Source: a virus (taxonomy: Duplodnaviria > Heunggongvirae > Uroviricota > Caudoviricetes). From it: a stretch of 21,290 nt of DNA. The position numbers and the translations under genes were made by a program. Shown one piece after another: positions 1 through 21,290 of the stretch. Within the stretch, counting starts at the first letter, position 1. Each line of letters starts with the position of its first letter. The DNA lies in the IMG/VR virus record IMGVR_UViG_2657244961_000005. One strand, 5' to 3'. The notes under the pieces were generated by a model, which saw only the letters and a list, made by a program, of their open reading frames with translations, was not told the origin of the DNA and did not search any database.

Positions 1-1284
1 TTACAGACTTCTGGAAGGTTGCGCAGCTCTTACAACACGCGGTTGATCTTCCGCAGCGTCTTCCAGCGCACTTAAATCACGGTCTTTCACTTCTGGCATT
101 TTCAGCGCAGAGATTAAACCAATCACTGAATATGCCATGATCATAATGGCGATCGGATACCAGGATTCCGTCATGGTGCAGAAAATACCCGCCAGGATAG
201 GACCAAAACCGGAAGCGATAAGACCACCAATTTCTTTAGAAATGGCCATCCGGGTAAAGCGGTTTTTACAGCCGAACATTTCTGCCATGGTAATGTTTTC
301 CAGAGCAAATAATCCCAGCACCGCACAGTTATGAATCACAATCAGTGCAACCATAATGGTGCTCGGGGCATAGCTTTTATCTACAATGATAGAAAGCATT
401 GGCCATGCCAGCACAATCGCGGAGGTATTCATAATAATATACGGGATCCGGCGACCAATTTTATCGGATAACCAACCAAGGAACGGAATGGTCATAAAGC
501 CGAGAATCGAACTAATCATCAATGCATCTGTTGGAATTGCTTTGTTAAACAATAACGTCTGCACTAAATAGCCTGCAAGGAAAGTCTGAATTAACCCGGA
601 GTTACCCGCCTGACCAAAACGCAGCCCTGTTGCCAGCCAGAAGGATTTGCTCTGGAACATGCTACCAGCAGGTGCAGGTTTTGCTGTGGGTTGGTTGCTG
701 TCATTAACCTTCTCAAAGACCGGGCTTTCTTTCAGATTCATACGTAACCAGATAGCAAAGACCATCACGACAACGCTCGCCAGGAACGGTATACGCCATC
801 CCCACGCCAGCAGTTCCTCTTTACTGAGAATGAAGAACATAAAGGCCCAGATTGCCGTTGCGCTCAAGGTTCCGCAGTTAGTTCCCATAGCTACAAATGA
901 GGAGATAATTCCGCGCTTACCTTTTGGTGCATATTCCGCCAGCATCGTACCGGCACCGGAAATTTCCGCACCTGCACCCAACCCCTGAATAATACGCAGC
1001 GTCACCAGCAAGATGGGGGCAAAAACACCAATCTGTGCATAGGTCGGTAACACACCAATTAAGGTGGTACAGATCCCCATCATGGTGATGGTAATAAAGA
1101 GCACTTTTTTACGCCCTATTCTGTCGCCCATTTTGCCGAAAATAAATGCTCCGACAATACGCGCCACATAACCTGCACCGTAGGTTCCCATTGCCAAAAT
1201 TAACGCCATTGCCGTTGATGATTCAGGAAAAAATATTTCATGAAACACCAACGCTGCGCCGAGCGAATATAACTGGAAATCCAT
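1..1284 (-). CDS. ydfJ: MFS transporter, metabolite:H+ symporter family (YdfJ-like); appears N-terminally truncated
   Basis: 427-aa ORF, multi-TM hydrophobic profile, GxxxDRxGRKK loop motif typical of MFS. Protein begins MDFQLYSLGAALVFHEIFFP, i.e. inside what is normally the first TM helix of this family, and an in-frame stop (rc of tca at 1288-1290) lies immediately upstream of the ATG. Gene symbol is from memory of K-12 YdfJ, not verified. Confidence 0.8.
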   Translation of the reverse strand: MDFQLYSLGAALVFHEIFFPESSTAMALILAMGTYGAGYVARIVGAFIFGKMGDRIGRKKVLFITITMMGICTTLIGVLPTYAQIGVFAPILLVTLRIIQGLGAGAEISGAGTMLAEYAPKGKRGIISSFVAMGTNCGTLSATAIWAFMFFILSKEELLAWGWRIPFLASVVVMVFAIWLRMNLKESPVFEKVNDSNQPTAKPAPAGSMFQSKSFWLATGLRFGQAGNSGLIQTFLAGYLVQTLLFNKAIPTDALMISSILGFMTIPFLGWLSDKIGRRIPYIIMNTSAIVLAWPMLSIIVDKSYAPSTIMVALIVIHNCAVLGLFALENITMAEMFGCKNRFTRMAISKEIGGLIASGFGPILAGIFCTMTESWYPIAIMIMAYSVIGLISALKMPEVKDRDLSALEDAAEDQPRVVRAAQPSRSL

Positions 1285-1523
1285 AATTCACAGATGTTTT
1301 TTCTCATTCTGTGGTTTCCTTGGCGCTTTCTAGGTTTTTTCAGATAGTTACATTTTTTCAAAAGCATCCTGAGTTCGATCTTACTATCTATCTGTGGCCT
1401 ATTTCTGTCCCATATATGCCCCAAAAAACACCCCAACAGATAAGCAATCTTTTCATGGTGTTACGCGTAAAAACAATAACGGCTTGAAATTATTCAATAC
1501 ACTCTCGAAAGTGCATCAGCCAA

Positions 1524-1557
1524 CCGCAGAACGTTATTGCATACAACGTTTCTGCGG
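1524..1557. repeat. Imperfect 12-bp inverted repeat (ccgcagaacgtt ... aacgtt-t-ctgcgg) with 9-nt loop
   Basis: Read directly; no flanking T-run on either strand, so not an intrinsic terminator; possible protein-binding palindrome. Confidence 0.4.
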
Positions 1558-2000
1558 CATATCACGAAACGATTACTTAATGACTGGGACTTCAGACCAC
1601 TCAATATCCGGTACAATTATGTATCAACGCAGTTTAACAACACCCTATATTTAATCCAGAGTGCGAGCAACGTTGTCCCTTTCTCTTTTGCACTCTTAAA
1701 ATATACGATTACTTAAGTGAAGATGCTTGACGAATCGCCAAATAAAACATCTTCATCAGCATAAAAATCCATATATGATTGAAAATTTAGTCATTAATAC
1801 CATTCATATCTGAATACTAACCTAATATGCTTACTAACCGTGAGAAATCTTTTTTTTCGACTTAATCACTCGAAATAAACTTTCACTCAATTGAAAACAA
1901 TTAGCTACAATTATCATTGCAATATCAAATCAAACATAACAACTTGCATAAATTCTCATGGGATACAGCATCAGTTGTGCCAAACACATAAGGAATTGAA

Positions 2001-2198
2001 ATGGACGGAGAAAGCTTTAACTTTGATGACAATGATATTGAATTTATTGCTTCAATGTATGCATCATGTAAATTATCAGGAAGTATCGCCCCCATAATGC
2101 ATATAATGGTTAGCATTCCAAAAAATAAGAAAAAACAATTCTACGAACGAGTTGAGCATTATTGTAGTTTATATTCCAATAAAAACCCACCTTCTTAA
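2001..2198 (+). CDS. Hypothetical small protein (65 aa) in AT-rich region
   Basis: ATG at 2001 preceded by AAGGA (1990-1994) with 6-nt spacing; no recognisable family. Confidence 0.25.
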   Translation: MDGESFNFDDNDIEFIASMYASCKLSGSIAPIMHIMVSIPKNKKKQFYERVEHYCSLYSNKNPPS

Positions 2199-2330
2199 AT
2201 TCGCTGCATTCTAGTGGATTCCATTAAGAAAACAATGACATACACTCAAACACATCTTTTTTATCAACAGTGAATTTCAGTTCGGCCAGTTTTTACCAGC
2301 TATTATAAAAATAGCACCCATATAAAGTTT

Positions 2331-2447
2331 TTACCCCACAGGTACAGCTGGCCATTCGATAACCGCACTAAGGAAGTGCCAACACGACATCAGCAAGACC
2401 CGATATTTCTTCCATGCCGCCAGCAACGATGTTAAGGTTAAATTAAT
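2331..2447 (-). pseudogene. Remnant of the 3' end of a second tail-fibre assembly (tfa) gene
   Basis: Minus-strand translation ...[13 protein letters not shown]...IEWPVAPVG* parallels the C-terminus of the intact Tfa at 3019-3600 (...[13 protein letters not shown]...IEWPVAPIG*); nucleotide similarity visible between 2331-2440 and 3019-3130; upstream of the remnant the sequence becomes AT-rich non-coding. Confidence 0.6.
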
Positions 2448-2902
2448 TATAAAAAAATATATTATAATTCCATCTTCGCATTAAATTTTAACCTTTAATC
2501 TCCACACGGAACAAGTTGCATAGGTGACTATATTAAGAAAACTTATAACCACCAAAAAGATTTGCTTTGCAAGCAAAAACAGTGACCATTGACTCTAAGA
2601 AAATTCCGATCTATTGTTAGTGTCATCAAAGTTACTTAACAGTATTCCGAAATGAAAATACAAAGCAAGCTAATTGTCTTATTAAACATTATCATTGCAT
2701 TTATATTATTTGAGCTTTTAGCTCAAAAATTTGGTTTGAGTACATTATTTTAAAGCAAGATAAACAATATCGGGCACTCTAGTTTTTATAATTAACAATT
2801 AAACGCCCATAAAATGTTATTTACTTTTCTTCGCTATTGTCATATCTTAATATAGTGGCTTACGCCACTCTACTTTCATCATATTTTGTACGTTTATGTA
2901 CT

Positions 2903-2935
2903 CGCCATGAAGCTCTTTCATGGCGATTTTTTATT
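2903..2935 (+). terminator. Putative rho-independent terminator (plus strand)
   Basis: Perfect 9-bp stem cgccatgaa/ttcatggcg with 5-nt loop, followed by ATTTTTTATT. Confidence 0.4.
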
Positions 2936-3018
2936 CTTAATCCAAGAACATACTCCCTACCTATAGAAAAATCACTTTTTGAACAAAAGAATAACGTATT
3001 TAGGTAATCATTACGAAT

Positions 3019-3600
3019 TTACCCTATAGGTGCTACTGGCCATTCAATATCCGGTGCAGTTGTTGTATTAACACGGTTCAGCAACACCCGATACTTCTTC
3101 CAGGCTTCCAGCAACGAGATTTCTTCCTCCGTTGCAATTTCCAGATCTGCAGCATCCTGAAGCGGCGCAATATGCTCACTGGCTACCTGCATCAGGTTGT
3201 TTTTTGTTTCTTCCGCCTCCCGGATCCGGAACAGTTTTTCTGCTTCCGTATCCTTCACCCAGGCTGTGCCGTTCCACTTCTGATATTCCCCTTCCGGCGA
3301 TAACCAGGTGACATTTTCCGGTAACGAGCCAAGTTCAGAAATAAATAACGCGTCGCCGGAAGCCACGTCATAGACGGTTTTTCCCCGATGATCTTCAACG
3401 AGATGCCACGATGCCTCATCACTGTTGAAAACAGCCACAAAGCCAGCCGGAATATCTGGCGGTGCAATATCGGTACTGTTTGCTGGCAGACCTGTATGAG
3501 GCGGAATATATGCGTCACCTTCACCAATAAATTCATTAGTTCCGGCCAGCAGATTATAAATTTTTATGGTCCGTGGTTGTTCACTCATTCTGAATGCCAT
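3019..3600 (-). CDS. Tail fibre assembly protein (Tfa family)
   Basis: 193-aa ORF; translation [24 protein letters not shown]...EWPVAPIG matches the lambdoid Tfa chaperone family from memory; ATG overlaps stop of upstream tail-fibre ORF (TAATG). Confidence 0.9.
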
Positions 3601-5297
3601 TATGCAAGCCTCACAATATAGTTAAATGCGATGTTTTTGACGGTGTTTTCCGCGTTACCAGCAGCGTTAACGGTGATGGTGTGTCCATGTGAACCAATCG
3701 CAACGGAGTGCGTGTGTGCACCAATACCGACAGTATGTGCGTGTGCACCTGCAGATGCTGCTGTGCCGGACAGTGAGTGGCTATGGTTACCATCTGTACT
3801 GGTATTAGCTAACGCCCCCGTAGACATACCTACTGAGCCTTGTACACCCCAGGTATTTTGACCTGAGCTTGTATAACCATATTGATAAGTATCTTTAAAA
3901 ACACTGGGGTTAAATCGACGGCCATCTCTATGGCTGTGATTACCAGCTGCATTCGTGCTGCCACTTAAACTATGGGTATGCGCACCAGTGTTATTCGTGG
4001 ATTTAGTGCCGTAATCAAACGACGATGTGGTTTTCGTCCCCAAATCAGTACTGGATGCGCTGGCGCTGTGGGTATGCGATTTTATGCCGTCCTGTTCCTG
4101 AGACAATACGGCACGACCACTGGCGGGCTTGCCCTTAATCGTCCAGCCACGCATATCAGGGATCACGCCTGACGGATAAGCGGCTGCAAGTTTCGGGTAG
4201 GCAGATTTGTCAAAAGTCTGCCCCTGCATCAGGGCATAACCAGACGGAACGGTATCTGATGGCCACGGGATTGGTGCGCCGACTGGGTAGCTTTCTGGTG
4301 GAAGATTTTTCGAGGTATAAACTTCTGCCCAGTCTTCCTCAAAACCATAACCGTCTCTTGAAGAACGGTAGAACAGACCACCATTTCTGTAATGCGCCTT
4401 CATCTGCAAGGTCCGGCAACTTCCGACTCCGGTATAGAAGTTAACCAGAATATAGCTGTCGCCAGAGCGGGTGACATTATAAGCGCCTGATTCGGCATTC
4501 CAGGGAACGCCACCATCCGCATCGGCATATGTATCCGTTGCCCTTCTGGCAAAAGCAGCCACATGCGCGGCGGTTAAAGTAATATCTTTGGAACCATCAA
4601 ACTCAACACCAGAAACCCGTCTTGGCGTTTGCAGCTTTGTTGCTGTTAATGCATTACCGTTCAGACTTGCGGACAGTTTGGTTCCAATAACCAGTTCGCC
4701 GGTTGCGTTATCAATAGCAAACGGTCTTAATGTATTCCAGCCACCATAAACATCACCTTGATTGGTAAGCAGCAGGTAAGTTTTAGCGCCATCATTACGC
4801 CATAATGCCCCATACTCCCCACCTATCATTCGAATCTGATTACCACCACGCGCTACAATTTCGTCTGTGGCAAAAAGTTTTTTGCACGACAAGTTATCGT
4901 TAACGATTAATGAATGAGACTCATAAAAACCACGCCCACTCTTAAAATCAAGGATAACGTCCGCCGCGATACATTCAGTCGCCGGATTTGTTGCCCCAAA
5001 CTTATAGGTCGTATCATTAACAACGAGATCAGCACCAGGTGCGGATATTGACAGGCCATCTTCGATAAACGCAAAAACAGGGAAAGCAGCGCCATCAACA
5101 TAGAACACAGAGCGCAAATCATCGCCCTTATTACTCATCATTATTGAGTGGATGGCTCGTTCATTGTTTTGATATTGCCAGAACATTCCATAAGCATAAC
5201 GCCCCCTGTCAGTCCAGCCACCAGGCATAACAAATCCGTTATTCGAGCAACCCACCAGCGATATCAGCAGGAACAGGCAGATCACAGGTTTTTTCAC
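3600..5297 (-). CDS. Chimeric side tail fibre protein: lipoprotein-type signal peptide plus unknown ~200-aa region fused to side-tail-fibre distal domain
   Basis: 565-aa ORF; GTG start at 5297 with GGGAG about 10 nt upstream; N-terminus [17 protein letters not shown] has an n-region, hydrophobic core and L-V-G-C lipobox; C-terminal ~350 aa carries His-rich GAHTHS/GNHSHS/GAHAHT repeats typical of lambdoid Stf distal domains; start overlaps 3' end of spanin-like gene by 59 nt. Confidence 0.75.
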
Positions 5298-5562
5298 GGC
5301 GGAGAATCTCCCGGTATTCGATTACGGTTTTTTCGGTGCTGGTGTCGATCAGGGAGTTAAGACTGTTGGCATGTTCTGCAACCTGATTGAATCGATTGAA
5401 GTTGAATGCCTGGGTGGCGATTACCTGCCCCAGCATAGAGTTGTCACTTCGCAGAACGTCGTTATCGCTCTGAAGATTACTGGCGTAAGAGCAACTCTTG
5501 ACGAGAGCGACCGAAAGGCCAGCAATAACGACAACGCCTATAAGATCCGGATTAATTTTCAT
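5239..5562 (-). CDS. Putative i-spanin (Rz-like): N-terminal TM segment plus periplasmic helical region
   Basis: ATG at 5562 overlaps lysozyme stop (ATGA); translation [21 protein letters not shown]... has a single N-terminal TM helix followed by a polar, probably helical region; position immediately after endolysin. Confidence 0.5.
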
Positions 5563-6101
5563 TGCTCCAGCCCCCAGCACGCCAGTGCGCTTTCCTGATC
5601 GCGCCGCTCGACCTGCCCATAACAGCCATTCTTCTGCCCTTTTGTCAGGCGGCAATCACGCCCACCATCTTTTATCCACCAGCGAATCGCCTCGCATGCC
5701 CCCTTACGATCATCGGCATTCAGCCGCTTATAAAACGTCGACGGGAAACACTTACCGGGGCCAATGTTATAGGGACAAAATGACGCTATACCCGCTTTCT
5801 GTGGTTCGGTCAGTGGCACTTTAATATTGCGCTCCACCCATGCCAGCGCCTTATCCCGTTCAATGGCGTTAACCTGGTCGCATTTTTCCTTCGACAGTTT
5901 CATACCGGGAAAAACGGGTTTTCCATCCACCACCGTGGCACCCCGACAGATGGTCCAGATGCCGGAACCATCGCGGTATGCCGTTGTGTGGTTACCTTCT
6001 TTTTCATTCAGAAACTGGTCGAGAATATCAGGCGCAGGCGCACCGACGGCAATCAGTGCCAGAACGGCAGCCGACAGGCCGTATCTGATTTTTACGTTCA
6101 T
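5559..6101 (-). CDS. Endolysin, T4-lysozyme-like (GH24) with SAR-type N-terminal signal-anchor
   Basis: 180 aa; catalytic E-x8-D-x5-T triad present (EKEGNHTTAYRDGSGIWT); N-terminal Gly/Ala-rich weakly hydrophobic segment YGLSAAVLALIAVGAPAP typical of SAR endolysins. Confidence 0.85.
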   Translation of the reverse strand: MNVKIRYGLSAAVLALIAVGAPAPDILDQFLNEKEGNHTTAYRDGSGIWTICRGATVVDGKPVFPGMKLSKEKCDQVNAIERDKALAWVERNIKVPLTEPQKAGIASFCPYNIGPGKCFPSTFYKRLNADDRKGACEAIRWWIKDGGRDCRLTKGQKNGCYGQVERRDQESALACWGLEQ

Positions 6102-6206
6102 GGATTTTTATCAGGATTTATCGGTTTCTGAACCCTGGATATGTTTATCTGTCCCGGCCTGTTGAATCAGGCAAGGAATAGTTAAATACAATAGAGAGGA
6201 TTGTTT

Positions 6207-6479
6207 ATGGACAATAGCACCATTTCTCTACAGGAGTTGCTCGACTGCATTTCCAAGCTTCGGGATGATGTAAATGCCCTTACTGTCGCATTTTCATATC
6301 TGGCATTCTCAATTCCCAAGGAACAAATGCAACCAACACTGGCATCGCTCCAGCTTGAATCACTCAACCCCAAATGGTCCCAGCAACAACAAAATTCTTT
6401 CAAGTGGCTGGCGATATTACTGGAAGAAAAATATGCTGGTGAAATTACCATTTCGGCGGAGTCTTCAGAGAACCAGTAA
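6207..6479 (+). CDS. Hypothetical protein (90 aa), convergent with lysis genes
   Basis: ATG at 6207 preceded by AGAGGA with 6-nt spacing; no family recognised; 3' end overlaps minus-strand ORF 6445-6789 by 35 nt. Confidence 0.3.
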   Translation: MDNSTISLQELLDCISKLRDDVNALTVAFSYLAFSIPKEQMQPTLASLQLESLNPKWSQQQQNSFKWLAILLEEKYAGEITISAESSENQ

Positions 6480-6789
6480 TTCTTCCCGGTAGCTTTCCTT
6501 TGTAGGTTATCCACACATTCTGCGCCTCTAAAATTATGGGGCGCTTTTCCGGCGACAGCTCATCCCCTTCACATAACCCGGCAGCAACATCCAGGAAGAC
6601 CTGTCTGATGCTCCTTCTGGCTGCTGCCTCATAAAACTCCAGCGCGGCACCTTCAACACGGTCCAGCGAGATGTCCAGGTCAAAAATTTCACCGTCAAAG
6701 CGTTCTTTGTCCCGTAACGCTAAAGTTACCGTAACTTTATTCTCAAAATTGCGGATCCCTTTCACAATCAGTTCATATTTTTGAGTCAT
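6445..6789 (-). CDS. Lysis-cassette protein of unknown function (YdfR-like position between holin and endolysin)
   Basis: 114-aa ORF; ATG at 6789 with GGAGAG about 7 nt upstream; holin stop codon lies within its RBS region, suggesting coupling. Confidence 0.6.
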   Translation of the reverse strand: MTQKYELIVKGIRNFENKVTVTLALRDKERFDGEIFDLDISLDRVEGAALEFYEAAARRSIRQVFLDVAAGLCEGDELSPEKRPIILEAQNVWITYKGKLPGRITGSLKTPPKW

Positions 6790-6793
6790 TGAA

Positions 6794-7009
6794 TTACTCT
6801 CCCCGTGCAGCCTTACGCTTGTCTTCTTTAATCTTGAAATAAAGGTTTGTCAGGTACGTCAGCAGGCCAAATACCAGGCTACCCAGCACACCTATTGCTG
6901 CCCACTGTGAGGGCGTGACTTTATCGAGCAGCTGTAAAAACCAGTAGCCAGCACTGCCTGCGGAGGTGCCGTAGGCAATGCCTGTTGAAATTTTGTCCAT
7001 GGATTTCAT
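6794..7009 (-). CDS. Pinholin, phage 21 S-like (class II holin) with dual-start motif
   Basis: 71 aa [26 protein letters not shown]...KRKAARGE; two in-frame Met codons (7009 and 7000) as in S21 holin/antiholin; GGAGG 7 nt upstream. Confidence 0.85.
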
Positions 7010-7107
7010 AGCCTCACCTCCGCACGGAACGGATGGCATAGTTATTATGTGTAGGCTTCCAGACACATCAATCGGAGCCTTAATTGATATATATGCTGGA
7101 GACGATG

Positions 7108-7135
7108 CAATATAAAAAGCTCGCCGTAGCGAGCT
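7108..7135 (-). terminator. Putative rho-independent terminator (minus strand) between lipoprotein gene and holin
   Basis: 7-bp stem agctcgc/gcgagct with cgta loop; on the minus strand followed by TTTTTATATTG. Confidence 0.5.
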
Positions 7136-7260
7136 AATAAAATGTATTTCTCTGATATTATGTTTATTTGTATTAGCTCAGACTTGACATCACAGGTTTC
7201 GTATATAGAACATCATCAAATCTGTCAGTTTGCTATGAATGAGATATAGTAATTGAAGAG

Positions 7261-7656
7261 CTAACCTCGCATGTCAAAGCCAGATTTCTGAAAATCTCTG
7301 TAGACTTCCGGATTGTTGAAGGCCGGAAATTTGGCTTTATGAGCTGCGGACTTTATCGCTTCGCAATAGGCTTTATCACCGTTACTGGTAGATATTTTTA
7401 ACGCCGTGCCATCCTGAGAGAATTCCATATGCAACCTGCATTTTTTCCCTTTCCAGTTATGCGGCTCATCAAGTTTGGCATTAATTGCAGCTCTGATTCC
7501 CCGCGCTTGCGCCCCCCATTCATCCTGATCATCCCAGCGTCCTGAACTGCAACTACCTGTAGCAGTAGTTTTGTGGCAATCTGAAGGGTGTAAAGGTGTG
7601 CATCCCGCAACAAAACCGACCCAAAAAGTCAACATAACGATTTTCTTTAATCCCAC
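7261..7656 (-). CDS. Lipoprotein with TolA C-terminal-domain-like region (paralog 1)
   Basis: 131 aa; GTG start at 7656 with GAGGAG 6 nt upstream; signal peptide with lipobox VAGC; C-terminal ...KCRLHMEFSQDG...CEAIKSAAHKAKFPAFNNPEVYRDFQKSGFD aligns with paralog 2. Confidence 0.7.
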   Translation of the reverse strand: MGLKKIVMLTFWVGFVAGCTPLHPSDCHKTTATGSCSSGRWDDQDEWGAQARGIRAAINAKLDEPHNWKGKKCRLHMEFSQDGTALKISTSNGDKAYCEAIKSAAHKAKFPAFNNPEVYRDFQKSGFDMRG

Positions 7657-7806
7657 TTCTTGCTCCTCAATCCATTAAAATCTCAGCAATAGTAGTTGTT
7701 ACGTCCGCCACTGGCTCAGAGCTGACTATCCGCTAGATTTAGCTCAGTGCCGTAGTTGTGTCAGAACAAACCTAAGCCGAAACCGTTTATTACAAAACAA
7801 TAAATA

Positions 7807-8235
7807 TCAGGGTTTAAAATCCAGCACCCCATTTTGAAATACTTTATATACTTCCGGCGAAGGGGGGGCAGGTATATCAGCATTCTTTATCGCATTCATC
7901 GCTTCACGACATAAATCGAGGTCTCCACTTTCTCTTTTAACCTCCAGTAGAAGGCCATTCGGGGCCATATGCATTCTCAGTGTACACTCTTTTCCTGAAT
8001 ACTTACTCGCATCCCCGAACTGTTTTTCGATGGCGCTCTTGATTTGATGGGCATACAGACGGATATCCTCACTAACATCAGAAGTACGTTCAGATGAACT
8101 CACATACTGTGTCTCTATTGCTTTATCGGAGTAATATGATGTACGGTCATGATAATTTGTCGATACAGCATCAGTGCACCCGATAATAATCCCACTAATA
8201 ATCAACGTAAGAATTGATGCGCTACGAAAACCCAT
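7807..8235 (-). CDS. Lipoprotein with TolA domain III-like C-terminus (paralog 2)
   Basis: 142 aa; ATG at 8235 with GAGGA about 5 nt upstream; lipobox IIGC; C-terminus YAHQIKSAIEKQFGDASKYSGKECTLRMHMAPNGLLLEVKRESGDLDLCREAMNAIKNADIPAPPSPEVYKVFQNGVLDFKP closely parallels the E. coli TolA C-terminal domain as I recall it (...YAGQIKSAIESKFYDASSYAGKTCTLRIKLAPDGMLLDIKPEGGDPALCQAALAAAKLAKIPKPPSQAVYEVFKNAPLDFKP). Confidence 0.75.
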   Translation of the reverse strand: MGFRSASILTLIISGIIIGCTDAVSTNYHDRTSYYSDKAIETQYVSSSERTSDVSEDIRLYAHQIKSAIEKQFGDASKYSGKECTLRMHMAPNGLLLEVKRESGDLDLCREAMNAIKNADIPAPPSPEVYKVFQNGVLDFKP

Positions 8236-8264
8236 TTTTCCTCACATATGTCATATAGTAAAGG

Positions 8265-8294
8265 ATTATATATACCGTTGTTTTGGACGCTCAA
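8265..8294 (-). promoter_or_regulatory. Candidate sigma70 promoter for lipoprotein gene 7807-8235
   Basis: On minus strand: -35 TTGAGC (8294-8289), 18-bp spacer, -10 TATAAT (8270-8265), about 29 nt upstream of the ATG. Confidence 0.35.
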
Positions 8295-8768
8295 ACAGCG
8301 AATCAGATCAAATAAAACGCACATTTGTTAACATTTACACAAAGTCTGCGTGGGATATTCTGAAAGAATATCCATAATGTGGAGAGAATCTATTGAAGTG
8401 CATGGTGCCGGGGGCCTCCCGGTGAATTCAGTACCAGCACCTGAATCCACGATTATCCCATATACCTACTCGCTGATTGCCCCTCCGCACAGGGGGATTC
8501 ACCATGCCAGTTTCTTTTAACAAACTCCCCGCAAACCAGAGAACAGTCAACCGCCTGAATTGTGAAGTATTTAAAAATTTCTCCCGCTAACTGATACCCG
8601 GCTAACAGTCTGGCGTTTTCTTTTTCAGCAACGGGAAAGCAACAACTACCACACCCGCCACCAGCACACCGTCAGCCAGCACTGACATTATCCGGCTGCT
8701 GCAATGCCATTCACAAAAACAGTAAGCAATCACTTTTTACCGTAACAGGTGATAATCCAGATATGTAT

Positions 8769-9122
8769 CTACCCCAGATGAGTAATCCGAAGTTCATCCA
8801 TACCACAGGTCCTGGCTATTCTGTTGTACTCCTGAACAAGAGCAAATAATTCTGAATTAGCAACCATGAACTCATCGCAAACCCTCTGTATAGCATCACT
8901 ATTCAGAATAATAACGTCTCTTCCCGAAAGACGATCAGGAGCACAGAACAAAACTGTCAAACGGCTGAAGGCCTTTGCTCGTGCTGCATTGACTATATCA
9001 ATACGCTGCCTAAGGATGAAACACCCCGACGCCTCATCAATATTCACTCTACCCACACCATATGAATGATAAATATTTAATGCTGAAAAAACCATTAGAC
9101 CGTATAACAAACACTCAATCAA
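8769..9122 (-). CDS. Hypothetical protein (108-117 aa), uncertain start
   Basis: ORF begins with TTG at 9122; first ATG at 9095 lacks a clear SD; no family recognised; lies just downstream of the phage tRNA cluster. Confidence 0.3.
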   Translation of the reverse strand: MIECLLYGLMVFSALNIYHSYGVGRVNIDEASGCFILRQRIDIVNAARAKAFSRLTVLFCAPDRLSGRDVIILNSDAIQRVCDEFMVANSELFALVQEYNRIARTCGMDELRITHLG

Positions 9123-9232
9123 TACTTAACAGAACTTTTATTTTTGACAAACATATAATGTTTTCAACAATATCCTGAGCCAGGTATATTCCAGTATAAG
9201 GCTCTGCCGGAAGGAATCTGGAAGAATGAATA

Positions 9233-9309
9233 TGGCGCGCTGTACTGGATTCGAACCAGTGACCGATTGCTTAGAAGGCAATTGCTCTGTCCGGCTGAGC
9301 TAACAACGC
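9233..9309 (-). tRNA. tRNA-Arg (anticodon UCU), phage-encoded
   Basis: 77-nt cloverleaf folded by hand: acceptor GCGTTGT/ACAGCGC, D-arm GCTC..GAGC, anticodon stem ATTGC/GCAAT with loop CTTCTAA, T-arm ACTGG-TTCGAAT-CCAGT, discriminator G, encoded CCA. Confidence 0.85.
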
Positions 9310-9322
9310 TGAATACCGATAA

Positions 9323-9410
9323 TGGACCGCCATCGGGGACCCGCCCCCCCCCCCCCGCACCAACAACCCTGTTATCGTGTCGTCTGCTCTTCCTGATAAG
9401 CTCATGGCGG
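9323..9410 (-). pseudogene. Degenerate tRNA-like element containing a 13-nt homopolymer
   Basis: Perfect 7-bp acceptor-stem complementarity (CCGCCAT/ATGGCGG) followed by T-CCA; D-arm GCTT/GAGC with conserved A14 and GG18-19; but no canonical anticodon arm and a T-arm replaced by a G-run. Confidence 0.35.
9344..9356. repeat. Homopolymeric tract C13 (G13 on minus strand)
   Basis: Read directly from sequence. Confidence 0.9.
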
Positions 9411-9417
9411 TTTGTGA

Positions 9418-9493
9418 TGGTGGCCCTTGCTGGATTTGAACCAGCGACCTGGCGATTATGAGTCGCTCGCTCTCACCACTGAGCTAAAGGACC
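9418..9493 (-). tRNA. tRNA with CAU anticodon (Met or lysidine-Ile2 type; resembles phage ileZ-type tRNA)
   Basis: 76-nt cloverleaf: acceptor GGTCCTT/AAGGGCC, D-arm GCTCAGTGGTGAGAGC, anticodon loop CTCATAA, T-arm GCTGG-TTCAAAT-CCAGC, discriminator A, encoded CCA. Confidence 0.85.
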
Positions 9494-9526
9494 GGGAGCA
9501 GAATAATAACGGTCCGTAATTAATTC

Positions 9527-9556
9527 CGCAATAAAAAACCCGCTCGGTGGCGGGTT
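9527..9556 (-). terminator. Rho-independent terminator downstream of Q (tR'-like)
   Basis: 7-bp stem aacccgc/gcgggtt with 6-nt loop; on the minus strand followed by TTTTTTATTG. Confidence 0.55.
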
Positions 9557-9603
9557 GTAGAAACTCTTCTAACGTCAGGTATAAAAAGCCCATCTTTATG
9601 ACG

Positions 9604-9631
9604 AATTTACCACAGATTCCGGAAAAATCAA
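9604..9631 (-). promoter_or_regulatory. Candidate late promoter (pR'-like) immediately downstream of Q
   Basis: Minus strand: -35 TTGATT (9631-9626), 16-nt spacer, extended -10 TGgTAAATT (9612-9604); terminator lies about 50 nt downstream, as in the lambda pR'/tR' arrangement. Confidence 0.4.
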
Positions 9632-9636
9632 CCTTG

Positions 9637-10458
9637 TTACCTAGTTACCTTTTTTAACTGCCGCTCAGCCCATGCTTCTTCAATATCAAACCGGGTCACC
9701 AGCGCATCATAGAATTTCTTAACTGTTTTTTCCCATGACGCGCGTGTTATCTGGTTTGTCACCTCGCATATAGCATTAAATGCCTCCGTTGATGGTAGTC
9801 TTTCATAGCCACGACCACCACAACGCTGGCAGTCTCTGATAACAGGCATACCACGTTTTACCGACTCTTCACGGTGAATGGCGACACCACGCCCACGGCA
9901 ATCCTTACAGGCGGTGGAAACCTCACCCTTTCCGCCACACTCCGGACAGGCAACTTTTACCACCTCCCTGACTTTTTTCCATTCTTCCCAGTAAGACGGA
10001 TACACACCTTTCGTACACTTTGCCCATACCGGCGGCTTACCATCCGGATACTGGACCTTGTTTGTAAAAACTACGCTTTCAATAAATTTTTCCCCATAGC
10101 AACAAGGGCACTGCTTTTTACTCGCTGCGCTGCGGGCATAATCCTCAAAAGCGTACGAAGCCATAATGCGCATCACTAACGGTTTTATTTCTGCCGGAAG
10201 TTTTCTCAACGCCGCCACACGATCGCACCGACTGAGTGCATAATCTGCCAGTAATTCTGTTGCCCGCGCCCTGTCATTCATACTGATGCCCATTTTCCCC
10301 AGGAACGCAGAAAACCCCATCTCAGCCCGATTCTGTGTCATGCCCTGCGCGGCCATCACATCAGTGATACTCAGCGCATCTTTTGACGTTGAGGCCGATG
10401 CATCGGTCAGGCAAGGGGATTTTGGGGAGTAGTATTTCGGTAAATCTTCCAGTTTCAT
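9637..10458 (-). CDS. Late-gene antiterminator Q-like protein with Cys-rich zinc-finger motifs
   Basis: 273 aa; CPCC...CPECGGKG...CKDCRGRG...CQRCGGRG motifs; position between RusA and the late promoter/tRNAs/lysis genes; 4-nt overlap with rusA (ATGA). Confidence 0.75.
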   Translation of the reverse strand: MKLEDLPKYYSPKSPCLTDASASTSKDALSITDVMAAQGMTQNRAEMGFSAFLGKMGISMNDRARATELLADYALSRCDRVAALRKLPAEIKPLVMRIMASYAFEDYARSAASKKQCPCCYGEKFIESVVFTNKVQYPDGKPPVWAKCTKGVYPSYWEEWKKVREVVKVACPECGGKGEVSTACKDCRGRGVAIHREESVKRGMPVIRDCQRCGGRGYERLPSTEAFNAICEVTNQITRASWEKTVKKFYDALVTRFDIEEAWAERQLKKVTR

Positions 10459-10829
10459 TTTTTGACCTGCTCTTCATGCATTATGGGGTAAATCTTCACC
10501 CCCATACGTCCACCAGATACTGGCTGACCACGAACGATATTGATTTCATCAAACTGCTCATCGTCCATTAACACTCCCGCATGCGTCAGCGCATCCAGCG
10601 GTGCTTTAAGGATATTGTCCAGGTCGCGACGACGCTTATCCGGTGGCTCTGCAATCACCTTTATCGCCAGCCTTCCGGACAGGCTTAATTTCAGCCGCTG
10701 CTGGCGAACAATAAGCGCCACAGCCCGGCGATAACGCTTTCCCTCCTCCGAGATAAAATATGTGCTGCCACGGCGTCGCCAGTAAGTGTTCACCGTCGGC
10801 GGGTAAGGTAAAACCAAATCTATGAGCAT
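10455..10829 (-). CDS. rusA: Holliday junction resolvase RusA
   Basis: 124 aa; N-terminal LPYPPTVNTYW and catalytic-region motif DKRRRDLDN match the RusA family from memory. Confidence 0.85.
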   Translation of the reverse strand: MLIDLVLPYPPTVNTYWRRRGSTYFISEEGKRYRRAVALIVRQQRLKLSLSGRLAIKVIAEPPDKRRRDLDNILKAPLDALTHAGVLMDDEQFDEINIVRGQPVSGGRMGVKIYPIMHEEQVKK

Positions 10830-10841
10830 CAGTCACCTCTT

Positions 10842-11891
10842 TTACCCAAGCACGCCAGTTGCAAAGGCGTGATCAAGAAAACGAAAGATTAAATCAACCT
10901 GAGAACCATGCTTTTCTTCGAACGCCAGCGGATCCGCATGAAGCTCGTTGTGATGCTCCCGACACAGCGGTAGCGTGAAAATATCGTGAGATTTTGTCCC
11001 CATTCCGCCCTGACCATGACCAATCAGGTGATGGGGATCGTCGGCTGGCTTACCACAACACGCACACGGCTGTGTCTTCACCCAGCGTGTGTATTTCTCG
11101 TTAACCCAGCGGCGACGTTTAGGTCGTTTCATAAAAGATTCCGGAGACTCAGGATCAACGGCAATGCTTACCACCGTCTTTTCCTGTAGTGGGTGTTGTT
11201 CCTGGTGGGCGTGAGGCAACAGTGCAAGATTTTTTGTGCGCTGTTTCAGTATGCTGGTGGCGGTCTGCTCTCCCGGTACGATGTCGCTTTCACGGTACAT
11301 TGAGCGGATTTTTTCCGCACGCAACCCCAGCGAACGACGTAATACCGCTTCCGGTAGCGCGTCCGCCACCTGATTGCGGACCGCCCACCAGGATAATTCA
11401 GCCAGAGATAATTCACGCTCCTGCGTACCGCTTATTGCGTGACCGATGACGTCAATCATCCATGCTGACAGGTTTTGATGAGCAACTTGCTCGAGTGATT
11501 CGGATGTCTGGTCACGCAGCTGGTTGTCGCAGTGCCAGCACAACACCATTGCGCCGGTACCATAACGGTGAATGACGGTTTCGCTGTGATGATAATCGCC
11601 GTGTGGCCACTGGCAGGATTTAATATGGCGCAACAGCCAGTCAGACAATGCACCAGCACCACCAGCAGCACGAATCACCCGTGCGTTACTGAAAAACGGC
11701 AGCAATGTTTTGTCTTCCACCAGCGGCTGGCGAGCGGCAGGAACGACCCCGGACGGCAGATTACGCATGCTTTTCGGTTCCGGCTCCACCAGTAACCGGG
11801 TATTGTGGAATACCGGCATGGATTCACGGCCCGGCTTAACGATCACCAGCCCGAGTTCCGGTACCAGAACAGGTCGAAGTAATACCCGCAC
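10842..11891 (-). CDS. DUF968/YdfU-like phage protein with HNH-like Cys/His motif
   Basis: 349 aa; GTG start at 11891 with GGAGG 5 nt upstream; C-terminal CACCGKPADDPHHLIGHGQGGMGTKSHD...CREHHNELH motif; family assignment from memory. Confidence 0.75.
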   Translation of the reverse strand: MRVLLRPVLVPELGLVIVKPGRESMPVFHNTRLLVEPEPKSMRNLPSGVVPAARQPLVEDKTLLPFFSNARVIRAAGGAGALSDWLLRHIKSCQWPHGDYHHSETVIHRYGTGAMVLCWHCDNQLRDQTSESLEQVAHQNLSAWMIDVIGHAISGTQERELSLAELSWWAVRNQVADALPEAVLRRSLGLRAEKIRSMYRESDIVPGEQTATSILKQRTKNLALLPHAHQEQHPLQEKTVVSIAVDPESPESFMKRPKRRRWVNEKYTRWVKTQPCACCGKPADDPHHLIGHGQGGMGTKSHDIFTLPLCREHHNELHADPLAFEEKHGSQVDLIFRFLDHAFATGVLG

Positions 11892-11892
11892 G

Positions 11893-12171
11893 TTACCTCC
11901 AGATGCGTTGCTGGAATGTGTGGGACGGACGCGGTGGGCGTTCGGAGTAAGGCAATCTGACTGAGATTATCCAGTGACGGTAGTCGAGGCTAAGGGCTTT
12001 TTTAACCTCGTATCCGCGCCTGCGGTAACACTGAATTATCCATTCAGCCTGCTCTTCAGTGCATGGTGGATGCTGGAACCAGTCCGATTTGAATGCATGA
12101 AAACGCCGTCCGCACCTGCTGGCAAAGACGGCAGAATCATCAGAATTGTGTAATTTGGTATCGTGCGCCAT
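11893..12171 (-). CDS. Hypothetical phage protein (Rem-equivalent position between hok and the ydfU-like gene)
   Basis: Stop codon 1 nt from the downstream GTG start, suggesting translational coupling; start uncertain (ATG at 12171, or TTG at 12282 in the ORF track). Confidence 0.4.
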   Translation of the reverse strand: MAHDTKLHNSDDSAVFASRCGRRFHAFKSDWFQHPPCTEEQAEWIIQCYRRRGYEVKKALSLDYRHWIISVRLPYSERPPRPSHTFQQRIWR

Positions 12172-12436
12172 CGGTTGTCTCTGCTGGCGCAGCAGGTGCC
12201 AGTTGTTCAGGCTGGCGTATAAAGTATAAATAAACTGGTTCCAGTGTAAAGCCCCTACATTAATGGAATAAAAGTCAAACAACAGATTGTTGGGATAAAC
12301 ACAACGCTTATTATTAAAAGCGATTAGATAAATTAAATTTTAATGTTATGCAATTTTACCAGATCACCATAACATCTCGTTTGAAACCACCAAAACAACA
12401 ACCATATCAATTTTGATTATGTTAAAGTGAGTAAAT

Positions 12437-12523
12437 ATGGAAAACAACAAATCTGCACATTACGCTCCTTTTTTATCTGTGATACTTTTTGTTTTATGCT
12501 GTGTGTGGGCATTATTTTTATAA
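12437..12523 (+). CDS. Possible small hydrophobic peptide (28 aa, MENNKSAHYAPFLSVILFVLCCVWALFL)
   Basis: Hand-translated; single predicted TM helix; weak SD (GTGAG); AT-rich intergenic context; speculative. Confidence 0.2.
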   Translation: MENNKSAHYAPFLSVILFVLCCVWALFL

Positions 12524-12532
12524 AAATATTTA

Positions 12533-12560
12533 CAGATAAAATAAACCCGCCGAAGCGGGT
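12533..12560 (-). terminator. Rho-independent terminator at the 3' end of the hok transcript
   Basis: Stem acccgc/gcgggt with cgaa loop; on the minus strand followed by TTATTTTATCTG; a second hairpin ggcgaggga/tccctcgcc lies at 12601-12622. Confidence 0.5.
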
Positions 12561-12629
12561 TAAGTGCGGGTGCATTGAGGATGCCTGACACATCAGAGGT
12601 GGCGAGGGATTTCTCCCTCGCCTGGTCTC

Positions 12630-12785
12630 TTACTCCTCAGGTTCGTAAGCTGTGAAGACAGCGACCTCCGTCTGGCCGGTTCGGAGTCGTACCTCGCAGA
12701 GGTCTTTCCTCGTTACCAGTGCCGTCACTATGACGGTTAAACAGATGACGATCAGGGCGATTAACATCGCCTTTTGCTGCTTCAT
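12630..12785 (-). CDS. hokD: Hok-family type I toxin (HokD/RelF-like)
   Basis: 51 aa MKQQKAMLIALIVICLTVIVTALVTRKDLCEVRLRTGQTEVAVFTAYEPEE, essentially identical to the HokD sequence as I recall it; an in-frame upstream extension to 12842 (70 codons) covers the expected mok/leader region. Confidence 0.9.
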   Translation of the reverse strand: MKQQKAMLIALIVICLTVIVTALVTRKDLCEVRLRTGQTEVAVFTAYEPEE

Positions 12786-13000
12786 AGCCTGCTTCTCCTT
12801 GCCTTTCGGCACGTAAGAGGCTAACCTACATGTGTCTAGCATGAAATTGGCCTCAGATTAATGTTAAGCGTCTTGCAGGACGCGTAATGTTAACTGGGGC
12901 TTTTCTCTATCTGCCTTTGGTGTTCATGCCTGAGGCAGATAGCCTCAAGCACCCGCAGCAATTCTACTTAACTCACGTCACCTCGCCAATATAAAATCAA

Positions 13001-13291
13001 TCAGAAAGGCGATCCGTAAGAACAACAGCAAGACAATAAATTGCCATTACAGCCGCAATAGCTAGCGCACATTTGAGAACCAGCACGACAACCTCCTGTA
13101 TTGGACGTACACCAGTCCTGATAAATATGAGGCTGTCTCATCATTGATTCAATATAACTATTGGGTATAGTTTCTGTGATTTTGTTCTGTAGAAATGGAA
13201 CACAACAACCAGTCACCACCAGCACTTCTTTAAATACGCCAAGTCCGACGCAAGCTAACCTTCTAGTCCGCTTTGAGCGATCTGTAGACAT
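13001..13291 (-). CDS. Doubtful ORF (96 aa, Cys-rich C-terminus)
   Basis: Only an open frame; no RBS or family support; may be non-coding hok leader/upstream region. Confidence 0.2.
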   Translation of the reverse strand: MSTDRSKRTRRLACVGLGVFKEVLVVTGCCVPFLQNKITETIPNSYIESMMRQPHIYQDWCTSNTGGCRAGSQMCASYCGCNGNLLSCCCSYGSPF

Positions 13292-13402
13292 TGCTAGCAG
13301 CCTTCTGTGTGAATTCTCAGGGAGCAGGTCGGCATAGCATCACGTTGAGGCTCTTACCCTACTTGTTGACACCAACCCTAACTCCACAGACTGATTCATA
13401 AA

Positions 13403-14404
13403 TTAGTAATCTGCGTATTTCGCACTTTTCAGAAATGCTTTCATATTTTCATTAGGTCGCTCAATTTCGAAGTTACTTCCATATAACTCTTGTAATTTTG
13501 GCCATAACTTACTTAATAACCCTCTCCTGCGATAAAATGGATGTATCCAAACGGTAGATAGGTACGGAGAATTTGCATTTGAATTGTTTATTGTGACCAG
13601 CCCAACTAAACATTGTCGATAACCACTATTATCCATTGATTGTATTTCTTCGACGAATGGATACGCGATTACATCAGTCCAACCATGATCGGTTGTATCC
13701 CATTGCATTCCGTCATGACATTCCTTCGACTGATAGCGGCGTAAAGCTACACACGCGAGCTTTTGCCAATCTGGAGAATTAATTGTGATCTCTTCATCGT
13801 ATGACGCGCCTATTGGAGCGGGTATTGGTCTGATTAATCCAGCATGGCATTCATCATAGAACTTCATGTTTCCCTCAGAAACGTTGTGTACGTTGGGTTG
13901 CTCCATGTGTGCGCCATTCAAAAATAGCTCTGATAGTAGTGTATCTACACTGTAATCTTTATTGATTATTGTCGGCTTAGAGTTTTTCTTATTAAGGCCG
14001 CGAGTAACGATTTTTTGATCAATGTTAACAACATGGAATAATCCGTCGGGGAGACTAGCGAACCACGATGGGGCATCGGACCAGAATAGCATGCCTTTTG
14101 TACTTCTTAAGAGTTTAATTAAGTTAATACAAGCTTCTTCACTAGTCTTGCCGTTGATGCGAAGTATGTTAGGACTAAAGTAATATTCATCCATATCAGG
14201 GAATGCAGCTTCGCAAAACTCCTGTACATAATTTAGCACCTGGATTCTACAGAGATCATCATAGCTGGTAATAACTAAGGGGATATCTTCATTACTATTA
14301 TGATTATCAATAATGCAATCTATAGCGAGACTTACTGCTTTGCGTATCACTTCAGTTGAATCTAACGACTCTAAAAATTTTGTCTTTCGTGTGCGAATAT
14401 CCAT
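13403..14404 (-). CDS. Cassette gene B: unknown N-terminal domain plus C-terminal GNAT-like acetyltransferase fold (inferred)
   Basis: 333 aa; ATG at 14404, 15 nt after the stop of gene A; markedly AT-rich (about 25-35% GC in sampled 60-nt stretches versus about 50% in flanking phage genes); C-terminal ...YLSTVWIHPFYRRRGLLSKL...NENMKAFLKSAKY resembles GNAT motif A and the C-terminal helix. Confidence 0.7.
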   Translation of the reverse strand: MDIRTRKTKFLESLDSTEVIRKAVSLAIDCIIDNHNSNEDIPLVITSYDDLCRIQVLNYVQEFCEAAFPDMDEYYFSPNILRINGKTSEEACINLIKLLRSTKGMLFWSDAPSWFASLPDGLFHVVNIDQKIVTRGLNKKNSKPTIINKDYSVDTLLSELFLNGAHMEQPNVHNVSEGNMKFYDECHAGLIRPIPAPIGASYDEEITINSPDWQKLACVALRRYQSKECHDGMQWDTTDHGWTDVIAYPFVEEIQSMDNSGYRQCLVGLVTINNSNANSPYLSTVWIHPFYRRRGLLSKLWPKLQELYGSNFEIERPNENMKAFLKSAKYADY

Positions 14405-14419
14405 GTATGACCTGCGCTA

Positions 14420-15442
14420 TTAAAATTCATGAATGAACGGTTTGTCATCTGGTTGCAAAATGGTGGTTTTATTCGTTGCTACATTTAAACTGTTGTAGAG
14501 CATAATTGCCAGGTTCGATGCATTTTCAATCAGCGTTTCAAGATCCTGGTCTGTAATCACTACGAGGTTCCCTTCTTTATCCTTTCCACCACGATGCACT
14601 AAGTGATTTCGATTGAGGGTTGCCAATTCAATAGCTTCTATCGGACAGTCTTTTTGTACTTTTATATCGAATGTAGCTTCATAGCGGTCGATTACCTTTT
14701 TAGTGCTATGCCAGCTTGCACTGATCAAGTGTTCCTTGATTGACCTGATTAGCTCTCCCCTAATTTTCTCGATGGGTTCACCCTTGAAAGGCAACGCAGC
14801 AATATCTTTGCTTACTTTAAATTCAGTCTTACCTTTTTCTATACAATTGGCTATGTAGACATCATCTTTCTCTATAGAATTAATGAATAGCTCAACATAA
14901 AGCGTTTCCAAAGCTGTAATAACATTCGTGTAGAGCAAACTAAGCAAGTGGTTTTTTTGCTGTTGTTCAGTTTTATCTTTTGCAAGTTTTTTTATTTTAT
15001 CGATATTATCAATGAATTTTAAATACGGATTACCGGAAGACGTTACAGCGTCGTAGATATCATCATCGTACCAATCATCTATATTATTTGAGTTTCCAGA
15101 CCAGTCAAAACATTGTGTTTGTAATTCATCTACTAATTCCTCAATATACTCAGATTTAACATATTGACCGAAGATGGATTGTAGTTCTTCGCTCGCATCA
15201 TACGGCCCGCCATATATGTAAGCATAGCCACCTTCTCTACTTTCATACGGACAAGCATTTGCCGGATCTTCAAAGTTTTCAAAGAACCAGTTTTTCATTA
15301 CTTCGAGTTGATCTTTTTTGCTTATGTATTTTAAAGATTTTAGTGGAACTTTCTTTCCATTAACCTCGAAAACAATTTTCACGATGTAACGCTCCCTTGT
15401 ATCAATTGCGCAACTATTATACCACAGCGAAATACAGGGCAT
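14420..15442 (-). CDS. Cassette gene A: unknown protein with possible C-terminal HEPN-like Rx4H motif (inferred)
   Basis: 340 aa from ATG at 15442, which is preceded by a near-consensus SD AAGGAGG with 6-nt spacing (the ORF-track extension to 15532 is not supported); AT-rich; motif NRNHLVHRGG (R-x4-H) within a helical-looking C-terminal region. Confidence 0.7.
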   Translation of the reverse strand: MPCISLWYNSCAIDTRERYIVKIVFEVNGKKVPLKSLKYISKKDQLEVMKNWFFENFEDPANACPYESREGGYAYIYGGPYDASEELQSIFGQYVKSEYIEELVDELQTQCFDWSGNSNNIDDWYDDDIYDAVTSSGNPYLKFIDNIDKIKKLAKDKTEQQQKNHLLSLLYTNVITALETLYVELFINSIEKDDVYIANCIEKGKTEFKVSKDIAALPFKGEPIEKIRGELIRSIKEHLISASWHSTKKVIDRYEATFDIKVQKDCPIEAIELATLNRNHLVHRGGKDKEGNLVVITDQDLETLIENASNLAIMLYNSLNVATNKTTILQPDDKPFIHEF

Positions 15443-15573
15443 AACCTGCCTCCTTAAACTAACATACCATGAGCCAGCAATGTCCGCTATTGGCACAAAG
15501 CGGACAACCACGCTAGCTCTACCCTGTGCCACAAAATGTCAATTTGCATCTGAACTAATGCACTTTAATCTCG

Positions 15574-15996
15574 TCACTTCAATAAATACCGAACATCACC
15601 CTGATAAAACGACAATATGCGCTGCATAACTTCACTCTTCCGGCACTCGCGACAGATTATGTTCTGACGCCTGTCGTAGCGACGTATTTCTCCGTCAGGT
15701 AATGACCAGATAAGGTCCGGATCAACCGCAGATGGTTTCTTCAGCTTTGCCCTTGAGAGCTTTTTACGGGCATTTTGCCAGTCCTTACGCGCCTGTTCAG
15801 ACGGGAATAACCCGTAACCAGAGTTGCATACATCGCCGCTGGCAACCAGCTCTCTTGCGAGAACGCTCATCAGATATCTTGTCGCACCTGTCTTGACTTC
15901 CAGTTGCCGTAACGTCTCACGCCCACTCTGGCGTACGAGTTCAACAACCTGTCCTTTAATTTTTTCCCGCTCTTCTTGTGTAAAAACTTTTGCCAC
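15574..15996 (-). CDS. Hypothetical phage protein (140 aa), possible winged-helix DNA-binding protein
   Basis: GTG start at 15996 with AGGAGG 5 nt upstream; basic, helix-rich; phage-like GC content; immediately upstream of the AT-rich cassette. Confidence 0.55.
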   Translation of the reverse strand: MAKVFTQEEREKIKGQVVELVRQSGRETLRQLEVKTGATRYLMSVLARELVASGDVCNSGYGLFPSEQARKDWQNARKKLSRAKLKKPSAVDPDLIWSLPDGEIRRYDRRQNIICRECRKSEVMQRILSFYQGDVRYLLK

Positions 15997-16036
15997 AAGC
16001 CCTCCTGAAAATTACCTCATGACCAGAAATTAACAC

Positions 16037-17107
16037 TTACCCCCTGAAGCCCGGCGGAATTTCGTTATCCGGTTCAGAAATATGATTCACACAACGCTGG
16101 TTGTTCGTGCCGCTTACCGGGAGCAACCAGGGGTTCTCAAAATTCCGGTCCGGTCCAAAAAACGTCGTCGCTCGCTGAACAAATTCCGTTCCCGTTTTCC
16201 CGGTAGCCGCCAAGTATCTTGCGTAACGCCTCACGCCATCCAGCATGGCCTCTGGTGGCACCCCCTCGCGTAATCTGGCCTTCCAGGCACTGAAAGCGGA
16301 TTTCTTCGGGTTTGCCCCAGCACGCAACGGGTACTCCCGCCAGACCTGTTCGAACACATCCGGATAATCCACTCGTCCCACAGACTGCCCGGTGTTTTCC
16401 GGGACTACCCGATCGGCTTCCCGCTGAATGGCGGAATCGGCTTCGGGCTGCTGCAGTTGGTGTGATTGCTCCGGCCTTGCGGTCATCACCTGCTGCACAG
16501 CGCCCGAATCGGCTTTCAGCGCATACGCTGAATCGGCTTCCGGTGTCGTGCCTGCTGGCTGACCAAGATTGACGGTCTGAACATCCCCTGCCTGGTTCGT
16601 GGCGTTTTTTACGCCATGGACCATAGTGTTTTGATCTTCTTGATCTGTATCTTTATCTGTATCTTTATCTGTCGTGACTCGTCGTGACATGTGCGTGACA
16701 TTTCGTGACGCGCCGTGACAATCGCCATTTTGTTCCCGCTTTCTTTCCCTCTCTCGCTGCGCCCTCTTGCGCTCTGCAGGAGATTTTGCGGTTTGCGAAA
16801 TATTGCCGTTGTCCTCTTTAAGCACCTGGCGTTTTTCCCATCCAGTGATTAAATCACCATCAAGTACCCGCCCCTGCATCGTCTGCAAAATTGAATCAAT
16901 TACCTCTTCTGTCACGTCGAGCGCACTTGCCAAATCTTCTGTCGTGACATCAATGTGACCTCGCGTGACATTTCGTGACGCGCTCACCAGGAGGTGGATA
17001 TACACTGCCATCACTGTTGCAATTGGCTGCCCTGACACCCTGGCAATTGTTCGCCACTTAGGGTCATTTGGCATGTCATGCCATAATCTGAGCCAGGCGT
17101 TAGCCAT
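16037..17107 (-). CDS. Phage replication protein: N-terminal replisome-organiser-like region and DnaT-like C-terminus; contains iteron-like repeats
   Basis: ATG at 17107 with GAGGTGA SD (ORF track starts at GTG 17113); C-terminal ...VNHISEPDNEIPPGFRG parallels the E. coli DnaT C-terminus (...SEPDSQIPPGFRG) as I recall it; internal CGTGAC repeat arrays. Confidence 0.75.
   Translation of the reverse strand: MANAWLRLWHDMPNDPKWRTIARVSGQPIATVMAVYIHLLVSASRNVTRGHIDVTTEDLASALDVTEEVIDSILQTMQGRVLDGDLITGWEKRQVLKEDNGNISQTAKSPAERKRAQRERERKREQNGDCHGASRNVTHMSRRVTTDKDTDKDTDQEDQNTMVHGVKNATNQAGDVQTVNLGQPAGTTPEADSAYALKADSGAVQQVMTARPEQSHQLQQPEADSAIQREADRVVPENTGQSVGRVDYPDVFEQVWREYPLRAGANPKKSAFSAWKARLREGVPPEAMLDGVRRYARYLAATGKTGTEFVQRATTFFGPDRNFENPWLLPVSGTNNQRCVNHISEPDNEIPPGFRG
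16643..16672. repeat. Tandem 12-nt repeat (atctgtatcttt, about 2.5 copies) inside the replication gene
   Basis: Read directly; encodes the DKDTDKDTD segment on the minus strand. Confidence 0.6.
16673..16719. repeat. Iteron-like array 1: five CGTGAC motifs at about 10-11 bp phasing
   Basis: CGTGAC starts at 16673, 16683, 16694, 16704, 16714; helical periodicity; inside the replication initiator gene, as for lambda ori inside O. Confidence 0.5.
16912..16983. repeat. Iteron-like array 2, including a 21-nt exact copy of part of array 1
   Basis: GTCACG (inverted) at 16912; CGTGAC at 16943, 16964, 16974; TGTGAC at 16954; gcgtgacatttcgtgacgcgc occurs at both 16693-16713 and 16963-16983. Confidence 0.45.
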
Positions 17108-17178
17108 ACTCACCTCTTCTGATACCGAATCTTTTTACTCACGAGTTGCCGGAAGCGATTCGATATGGCTATTGTCAG

Positions 17179-17604
17179 TCAATGTACTGCCACAGCATTT
17201 CCTGCCGGGCCACCACGGTTCATCTGATTGAAACCGGCGATTGCCACTGCGACAAAATCATCAGCGTCTCTCACCAGTCGCTCCCGCGTCTCCACCAGCT
17301 CCCGAAAATAAGCTGAACTGTGGCTGCGCATTCTGGCCACCAGCAAAGGTGGCATTGCCTTTTCGATCGCTGGTAACAACGCCTGAATTTTTTCAACTGC
17401 ATCAGGGGTGTCTTTCTCTATCCAGCGGAAAATTTTCTGGGTATTGCGAGCCAGGGCTTCCGGATGGCTGTCGTCGTACAGTTCAGGAAACGTCATACCC
17501 AACTCAAAATAAGCCTGGGTTATTCCAGCTGCCGGAACTTTTTCGCCATCAGGACGCGCCCAGGCATTCATCGCCATGCGGATGTGTTCATGCTTGATTT
17601 TCAT
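17179..17604 (-). CDS. YdaT-like phage protein (putative regulator/toxin family)
   Basis: 141 aa from ATG at 17604 (MKIKHEHIRMAMNAW...) with AGGGGGG-type SD; family assignment from memory of Rac YdaT. Confidence 0.55.
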   Translation of the reverse strand: MKIKHEHIRMAMNAWARPDGEKVPAAGITQAYFELGMTFPELYDDSHPEALARNTQKIFRWIEKDTPDAVEKIQALLPAIEKAMPPLLVARMRSHSSAYFRELVETRERLVRDADDFVAVAIAGFNQMNRGGPAGNAVAVH

Positions 17605-17632
17605 GAATCCCCCCTTGGTTAGAAGGCGGATT

Positions 17633-19651
17633 ATGATCAGAACCGGGAATGACAACCGTCGGTATGTGTATCCGGAGCTTAAGTTGCACGCCATTGGGTG
17701 GGTTAAGCATAAATGTATTCCTGGTGCTAAATGGCCCGAAATTCAGGCAGAGATGCGCATCTGGAAAAAACGTCGCGAAGGTGAACGCAAGGAAACCGGA
17801 AAATACACGTCTGTTGTTGATCTCGCCCGCGCCAGAACCAATCAACAGTACACTGAAAATTCAACAGGAAAAATCAGCCCGGTCATTGCTGCCATTCATC
17901 GCGAATACAAGCAGACATGGAAAACACTGGATGACGAACTGGCCTACGCTCTCTGGCCTGGTGATGTGGATGCCGGAAACATTGACGGCAGCATCCATCG
18001 CTGGGCAAAAAAAGAAGTTATCGACAACGACCGCGAAGACTGGAAGCGTATCTCGGCATCAATGCGCAAACAGCCTGATGCCCTTCGCTACGACCGCCAG
18101 ACTATTTTTGGCCTTGTCCGTGAGCGTCCGATCGACATTCACAAAGATCCCATAGCACTGAACAAATATATCTGCGAATACCTGACGACAAAGGGCGTGT
18201 TTGAGAATGAAGAAACAGACCTGGGCACTGTTGATGTTCTCCAGTCATCAGAAACACAAACTGATGCAGTGGAAACTGAGGTATCTGATATCCCAAAAAA
18301 TGAAACCGCGCCGGAAGCTGAACCATCTGTAGAGCGTGAGGGGCCGTTCTATTTCCTCTTCGCAGATAAGGACGGAGAAAAATACGGTCGCGCAAACAAA
18401 CTTTCTGGTCTGGATAAGGCACTGGCTGCTGGCGCCACTGAAATCACAAAAGAAGAATATTTTGCCCGAAAAAATGGCACATACACGGGCTTACCGCAAA
18501 ATGTAGATACCGCTGAAGATTCAGAACAACCAGAGCCGATAAAAGTTACCGCTGACGAAGTAAACAAAATTATGCAGGCAGCCAATATCAGCCAGCCTGA
18601 CGCCGATGAACTGCTTGCAGTATCACGTGGTGAATTTGTTGAAGGGATTAGCGACCCGAATGATCCGAAATGGATTAAGGGGATCCAGACCCGCGATTCT
18701 GTGAACCAGAACCAGCAAGAAACGGAACAGAACGACCAGAAAGCGGAACAAAACAGCCCAAATACGCAACAAAACGAGCCAGAAACGAAACAACCTGAAC
18801 CAGTAGTGCAACAGGAACCGGAAAAGATCTGCACCGCCTGCGGTCAGAGCGGTGGCGGCAACTGCCCTGATTGTGGTGCGGTGATGGGTGACGCAACATA
18901 CCAGGAAATATTCGATGGAGAGAATCAGCCTGAAGTTCAGGAAAATGATCCGGAGGAAATGGAAGGCACTGCGCATCAGCACAAGGAGAACACTGGCGGC
19001 AATCAGCATCATGCCAGCGATAGTGAAACTGGCGAGGCGTCAGATCCCTTAATTAAGGCAAACGGTCATCATAATCTCACATCCACCAGCAGAGCGGGGA
19101 TTCATCTGATGATCGACCTTGAAACCATGGGAAAAAATCCCGATGCCCCGATTATCTCAATAGGTGCAATATTTTTCGATCCGCAAACCGGAGATATGGG
19201 ACCGGAATTTAGTAAGACTATCGATCTGGAAACTGCTGGCGGAGTCATTGATCGGGACACCATTAAATGGTGGCTTAAACAATCACGCGAAGCGCAATCT
19301 GCCATTATGACCGATGAAATCCCGTTAGATGATGCACTGTTACAATTGCGGGAATTTATCGACGAAAACTCCGGTGAATTTTTTGTTCATGTCTGGGGAA
19401 ATGGAGCCAACTTCGACAACACGATTTTGCGCCGTTCATACGAACGGCAGGAGATCCCCTGCCCGTGGCGTTACTACAACGATCGCGATGTACGCACAAT
19501 CGTTGAGCTGGGGAAAGCCATAGACTTCGATGCCAGAACGGCTATTCCATTCGAAGGTGAGCGCCATAATGCACTTGATGACGCCCGTTACCAGGCAAAA
19601 TACGTTTCAGTTATCTGGCAAAAACTGATCCCGAGTCAGGCTGATTCTTAA
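17633..19651 (+). CDS. Chimeric exonuclease: RecE-like N-terminal/middle region, Q/E-rich linker, Cys4 motif, C-terminal DEDDh (DnaQ-like) 3'-5' exonuclease domain
   Basis: 672 aa from ATG at 17633 (AAGG SD); segment DELLAVSRGEFVEGISDPNDPKWIKGIQTRD resembles RecE as I recall it; CTACGQSGGGNCPDCG motif; exo motifs MIDLETMG, GNGANFD and HNALDDARY. Confidence 0.75.
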   Translation: MIRTGNDNRRYVYPELKLHAIGWVKHKCIPGAKWPEIQAEMRIWKKRREGERKETGKYTSVVDLARARTNQQYTENSTGKISPVIAAIHREYKQTWKTLDDELAYALWPGDVDAGNIDGSIHRWAKKEVIDNDREDWKRISASMRKQPDALRYDRQTIFGLVRERPIDIHKDPIALNKYICEYLTTKGVFENEETDLGTVDVLQSSETQTDAVETEVSDIPKNETAPEAEPSVEREGPFYFLFADKDGEKYGRANKLSGLDKALAAGATEITKEEYFARKNGTYTGLPQNVDTAEDSEQPEPIKVTADEVNKIMQAANISQPDADELLAVSRGEFVEGISDPNDPKWIKGIQTRDSVNQNQQETEQNDQKAEQNSPNTQQNEPETKQPEPVVQQEPEKICTACGQSGGGNCPDCGAVMGDATYQEIFDGENQPEVQENDPEEMEGTAHQHKENTGGNQHHASDSETGEASDPLIKANGHHNLTSTSRAGIHLMIDLETMGKNPDAPIISIGAIFFDPQTGDMGPEFSKTIDLETAGGVIDRDTIKWWLKQSREAQSAIMTDEIPLDDALLQLREFIDENSGEFFVHVWGNGANFDNTILRRSYERQEIPCPWRYYNDRDVRTIVELGKAIDFDARTAIPFEGERHNALDDARYQAKYVSVIWQKLIPSQADS

Positions 19652-19723
19652 TGTTCAACTGTCGCCGGTTGTGACTGGTATTCTGCAACCGGCGCTCGTC
19701 TGATGTAAGAGATAAAGAAATCG

Positions 19724-19975
19724 ATGAGCGAAGTAATCATGATTGTCTCTCCCGGCAAATGGGTATCCGAAGAGCAGTTAATTGCGCTGAAAGGAATAAA
19801 AAAAGGTACGTTAAAAAAGGCCCGGGAAAAATCGTTTATGGAAGGAAGGGAATATAAGCATGTCGCTCATGACGGTATGCCATGGGATAACAGTCCATGC
19901 TTTTACAACCTGGAAGAAATTGATCGCTGGATTGAGCGCCAGGCATCAGCGAGACCAAGACGTCATCTTACTTGA
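19724..19975 (+). CDS. Excisionase-like protein (Xis)
   Basis: 83-aa basic protein immediately upstream of the integrase in the same orientation. Confidence 0.6.
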   Translation: MSEVIMIVSPGKWVSEEQLIALKGIKKGTLKKAREKSFMEGREYKHVAHDGMPWDNSPCFYNLEEIDRWIERQASARPRRHLT

Positions 19976-19994
19976 CTAAAAGCCACACTAACTA

Positions 19995-21290
19995 ATGAGA
20001 GAAGTTGAAATGAAATATCCGACAGGCGTGGAAAACCATGGAGGGAAATTACGTATCTGGTTTGTTTATAAAGGCGTAAGAGTCAGGGAAAATCTGGGGG
20101 TTCCTGACACAGCAAAAAACAGGCGCGTTGCAGGTGAACTACGCGCCTCTGTTTGTTACGCAATAAAAACTGGTGTTTTCGACTATGCAAAACAGTTTCC
20201 CTCCTCACGCAATCTGGAAAAATTTGGTGAGGCCCGACAAGATTTAACCATAAAAGAACTGGCTGAAAAATTTCTGGCACTGAAAGAAACTGAAGTCGCC
20301 AAAACATCACTCAACACATACCGTGCCGTCATCAAAAATATCCTGAGCATAATCGGTGAAAAAAATCTTGCCTCATCGATTAATAAAGAAAAATTACTGG
20401 AGGTTCGTAAAGAGTTACTGACTGGATACCAGATCCCCAAAAGTAACTATATTGTTACACAACCAGGGAGATCGGCTGTAACTGTAAATAATTACATGAC
20501 AAATCTTAACGCCGTGTTCCAGTTTGGTGTTGATAACGGTTACCTGGCAGATAATCCGTTTAAGGGGATCTCGCCATTAAAGGAATCAAGAACCATTCCG
20601 GATCCTCTTTCGCGGGAAGAATTTATCCGTCTTATCGATGCGTGCAGAAATCAGCAAGCAAAAAATTTATGGTGTGTTTCTGTTTATACTGGCGTTCGCC
20701 CTGGTGAGCTGTGTGCACTTGGATGGGAGGACATAGATCTGAAAAATGGAACAATGATGATCAGGAGAAATTTAGCAAAAGACCGTTTCACGGTACCAAA
20801 AACACAGGCGGGAACCAATCGGGTCATTCATCTTATTAAGCCAGCAATCGACGCTCTCCGGAGTCAGATGACATTAACGAGACTGAGCAAAGAGCATATC
20901 ATTGATGTTCACCTCAGAGAGTATGGCAGAACAGAAAAACATAAATGCACCTTTGTTTTTCAACCTGAAGTGTCAGCGAGAGTAAAAAATTATGGTGACC
21001 ATTTTACCGTTGACTCAATAAGGCAGATGTGGGACGCAGCGATAAAACGTGCCGGACTCCGCCATCGAAAATCATATCAGTCGAGACATACTTATGCCTG
21101 CTGGTCGCTGACAGCTGGTGCTAACCCGGCATTTATAGCAAACCAGATGGGCCATGCAGATGCGCAAATGGTATTTCAGGTATACGGAAAATGGATGTCT
21201 GAAAACAATAATGCACAGGTAGCTTTGTTAAATACACAGTTAAGCGAGTTTGCCCCAACCATGCCCCATAACGAAGCAATGAAAAATTAA
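19995..21290 (+). CDS. Tyrosine-type site-specific integrase
   Basis: 431 aa (start may be the ATG at 20010); conserved R...HxxR...Y catalytic region (SRHTYACW, MGHADAQMVFQVYGKW); terminal gene of the element. Confidence 0.9.
   Translation: MREVEMKYPTGVENHGGKLRIWFVYKGVRVRENLGVPDTAKNRRVAGELRASVCYAIKTGVFDYAKQFPSSRNLEKFGEARQDLTIKELAEKFLALKETEVAKTSLNTYRAVIKNILSIIGEKNLASSINKEKLLEVRKELLTGYQIPKSNYIVTQPGRSAVTVNNYMTNLNAVFQFGVDNGYLADNPFKGISPLKESRTIPDPLSREEFIRLIDACRNQQAKNLWCVSVYTGVRPGELCALGWEDIDLKNGTMMIRRNLAKDRFTVPKTQAGTNRVIHLIKPAIDALRSQMTLTRLSKEHIIDVHLREYGRTEKHKCTFVFQPEVSARVKNYGDHFTVDSIRQMWDAAIKRAGLRHRKSYQSRHTYACWSLTAGANPAFIANQMGHADAQMVFQVYGKWMSENNNAQVALLNTQLSEFAPTMPHNEAMKN

Follow-up and report, generated by a model that had tools for sequence, protein, structure and literature searches.

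The locus analysed here raises the question of whether an open reading frame (ORF) that starts with a lipoprotein signal and ends as a phage tail fibre encodes a genuine lipid-anchored fibre or a fusion left behind by a deletion. The ORF lies in a 21,290-nt stretch of a Caudoviricetes record (IMG/VR IMGVR_UViG_2657244961_000005), the whole of which is referred to below as the window.

A lipoprotein signal followed by a tail-fibre tip

Re-examination of the sequence bore out the features that a preliminary description had reported for this ORF, namely a lipoprotein signal with the lipobox LVGC, a 59-nt overlap with the spanin gene and a His-rich fibre end. Its N-terminus carries K2, K3 and a hydrophobic core followed by the lipobox L-V-G-C with Cys17, which satisfies the PROSITE-type lipoprotein rule and the lipobox consensus [LVI][ASTVI][GAS]C (PMC6139136). 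The overlap with the Rz-like ORF, which ends at 5239, covers positions 5239 to 5297. The native start and a Shine-Dalgarno-like GGGAG are kept, the frame is open for all 565 codons, and the C-terminus is rich in His (14 in the last 167 residues, with seven HxH motifs). As reported, no morphogenesis genes separate the lysis cassette from the fibre. Terminase, portal, capsid and tail-shaft genes could not be found in the rest of the window either, which has the integrase at one end and what is left of the host gene ydfJ at the other.

The coordinates of the relevant features are collected in Table 1. The Q-type antiterminator acts upstream, as regulator of the late operon to which the fusion ORF belongs. 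The mechanical ORF of the holin runs to 7066. A search with NCBIfam returned nothing useful.

Table 1 Features of the window and sequences at the deletion junction (the slash marks the join).
Feature	Position	Strand	Remarks
ydfJ', host MFS transporter gene cut by prophage insertion, prophage end	1..1284	minus	PGAP ydfJ 'missing N-terminus'; same arrangement in K-12
tfaQ, tail-fibre assembly chaperone, intact, 193 aa	3019..3600	minus	Pfam Caudo_TAP E=3e-42; PGAP tfaQ
Fusion ORF, 565 aa	3600..5297	minus	GTG start
stf 3' portion	3600..5239	minus	Residues 132-678 of 678 of mEp332 Stf
Truncated Rz-like i-spanin	5239..5562	minus	107 of 178 aa; TMD and proximal periplasmic part kept
Deletion junction	5240..5241	minus	2-nt TA microhomology common to both parents; breakpoint ambiguous within TA
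Rz1 (o-spanin) 5' remnant	5242..5297	minus	GTG start, signal peptide, lipobox LVGC, Cys17, Ser18 and most of the Asn19 codon; fusion codons 1-19
rrrQ-type endolysin, 180 aa	5559..6101	minus	Pfam Phage_lysozyme E=1e-23; PGAP rrrQ
Class II holin, EssD/P21 S type, 71 aa	6794..7009	minus	Pfam Phage_holin_2_1 E=2e-35; gene calls in identical loci
Q-type late antiterminator	9637..10458	minus	PGAP 'antitermination protein' and Pfam Antiterm in identical loci
Second, independent deletion junction, early region	17667..17670		Query halves meet at q251-254
Rz/Rz1 parent (strain 1943) at the join			...GGGTTGCTCGAATA/CACGTACCG...
stf parent (mEp332) at the join			...AACTGCGAGTTTA/ACGGATTTG...
Window at the join			...GGGTTGCTCGAATA/ACGGATTTG...

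The two parts meet at a 2-nt microhomology

A 1-kb query across the ORF start, compared by blastn with 50,697 phage records, split cleanly in two. Query positions 1-461 matched the lysozyme and Rz-like spanin of mEp237 (92%) and its relatives, positions 460-1001 matched the stf of mEp332, Kati, PhiR34_1, 2H10 and ev099 (99.4-99.8%), and the halves met at window position 5240/5241. None of the 50,697 records covered 80% or more of the query. Three- and four-way alignments resolved the join as GAATA/ACGG (...TGCTCGAATA/ACGGATTTG...). Neither an IS element nor any repeat longer than the TA was found at the junction, leading to rejection of an IS-mediated deletion; the TA microhomology is a signature of illegitimate, microhomology-mediated joining.

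The reading frame is kept across the join, since window position 5241, which completes the Asn19 codon, is the third position of fusion codon 19 and its counterpart is the third position of codon 131 of the mEp332 stf. Read from its sequence, the ORF is Rz1(1-19) joined in frame to Stf(132-678). In the Rz frame the same join creates GAA-TAA, ending Rz after residue 107. The clean split of the query, the base-level join, the preserved frame and the roughly 21 kb that separate the breakpoints in a full-length relative (see below) all support the initial proposal that a large deletion created an in-frame fusion of an Rz1-like 5' end with the 3' part of stf.

Full-length proteins with the same architecture in intact phages, which the preliminary description had named as the observation that would speak against a deletion, were looked for in the 50,697 phage records and not found. 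A tblastn search of these records with the first 80 residues detected no phage encoding residues 1-11 attached to this fibre segment, and all protein matches began at residues 12-17, inside long fibres. That alignments can start at Cys17 is a coincidence, the parental Stf reading N-C-E-F-N-G-F and the fusion G-C-S-N-N-G-F. On the combined blastn and tblastn results, a genuine lipoprotein-anchored fibre in phages was rejected.

Both spanin genes are truncated

Residues 1-19 of the fusion were identical (19/19) to the start of the 48-aa embedded Rz1 of a prophage that E. coli strain 1943 carries at the same site, ydfJ, and 17 of the 19 were shared with the Rz1 of mEp237; on the Rz/Rz1 side, the DNA was identical to that of strain 1943 up to the junction. 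Given this identity with an authentic embedded o-spanin gene of a related full-length prophage, the lipoprotein signal is, as judged from the sequence, not a chance resemblance. The spanins of strain 1943 are intact (Rz, 178 aa; Rz1, 48 aa), its Rz1 matching phrog_456 (Rz-like spanin), and the 171-aa Rz of mEp237 contains an embedded +1-frame ORF that is a typical short Pro-rich o-spanin. The Rz1 reading frame is embedded +1 inside Rz, and the start of the fusion ORF has the same +1 arrangement.

The signal part of an o-spanin is complete in the window, with the lipobox, the Cys and a start located within Rz just downstream of the endolysin gene. The mature domain, a Pro-rich stretch of about 30-40 aa that includes a periplasmic Cys and binds the i-spanin by its C-terminal part, is not, and Cys17-Ser18-Asn19 alone remain of it; fusion residues 18-60, which are Stf from residue 20 on, contain one Pro versus TRTVYVPAPCTPIPADLMKPMIVPLPPAQ of the intact Rz1. 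The Rz remnant does not have the full-length TMD and periplasmic coiled-coil of an i-spanin, having 107 aa versus 171-178 aa in intact relatives. It is 93% identical to residues 1-107 of the mEp237 Rz, matches phrog_214 at positions 14-113 of 176 and is labelled 'incomplete; missing C-terminus' by PGAP. Spanin function needs the C-terminal interaction between Rz and Rz1 (PMC6139136). With Rz deprived of its distal 71 residues, which form the distal periplasmic domain, and Rz1 of its entire mature domain, both subunits are presumably dead.

The rest of the fusion is the shaft and tip of Stf

The preliminary description had considered the ~200 residues after the lipobox not recognisably Stf. This did not hold, because the Pfam domain Gp34_trimer lies within them (residues 96-195) and the stf part is 99.8% identical in nucleotides to the stf of mEp332, Kati and 2H10 over its first 542 nt, from fusion residue 20 on. 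An unexplained middle segment of 200 aa was therefore rejected: Stf starts at residue 20 and not at ~215. By BLASTP, fusion residues 17-565 aligned with residues 129-678 of the 678-aa Stf of mEp332 with 91% identity over 554 aa, the differences being confined to a hypervariable patch at residues ~444-504 (window about 3797-3965).

The domain order is that of a fibre, with matches to the Pfam families Gp34_trimer, gp37_C, Collar and Phage_fiber. A gp34-type trimerisation module (Gp34_trimer, E=1e-27; PDB 4UXE/5NXF, residues 139-210) is followed by a segment similar to the Mu/P1 S fibre (residues 246-340; PDB 8JU3), a collar domain (residues 340-387) and a T4 gp37 receptor-binding tip (residues 335-565 match PDB 2XGF, E=3e-85). 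In the 2XGF structure of Bartual et al. 2010, the gp37 needle reportedly coordinates seven iron ions via HxH motifs, and we take the seven HxH motifs of the fusion to fit such a needle.

All PHROG matches of the fusion fall in the C-terminal parts of longer profiles, and PGAP labels the fibre gene 'missing N-terminus'. The C-terminal shaft and receptor-binding tip of a Stf are thus present, with tfaQ immediately downstream, and the N-terminal tail-attachment domain is not, the alignment with mEp332 Stf beginning at its residue 129-132; intact genes with the same stf segment are annotated 'prophage tail fiber N-terminal domain-containing'. Because the 131-residue attachment domain is missing and no tail is encoded, the fibre fragment should be unable to join a virion.

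A full-length relative at the same site and the extent of the deletion

The strain 1943 prophage lies between rspB and ydfJ'. Its early region has the order int, xis, exo, dicB and immunity region, hokD, rem, DUF968, rusA and Q; its late region runs from holin, ydfR, rrrQ and Rz/Rz1 through small and large terminase, portal, protease-capsid, tail genes, tape measure, L, K, I, J and lom; and it ends with stf, tfaQ, a 65-aa ORF and ydfJ'. Homology of the window to this prophage stops at position 943 of the strain 1943 locus (L005), in Rz, and resumes at position 23957, in stf; from window position 3796 to 1 the two are 98.7% identical, through tfaQ into ydfJ'. The estimated loss is about 21 kb (21.2 kb, calculated from the strain 1943 gene order and an mEp332-type stf), from the terminase through J and lom. 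The stf of strain 1943 is longer and differs over the segment matching window 4659-5239 (N-terminal and middle part), and this prophage was rejected as the exact ancestor; it is a model for gene order and deletion size only.

A second deletion affected the early region. Here the exonuclease gene, of which residues 163-823 remain, has lost its 5' part and now abuts the 3' end of a cro-like gene plus ydaT, and the repressor/immunity (cI/cro), early-promoter and dicB region is gone. This second junction was spanned in only 16 of the 5,426 complete E. coli genomes surveyed. The window does not contain what a functional lambdoid prophage has, namely terminase, portal, capsid, tail, tail-tip and immunity genes.

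In the sequence of events that we propose, a lambdoid Qin-like prophage between rspB and ydfJ would have lost its morphogenesis segment by one internal deletion, comprising the 3' spanin region, terminase, portal, capsid and tail genes, J, lom and the tail-attachment N-terminus of Stf. As each breakpoint fell on a third codon position, Stf 132-678 would then be read in direct continuation of the Rz1 signal peptide and lipobox, under the ribosome-binding site and start codon of Rz1.

Distribution of the junction and its probable single origin

A 241-nt query across the junction was compared with the same 5,426 complete E. coli genomes, and the full junction was matched in 60 of them, always in the same chromosomal context. 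About 1,360 other matching genomes contained one half only, either the Rz half (q1-124) or the stf half (q120-241), and the stf half was always located within long fibre genes annotated 'prophage tail fiber N-terminal domain-containing'; the stfR of the K-12 Rac prophage matches it at 98.4%. The exact 565-aa protein was found on 574 contigs in public collections. All 24 of the contigs examined share the context rrrQ, Rz' (107 aa), fusion, tfaQ, 65-aa ORF and ydfJ', differing only by IS66 or IS3 insertions and by further upstream deletions, and the junction-bearing loci are ~100% identical in DNA. These results indicate a single historical event in one lineage or locus, amid continuing decay.

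PGAP already marks both halves, the Rz remnant and the fibre, as pseudogenes. In strain CUPS TF 6/1_01, the 3' end of the fusion ORF, called by PGAP from the GTG start, is interrupted by an IS3, which we count as support for the ORF being dispensable.

Expression and fate of the product

The fusion is probably barely expressed, as its late operon depends on Q and the cascade leading to Q is probably broken by the loss of the immunity region and early promoter. Bacterial lipoproteins are exported by Sec, processed at the Cys by Lgt, LspA and Lnt, and transported by Lol to the outer membrane when Ser is at position +2. If translated, the fusion would be expected to undergo Sec export and lipidation at Cys17 and, with Ser at +2, to reach the outer membrane. 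Folding of the trimeric fibre normally takes place in the cytoplasm with the help of Tfa. Tfa has no signal peptide, and the exported fusion, separated from it, would likely misfold and undergo degradation. A biological value of the locus is likely in one respect only, as an stf'-tfa cassette with which incoming lambdoid phages could recombine; in lambda, recombination with the stf-tfa of the defective prophages Qin and Rac occurs at about 2x10^-6 (PMC3945230).

We consider that, in all likelihood, the fusion ORF is a by-product of ordinary prophage decay and not a new kind of protein. Some points count against pure decay, namely the full open frame, the native start, the widespread protein (574 contigs) and the claim made for StfE2, a chimeric Stf remnant of the cryptic prophage e14; neutral decay is not proven.

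The alternative in which the fusion was co-opted, with a lipid-anchored receptor-binding fibre fragment in the envelope masking the fibre receptor or hindering adsorption and so causing superinfection exclusion, appears very unlikely. It could draw on the intact ORF with its authentic o-spanin signal, lipobox and Ser at +2, on the complete gp37-like receptor-binding tip accompanied by an intact tfaQ chaperone gene, on the frequency of the allele (60/5,426 genomes; 574 contigs) and on StfE2, claimed to block T2 adsorption (PMC12529663), as a precedent. However, the integrity of the ORF says nothing about selection, given that the chance of an in-frame join is one in three and that the loci of the carriers are ~100% identical. 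The frequency also traces back to one origin, every copy having one junction in one context, and one strain has an IS3 inside the ORF. An exported fibre would be out of reach of Tfa as a chaperone, since Tfa has no signal peptide. The late operon is probably without its activating cascade, and the design is absent from phages (50,697 records). PADLOC also argues against such a role: the PADLOC-DB defence profiles gave no match to the fusion protein at E<=1e-3, and membership in a defence system was rejected on this basis. PADLOC was equally negative for two TolA-like lipoproteins and the cargo ORFs of the window. It is highly improbable that the deletion created an exported lipid-anchored tail-fibre tip (outer-membrane or periplasmic) that was retained in the E. 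coli lineage for hiding or disturbing the receptor of the fibre and so excluding related phages, as a signal-peptide-equipped counterpart of StfE2, and no specific support for exaptation of an exported Stf tip was found here.

It also seems quite implausible that there was no deletion, the stf'-tfa cassette having come to lie beside the lysis cassette through recombination with some other phage or prophage, in an element in which no morphogenesis module had ever stood at that place. The stf is indeed a mosaic, mEp332-like here and with a different proximal part in strain 1943, the best full-length relative at the site, and this segment is also part of Rac-type stfR genes at other places in E. 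coli genomes, but mosaic stf alleles are the norm in lambdoid phages. Moreover, the genes (Rz ... stf-tfaQ-65-aa ORF-ydfJ') follow exactly the order and orientation seen in the full-length prophage at the site, to which the window is nearly identical from position 3796 to position 1, and the two breakpoints are intragenic and share only 2 nt of homology, a pattern typical of internal illegitimate deletions. That the contig is chimeric through an artefact of assembly or sequencing is an idea with nothing specific in its favour beyond the joining of two repeated prophage modules; it has next to no probability and was refuted by the identical junction in 60 independent complete genomes and the exact protein on 574 contigs from many projects.

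As a product of decay, the locus offers a base-resolved example of how a cryptic prophage degenerates: one deletion at a 2-nt microhomology took the morphogenesis module and both spanin genes, a later one took the immunity region, and IS elements gathered around. For annotation, such a 'lipoprotein tail fibre' is a pseudogene fusion and not a new class of fibre. The retained stf'-tfaQ, with its complete gp37-like tip, is a plausible donor of a host-range module for infecting lambdoid phages. The fusion would rise above the routine only if shown to be expressed and phage-excluding.

Comparison with known systems

With the embedded two-component spanin Rz/Rz1 (mEp237 type; PHROG 214 / 456; DUF2514-type i-spanin), the locus shares the first 107 residues of Rz and the first 19 of Rz1, at 93-100% identity and with the +1 embedding. 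Unlike that system, it is without the distal 71 aa of Rz and the remaining 29 mature residues of Rz1, a Pro-rich stretch containing the periplasmic Cys, and the C-terminal Rz-Rz1 interaction that defines the complex cannot form (PMC6139136).

Compared with the Stf of mEp332, Kati and 2H10, which have a T4 gp37-like tip (2XGF), fusion residues 20-565 are the Stf shaft and tip, near-identical outside the hypervariable patch and carrying the seven HxH motifs and the collar domain, but the 131 N-terminal attachment residues are replaced by a lipoprotein signal peptide.

The StfE2 of e14 is, like the fusion, a chimeric protein derived from the stf fragment of a cryptic prophage. It differs in arising by reversible Pin-mediated inversion, in having no signal peptide and in having experimental phenotypes (PMC12529663), whereas the fusion arose by an irreversible deletion, carries a lipoprotein signal and is known here from sequence alone.

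The cryptic prophage Qin of E. coli K-12 (rzpQ/rzoQ ... nohA'-'stfQ-tfaQ-pinQ) is the closest described entity. The ydfJ insertion site is common to both elements, their late genes are of the same family (Q, holin, YdfR, rrrQ, Rz-like, tfaQ), and in both the morphogenesis module was lost by an internal deletion that left a 3' stf fragment and tfa. In Qin, however, the deletion joins nohA (small terminase) to stfQ and spares rzpQ/rzoQ, whereas in the window element the upstream breakpoint lies inside Rz/Rz1, so that both spanin genes were destroyed and the Rz1 signal was fused to Stf. The window element is also without pinQ, ydfK and the cold-shock morons and has an extra deletion in the early region. 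It is an independent deletion derivative of the Qin prophage family.

A second deletion and further decay

Besides the deletion that joined Rz1 (the o-spanin gene) in frame to the side-tail-fibre gene stf, creating the fusion ORF, the window carries a second internal deletion, in its early region (table). The 3'-5' exonuclease gene at this junction lacks ~162 codons at its 5' end and now adjoins the 3' end of a cro-like gene and a ydaT-family gene, and the cI/cro immunity region, the early promoters and the dicB region are therefore missing from the window. Among 5,426 complete E. coli genomes, only 16 carried this second junction and 60 the Rz1-stf junction, which suggests that the early-region deletion is a later decay step. 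One sub-lineage of fusion carriers has thus undergone an even larger deletion in the early region: its integrase gene directly adjoins a truncated DUF968 gene, as in the related genome GCA_049465455.1 (locus L008, 72-2455). In other carriers, IS66 or IS3 insertions separate the holin gene from the TolA-like genes.

Features of the window outside the Rz1-stf junction
Feature	Position	Strand	Details
Conserved hypothetical ORF, 65 aa	2001-2198	+	WP_000348576.1
Hypervariable patch, gp37-like tip of fusion ORF	3797-3965	-	residues ~444-504
Two tandem small lipoprotein genes	7261-7656; 7807-8235	-	Pfam PF06519
tRNA-Arg(TCT); CAT-anticodon tRNA	9233-9309; 9418-9493	-	ARAGORN, PGAP
Two neighbouring cargo ORFs (333 and 370 aa)	13403-14404; 14420-15532	-	
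Second internal deletion	17576-17700		junction ~17667-17670, exonuclease gene abutting cro-like 3' end

Accessory genes

The tandem lipoproteins, beginning MGLKKIVMLTFWVGFVAGC... and MGFRSASILTLIISGIIIGC..., are encoded between Q (the late antiterminator gene) with the tRNA genes and the holin gene, and each contains a TolA C-terminal domain (E=1e-14 and 2e-23). One possible role is that of morons: as mimics of TolA domain III they may hamper colicins or filamentous phages that rely on Tol. A PADLOC search returned no match for either, and one copy is interrupted by IS elements in related strains. Both tRNA genes are carried by the prophage downstream of Q; such a rare-codon pair is usual in the late regions of lambdoid and Stx-type phages. 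ARAGORN assigns the CAT-anticodon tRNA to Met, and PGAP assigns it to Ile in identical loci.

Pfam matches of the two cargo ORFs all stayed below threshold (GNAT, E~9e-4; HEPN/RES N-terminal domain 1, E~2e-4), and PADLOC and NCBIfam gave none; together they may form an uncharacterised pair with an accessory or defence role. Strain 1943, whose full-length prophage occupies the ydfJ site, has other genes at this position.

The fibre tip

The patch in the fibre tip differs from the stf of both phage mEp332 and strain 1943, with flanks on both sides 95-99% identical, and is a typical mosaic receptor-specificity insert. The tip of this fibre therefore probably has a receptor specificity unlike that of mEp332. 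The tip is also non-invertible, since the 1.7-kb gap between the tail-fibre chaperone gene tfaQ and ydfJ' (1285-3018), where the 65-aa ORF is the sole content, lacks both the pinQ invertase gene and ydfK, which K-12 Qin, a cryptic prophage inserted in the same site, carries there.

Follow-up and report, generated by a model that had tools for sequence, protein, structure and literature searches.

Two lines of work on TolA and one on Shiga toxin phages frame the locus described here. In 1993, Levengood-Freyermuth, Click and Webster are said to have reported in J Bacteriol that E. coli exporting TolA domain III to the periplasm becomes colicin-tolerant and leaky, and Boeke, Model and Zinder reportedly described the mirror-image effect with periplasmic g3p in 1982. 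Within domain III, the beta3 edge binds g3p-N1, colicin N and TolB (site positions from PMC4339652 and PMC3365938), and the affinity of TolA for TolB is weak, with a Kd of 40-200 uM (PMC7391070). In Stx2 phages, the interval between the antiterminator gene Q and the holin gene carries the toxin genes, as in Stx2_EH2201, where the order is Q, tRNAs, stx2AB, nanS-p, holin.

We analyzed a window of 21,290 nt, record IMGVR_UViG_2657244961_000005, whose source is a defective, cryptic Qin-like prophage of E. coli. It contains two intact paralogous genes, P2 and P1, whose products carry a true TolA domain III yet are not TolA proper. An earlier note made from the sequence had credited both genes with strong Shine-Dalgarno sequences and lipoprotein signal peptides, and this description holds. 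P1 has GAGGAG 7 nt before its GTG and P2 has GAGGA 5 nt before its ATG, and in each product a basic n-region and a hydrophobic h-region precede a lipobox, FVAG before Cys19 (followed by T-P) in P1 and IIIG before Cys20 (followed by T-D) in P2. Both agree with the pattern [LVI][ASTVI][GAS]C, a test at the level of pattern only. The paralogy asserted in the same note is borne out by BLASTP (29% identity over 141 columns, E = 2e-18), and its list of shared residues is right in substance, with a few spacings off by one or two residues. The residue at +2 is Thr in both proteins, and none of 64 lipobox-bearing family representatives has Asp there. Because P1 and P2 lack Asp at +2, the Lol avoidance signal, they are expected to be sorted to the outer membrane, and we infer that both are lipidated and located there, with a linker of 30-35 residues ahead of domain III.

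The assignment to TolA domain III draws on profiles, alignments and structure models. PF06519 scores 54.6 bits for P1 and 82.6 bits for P2 (gathering score 25). In phmmer searches against the PDB, a gapless alignment pairs P2 residues 55-142 with E. coli TolA 334-421 (E = 5e-28; 1S62, 3QDP, 2X9A, 1TOL) and P1 residues 50-129 also match TolA (E = 5e-9); identity to TolA 334-421 is 52/88 (59%) for P2 and 27/88 (31%) for P1. AlphaFold (AF2) models of both proteins have pLDDT >80 across the domain. The P1 model superposes on 3QDP in Foldseek with E = 1e-8, a target-normalised TM of 0.92 and an rmsd of 1.1 A, and TolA-III accounts for all its top matches, TonB C-terminal domains ranking far lower; the fold, three helices, a short helix and a three-stranded sheet, was searched with the P1 model only and is assigned to P2 by sequence identity. 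The disulfide Cys pair (C363/C388 in E. coli) is present in both proteins and invariant in 46 family members. Absent from both are the domain I anchor and the long helical domain II of TolA; at the N-terminus stands a lipoprotein signal peptide, and the genes lie outside the tolQRA-tolB-pal operon. The likeness of P2 to the TolA C-terminus, as stated in the earlier note, is therefore real, and two of the checks it proposed, alignment to TolA domain III and structure prediction, gave significant matches. Its description of both proteins as TolA-III mimics fits P2; P1 is a divergent TolA-III and no close mimic, with its lower identity, the loss of the colicin A site and an extra Cys/His motif.

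Features of the P2-P1 locus in the 21,290-nt window
Feature	Position	Strand	Evidence
Late antiterminator Q gene; late operon start	9637..10458	-	PF03589 2.6e-55
Terminator-like hairpin ~80 nt downstream of Q, tR'-like	9537..9556	-	Pattern; role by analogy with lambda pR'/tR'
tRNA-Ile2/Met(CAT)	9418..9493	-	ARAGORN
tRNA-Arg(TCT)	9233..9309	-	ARAGORN
43-aa DUF3927 ORF between tRNAs and P2; "TciB-like" in some phage records	8602..8733	-	PF13064 1.7e-27
Sigma-70 promoter-like site, TTGAGC-18 nt-TATAAT, ~30 nt upstream of P2 start	8265..8294	-	10/12 consensus match
P2, 142-aa lipoprotein; signal peptide 1-19, Cys20, variable linker 21-54, TolA domain III 55-142	7807..8235	-	ORF, ATG start; PF06519 2.4e-23; AF2 model
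P2-P1 intergenic spacer	7657..7806	-	Fold no better than shuffles, z = -0.55; no terminator-like site
P1, 131-aa lipoprotein; signal peptide 1-18, Cys19, Cys/His motif 19-49, TolA domain III ~50-131	7261..7656	-	ORF, GTG start; PF06519 1.3e-14; AF2 model
P1 residues 19-49, C-x-P-L-H-P-S-x-C-H-K-T-T-A-x-G-x-C-S-S-G-R-W-D-D-Q-D-E-W-G	7510..7602	-	Most conserved P1-type segment
Intrinsic-terminator-like hairpin AGCTCGC-TACG-GCGAGCT then TTTTTAT; 125 nt past P1 stop, ahead of holin gene	7108..7135	-	Pattern
Lysis cassette downstream of P1: S21-type holin 6794-7066, DUF1327 (YdfR) 6445-6789, lysozyme 5559-6101	5559..7066	-	Pfam; PGAP, identical KSC9 locus

Automatic annotation has already named this domain. 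P1 and P2 are full-length members of PHROG 5772 (E = 7e-65 and 2e-62), Pfam and PHROG give them only TolA and the unknown-function phrog_5772, and PGAP uses the name [quoted passage not shown]; the PHROG and NCBI labels are purely computational, with no function attached. In the identical sequence of KSC9, PGAP/RefSeq marks P2 as a pseudogene, "tolA, incomplete, missing N-terminus". P2 receives the label "tolA" because it passes TIGR02794 (75.6 bits, cut-off 59.45) through its C-terminal 97 residues only; P1 fails that model with 47.2 bits, and both proteins fall below the 213 cut-off of NF007065 (53.7 bits for P1, 107.8 for P2). The names "TolA" and "tolA pseudogene" are misleading, and in the case of P2 they hide an intact lipoprotein gene. 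Full-text literature searches found no functional study of these proteins; two candidate papers, PMC10326431 and PMC11684603, were set aside, as TolA occurs in their reference lists only.

The pair lies between Q and the holin gene, the place that the earlier note had equated with that of stx, and both gene order and the tRNA block agree with this placement. The block (9233-9493) is 86-90% identical to more than 170 Stx2 phage records, where it stands upstream of stx2, and by this comparison P2 and P1 occupy the position equivalent to stx2AB. Like a moron, the pair is inserted between conserved late genes; the same frame from Q and the tRNAs to the holin carries stx2AB in Stx phages and cspB/cspF in K-12 Qin. 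P2-type genes are found behind differing Q types in lambdoid prophages. By analogy with lambda, the hairpin that follows Q may be a site for read-through by Q-modified polymerase. Neither intact spanin nor structural genes were found in the prophage by Pfam or in the PGAP annotation of the KSC9 locus, and a tail-fibre fragment lies beyond the lysis cassette. We do not count an ORF at 8769-9122 (117 aa, TTG start) as a gene: it is without a family match, PGAP annotation or PADLOC match, and it contains a terminator-like site.

How the pair is transcribed can be proposed from the signals around it. Neither a terminator nor a structured element was found in the P2-P1 spacer by a shuffle test and a terminator scan. 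Its last ~45 nt are a 5'UTR and Shine-Dalgarno sequence that move along with P1-type genes, and homology between P1 and its chromosomal and plasmid copies begins ~45 nt before the start codon. Past P1, a GC-rich hairpin with a T-run (7135-7108) has the form of the terminator expected of a moron, at the level of pattern only. The promoter-like site upstream of P2 is at most a candidate moron promoter: its -10 reads TGTAAT in a 91% identical P2 variant, the region is absent or unrelated in a 66% variant, and the window region holds 10 promoter-like sites against 6.5 expected. In the prophage, P2 and P1 would form one transcription unit, with P1 as a promoterless cassette behind P2, transcribed from the late promoter and possibly also from its own. 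The pair may also be expressed in the lysogen, although the candidate P2 promoter is not kept in variants.

Comparison of the known ligand-binding surfaces separates the two proteins. The beta3 strand of P2 reads VLDFKP where TolA has PLDFKP, and P2 is identical to TolA at the helix residues QIKSAIE, Y340 and I344. Of the three lysines that make cation-pi contacts with colicin A, two are kept in P2 and none in P1, whose sequence departs from that of TolA at both known ligand sites. An alignment of 46 diverse family members shows FKNAxLDFK as a conserved segment, with no proline at 417-420, and variation at the colicin A site. That the family as a whole conserves the beta3 edge, to which g3p, colicin N and TolB bind, is new here. 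However, because this same edge binds the cell's own TolB, its conservation cannot separate a decoy from a modulator of Tol-Pal.

P1 and P2 belong, on sequence criteria, to a large family of lipobox-bearing proteins of Enterobacterales that consist of TolA-III only, a family recognized here for the first time. Its carriers are prophages, I-complex plasmids, pO157-type plasmids, chromosomes and one phage-like contig; relatives occur across Klebsiella, Enterobacter, Citrobacter and Serratia, and dozens of 50%-identity clusters share the TolA-III lipoprotein design. Of 5426 complete E. coli genomes, 1341, about a quarter, match the query and so carry at least one such gene, and 773 (14%) have the P2-P1 tandem in intact form, with identity of 99% or more, though the prophage is defective. 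The two types differ in distribution, and the earlier designation of both as prophage lipoproteins applies to this locus without being general. P1-type genes are mostly standalone chromosomal genes with their own conserved promoter in many Enterobacteriaceae, and are also found on plasmids; their products are 78-89% identical across genera, and with a dN/dS of 0.14 across 29 species-level genes the P1 type is under purifying selection, domain included, which is likewise new. P2-type and other family genes occupy the stx site in lambdoid prophages, and P2-type variants from different phages (66-91% identity) all keep the 142-aa architecture.

Other carriers add to this picture. On I-complex conjugative plasmids a family gene lies 68 bp behind the relaxase gene. 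Phage If1, which depends on TolA and whose g3p is seen bound to TolA in PDB 2X9A, uses the pili of such plasmids as receptors. Plasmid matches of ~90-95 kb, considered as possible phage-plasmids of the phage P1 kind, are pO157-type IncF and I-complex plasmids. In Klebsiella, the gene for a secreted TonB C-terminal domain protein precedes the family gene by 50-59 bp, a pairing, also new here, that would place a second import-machinery domain without its motor beside the first. Around chromosomal P1-type genes we found no conserved synteny: neighbors vary between genera and in most species are unrelated metabolic genes. At variable chromosomal sites, 3 of 27 loci adjoin PARIS, ATPase-Toprim or GmrSD/HEPN genes, a weak association with defence islands that has no control set. 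PADLOC gave no match for P1 or P2 at E up to 1, a tblastn search of GenBank phages with P1 matched the single record mEp460_ev081, and a viral scan with an alignment of 15 sequences led back to the same E. coli loci.

A further feature, also new here, is the conserved Cys/His motif at the N-terminus of P1-type proteins, as seen in their alignment. Mean column identity is 0.87 in the motif versus 0.81 in the domain, the segment encoding it has a dN/dS of 0.11, and it is retained in Klebsiella variants that are 47-53% identical. The segment has a pLDDT below 50 in the P1 model, and P2 and most other family members are without it. A likeness to the colicin TolB box is speculative, the Trp-Trp spacing being off by one residue.

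We favor the idea that P1 and P2 are outer-membrane-tethered decoys that would make the cell tolerant to Tol-dependent bacteriocins and filamentous phages, an explanation to which we give somewhat less than an even chance. Under this proposal, both proteins would hold a TolA domain III at the outer membrane, facing the periplasm and unlinked to the TolQR motor. Colicin translocation domains and g3p N1, which emerge through the outer membrane and need TolA domain III to proceed, would be caught first by the decoys, at the entry point and on a domain unable to transduce force, so that import would abort and leave a tolerant cell. P2 would take ligands of the beta3 edge, namely colicin N and the g3p-N1 of Ff, If1 and IKe phages, and it might take colicin A as well; P1, divergent and widely shared and equipped with an extra N-terminal module, would cover others. 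The outer-membrane sorting signal, beta3 conservation, spread on phages and pilus-making plasmids, and the Klebsiella pairing with a TonB C-terminal domain are consistent with such decoys. Purifying selection on the P1 type and the persistence of the intact pair in a defective prophage also speak for them. Against them stand the low identity of P1 to TolA and its lost colicin A lysines, the lack of any obvious tracking of each host's TolA, the conserved N-terminal motif of P1, which the decoy idea does not need, a candidate P2 promoter that is not conserved, the scarcity of defence neighbors and the lack of a PADLOC match.

The main rival, which seems to us rather unlikely, holds that the proteins modulate Tol-Pal: a tethered TolA domain III would compete with TolA for the TolB N-terminus and damp Pal mobilisation. 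At high late-operon expression this might loosen the outer membrane, so that the cell vesiculates, leaks and releases phage or cargo more easily, and at low chromosomal expression it might tune the envelope, with colicin and phage tolerance as a side effect. Periplasmic TolA-III or g3p domains cause leakiness and hypervesiculation. P1-type conservation across genera fits a conserved host partner such as TolB, the promoter of chromosomal P1-type genes suggests a housekeeping-like role, P2-type genes, like stx, are part of the late transcript that depends on Q and immediately precede the lysis genes, and the family's conserved surface is the very edge that binds TolB (PMC4339652, PMC7391070). 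However, because the TolA-TolB interaction is so weak (PMC7391070), titration of TolB would demand very high copy numbers. A costly tol-like phenotype also fits poorly with a pair that 14% of complete E. coli genomes retain though its prophage is defective, and with chromosomal copies that look constitutive, and envelope weakening is of no obvious use to the plasmid copies behind a relaxase gene. The earlier suggestion that the proteins perturb Tol-Pal during lysis is doubtful for this copy, since the prophage is a defective Qin-like element, and a lysis-helper role cannot maintain a copy whose prophage has no intact spanin or structural genes.

A different partner in the envelope is a less probable explanation still. 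The TolA-like fold would then be a scaffold, and the function, one that has nothing to do with TolA ligands, would reside in the P1-type Cys/His motif. As a disulfide loop or metal site, the motif would hold an outer-membrane protein, a peptidoglycan enzyme or a metal, and P2 would be a separate phage-specific offshoot. The rank of the motif as the most conserved part of P1-type proteins, the divergence of P1 at both ligand sites and the metabolic neighbors in most species all speak for this, but P2 and most of the family lack the motif and keep a nearly unchanged beta3 edge, strong purifying selection acts on the domain as well, and the TonB pairing points to import machineries. That the genes are non-functional, decaying fragments of a captured tolA would agree with the pseudogene label in KSC9 and the defective prophage. 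It is nevertheless contradicted by complete ORFs with Shine-Dalgarno sequences, by the replacement of TolA domains I and II with a new lipoprotein signal peptide, by the constant 142-aa architecture of P2-type variants in different phages, and by the P1-type dN/dS and the dozens of clusters of the same design, and we consider it highly improbable.

If the decoy reading is extended to the family, P1 and P2 may represent a wider, hitherto unrecognised class of periplasmic immunity, a generalization that we offer more tentatively than the reading itself. Its members would be motor-less copies of the C-terminal domains of both energy transducers, the tethered TolA-CTD lipoproteins and the secreted TonB-CTD of Klebsiella, and would catch bacteriocins and filamentous phages by their import epitopes just inside the outer membrane. 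Such a decoy would sit at the stx site in lambdoid prophages and behind the relaxase gene in I-complex plasmids, where it would make up for the exposure to phage that the plasmids' own pili bring, and the P1-type Cys/His module may add a second grip, for example on TolB. If tolerance is true, these proteins would be a common factor, so far overlooked, in how strains compete in the gut, and would confound bacteriocin- and phage-based therapeutics, phage display and M13-based tools in wild strains. They would also be the first natural case in which a defence imitates a periplasmic co-receptor instead of masking a surface receptor. If Tol-Pal tuning is true, mobile elements would encode, at the Shiga toxin site, natural regulators of the stability and vesiculation of the outer membrane. 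The I-complex plasmids that carry relatives are resistance plasmids, and pO157 too is among the carriers.

Our findings can be set against several known systems. E. coli TolA domain III (1S62, 3QDP, 1TOL, 2X9A, 3QDR) has the same fold, PF06519 match and disulfide pair, and the beta3 edge and alpha2 helix of P2 are nearly identical to it. TolA, however, has a TolQR-coupled domain I, a helical domain II and a place in the tol-pal operon, all of which P1 and P2 lack, and their predicted lipid anchor to the outer membrane would leave them incapable of force transduction. Laboratory periplasmic TolA-III, periplasmic g3p and colicin T-domains are likewise motor-less copies of a partner, and the tolerance seen there is the mode of action proposed here; those cases are artificial or made by filamentous phages, whereas P1 and P2 are natural, predicted to be lipid-anchored, carried by tailed prophages, plasmids and chromosomes, and known from sequence. 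Llp of T5, Cor of phi80, N15 and HK022, and TraT of F are also small phage or plasmid lipoproteins thought to block the entry of competitors. The target of Llp and Cor is the surface receptor FhuA, which they inactivate; P1 and P2 would instead mimic a periplasmic co-receptor without blocking it, and with no sequence relationship to Llp or Cor by Pfam and PHROG the likeness is one of functional analogy only. Finally, stx1, stx2 and other cargo between Q and the holin share with P2 and P1 the insertion site, the upstream tRNA block and an expected dependence on Q antitermination, but the cargo here is a pair of envelope lipoproteins rather than a toxin, and its carrier is a defective Qin-like prophage.

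The prophage genes P1 and P2 encode two small paralogous lipoproteins that end in a domain like TolA domain III, the C-terminal domain of E. coli TolA. Both ORFs lie on the minus strand exactly where the earlier note had placed them, each behind a correctly spaced Shine-Dalgarno sequence (GAGGAG 7 nt 5' of the P1 start, GAGGA 5 nt 5' of the P2 start). Their N-termini consist of a basic n-region, a hydrophobic core and then a lipobox, FVAG/C19 in P1 and IIIG/C20 in P2, and each has threonine at position +2 after the cysteine. By the Lol rule of E. coli, aspartate at +2 keeps a lipoprotein in the inner membrane; because +2 is threonine and not aspartate, the rule predicts that P1 and P2 would be sorted to the outer membrane. 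The two proteins are 29% identical (BLASTP E = 2e-18), so the paralogy that the note had proposed is beyond chance.

The note's comparison of the second paralogue with the end of TolA was also right. In a PDB search, the alignment of P2 residues 55-142 with the end of E. coli TolA, residues 334-421, is gapless (E ~5e-28 for 1S62, 3QDP, 2X9A and 1TOL), and P1 residues 50-129 align with E ~5e-9. Counted on these alignments, identity to TolA domain III is 52/88 for P2 and 27/88 for P1, and the TolA cysteine pair C363/C388 is kept in both. Scores against the TolA C-terminal family PF06519 are 82.6 bits for P2 and 54.6 bits for P1, at a curated threshold of 25 bits. AlphaFold2 models have pLDDT >80 over the domain, with low confidence at residues 1-37 of P1 and 1-49 of P2. 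The top Foldseek matches of the P1 model in the PDB are TolA-III structures only, led by 3QDP (E = 1e-8, target-normalised TM 0.92, rmsd 1.1 A), and TonB C-terminal domains score far lower.

P1 and P2 have every tested feature of the TolA-C domain family and are not TolA proper: TolA domains I and II are missing from both, and their scores are far under the NF007065 equivalog cut-off. Only the last 97 residues of P2 bring it over the older TIGR02794 cut-off, which explains its PGAP name 'tolA'. In E. coli strain KSC9, which is 100% identical to the window over 7100-8400, P2 has the RefSeq/PGAP label 'tolA, incomplete, missing N-terminus' and is treated as a pseudogene over the last 87 codons only, and P1 is started at an internal Met. 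The pseudogene label is an annotation artefact, because the P2 ORF is complete and has a new N-terminus. A pseudogene reading of the pair is contradicted by these same features together with the genes' signals, family spread and purifying selection. Standard annotation thus hides both intact lipoprotein genes; the domain label is already public, and the bare observation is not new.

Among P1-type genes, the relatives of P1 elsewhere, dN/dS is ~0.14 over 29 species-level sequences, an approximate value with synonymous sites near saturation. By beta-strand addition, the beta3 strand of TolA binds TolB, colicin N and g3p-N1, and either of the substitutions D418P and K420P abolishes this binding (PMC4339652). 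This C-terminal segment, FKNAxLDFK (TolA residues 412-420), is strongly conserved in an alignment of 46 diverse lipoproteins (F419 in 39/46, D418 in 34/46, L417 in 32/46, K/R420 in 36/46), none of which has a proline at 417-420. The colicin A site of TolA, formed by beta2 375-LLDIKP-380 with K368, K379 and K396 (PMC3365938), is variable over the 46. P2 is unchanged from TolA at Y340, I344 and the helix QIKSAIE, and its beta3 reads VLDFKP; at the colicin A site it has LLEVKR, and its residues at the three lysine positions are H/K/K. The corresponding P1 segments are SGFDMRG and ALKIST, with E/S/H at the lysine positions.

The 'linker' at P1 residues 19-49 (C-x-P-L-H-P-S-x-C-H-K-T-T-A-x-G-x-C-S-S-G-R-W-D-D-Q-D-E-W-G) is not a linker. 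It is the most conserved part of P1-type proteins (column identity 0.87 vs 0.81 for the domain; dN/dS 0.11), and the motif is kept in Klebsiella variants of 47-53% identity. AlphaFold gives this stretch no confident structure (pLDDT <50). Its two extra cysteines and two histidines suggest a disulfide loop or metal site, and it is possibly a second binding epitope; more speculatively, it loosely resembles the colicin TolB box (PMC2821528).

Features of the prophage and of comparison loci (L-numbers, each with its own coordinates)
Feature	Coordinates	Strand	Remarks
Integrase gene	19995-21290	+	Far end of window; early region adjoining
691-aa protein gene	17576-19651	+	Adjoins integrase gene, divergent from YdaT-like gene
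Adjacent ORFs, 333 + 370 aa	13403-15532	-	Early region
DUF968, RusA		-	Before Q in transcription order
Q	9637-10458	-	
tR'-like terminator	9556-9537	-	
tRNA-Ile2/Met(CAT), tRNA-Arg(TCT)		-	After tR'-like terminator
DUF3927 mini-ORF, 43 aa	8602-8733	-	Between tRNAs and P2
P2	7807-8235	-	142-aa ORF, ATG start; after DUF3927 mini-ORF
P1	7261-7656	-	131-aa ORF, GTG start; after P2
P1 residues 19-49	7510-7602	-	Cys/His motif
Hairpin + T-run terminator	7135-7108	-	After P1
S21-type holin, DUF1327, lysozyme		-	After 7135-7108 terminator
Tail-fibre fragment, tail-fibre assembly gene, truncated ydfJ		-	Directly after lysozyme
TonB-CTD ORF (Klebsiella loci)	L042:6574-6951, L044:6565-6942, L045:6565-6942	Same as P1-type gene	PF03544
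TolA-III lipoprotein gene, 134 aa	L225:6001-6405		Phage-like contig
Defence genes beside P1-type gene	L017:8320-9948, L029:7679-9646, L009:8957-10736		

In window 3600-6101, intact spanin, terminase and head genes are absent and the lysozyme gene runs into a tail-fibre fragment; the element is thus a defective Qin-like prophage at the ydfJ site. A viable phage, mEp460_ev081 (LR597641), nevertheless has the same module. More than 170 Stx2-phage records contain a tRNA block of 86-90% identity to the one here, and Stx2_EH2201 has the order Q, tRNAs, stx2A, stx2B, nanS-p, holin. P2-type variants (66-91% identity) sit in the same slot behind different Q types in other prophages, complete and defective, one of them directly preceding a nanS-p-like esterase gene, and the P1 gene is absent 3' of them. 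The pair therefore does occupy the position that stx takes, as the earlier note had held. DNA homologous to the DUF3927 ORF is labelled 'TciB-like inhibition of cell division or resistance to colicin' in phage JLK-2012, by similarity only. No family solidly matches the 333- and 370-aa ORFs of the early region. GNAT and HEPN/RES N-terminal hits are weak (E about 1e-3 to 2e-4), and the two ORFs may be an accessory or defence pair. The C-terminal 170 residues of the 691-aa protein are an Rv2179c-like 3'-5' exoribonuclease domain (E = 4e-66), and its N-terminal 500 residues are without a match.

A promoter-like site, TTGAGC-18 nt-TATAAT, lies ~30 nt 5' of P2; the 91% variant has TGTAAT as its -10, the 66% variant has unrelated sequence there, and the site is no more than a candidate autonomous promoter of P2. 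The P2-P1 spacer holds no terminator or unusual structure, and 3' of P1 there is a good intrinsic-terminator hairpin. In at least 12 species (alignment of L017-L040 and L009), the chromosomal P1-type genes share a conserved promoter-like upstream module, TTGAAA-18 nt-AA(G/A/T)AAT plus 5'UTR, which moves with the gene; the DNA beyond it is unrelated between species. In the window's P1 and in the plasmid copies, what is left of this module is the last ~45 nt (5'UTR and SD), and the promoter part has been lost; the megablast match to the plasmid copies covers only the ORF and 30 nt. We infer that P1 here is a promoterless cassette behind P2 and would have to be read from P2's promoter or pR'.

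The P2 and P1 genes are common. Of 5426 complete E. coli genomes, 773 have the 1.3-kb pair at >=99% identity and 1341 match all or part of it; Shigella and phage mEp460_ev081 carry it too. The P1 type falls into 370 clusters at a 90% identity level, with 78-89% identity among Citrobacter, Enterobacter, Klebsiella, Raoultella, Serratia, Leclercia, Pantoea, Kluyvera and others, in most of which it is a standalone chromosomal gene with neighbours that vary by genus. Some 600 plasmids carry it: on I-complex plasmids (IncB/O/K/Z; L003, L218, L219) it follows the nikB relaxase gene by 68 bp on that gene's strand, and on pO157-type IncF plasmids (L002, L220) it is IS-flanked near hok and the psiAB leading region, with toxB or an IS on the other side. 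A family profile search of 1.84 billion representatives gave 565 matches. Among the best 150 of these, 64 have a lipobox within the first 60 residues (most are 110-160 aa; 0/64 have Asp at +2), and several more have an ordinary signal peptide. The named members, from Serratia, Kosakonia and Dryocola, all bear the automatic label 'TolA'. The contig with the L225 gene is phage-like, with a VapE-like primase, T5orf172 and a series of small ORFs on one strand, so the family is not confined to lambdoid prophages; further members are chromosomal singletons. In 3/27 chromosomal loci, counted with no control set, defence genes adjoin the P1-type gene: a fused PARIS AriAB (E = 1e-180), an ATPase-Toprim (PtuA / retron I-C effector-like) and a GmrSD_N + HEPN pair.

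On a Klebsiella plasmid and in K. grimontii and K. michiganensis, the P1-type gene has another ORF of 125 aa 50-59 bp 5' of it. This ORF encodes a cleavable Sec signal peptide and a TonB C-terminal domain (TonB-CTD; PF03544, E = 3e-12 to 9e-16). Such a cassette of motor-less TonB and TolA heads points to import machineries as the common theme.

The best-supported reading is that these proteins may act as decoys. A TolA domain III tethered by its lipoprotein anchor at the periplasmic face of the outer membrane would capture incoming TolA-binding epitopes, such as colicin T-domains and g3p N1, before they contact the real, energised TolA. We favor this reading because of the domain, lipobox and beta3 conservation, the phage and pilus-making plasmid carriers, the TonB-CTD partner, retention in a dead prophage, and the classical finding that periplasmic TolA-III reportedly makes cells colicin-tolerant. 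I-complex pili attract the TolA-dependent phage If1. Modulation of Tol-Pal via TolB, the main rival, would use the same beta3 edge, which TolB binds, and fits both the place in the late operon and the fact that P1 is conserved across genera; it is less attractive because a tol-like phenotype is costly, the TolA-TolB affinity is weak (PMC7391070) and the genes also occur on plasmids and in a dead prophage. The P1 motif may instead define an altogether different partner.

PADLOC has no family matching P1 or P2, and full-text searches of the accessible literature found no paper on these proteins. New relative to that literature are their status as intact, predicted outer-membrane lipoproteins rather than tolA fragments; a large family that extends over phages, plasmids and chromosomes and is under purifying selection; a P1 type with an extra conserved module and, on chromosomes, its own predicted promoter; and the pairing with TonB-CTD in Klebsiella. 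P1 and P2 resemble Llp and Cor by analogy only. Together, the new points suggest defence by mimicry of a periplasmic co-receptor.

Follow-up and report, generated by a model that had tools for sequence, protein, structure and literature searches.

The question raised by this locus is what an AT-rich pair of adjacent genes encodes and whether the two products depend on each other. The pair lies within the window (the whole stretch of DNA analyzed, 21,290 nucleotides; IMG/VR record IMGVR_UViG_2657244961_000005). According to the list of open reading frames, the two genes, here termed A and B, are co-directional on the minus strand and separated by a 15-nt gap. The sequence-only reading had described two tightly coupled minus-strand genes with this spacing, and both frames are present.

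13403..14404, minus strand: open reading frame of gene B, 333 aa, WP_023277548.1
14420..15382, minus strand: gene A, 320 aa, GTG start, identical to WP_014639476.1

The GC content across 13292-15573 is 0.388, compared to 0.491 and 0.514 in the flanks; gene-wise values are 0.361 for A and 0.388 for B. A sliding-window GC calculation bears out the proposed compositional island as far as AT-richness relative to the flanks is concerned. However, the GC range of 25-35% given for it was overstated, as the region measures 38.8% overall and individual 100-nt windows span 0.26 to 0.50.

A Qin-like lambdoid prophage of E. coli, itself defective, carries the cassette. A locus with annotated WP_014639476.1 shows 100% identity to 13292-15573 and 99.99% over the whole window, and PGAP labels both genes there as “hypothetical protein”. 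The statement that K-12 Qin carries accessory genes such as relBE at this place is roughly right; relBE adjoins hokD in Qin. When 50,697 phage records were searched by megablast, the cassette was found in none of them and the match was limited to a 95-nt flank.

Identity with DS-33 and its defence activity

The sequence-only reading did not recognize the pair as a described system. The pair is already known as DS-33, published in 2026 in the DefensePredictor paper (DeWeirdt, Mahoney & Laub, Science 2026, PMC13092281) under the working name “GNAT” and consisting of WP_014639476.1 and WP_000354965.1. Protein A is identical to the former over 320/320 residues, apart from the V/M convention for a GTG start. 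Protein B is identical to the latter at 330/333 positions, with residues T41, L289 and H330 in DS-33 in place of I41, P289 and Y330 in the window (I41T, P289L and Y330H in the tested allele). The genes follow each other in the same order and on the same strand, again 15 nt apart (DS-33 genes 6922-7884 and 7900-8901). Against a threshold of 4, DefensePredictor assigns log-odds of 9.45 to A and 1.08 to B (PMC13092281).

In plaque assays, DS-33 protects against T7, T3, Bas26 and Bas67 by 2-6 logs (PMC13092281, Table S7). The -log10 EOP values of the wild-type system, each from two replicates, are 3.8/2.6 for T7, 3.3/2.4 for T3, 4.0/2.0 for Bas67 and 5.0/5.9 for Bas26 (PMC13092281). Defence is abolished in both the ΔHEPN and R258A variants, where all values are <0.8 (PMC13092281). 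The ΔGNAT strain is viable and its defence is equal or slightly stronger (PMC13092281, Table S7), with values for two replicates of 4.8/4.3 for T7, 3.3/3.3 for T3, 4.0/3.3 for Bas67 and 5.0/4.9 for Bas26. B alone, as the P289L allele in the ΔHEPN construct, gives no protection against T7, T5, T3, Bas67 or Bas26 (PMC13092281). Gene A alone is shown to confer defence and to need R258 for it; B is not needed in the single, atypical allele tested.

The main text of PMC13092281 contains no discussion of DS-33, and neither an RNA target nor a trigger nor an abortive-infection phenotype is reported for it. Literature searches on the accessions (main texts), DS-33, RiboL-PSP and the lambdoid hok-adjacent hotspot returned nothing beyond the papers cited here. 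PADLOC produced only chance-level matches for both proteins. Taken as a whole, the locus is very probably the published DS-33, with A as the defence effector and B as a separable passenger, organized as one transcription unit within a mobile, palindrome-bounded cassette.

Domains and expression of the two genes

The open reading frame of gene A ends at 14420 and has candidate starts at 15532, 15442 and 15382. The window does contain, as first described, an AAGGAGG motif 6 nt from the ATG at 15442, but the start proposed there is argued against. The most likely start is instead the GTG at 15382, giving 320 aa. The ATG is disfavoured because neither it nor its Shine-Dalgarno motif is conserved, because a candidate -10 element lies downstream of it, and because homologues start at 15382. 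The AAGGAGG motif is not kept in relatives 90-95% identical, and the ATG is absent from locus L026. Another homologue, 84% identical (L029), has an ATG at the exact position of the window's GTG, and in the alignment distant homologues also begin at this position. The 320-aa form is also the RefSeq/PGAP annotation.

15416..15424, minus strand: candidate extended -10 element, TGgTATAAT, of the A-B operon, read from the sequence
15107..15307, minus strand: HEPN/RES-NTD1 domain at the N-terminus of gene A, residues 26-92, Pfam PF18870
14459..14965, minus strand: helical HEPN domain (RiboL-PSP-type) covering about residues 140-308 at the C-terminus of gene A
14594..14611, minus strand: catalytic R-x4-H of gene A, R258 N H L V H263, within NRNHLVHRGG

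The candidate -10 element is conserved in cassettes 90-95% identical. A sigma-70 scan of the cassette detected no -35/-10 pair upstream of A, with counts at or below shuffled expectation; the scan, which requires a -35, did not list TGgTATAAT. A terminator scan of the cassette found none after B, with counts not above shuffled expectation.

Protein A combines two HEPN domains. The N-terminal HEPN/RES-NTD1 domain, defined in Anantharaman 2013, is presumed to be a sensor or regulatory module. PF18870 scores 22.2 bits on the window protein (E 1.9e-4; gathering score 27.4) and matches 66/72 homologues of gene A at E<=0.01. The C-terminal domain has the four-helix up-and-down HEPN fold. PF18735 (HEPN_RiboL-PSP) has no match to the window protein at E<=1, and 37 of the 72 homologues match it with a best E of 7e-11. 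NRNHLVHRGG had been read as a HEPN-type R-x4-H: the motif is real, and R258, H263 and R264 are invariant across the 72 homologues.

The route from infection to defence can be outlined by analogy with the HEPN family. Protein A would be held inactive in uninfected cells, and its N-terminal domain may sense infection or relay a signal of it. Dimerization of the C-terminal HEPN domains would then create a composite Rx4H RNase site that cuts RNA. Since HEPN defence proteins usually attack mRNA or the anticodon loops of tRNA, these are the candidate substrates. Such cutting would stop phage production, probably by abortive infection.

13820..14404, minus strand: orphan N-terminal domain of gene B (residues 1-195), alpha/beta in the AF2 model
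13406..13792, minus strand: GNAT acetyltransferase domain, spanning about residues 205-333 of gene B
13538..13540, minus strand: codon of gene B for P289, a residue that is invariant throughout the family and is L in the experimentally tested allele

The N-terminal domain of protein B is rare. It has no match among PDB sequences and only 24 representatives among 1.84 billion proteins; its full-length matches are all about 330 aa, except for one weak match of 998 aa, and the remainder are fragments. The GNAT-like motif noticed at the end of gene B is likewise real, and the GNAT alpha/beta fold is present, with protein acetyltransferases predominating among its nearest structural neighbours. Pfam Acetyltransf_1 scores 20.0 bits, relative to a cut-off of 20.7. 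At the acetyl-CoA motif Q/R-x-x-G-x-G/A, the protein reads R292-R-R-G295-L-L297, the final G/A being replaced by L. Across 52 homologues of gene B, H288, P289 and R292 are invariant and G295 is found in 40. The 43-mer with CCA (P289) occurs in 209/5426 complete E. coli genomes and its CTA version in 0/5426.

Relation between genes A and B

In cassettes from several genera that are 83-97% identical, genes A and B stay together. Obligate co-occurrence was rejected through an HMM scan of 99 loci: A-B adjacency is confined to close relatives, in which A is at least 84% identical. Homologues of A that are at most 72% identical lack B, whereas the more distant homologues of B lack both A and any conserved partner. 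Solo A accounts for at least 60 loci and solo B for 11. No conserved alternative partner was found for solo A or solo B. The sole recurrent neighbour at these loci is an integrase-like protein of ~400 aa, present in 6 of them. In a Rahnella cassette, gene A has been lost and the promoter region and an intact B are kept.

Such patterns bear on the possibility that the cassette holds two independent single-gene systems, which we regard as rather unlikely. On this view, B would act on its own in defence or counter-counter-defence, for instance through acetylation of a phage protein, and the phages it affects would lie outside the tested panel. Its conservation as an intact, solo accessory gene in variable contexts, its retention with the promoter in Rahnella after deletion of A, the likeness of its GNAT fold to protein acetyltransferases and the location of the slot in a defence hotspot are all consistent with this. 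However, B alone was without effect on the five phages listed above, albeit as the P289L allele, and its DefensePredictor log-odds of 1.08 and lack of a PADLOC match argue in the same direction.

A two-component system had been suggested, as a speculation, on the model of HEPN/MNT pairs, with the acetyltransferase as neutralizer or regulator of a HEPN toxin; as an essential partner, it would keep the RNase in check. This is now quite improbable. Such pairing is unsupported because ΔHEPN and R258A each remove defence and ΔGNAT does not, the ΔGNAT strain being viable with normal defence (PMC13092281). The tight operon with its 15-nt gap and the conservation of the pair as a unit would fit the model, yet the divergent homologues of A are never accompanied by B or by any conserved neighbour, B has solo homologues in marine gammaproteobacteria, and neither an MNT nor any other antitoxin-like gene is present. 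Two further observations favour it to some degree: protection against T7 and T5 is slightly increased in ΔGNAT (PMC13092281), and the tested GNAT allele is possibly hypomorphic due to P289L.

The dispensability of B is therefore limited to one possibly impaired allele, as P289L alters an invariant residue. Given that ΔGNAT provides 1-1.7 logs more protection against T7, some interplay between A and B is possible; the natural P289 allele may modulate the HEPN effector, an effect that the published P289L construct could not have revealed. In the reading that we prefer, with A as effector, gene B is a passenger GNAT with its own orphan domain that would at most mildly dampen A. The two genes would be transcribed as one unit and travel as a 2.24-kb cassette within a defence hotspot.

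The chance that the pair is inert prophage cargo or mis-called frames in AT-rich DNA, to which the sole annotation as “hypothetical protein” and the lack of PADLOC matches might point, is practically nil, as the plaque assays have already refuted it with a published phenotype and point-mutant control, the AF2 models are confident (pLDDT 87 for A, mean pLDDT 90 for B) and both families are conserved with invariant catalytic residues.

A real defence system was picked out from sequence alone, with correct HEPN and GNAT calls and a supported prediction of horizontal mobility. The interplay proposed between the two proteins is contradicted by published deletion data and by gene-neighbourhood evidence.

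Boundary palindromes and likeness to known systems

The cassette, 2.24 kb in length, is delimited by two palindromes.

15482..15505, no strand assigned: R site, 24-nt palindrome GTCCGCTAT-TGGCAC-AAAGCGGAC, the upstream edge of the cassette
13266..13289, no strand assigned: L site, 24-nt imperfect palindrome GTCCGCTTT-GAGCGA-TCTGTAGAC, the downstream edge of the cassette

Both sites have a 9-6-9 layout of the general form GTCCGCNNN-GAGCGA/TGGCAC-NNNGCGGAC, or GTCCGCnnn-6-nnnGCGGAC. Homology to six unrelated genomic contexts stops at the R site, and no target-site duplications are seen at the cassette ends in six contexts. At least 52 further cargoes are enclosed by the L and R sites as well, and many of these are defence systems already known; cargoes in the same slot match PD-T7-1, PD-T7-5, CBASS cyclase, ThsB, PycC, DarG, retron-type RT and others. 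No published description of the palindromes was found in the literature. They were rejected as intrinsic terminators because no T-run follows them. They were likewise rejected as attC (RYYYAAC / GTTRRRY) or dif sites by their sequence, GTCCGC...GCGGAC. The window encodes a single integrase, the Int of the prophage (about 20009-21289), and has no IntI platform.

We tentatively raise the possibility that the palindromes are core sites of an undescribed site-specific exchange that shuffles defence genes between the lambdoid-prophage hotspot, integrative islands and chromosomal sites. Because the two sites are heterospecific and inverted, cargo could be swapped without inversion or loss. If a recombinase acts on them, they would represent a new route of immune-gene exchange in Enterobacterales and offer an easy sequence tag by which new systems could be mined.

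Among known defence systems, the best match of gene A is PD-T4-2 (Vassallo et al. 2022), with values of 96.1 and 0.55 that we read as HHblits probability and coverage fraction (PMC13092281 supplement). PD-T4-2 is an E. coli system that works in its native strain; its B protein is annotated RiboL-PSP-HEPN, the same HEPN subfamily to which A belongs by remote homology. However, PD-T4-2 has another N-terminal domain and another partner gene, and the PADLOC PD-T4-2 models match neither A nor B at E<=1. The aRES defence proteins, detected through PF18870 together with PF00808 (bioRxiv 10.64898/2026.01.28.702374), have the N-terminal HEPN/RES-NTD1 domain in common with A, but their effector is a RES NADase where A carries HEPN.

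In layout, A resembles PrrC/RloC, ApeA, HepS, DARNA and AbiD/F, which join a sensor domain to a HEPN Rx4-6H RNase, although sequence kinship is limited to the HEPN core. DARNA, which cuts tRNA anticodon loops, also protects against T7, T3 and T5. Its HEPN domain is N-terminal, whereas the catalytic HEPN of A is C-terminal. HEPN-MNT (HepT/MNT) toxin-antitoxin modules do not fit: the partner here is a dispensable GNAT without a nucleotidyltransferase domain, ΔGNAT is viable and defends, and A is a 320-aa protein with an extra N-terminal domain. GNAT-RHH modules of the TacT/AtaT type, in which a toxin of ~170 aa is paired with RHH/DUF1778, do not fit either, as B has 333 aa with an extra domain and no adjacent RHH gene.

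In its boundaries alone, the cassette is closest to integron cassettes and Acinetobacter pdif modules, which likewise have short palindromic boundary sites and tandem arrays. In both this cassette and pdif modules, the two boundary sites face in opposite directions. Integron cassettes also carry defence genes. The present sites differ in resembling neither attC R boxes nor dif, in comprising two types with different 6-nt centres and in lacking an associated integrase. The L/R system proposed here would amount to recombinase-mediated cassette exchange occurring in nature, with a logic akin to that of integrons and pdif modules.

Locus organization and identity with DS-33

Over its full length, the window shares 99.99% identity with a Qin-like defective prophage of E. 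coli O177:H21, located between ydfJ and rspB. The region 13292-15573 contains the two co-directional minus-strand ORFs with a 15-nt spacer that had been read from the sequence alone:

13403-14404, minus: gene B, 333-aa ORF
13538-13540, minus: P289 codon of gene B
14420 (end) to candidate starts 15532, 15442 and 15382, minus: gene A ORF
15416-15424: candidate extended -10, TGgTATAAT

The GC content of the region is 0.388 (gene A 0.361, gene B 0.388), compared to 0.491 and 0.514 in the flanks; values per 100-nt window lie between 0.26 and 0.50. The AT-rich island is therefore real, although the bias first attributed to it was too strong. The window has another AT-rich tract at 1400-3000 (GC 0.33), between a ydfJ remnant and tfaQ, with a 65-aa hypothetical as its sole annotated gene; an Rfam match to IS009 RNA follows at 3059-3257. 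The window also encodes hokD with sok antisense RNA (Rfam, 120 bits; 12630-12954), an STnc100 sRNA match (8346-8536), and two prophage tRNAs (9233-9493), namely Arg-TCT and a CAT-anticodon tRNA called Met by ARAGORN and Ile by PGAP.

The proposed protein families were borne out. Searches recovered 122 relatives of gene A, and R258, H263, and R264 (NRNHLVHRGG) are invariant across the 72 that were aligned. In Pfam searches, window protein A itself reached only 22 bits on HEPN_RES_NTD1 and gave no HEPN-model match; across the family, HEPN_RES_NTD1 is matched by 66 of the 72 members and HEPN_RiboL-PSP by 37 (best E-value 7e-11). Gene B is a GNAT with 66 relatives, whose invariant residues include H288, P289, and R292. 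No PDB sequence matched its N-terminal 195 residues, and a profile of this domain matched only 24 proteins among 1.84 billion representatives. All full-length matches are about 330 aa, the overall size of B, and the others are fragments, save for one weak 998-aa match regarded as spurious.

While PADLOC (2023) holds no models for A or B, the pair appears in supplementary data of the DefensePredictor study (DeWeirdt, Mahoney and Laub, Science 2026; PMC13092281). The transcription unit NZ_QOWT01000046.1:6922-8901, with WP_014639476.1 and WP_000354965.1, was cloned there as pCV1-GNAT and named DS-33. Its protein A as printed is identical to that of the window, its protein B differs by I41T, P289L, and Y330H, and the 15-nt gene spacing is the same. 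Hence the pair, initially taken for an undescribed system, is already known as DS-33, and its defence role has been established experimentally by others.

Table. Published plaque data for DS-33 (-log10 EOP, two replicates; Table S7 of PMC13092281)
Wild type: T7 3.8/2.6; T3 3.3/2.4; Bas67 4.0/2.0; Bas26 5.0/5.9; T5 0.8/0.1
ΔGNAT: T7 4.8/4.3; T3 3.3/3.3; Bas67 4.0/3.3; Bas26 5.0/4.9; T5 1.7/0.5
ΔHEPN: every value -0.5 to 0.5
R258A: every value <0.8

As defence is lost in ΔHEPN and R258A and retained in ΔGNAT, the HEPN gene, catalytic arginine included, is necessary, and is sufficient when B is deleted. The GNAT gene is dispensable, as shown with a leucine-289 allele. DefensePredictor scored A at log-odds 9.45 and B at 1.08 (threshold 4). 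DS-33 is absent from the main-text discussion of that paper, which reports no target or trigger for it (PMC13092281).

Start of gene A and role of gene B

The sequence-only reading placed the start of gene A at ATG 15442. The perfect AAGGAGG-6 nt-ATG it relied on exists (15440-15453), 60 nt upstream of GTG 15382, but is probably not used. Its Shine-Dalgarno sequence is degraded in cassettes 90-95% identical to the window copy, one of which lacks the ATG (L026), and the conserved candidate -10 lies downstream of it. In addition, an 84%-identical homologue (L029) carries an ATG exactly at the position of GTG 15382, where the N-termini of distant homologues also start. GTG 15382 is thus the likely start, giving the 320-aa protein annotated by PGAP.

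A regulatory coupling between the two genes had also been suggested. In a profile-HMM survey of 99 loci, the two genes lay side by side only if A shared 84% or more identity with the window copy (E. coli, Serratia grimesii, and metagenome contigs). A homologues of at most 72% identity, among them Enterobacterales loci and over 50 distant metagenomic ones, all lack B, and no conserved neighbour was found for them. Likewise, B homologues of marine Gammaproteobacteria (Shewanella, Idiomarina, Marinomonas, Neptunicella, and others) are solo in unrelated contexts. The Rahnella contaminans cassette (L010, 5816-7075) has a deletion corresponding to window 14484-15405, nearly all of gene A; the R boundary site and the sequence upstream are retained, and gene B is intact. 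A and B are therefore separable and carried together by one enterobacterial cassette lineage, in agreement with the published deletions; an obligate toxin-neutraliser pair is at odds with the solo genes and the A-deleted cassette.

The coupling as proposed is not sustained by these data. That B functions independently of A is rather unlikely, and a regulatory role for B is very unlikely. Both keep a small probability, given that protection against T7 was 1-1.7 logs higher in the published ΔGNAT construct and that the tested B allele is unusual. Residue 289, leucine in that allele, is proline in 52/52 homologues and adjoins the acetyl-CoA loop (HP-x-x-R-x-x-G). An exact 43-mer with the CCA proline codon occurs in 209 of 5,426 complete E. 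coli genomes and its CTA version, the only leucine codon searched, in none. Dispensability of the GNAT was thus demonstrated with a rare, possibly impaired allele, and may rest on that impairment. This atypical allele is one of two parts of the analysis worth following up.

Palindromic boundary sites and their cargo

The other is the cassette boundaries, interest in the pair itself being modest. Six unrelated settings carry the cassette: a Serratia CP4-57-like island, beside a CbtA/CbeA-type pair; a Rahnella island; and intergenic chromosomal sites on four metagenome contigs. Homology to the window stops within 1-5 nt of 15505 on one side and at 13265-13270 on the other in five of the six (13329 in the Rahnella copy), with no target-site duplication seen at these edges. 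Two palindromes mark these limits:

13266-13289, plus: L site, 24 nt, GTCCGCTTT-GAGCGA-TCTGTAGAC
15482-15505, plus: R site, 24 nt, GTCCGCTAT-TGGCAC-AAAGCGGAC

The sites share a 9-6-9 layout, are mutually inverted, and, taken with their inner flanks, make up a 46-nt repeat with 72% complementarity. They recur at other comparison loci (L009, L010, L024-L027, L099-L101, L103, and L104 onwards). Their 6-nt centres are nearly invariant (GTGCCA in 142 and GAGCGA in 116 of 338 sites), and arm positions 7-9 vary, often with the palindrome retained (TAT/ATA, TCC/GGA). In tandem arrays, an L site follows the R site after 15-27 nt; these R|L junctions are conserved and the linker carries a semi-conserved TAACTGAGCTGAAG. 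In a chromosomal cassette copy (L025, 5878-8165), the two sites carry complementary changes in their outermost bases, with GGCGGC.../...GCCGCC replacing GTCCGC.../...GCGGAC. K-12 Qin (L102) has relBE beside hokD; near relB/ydfV, a single degenerate R-type site (4982-5005, GGCTGCTCC-TGGCAC-AAAGCGGAC) was detected, but none of the L type.

The same sites flank other cargo in the hokD-DUF977 slot: an FRG-domain protein (phage Tritos, E. coli LF82), an acetyltransferase with a regulator (phage Evi), a hypothetical protein (E. coli C31), and a 250-nt non-coding remnant (E. coli A20). An exact IMG/VR scan with one 15-mer per site gave at least 120 matches each, and the 207 loci examined contain at least 85 L-to-R segments of 0.45-5.8 kb in at least 52 cargo clusters. 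The longest ORFs of 37 clusters matched models in PADLOC and Pfam. These are PD-T7-1, PD-T7-5, NsnA, PD-T4-2_A, a retron-type RT, CBASS cyclase, ThsB, PycC, DarG, and Tmn in PADLOC, and GmrSD_N, SMODS, TIR_2, RES, Macro, and NYN in Pfam. As many cargoes match defence models, the slot is a defence hotspot.

The sites may be tyrosine-recombinase core sites used in cassette exchange; no recombinase linked to them was identified. Homologous recombination at conserved palindromes could also produce the pattern, and the sites could represent a REP-like element. They are without an intrinsic-terminator tail and do not resemble attC or dif in sequence. We found no description of them in the literature, which is weak evidence of novelty.

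Proposed action and related systems

Published genetics show that defence requires gene A and R258, not gene B. By analogy with the family, the Rx4H RNase site would arise from dimerisation of HEPN domains, and the N-terminal HEPN/RES-NTD1 domain may keep the enzyme inactive before infection. The most likely action would be RNA cleavage that brings about abortive infection; related HEPN defence proteins cleave tRNA anticodon loops or mRNA. Detection of aRES defence proteins relies on two Pfam domains, of which HEPN/RES-NTD1 is one (bioRxiv 10.64898/2026.01.28.702374). That these RES-type NADases share the N-terminal domain of A suggests a common sensor or regulatory module. DARNA, a related HEPN defence protein, is like DS-33 active against T7 and T3, and also against T5.
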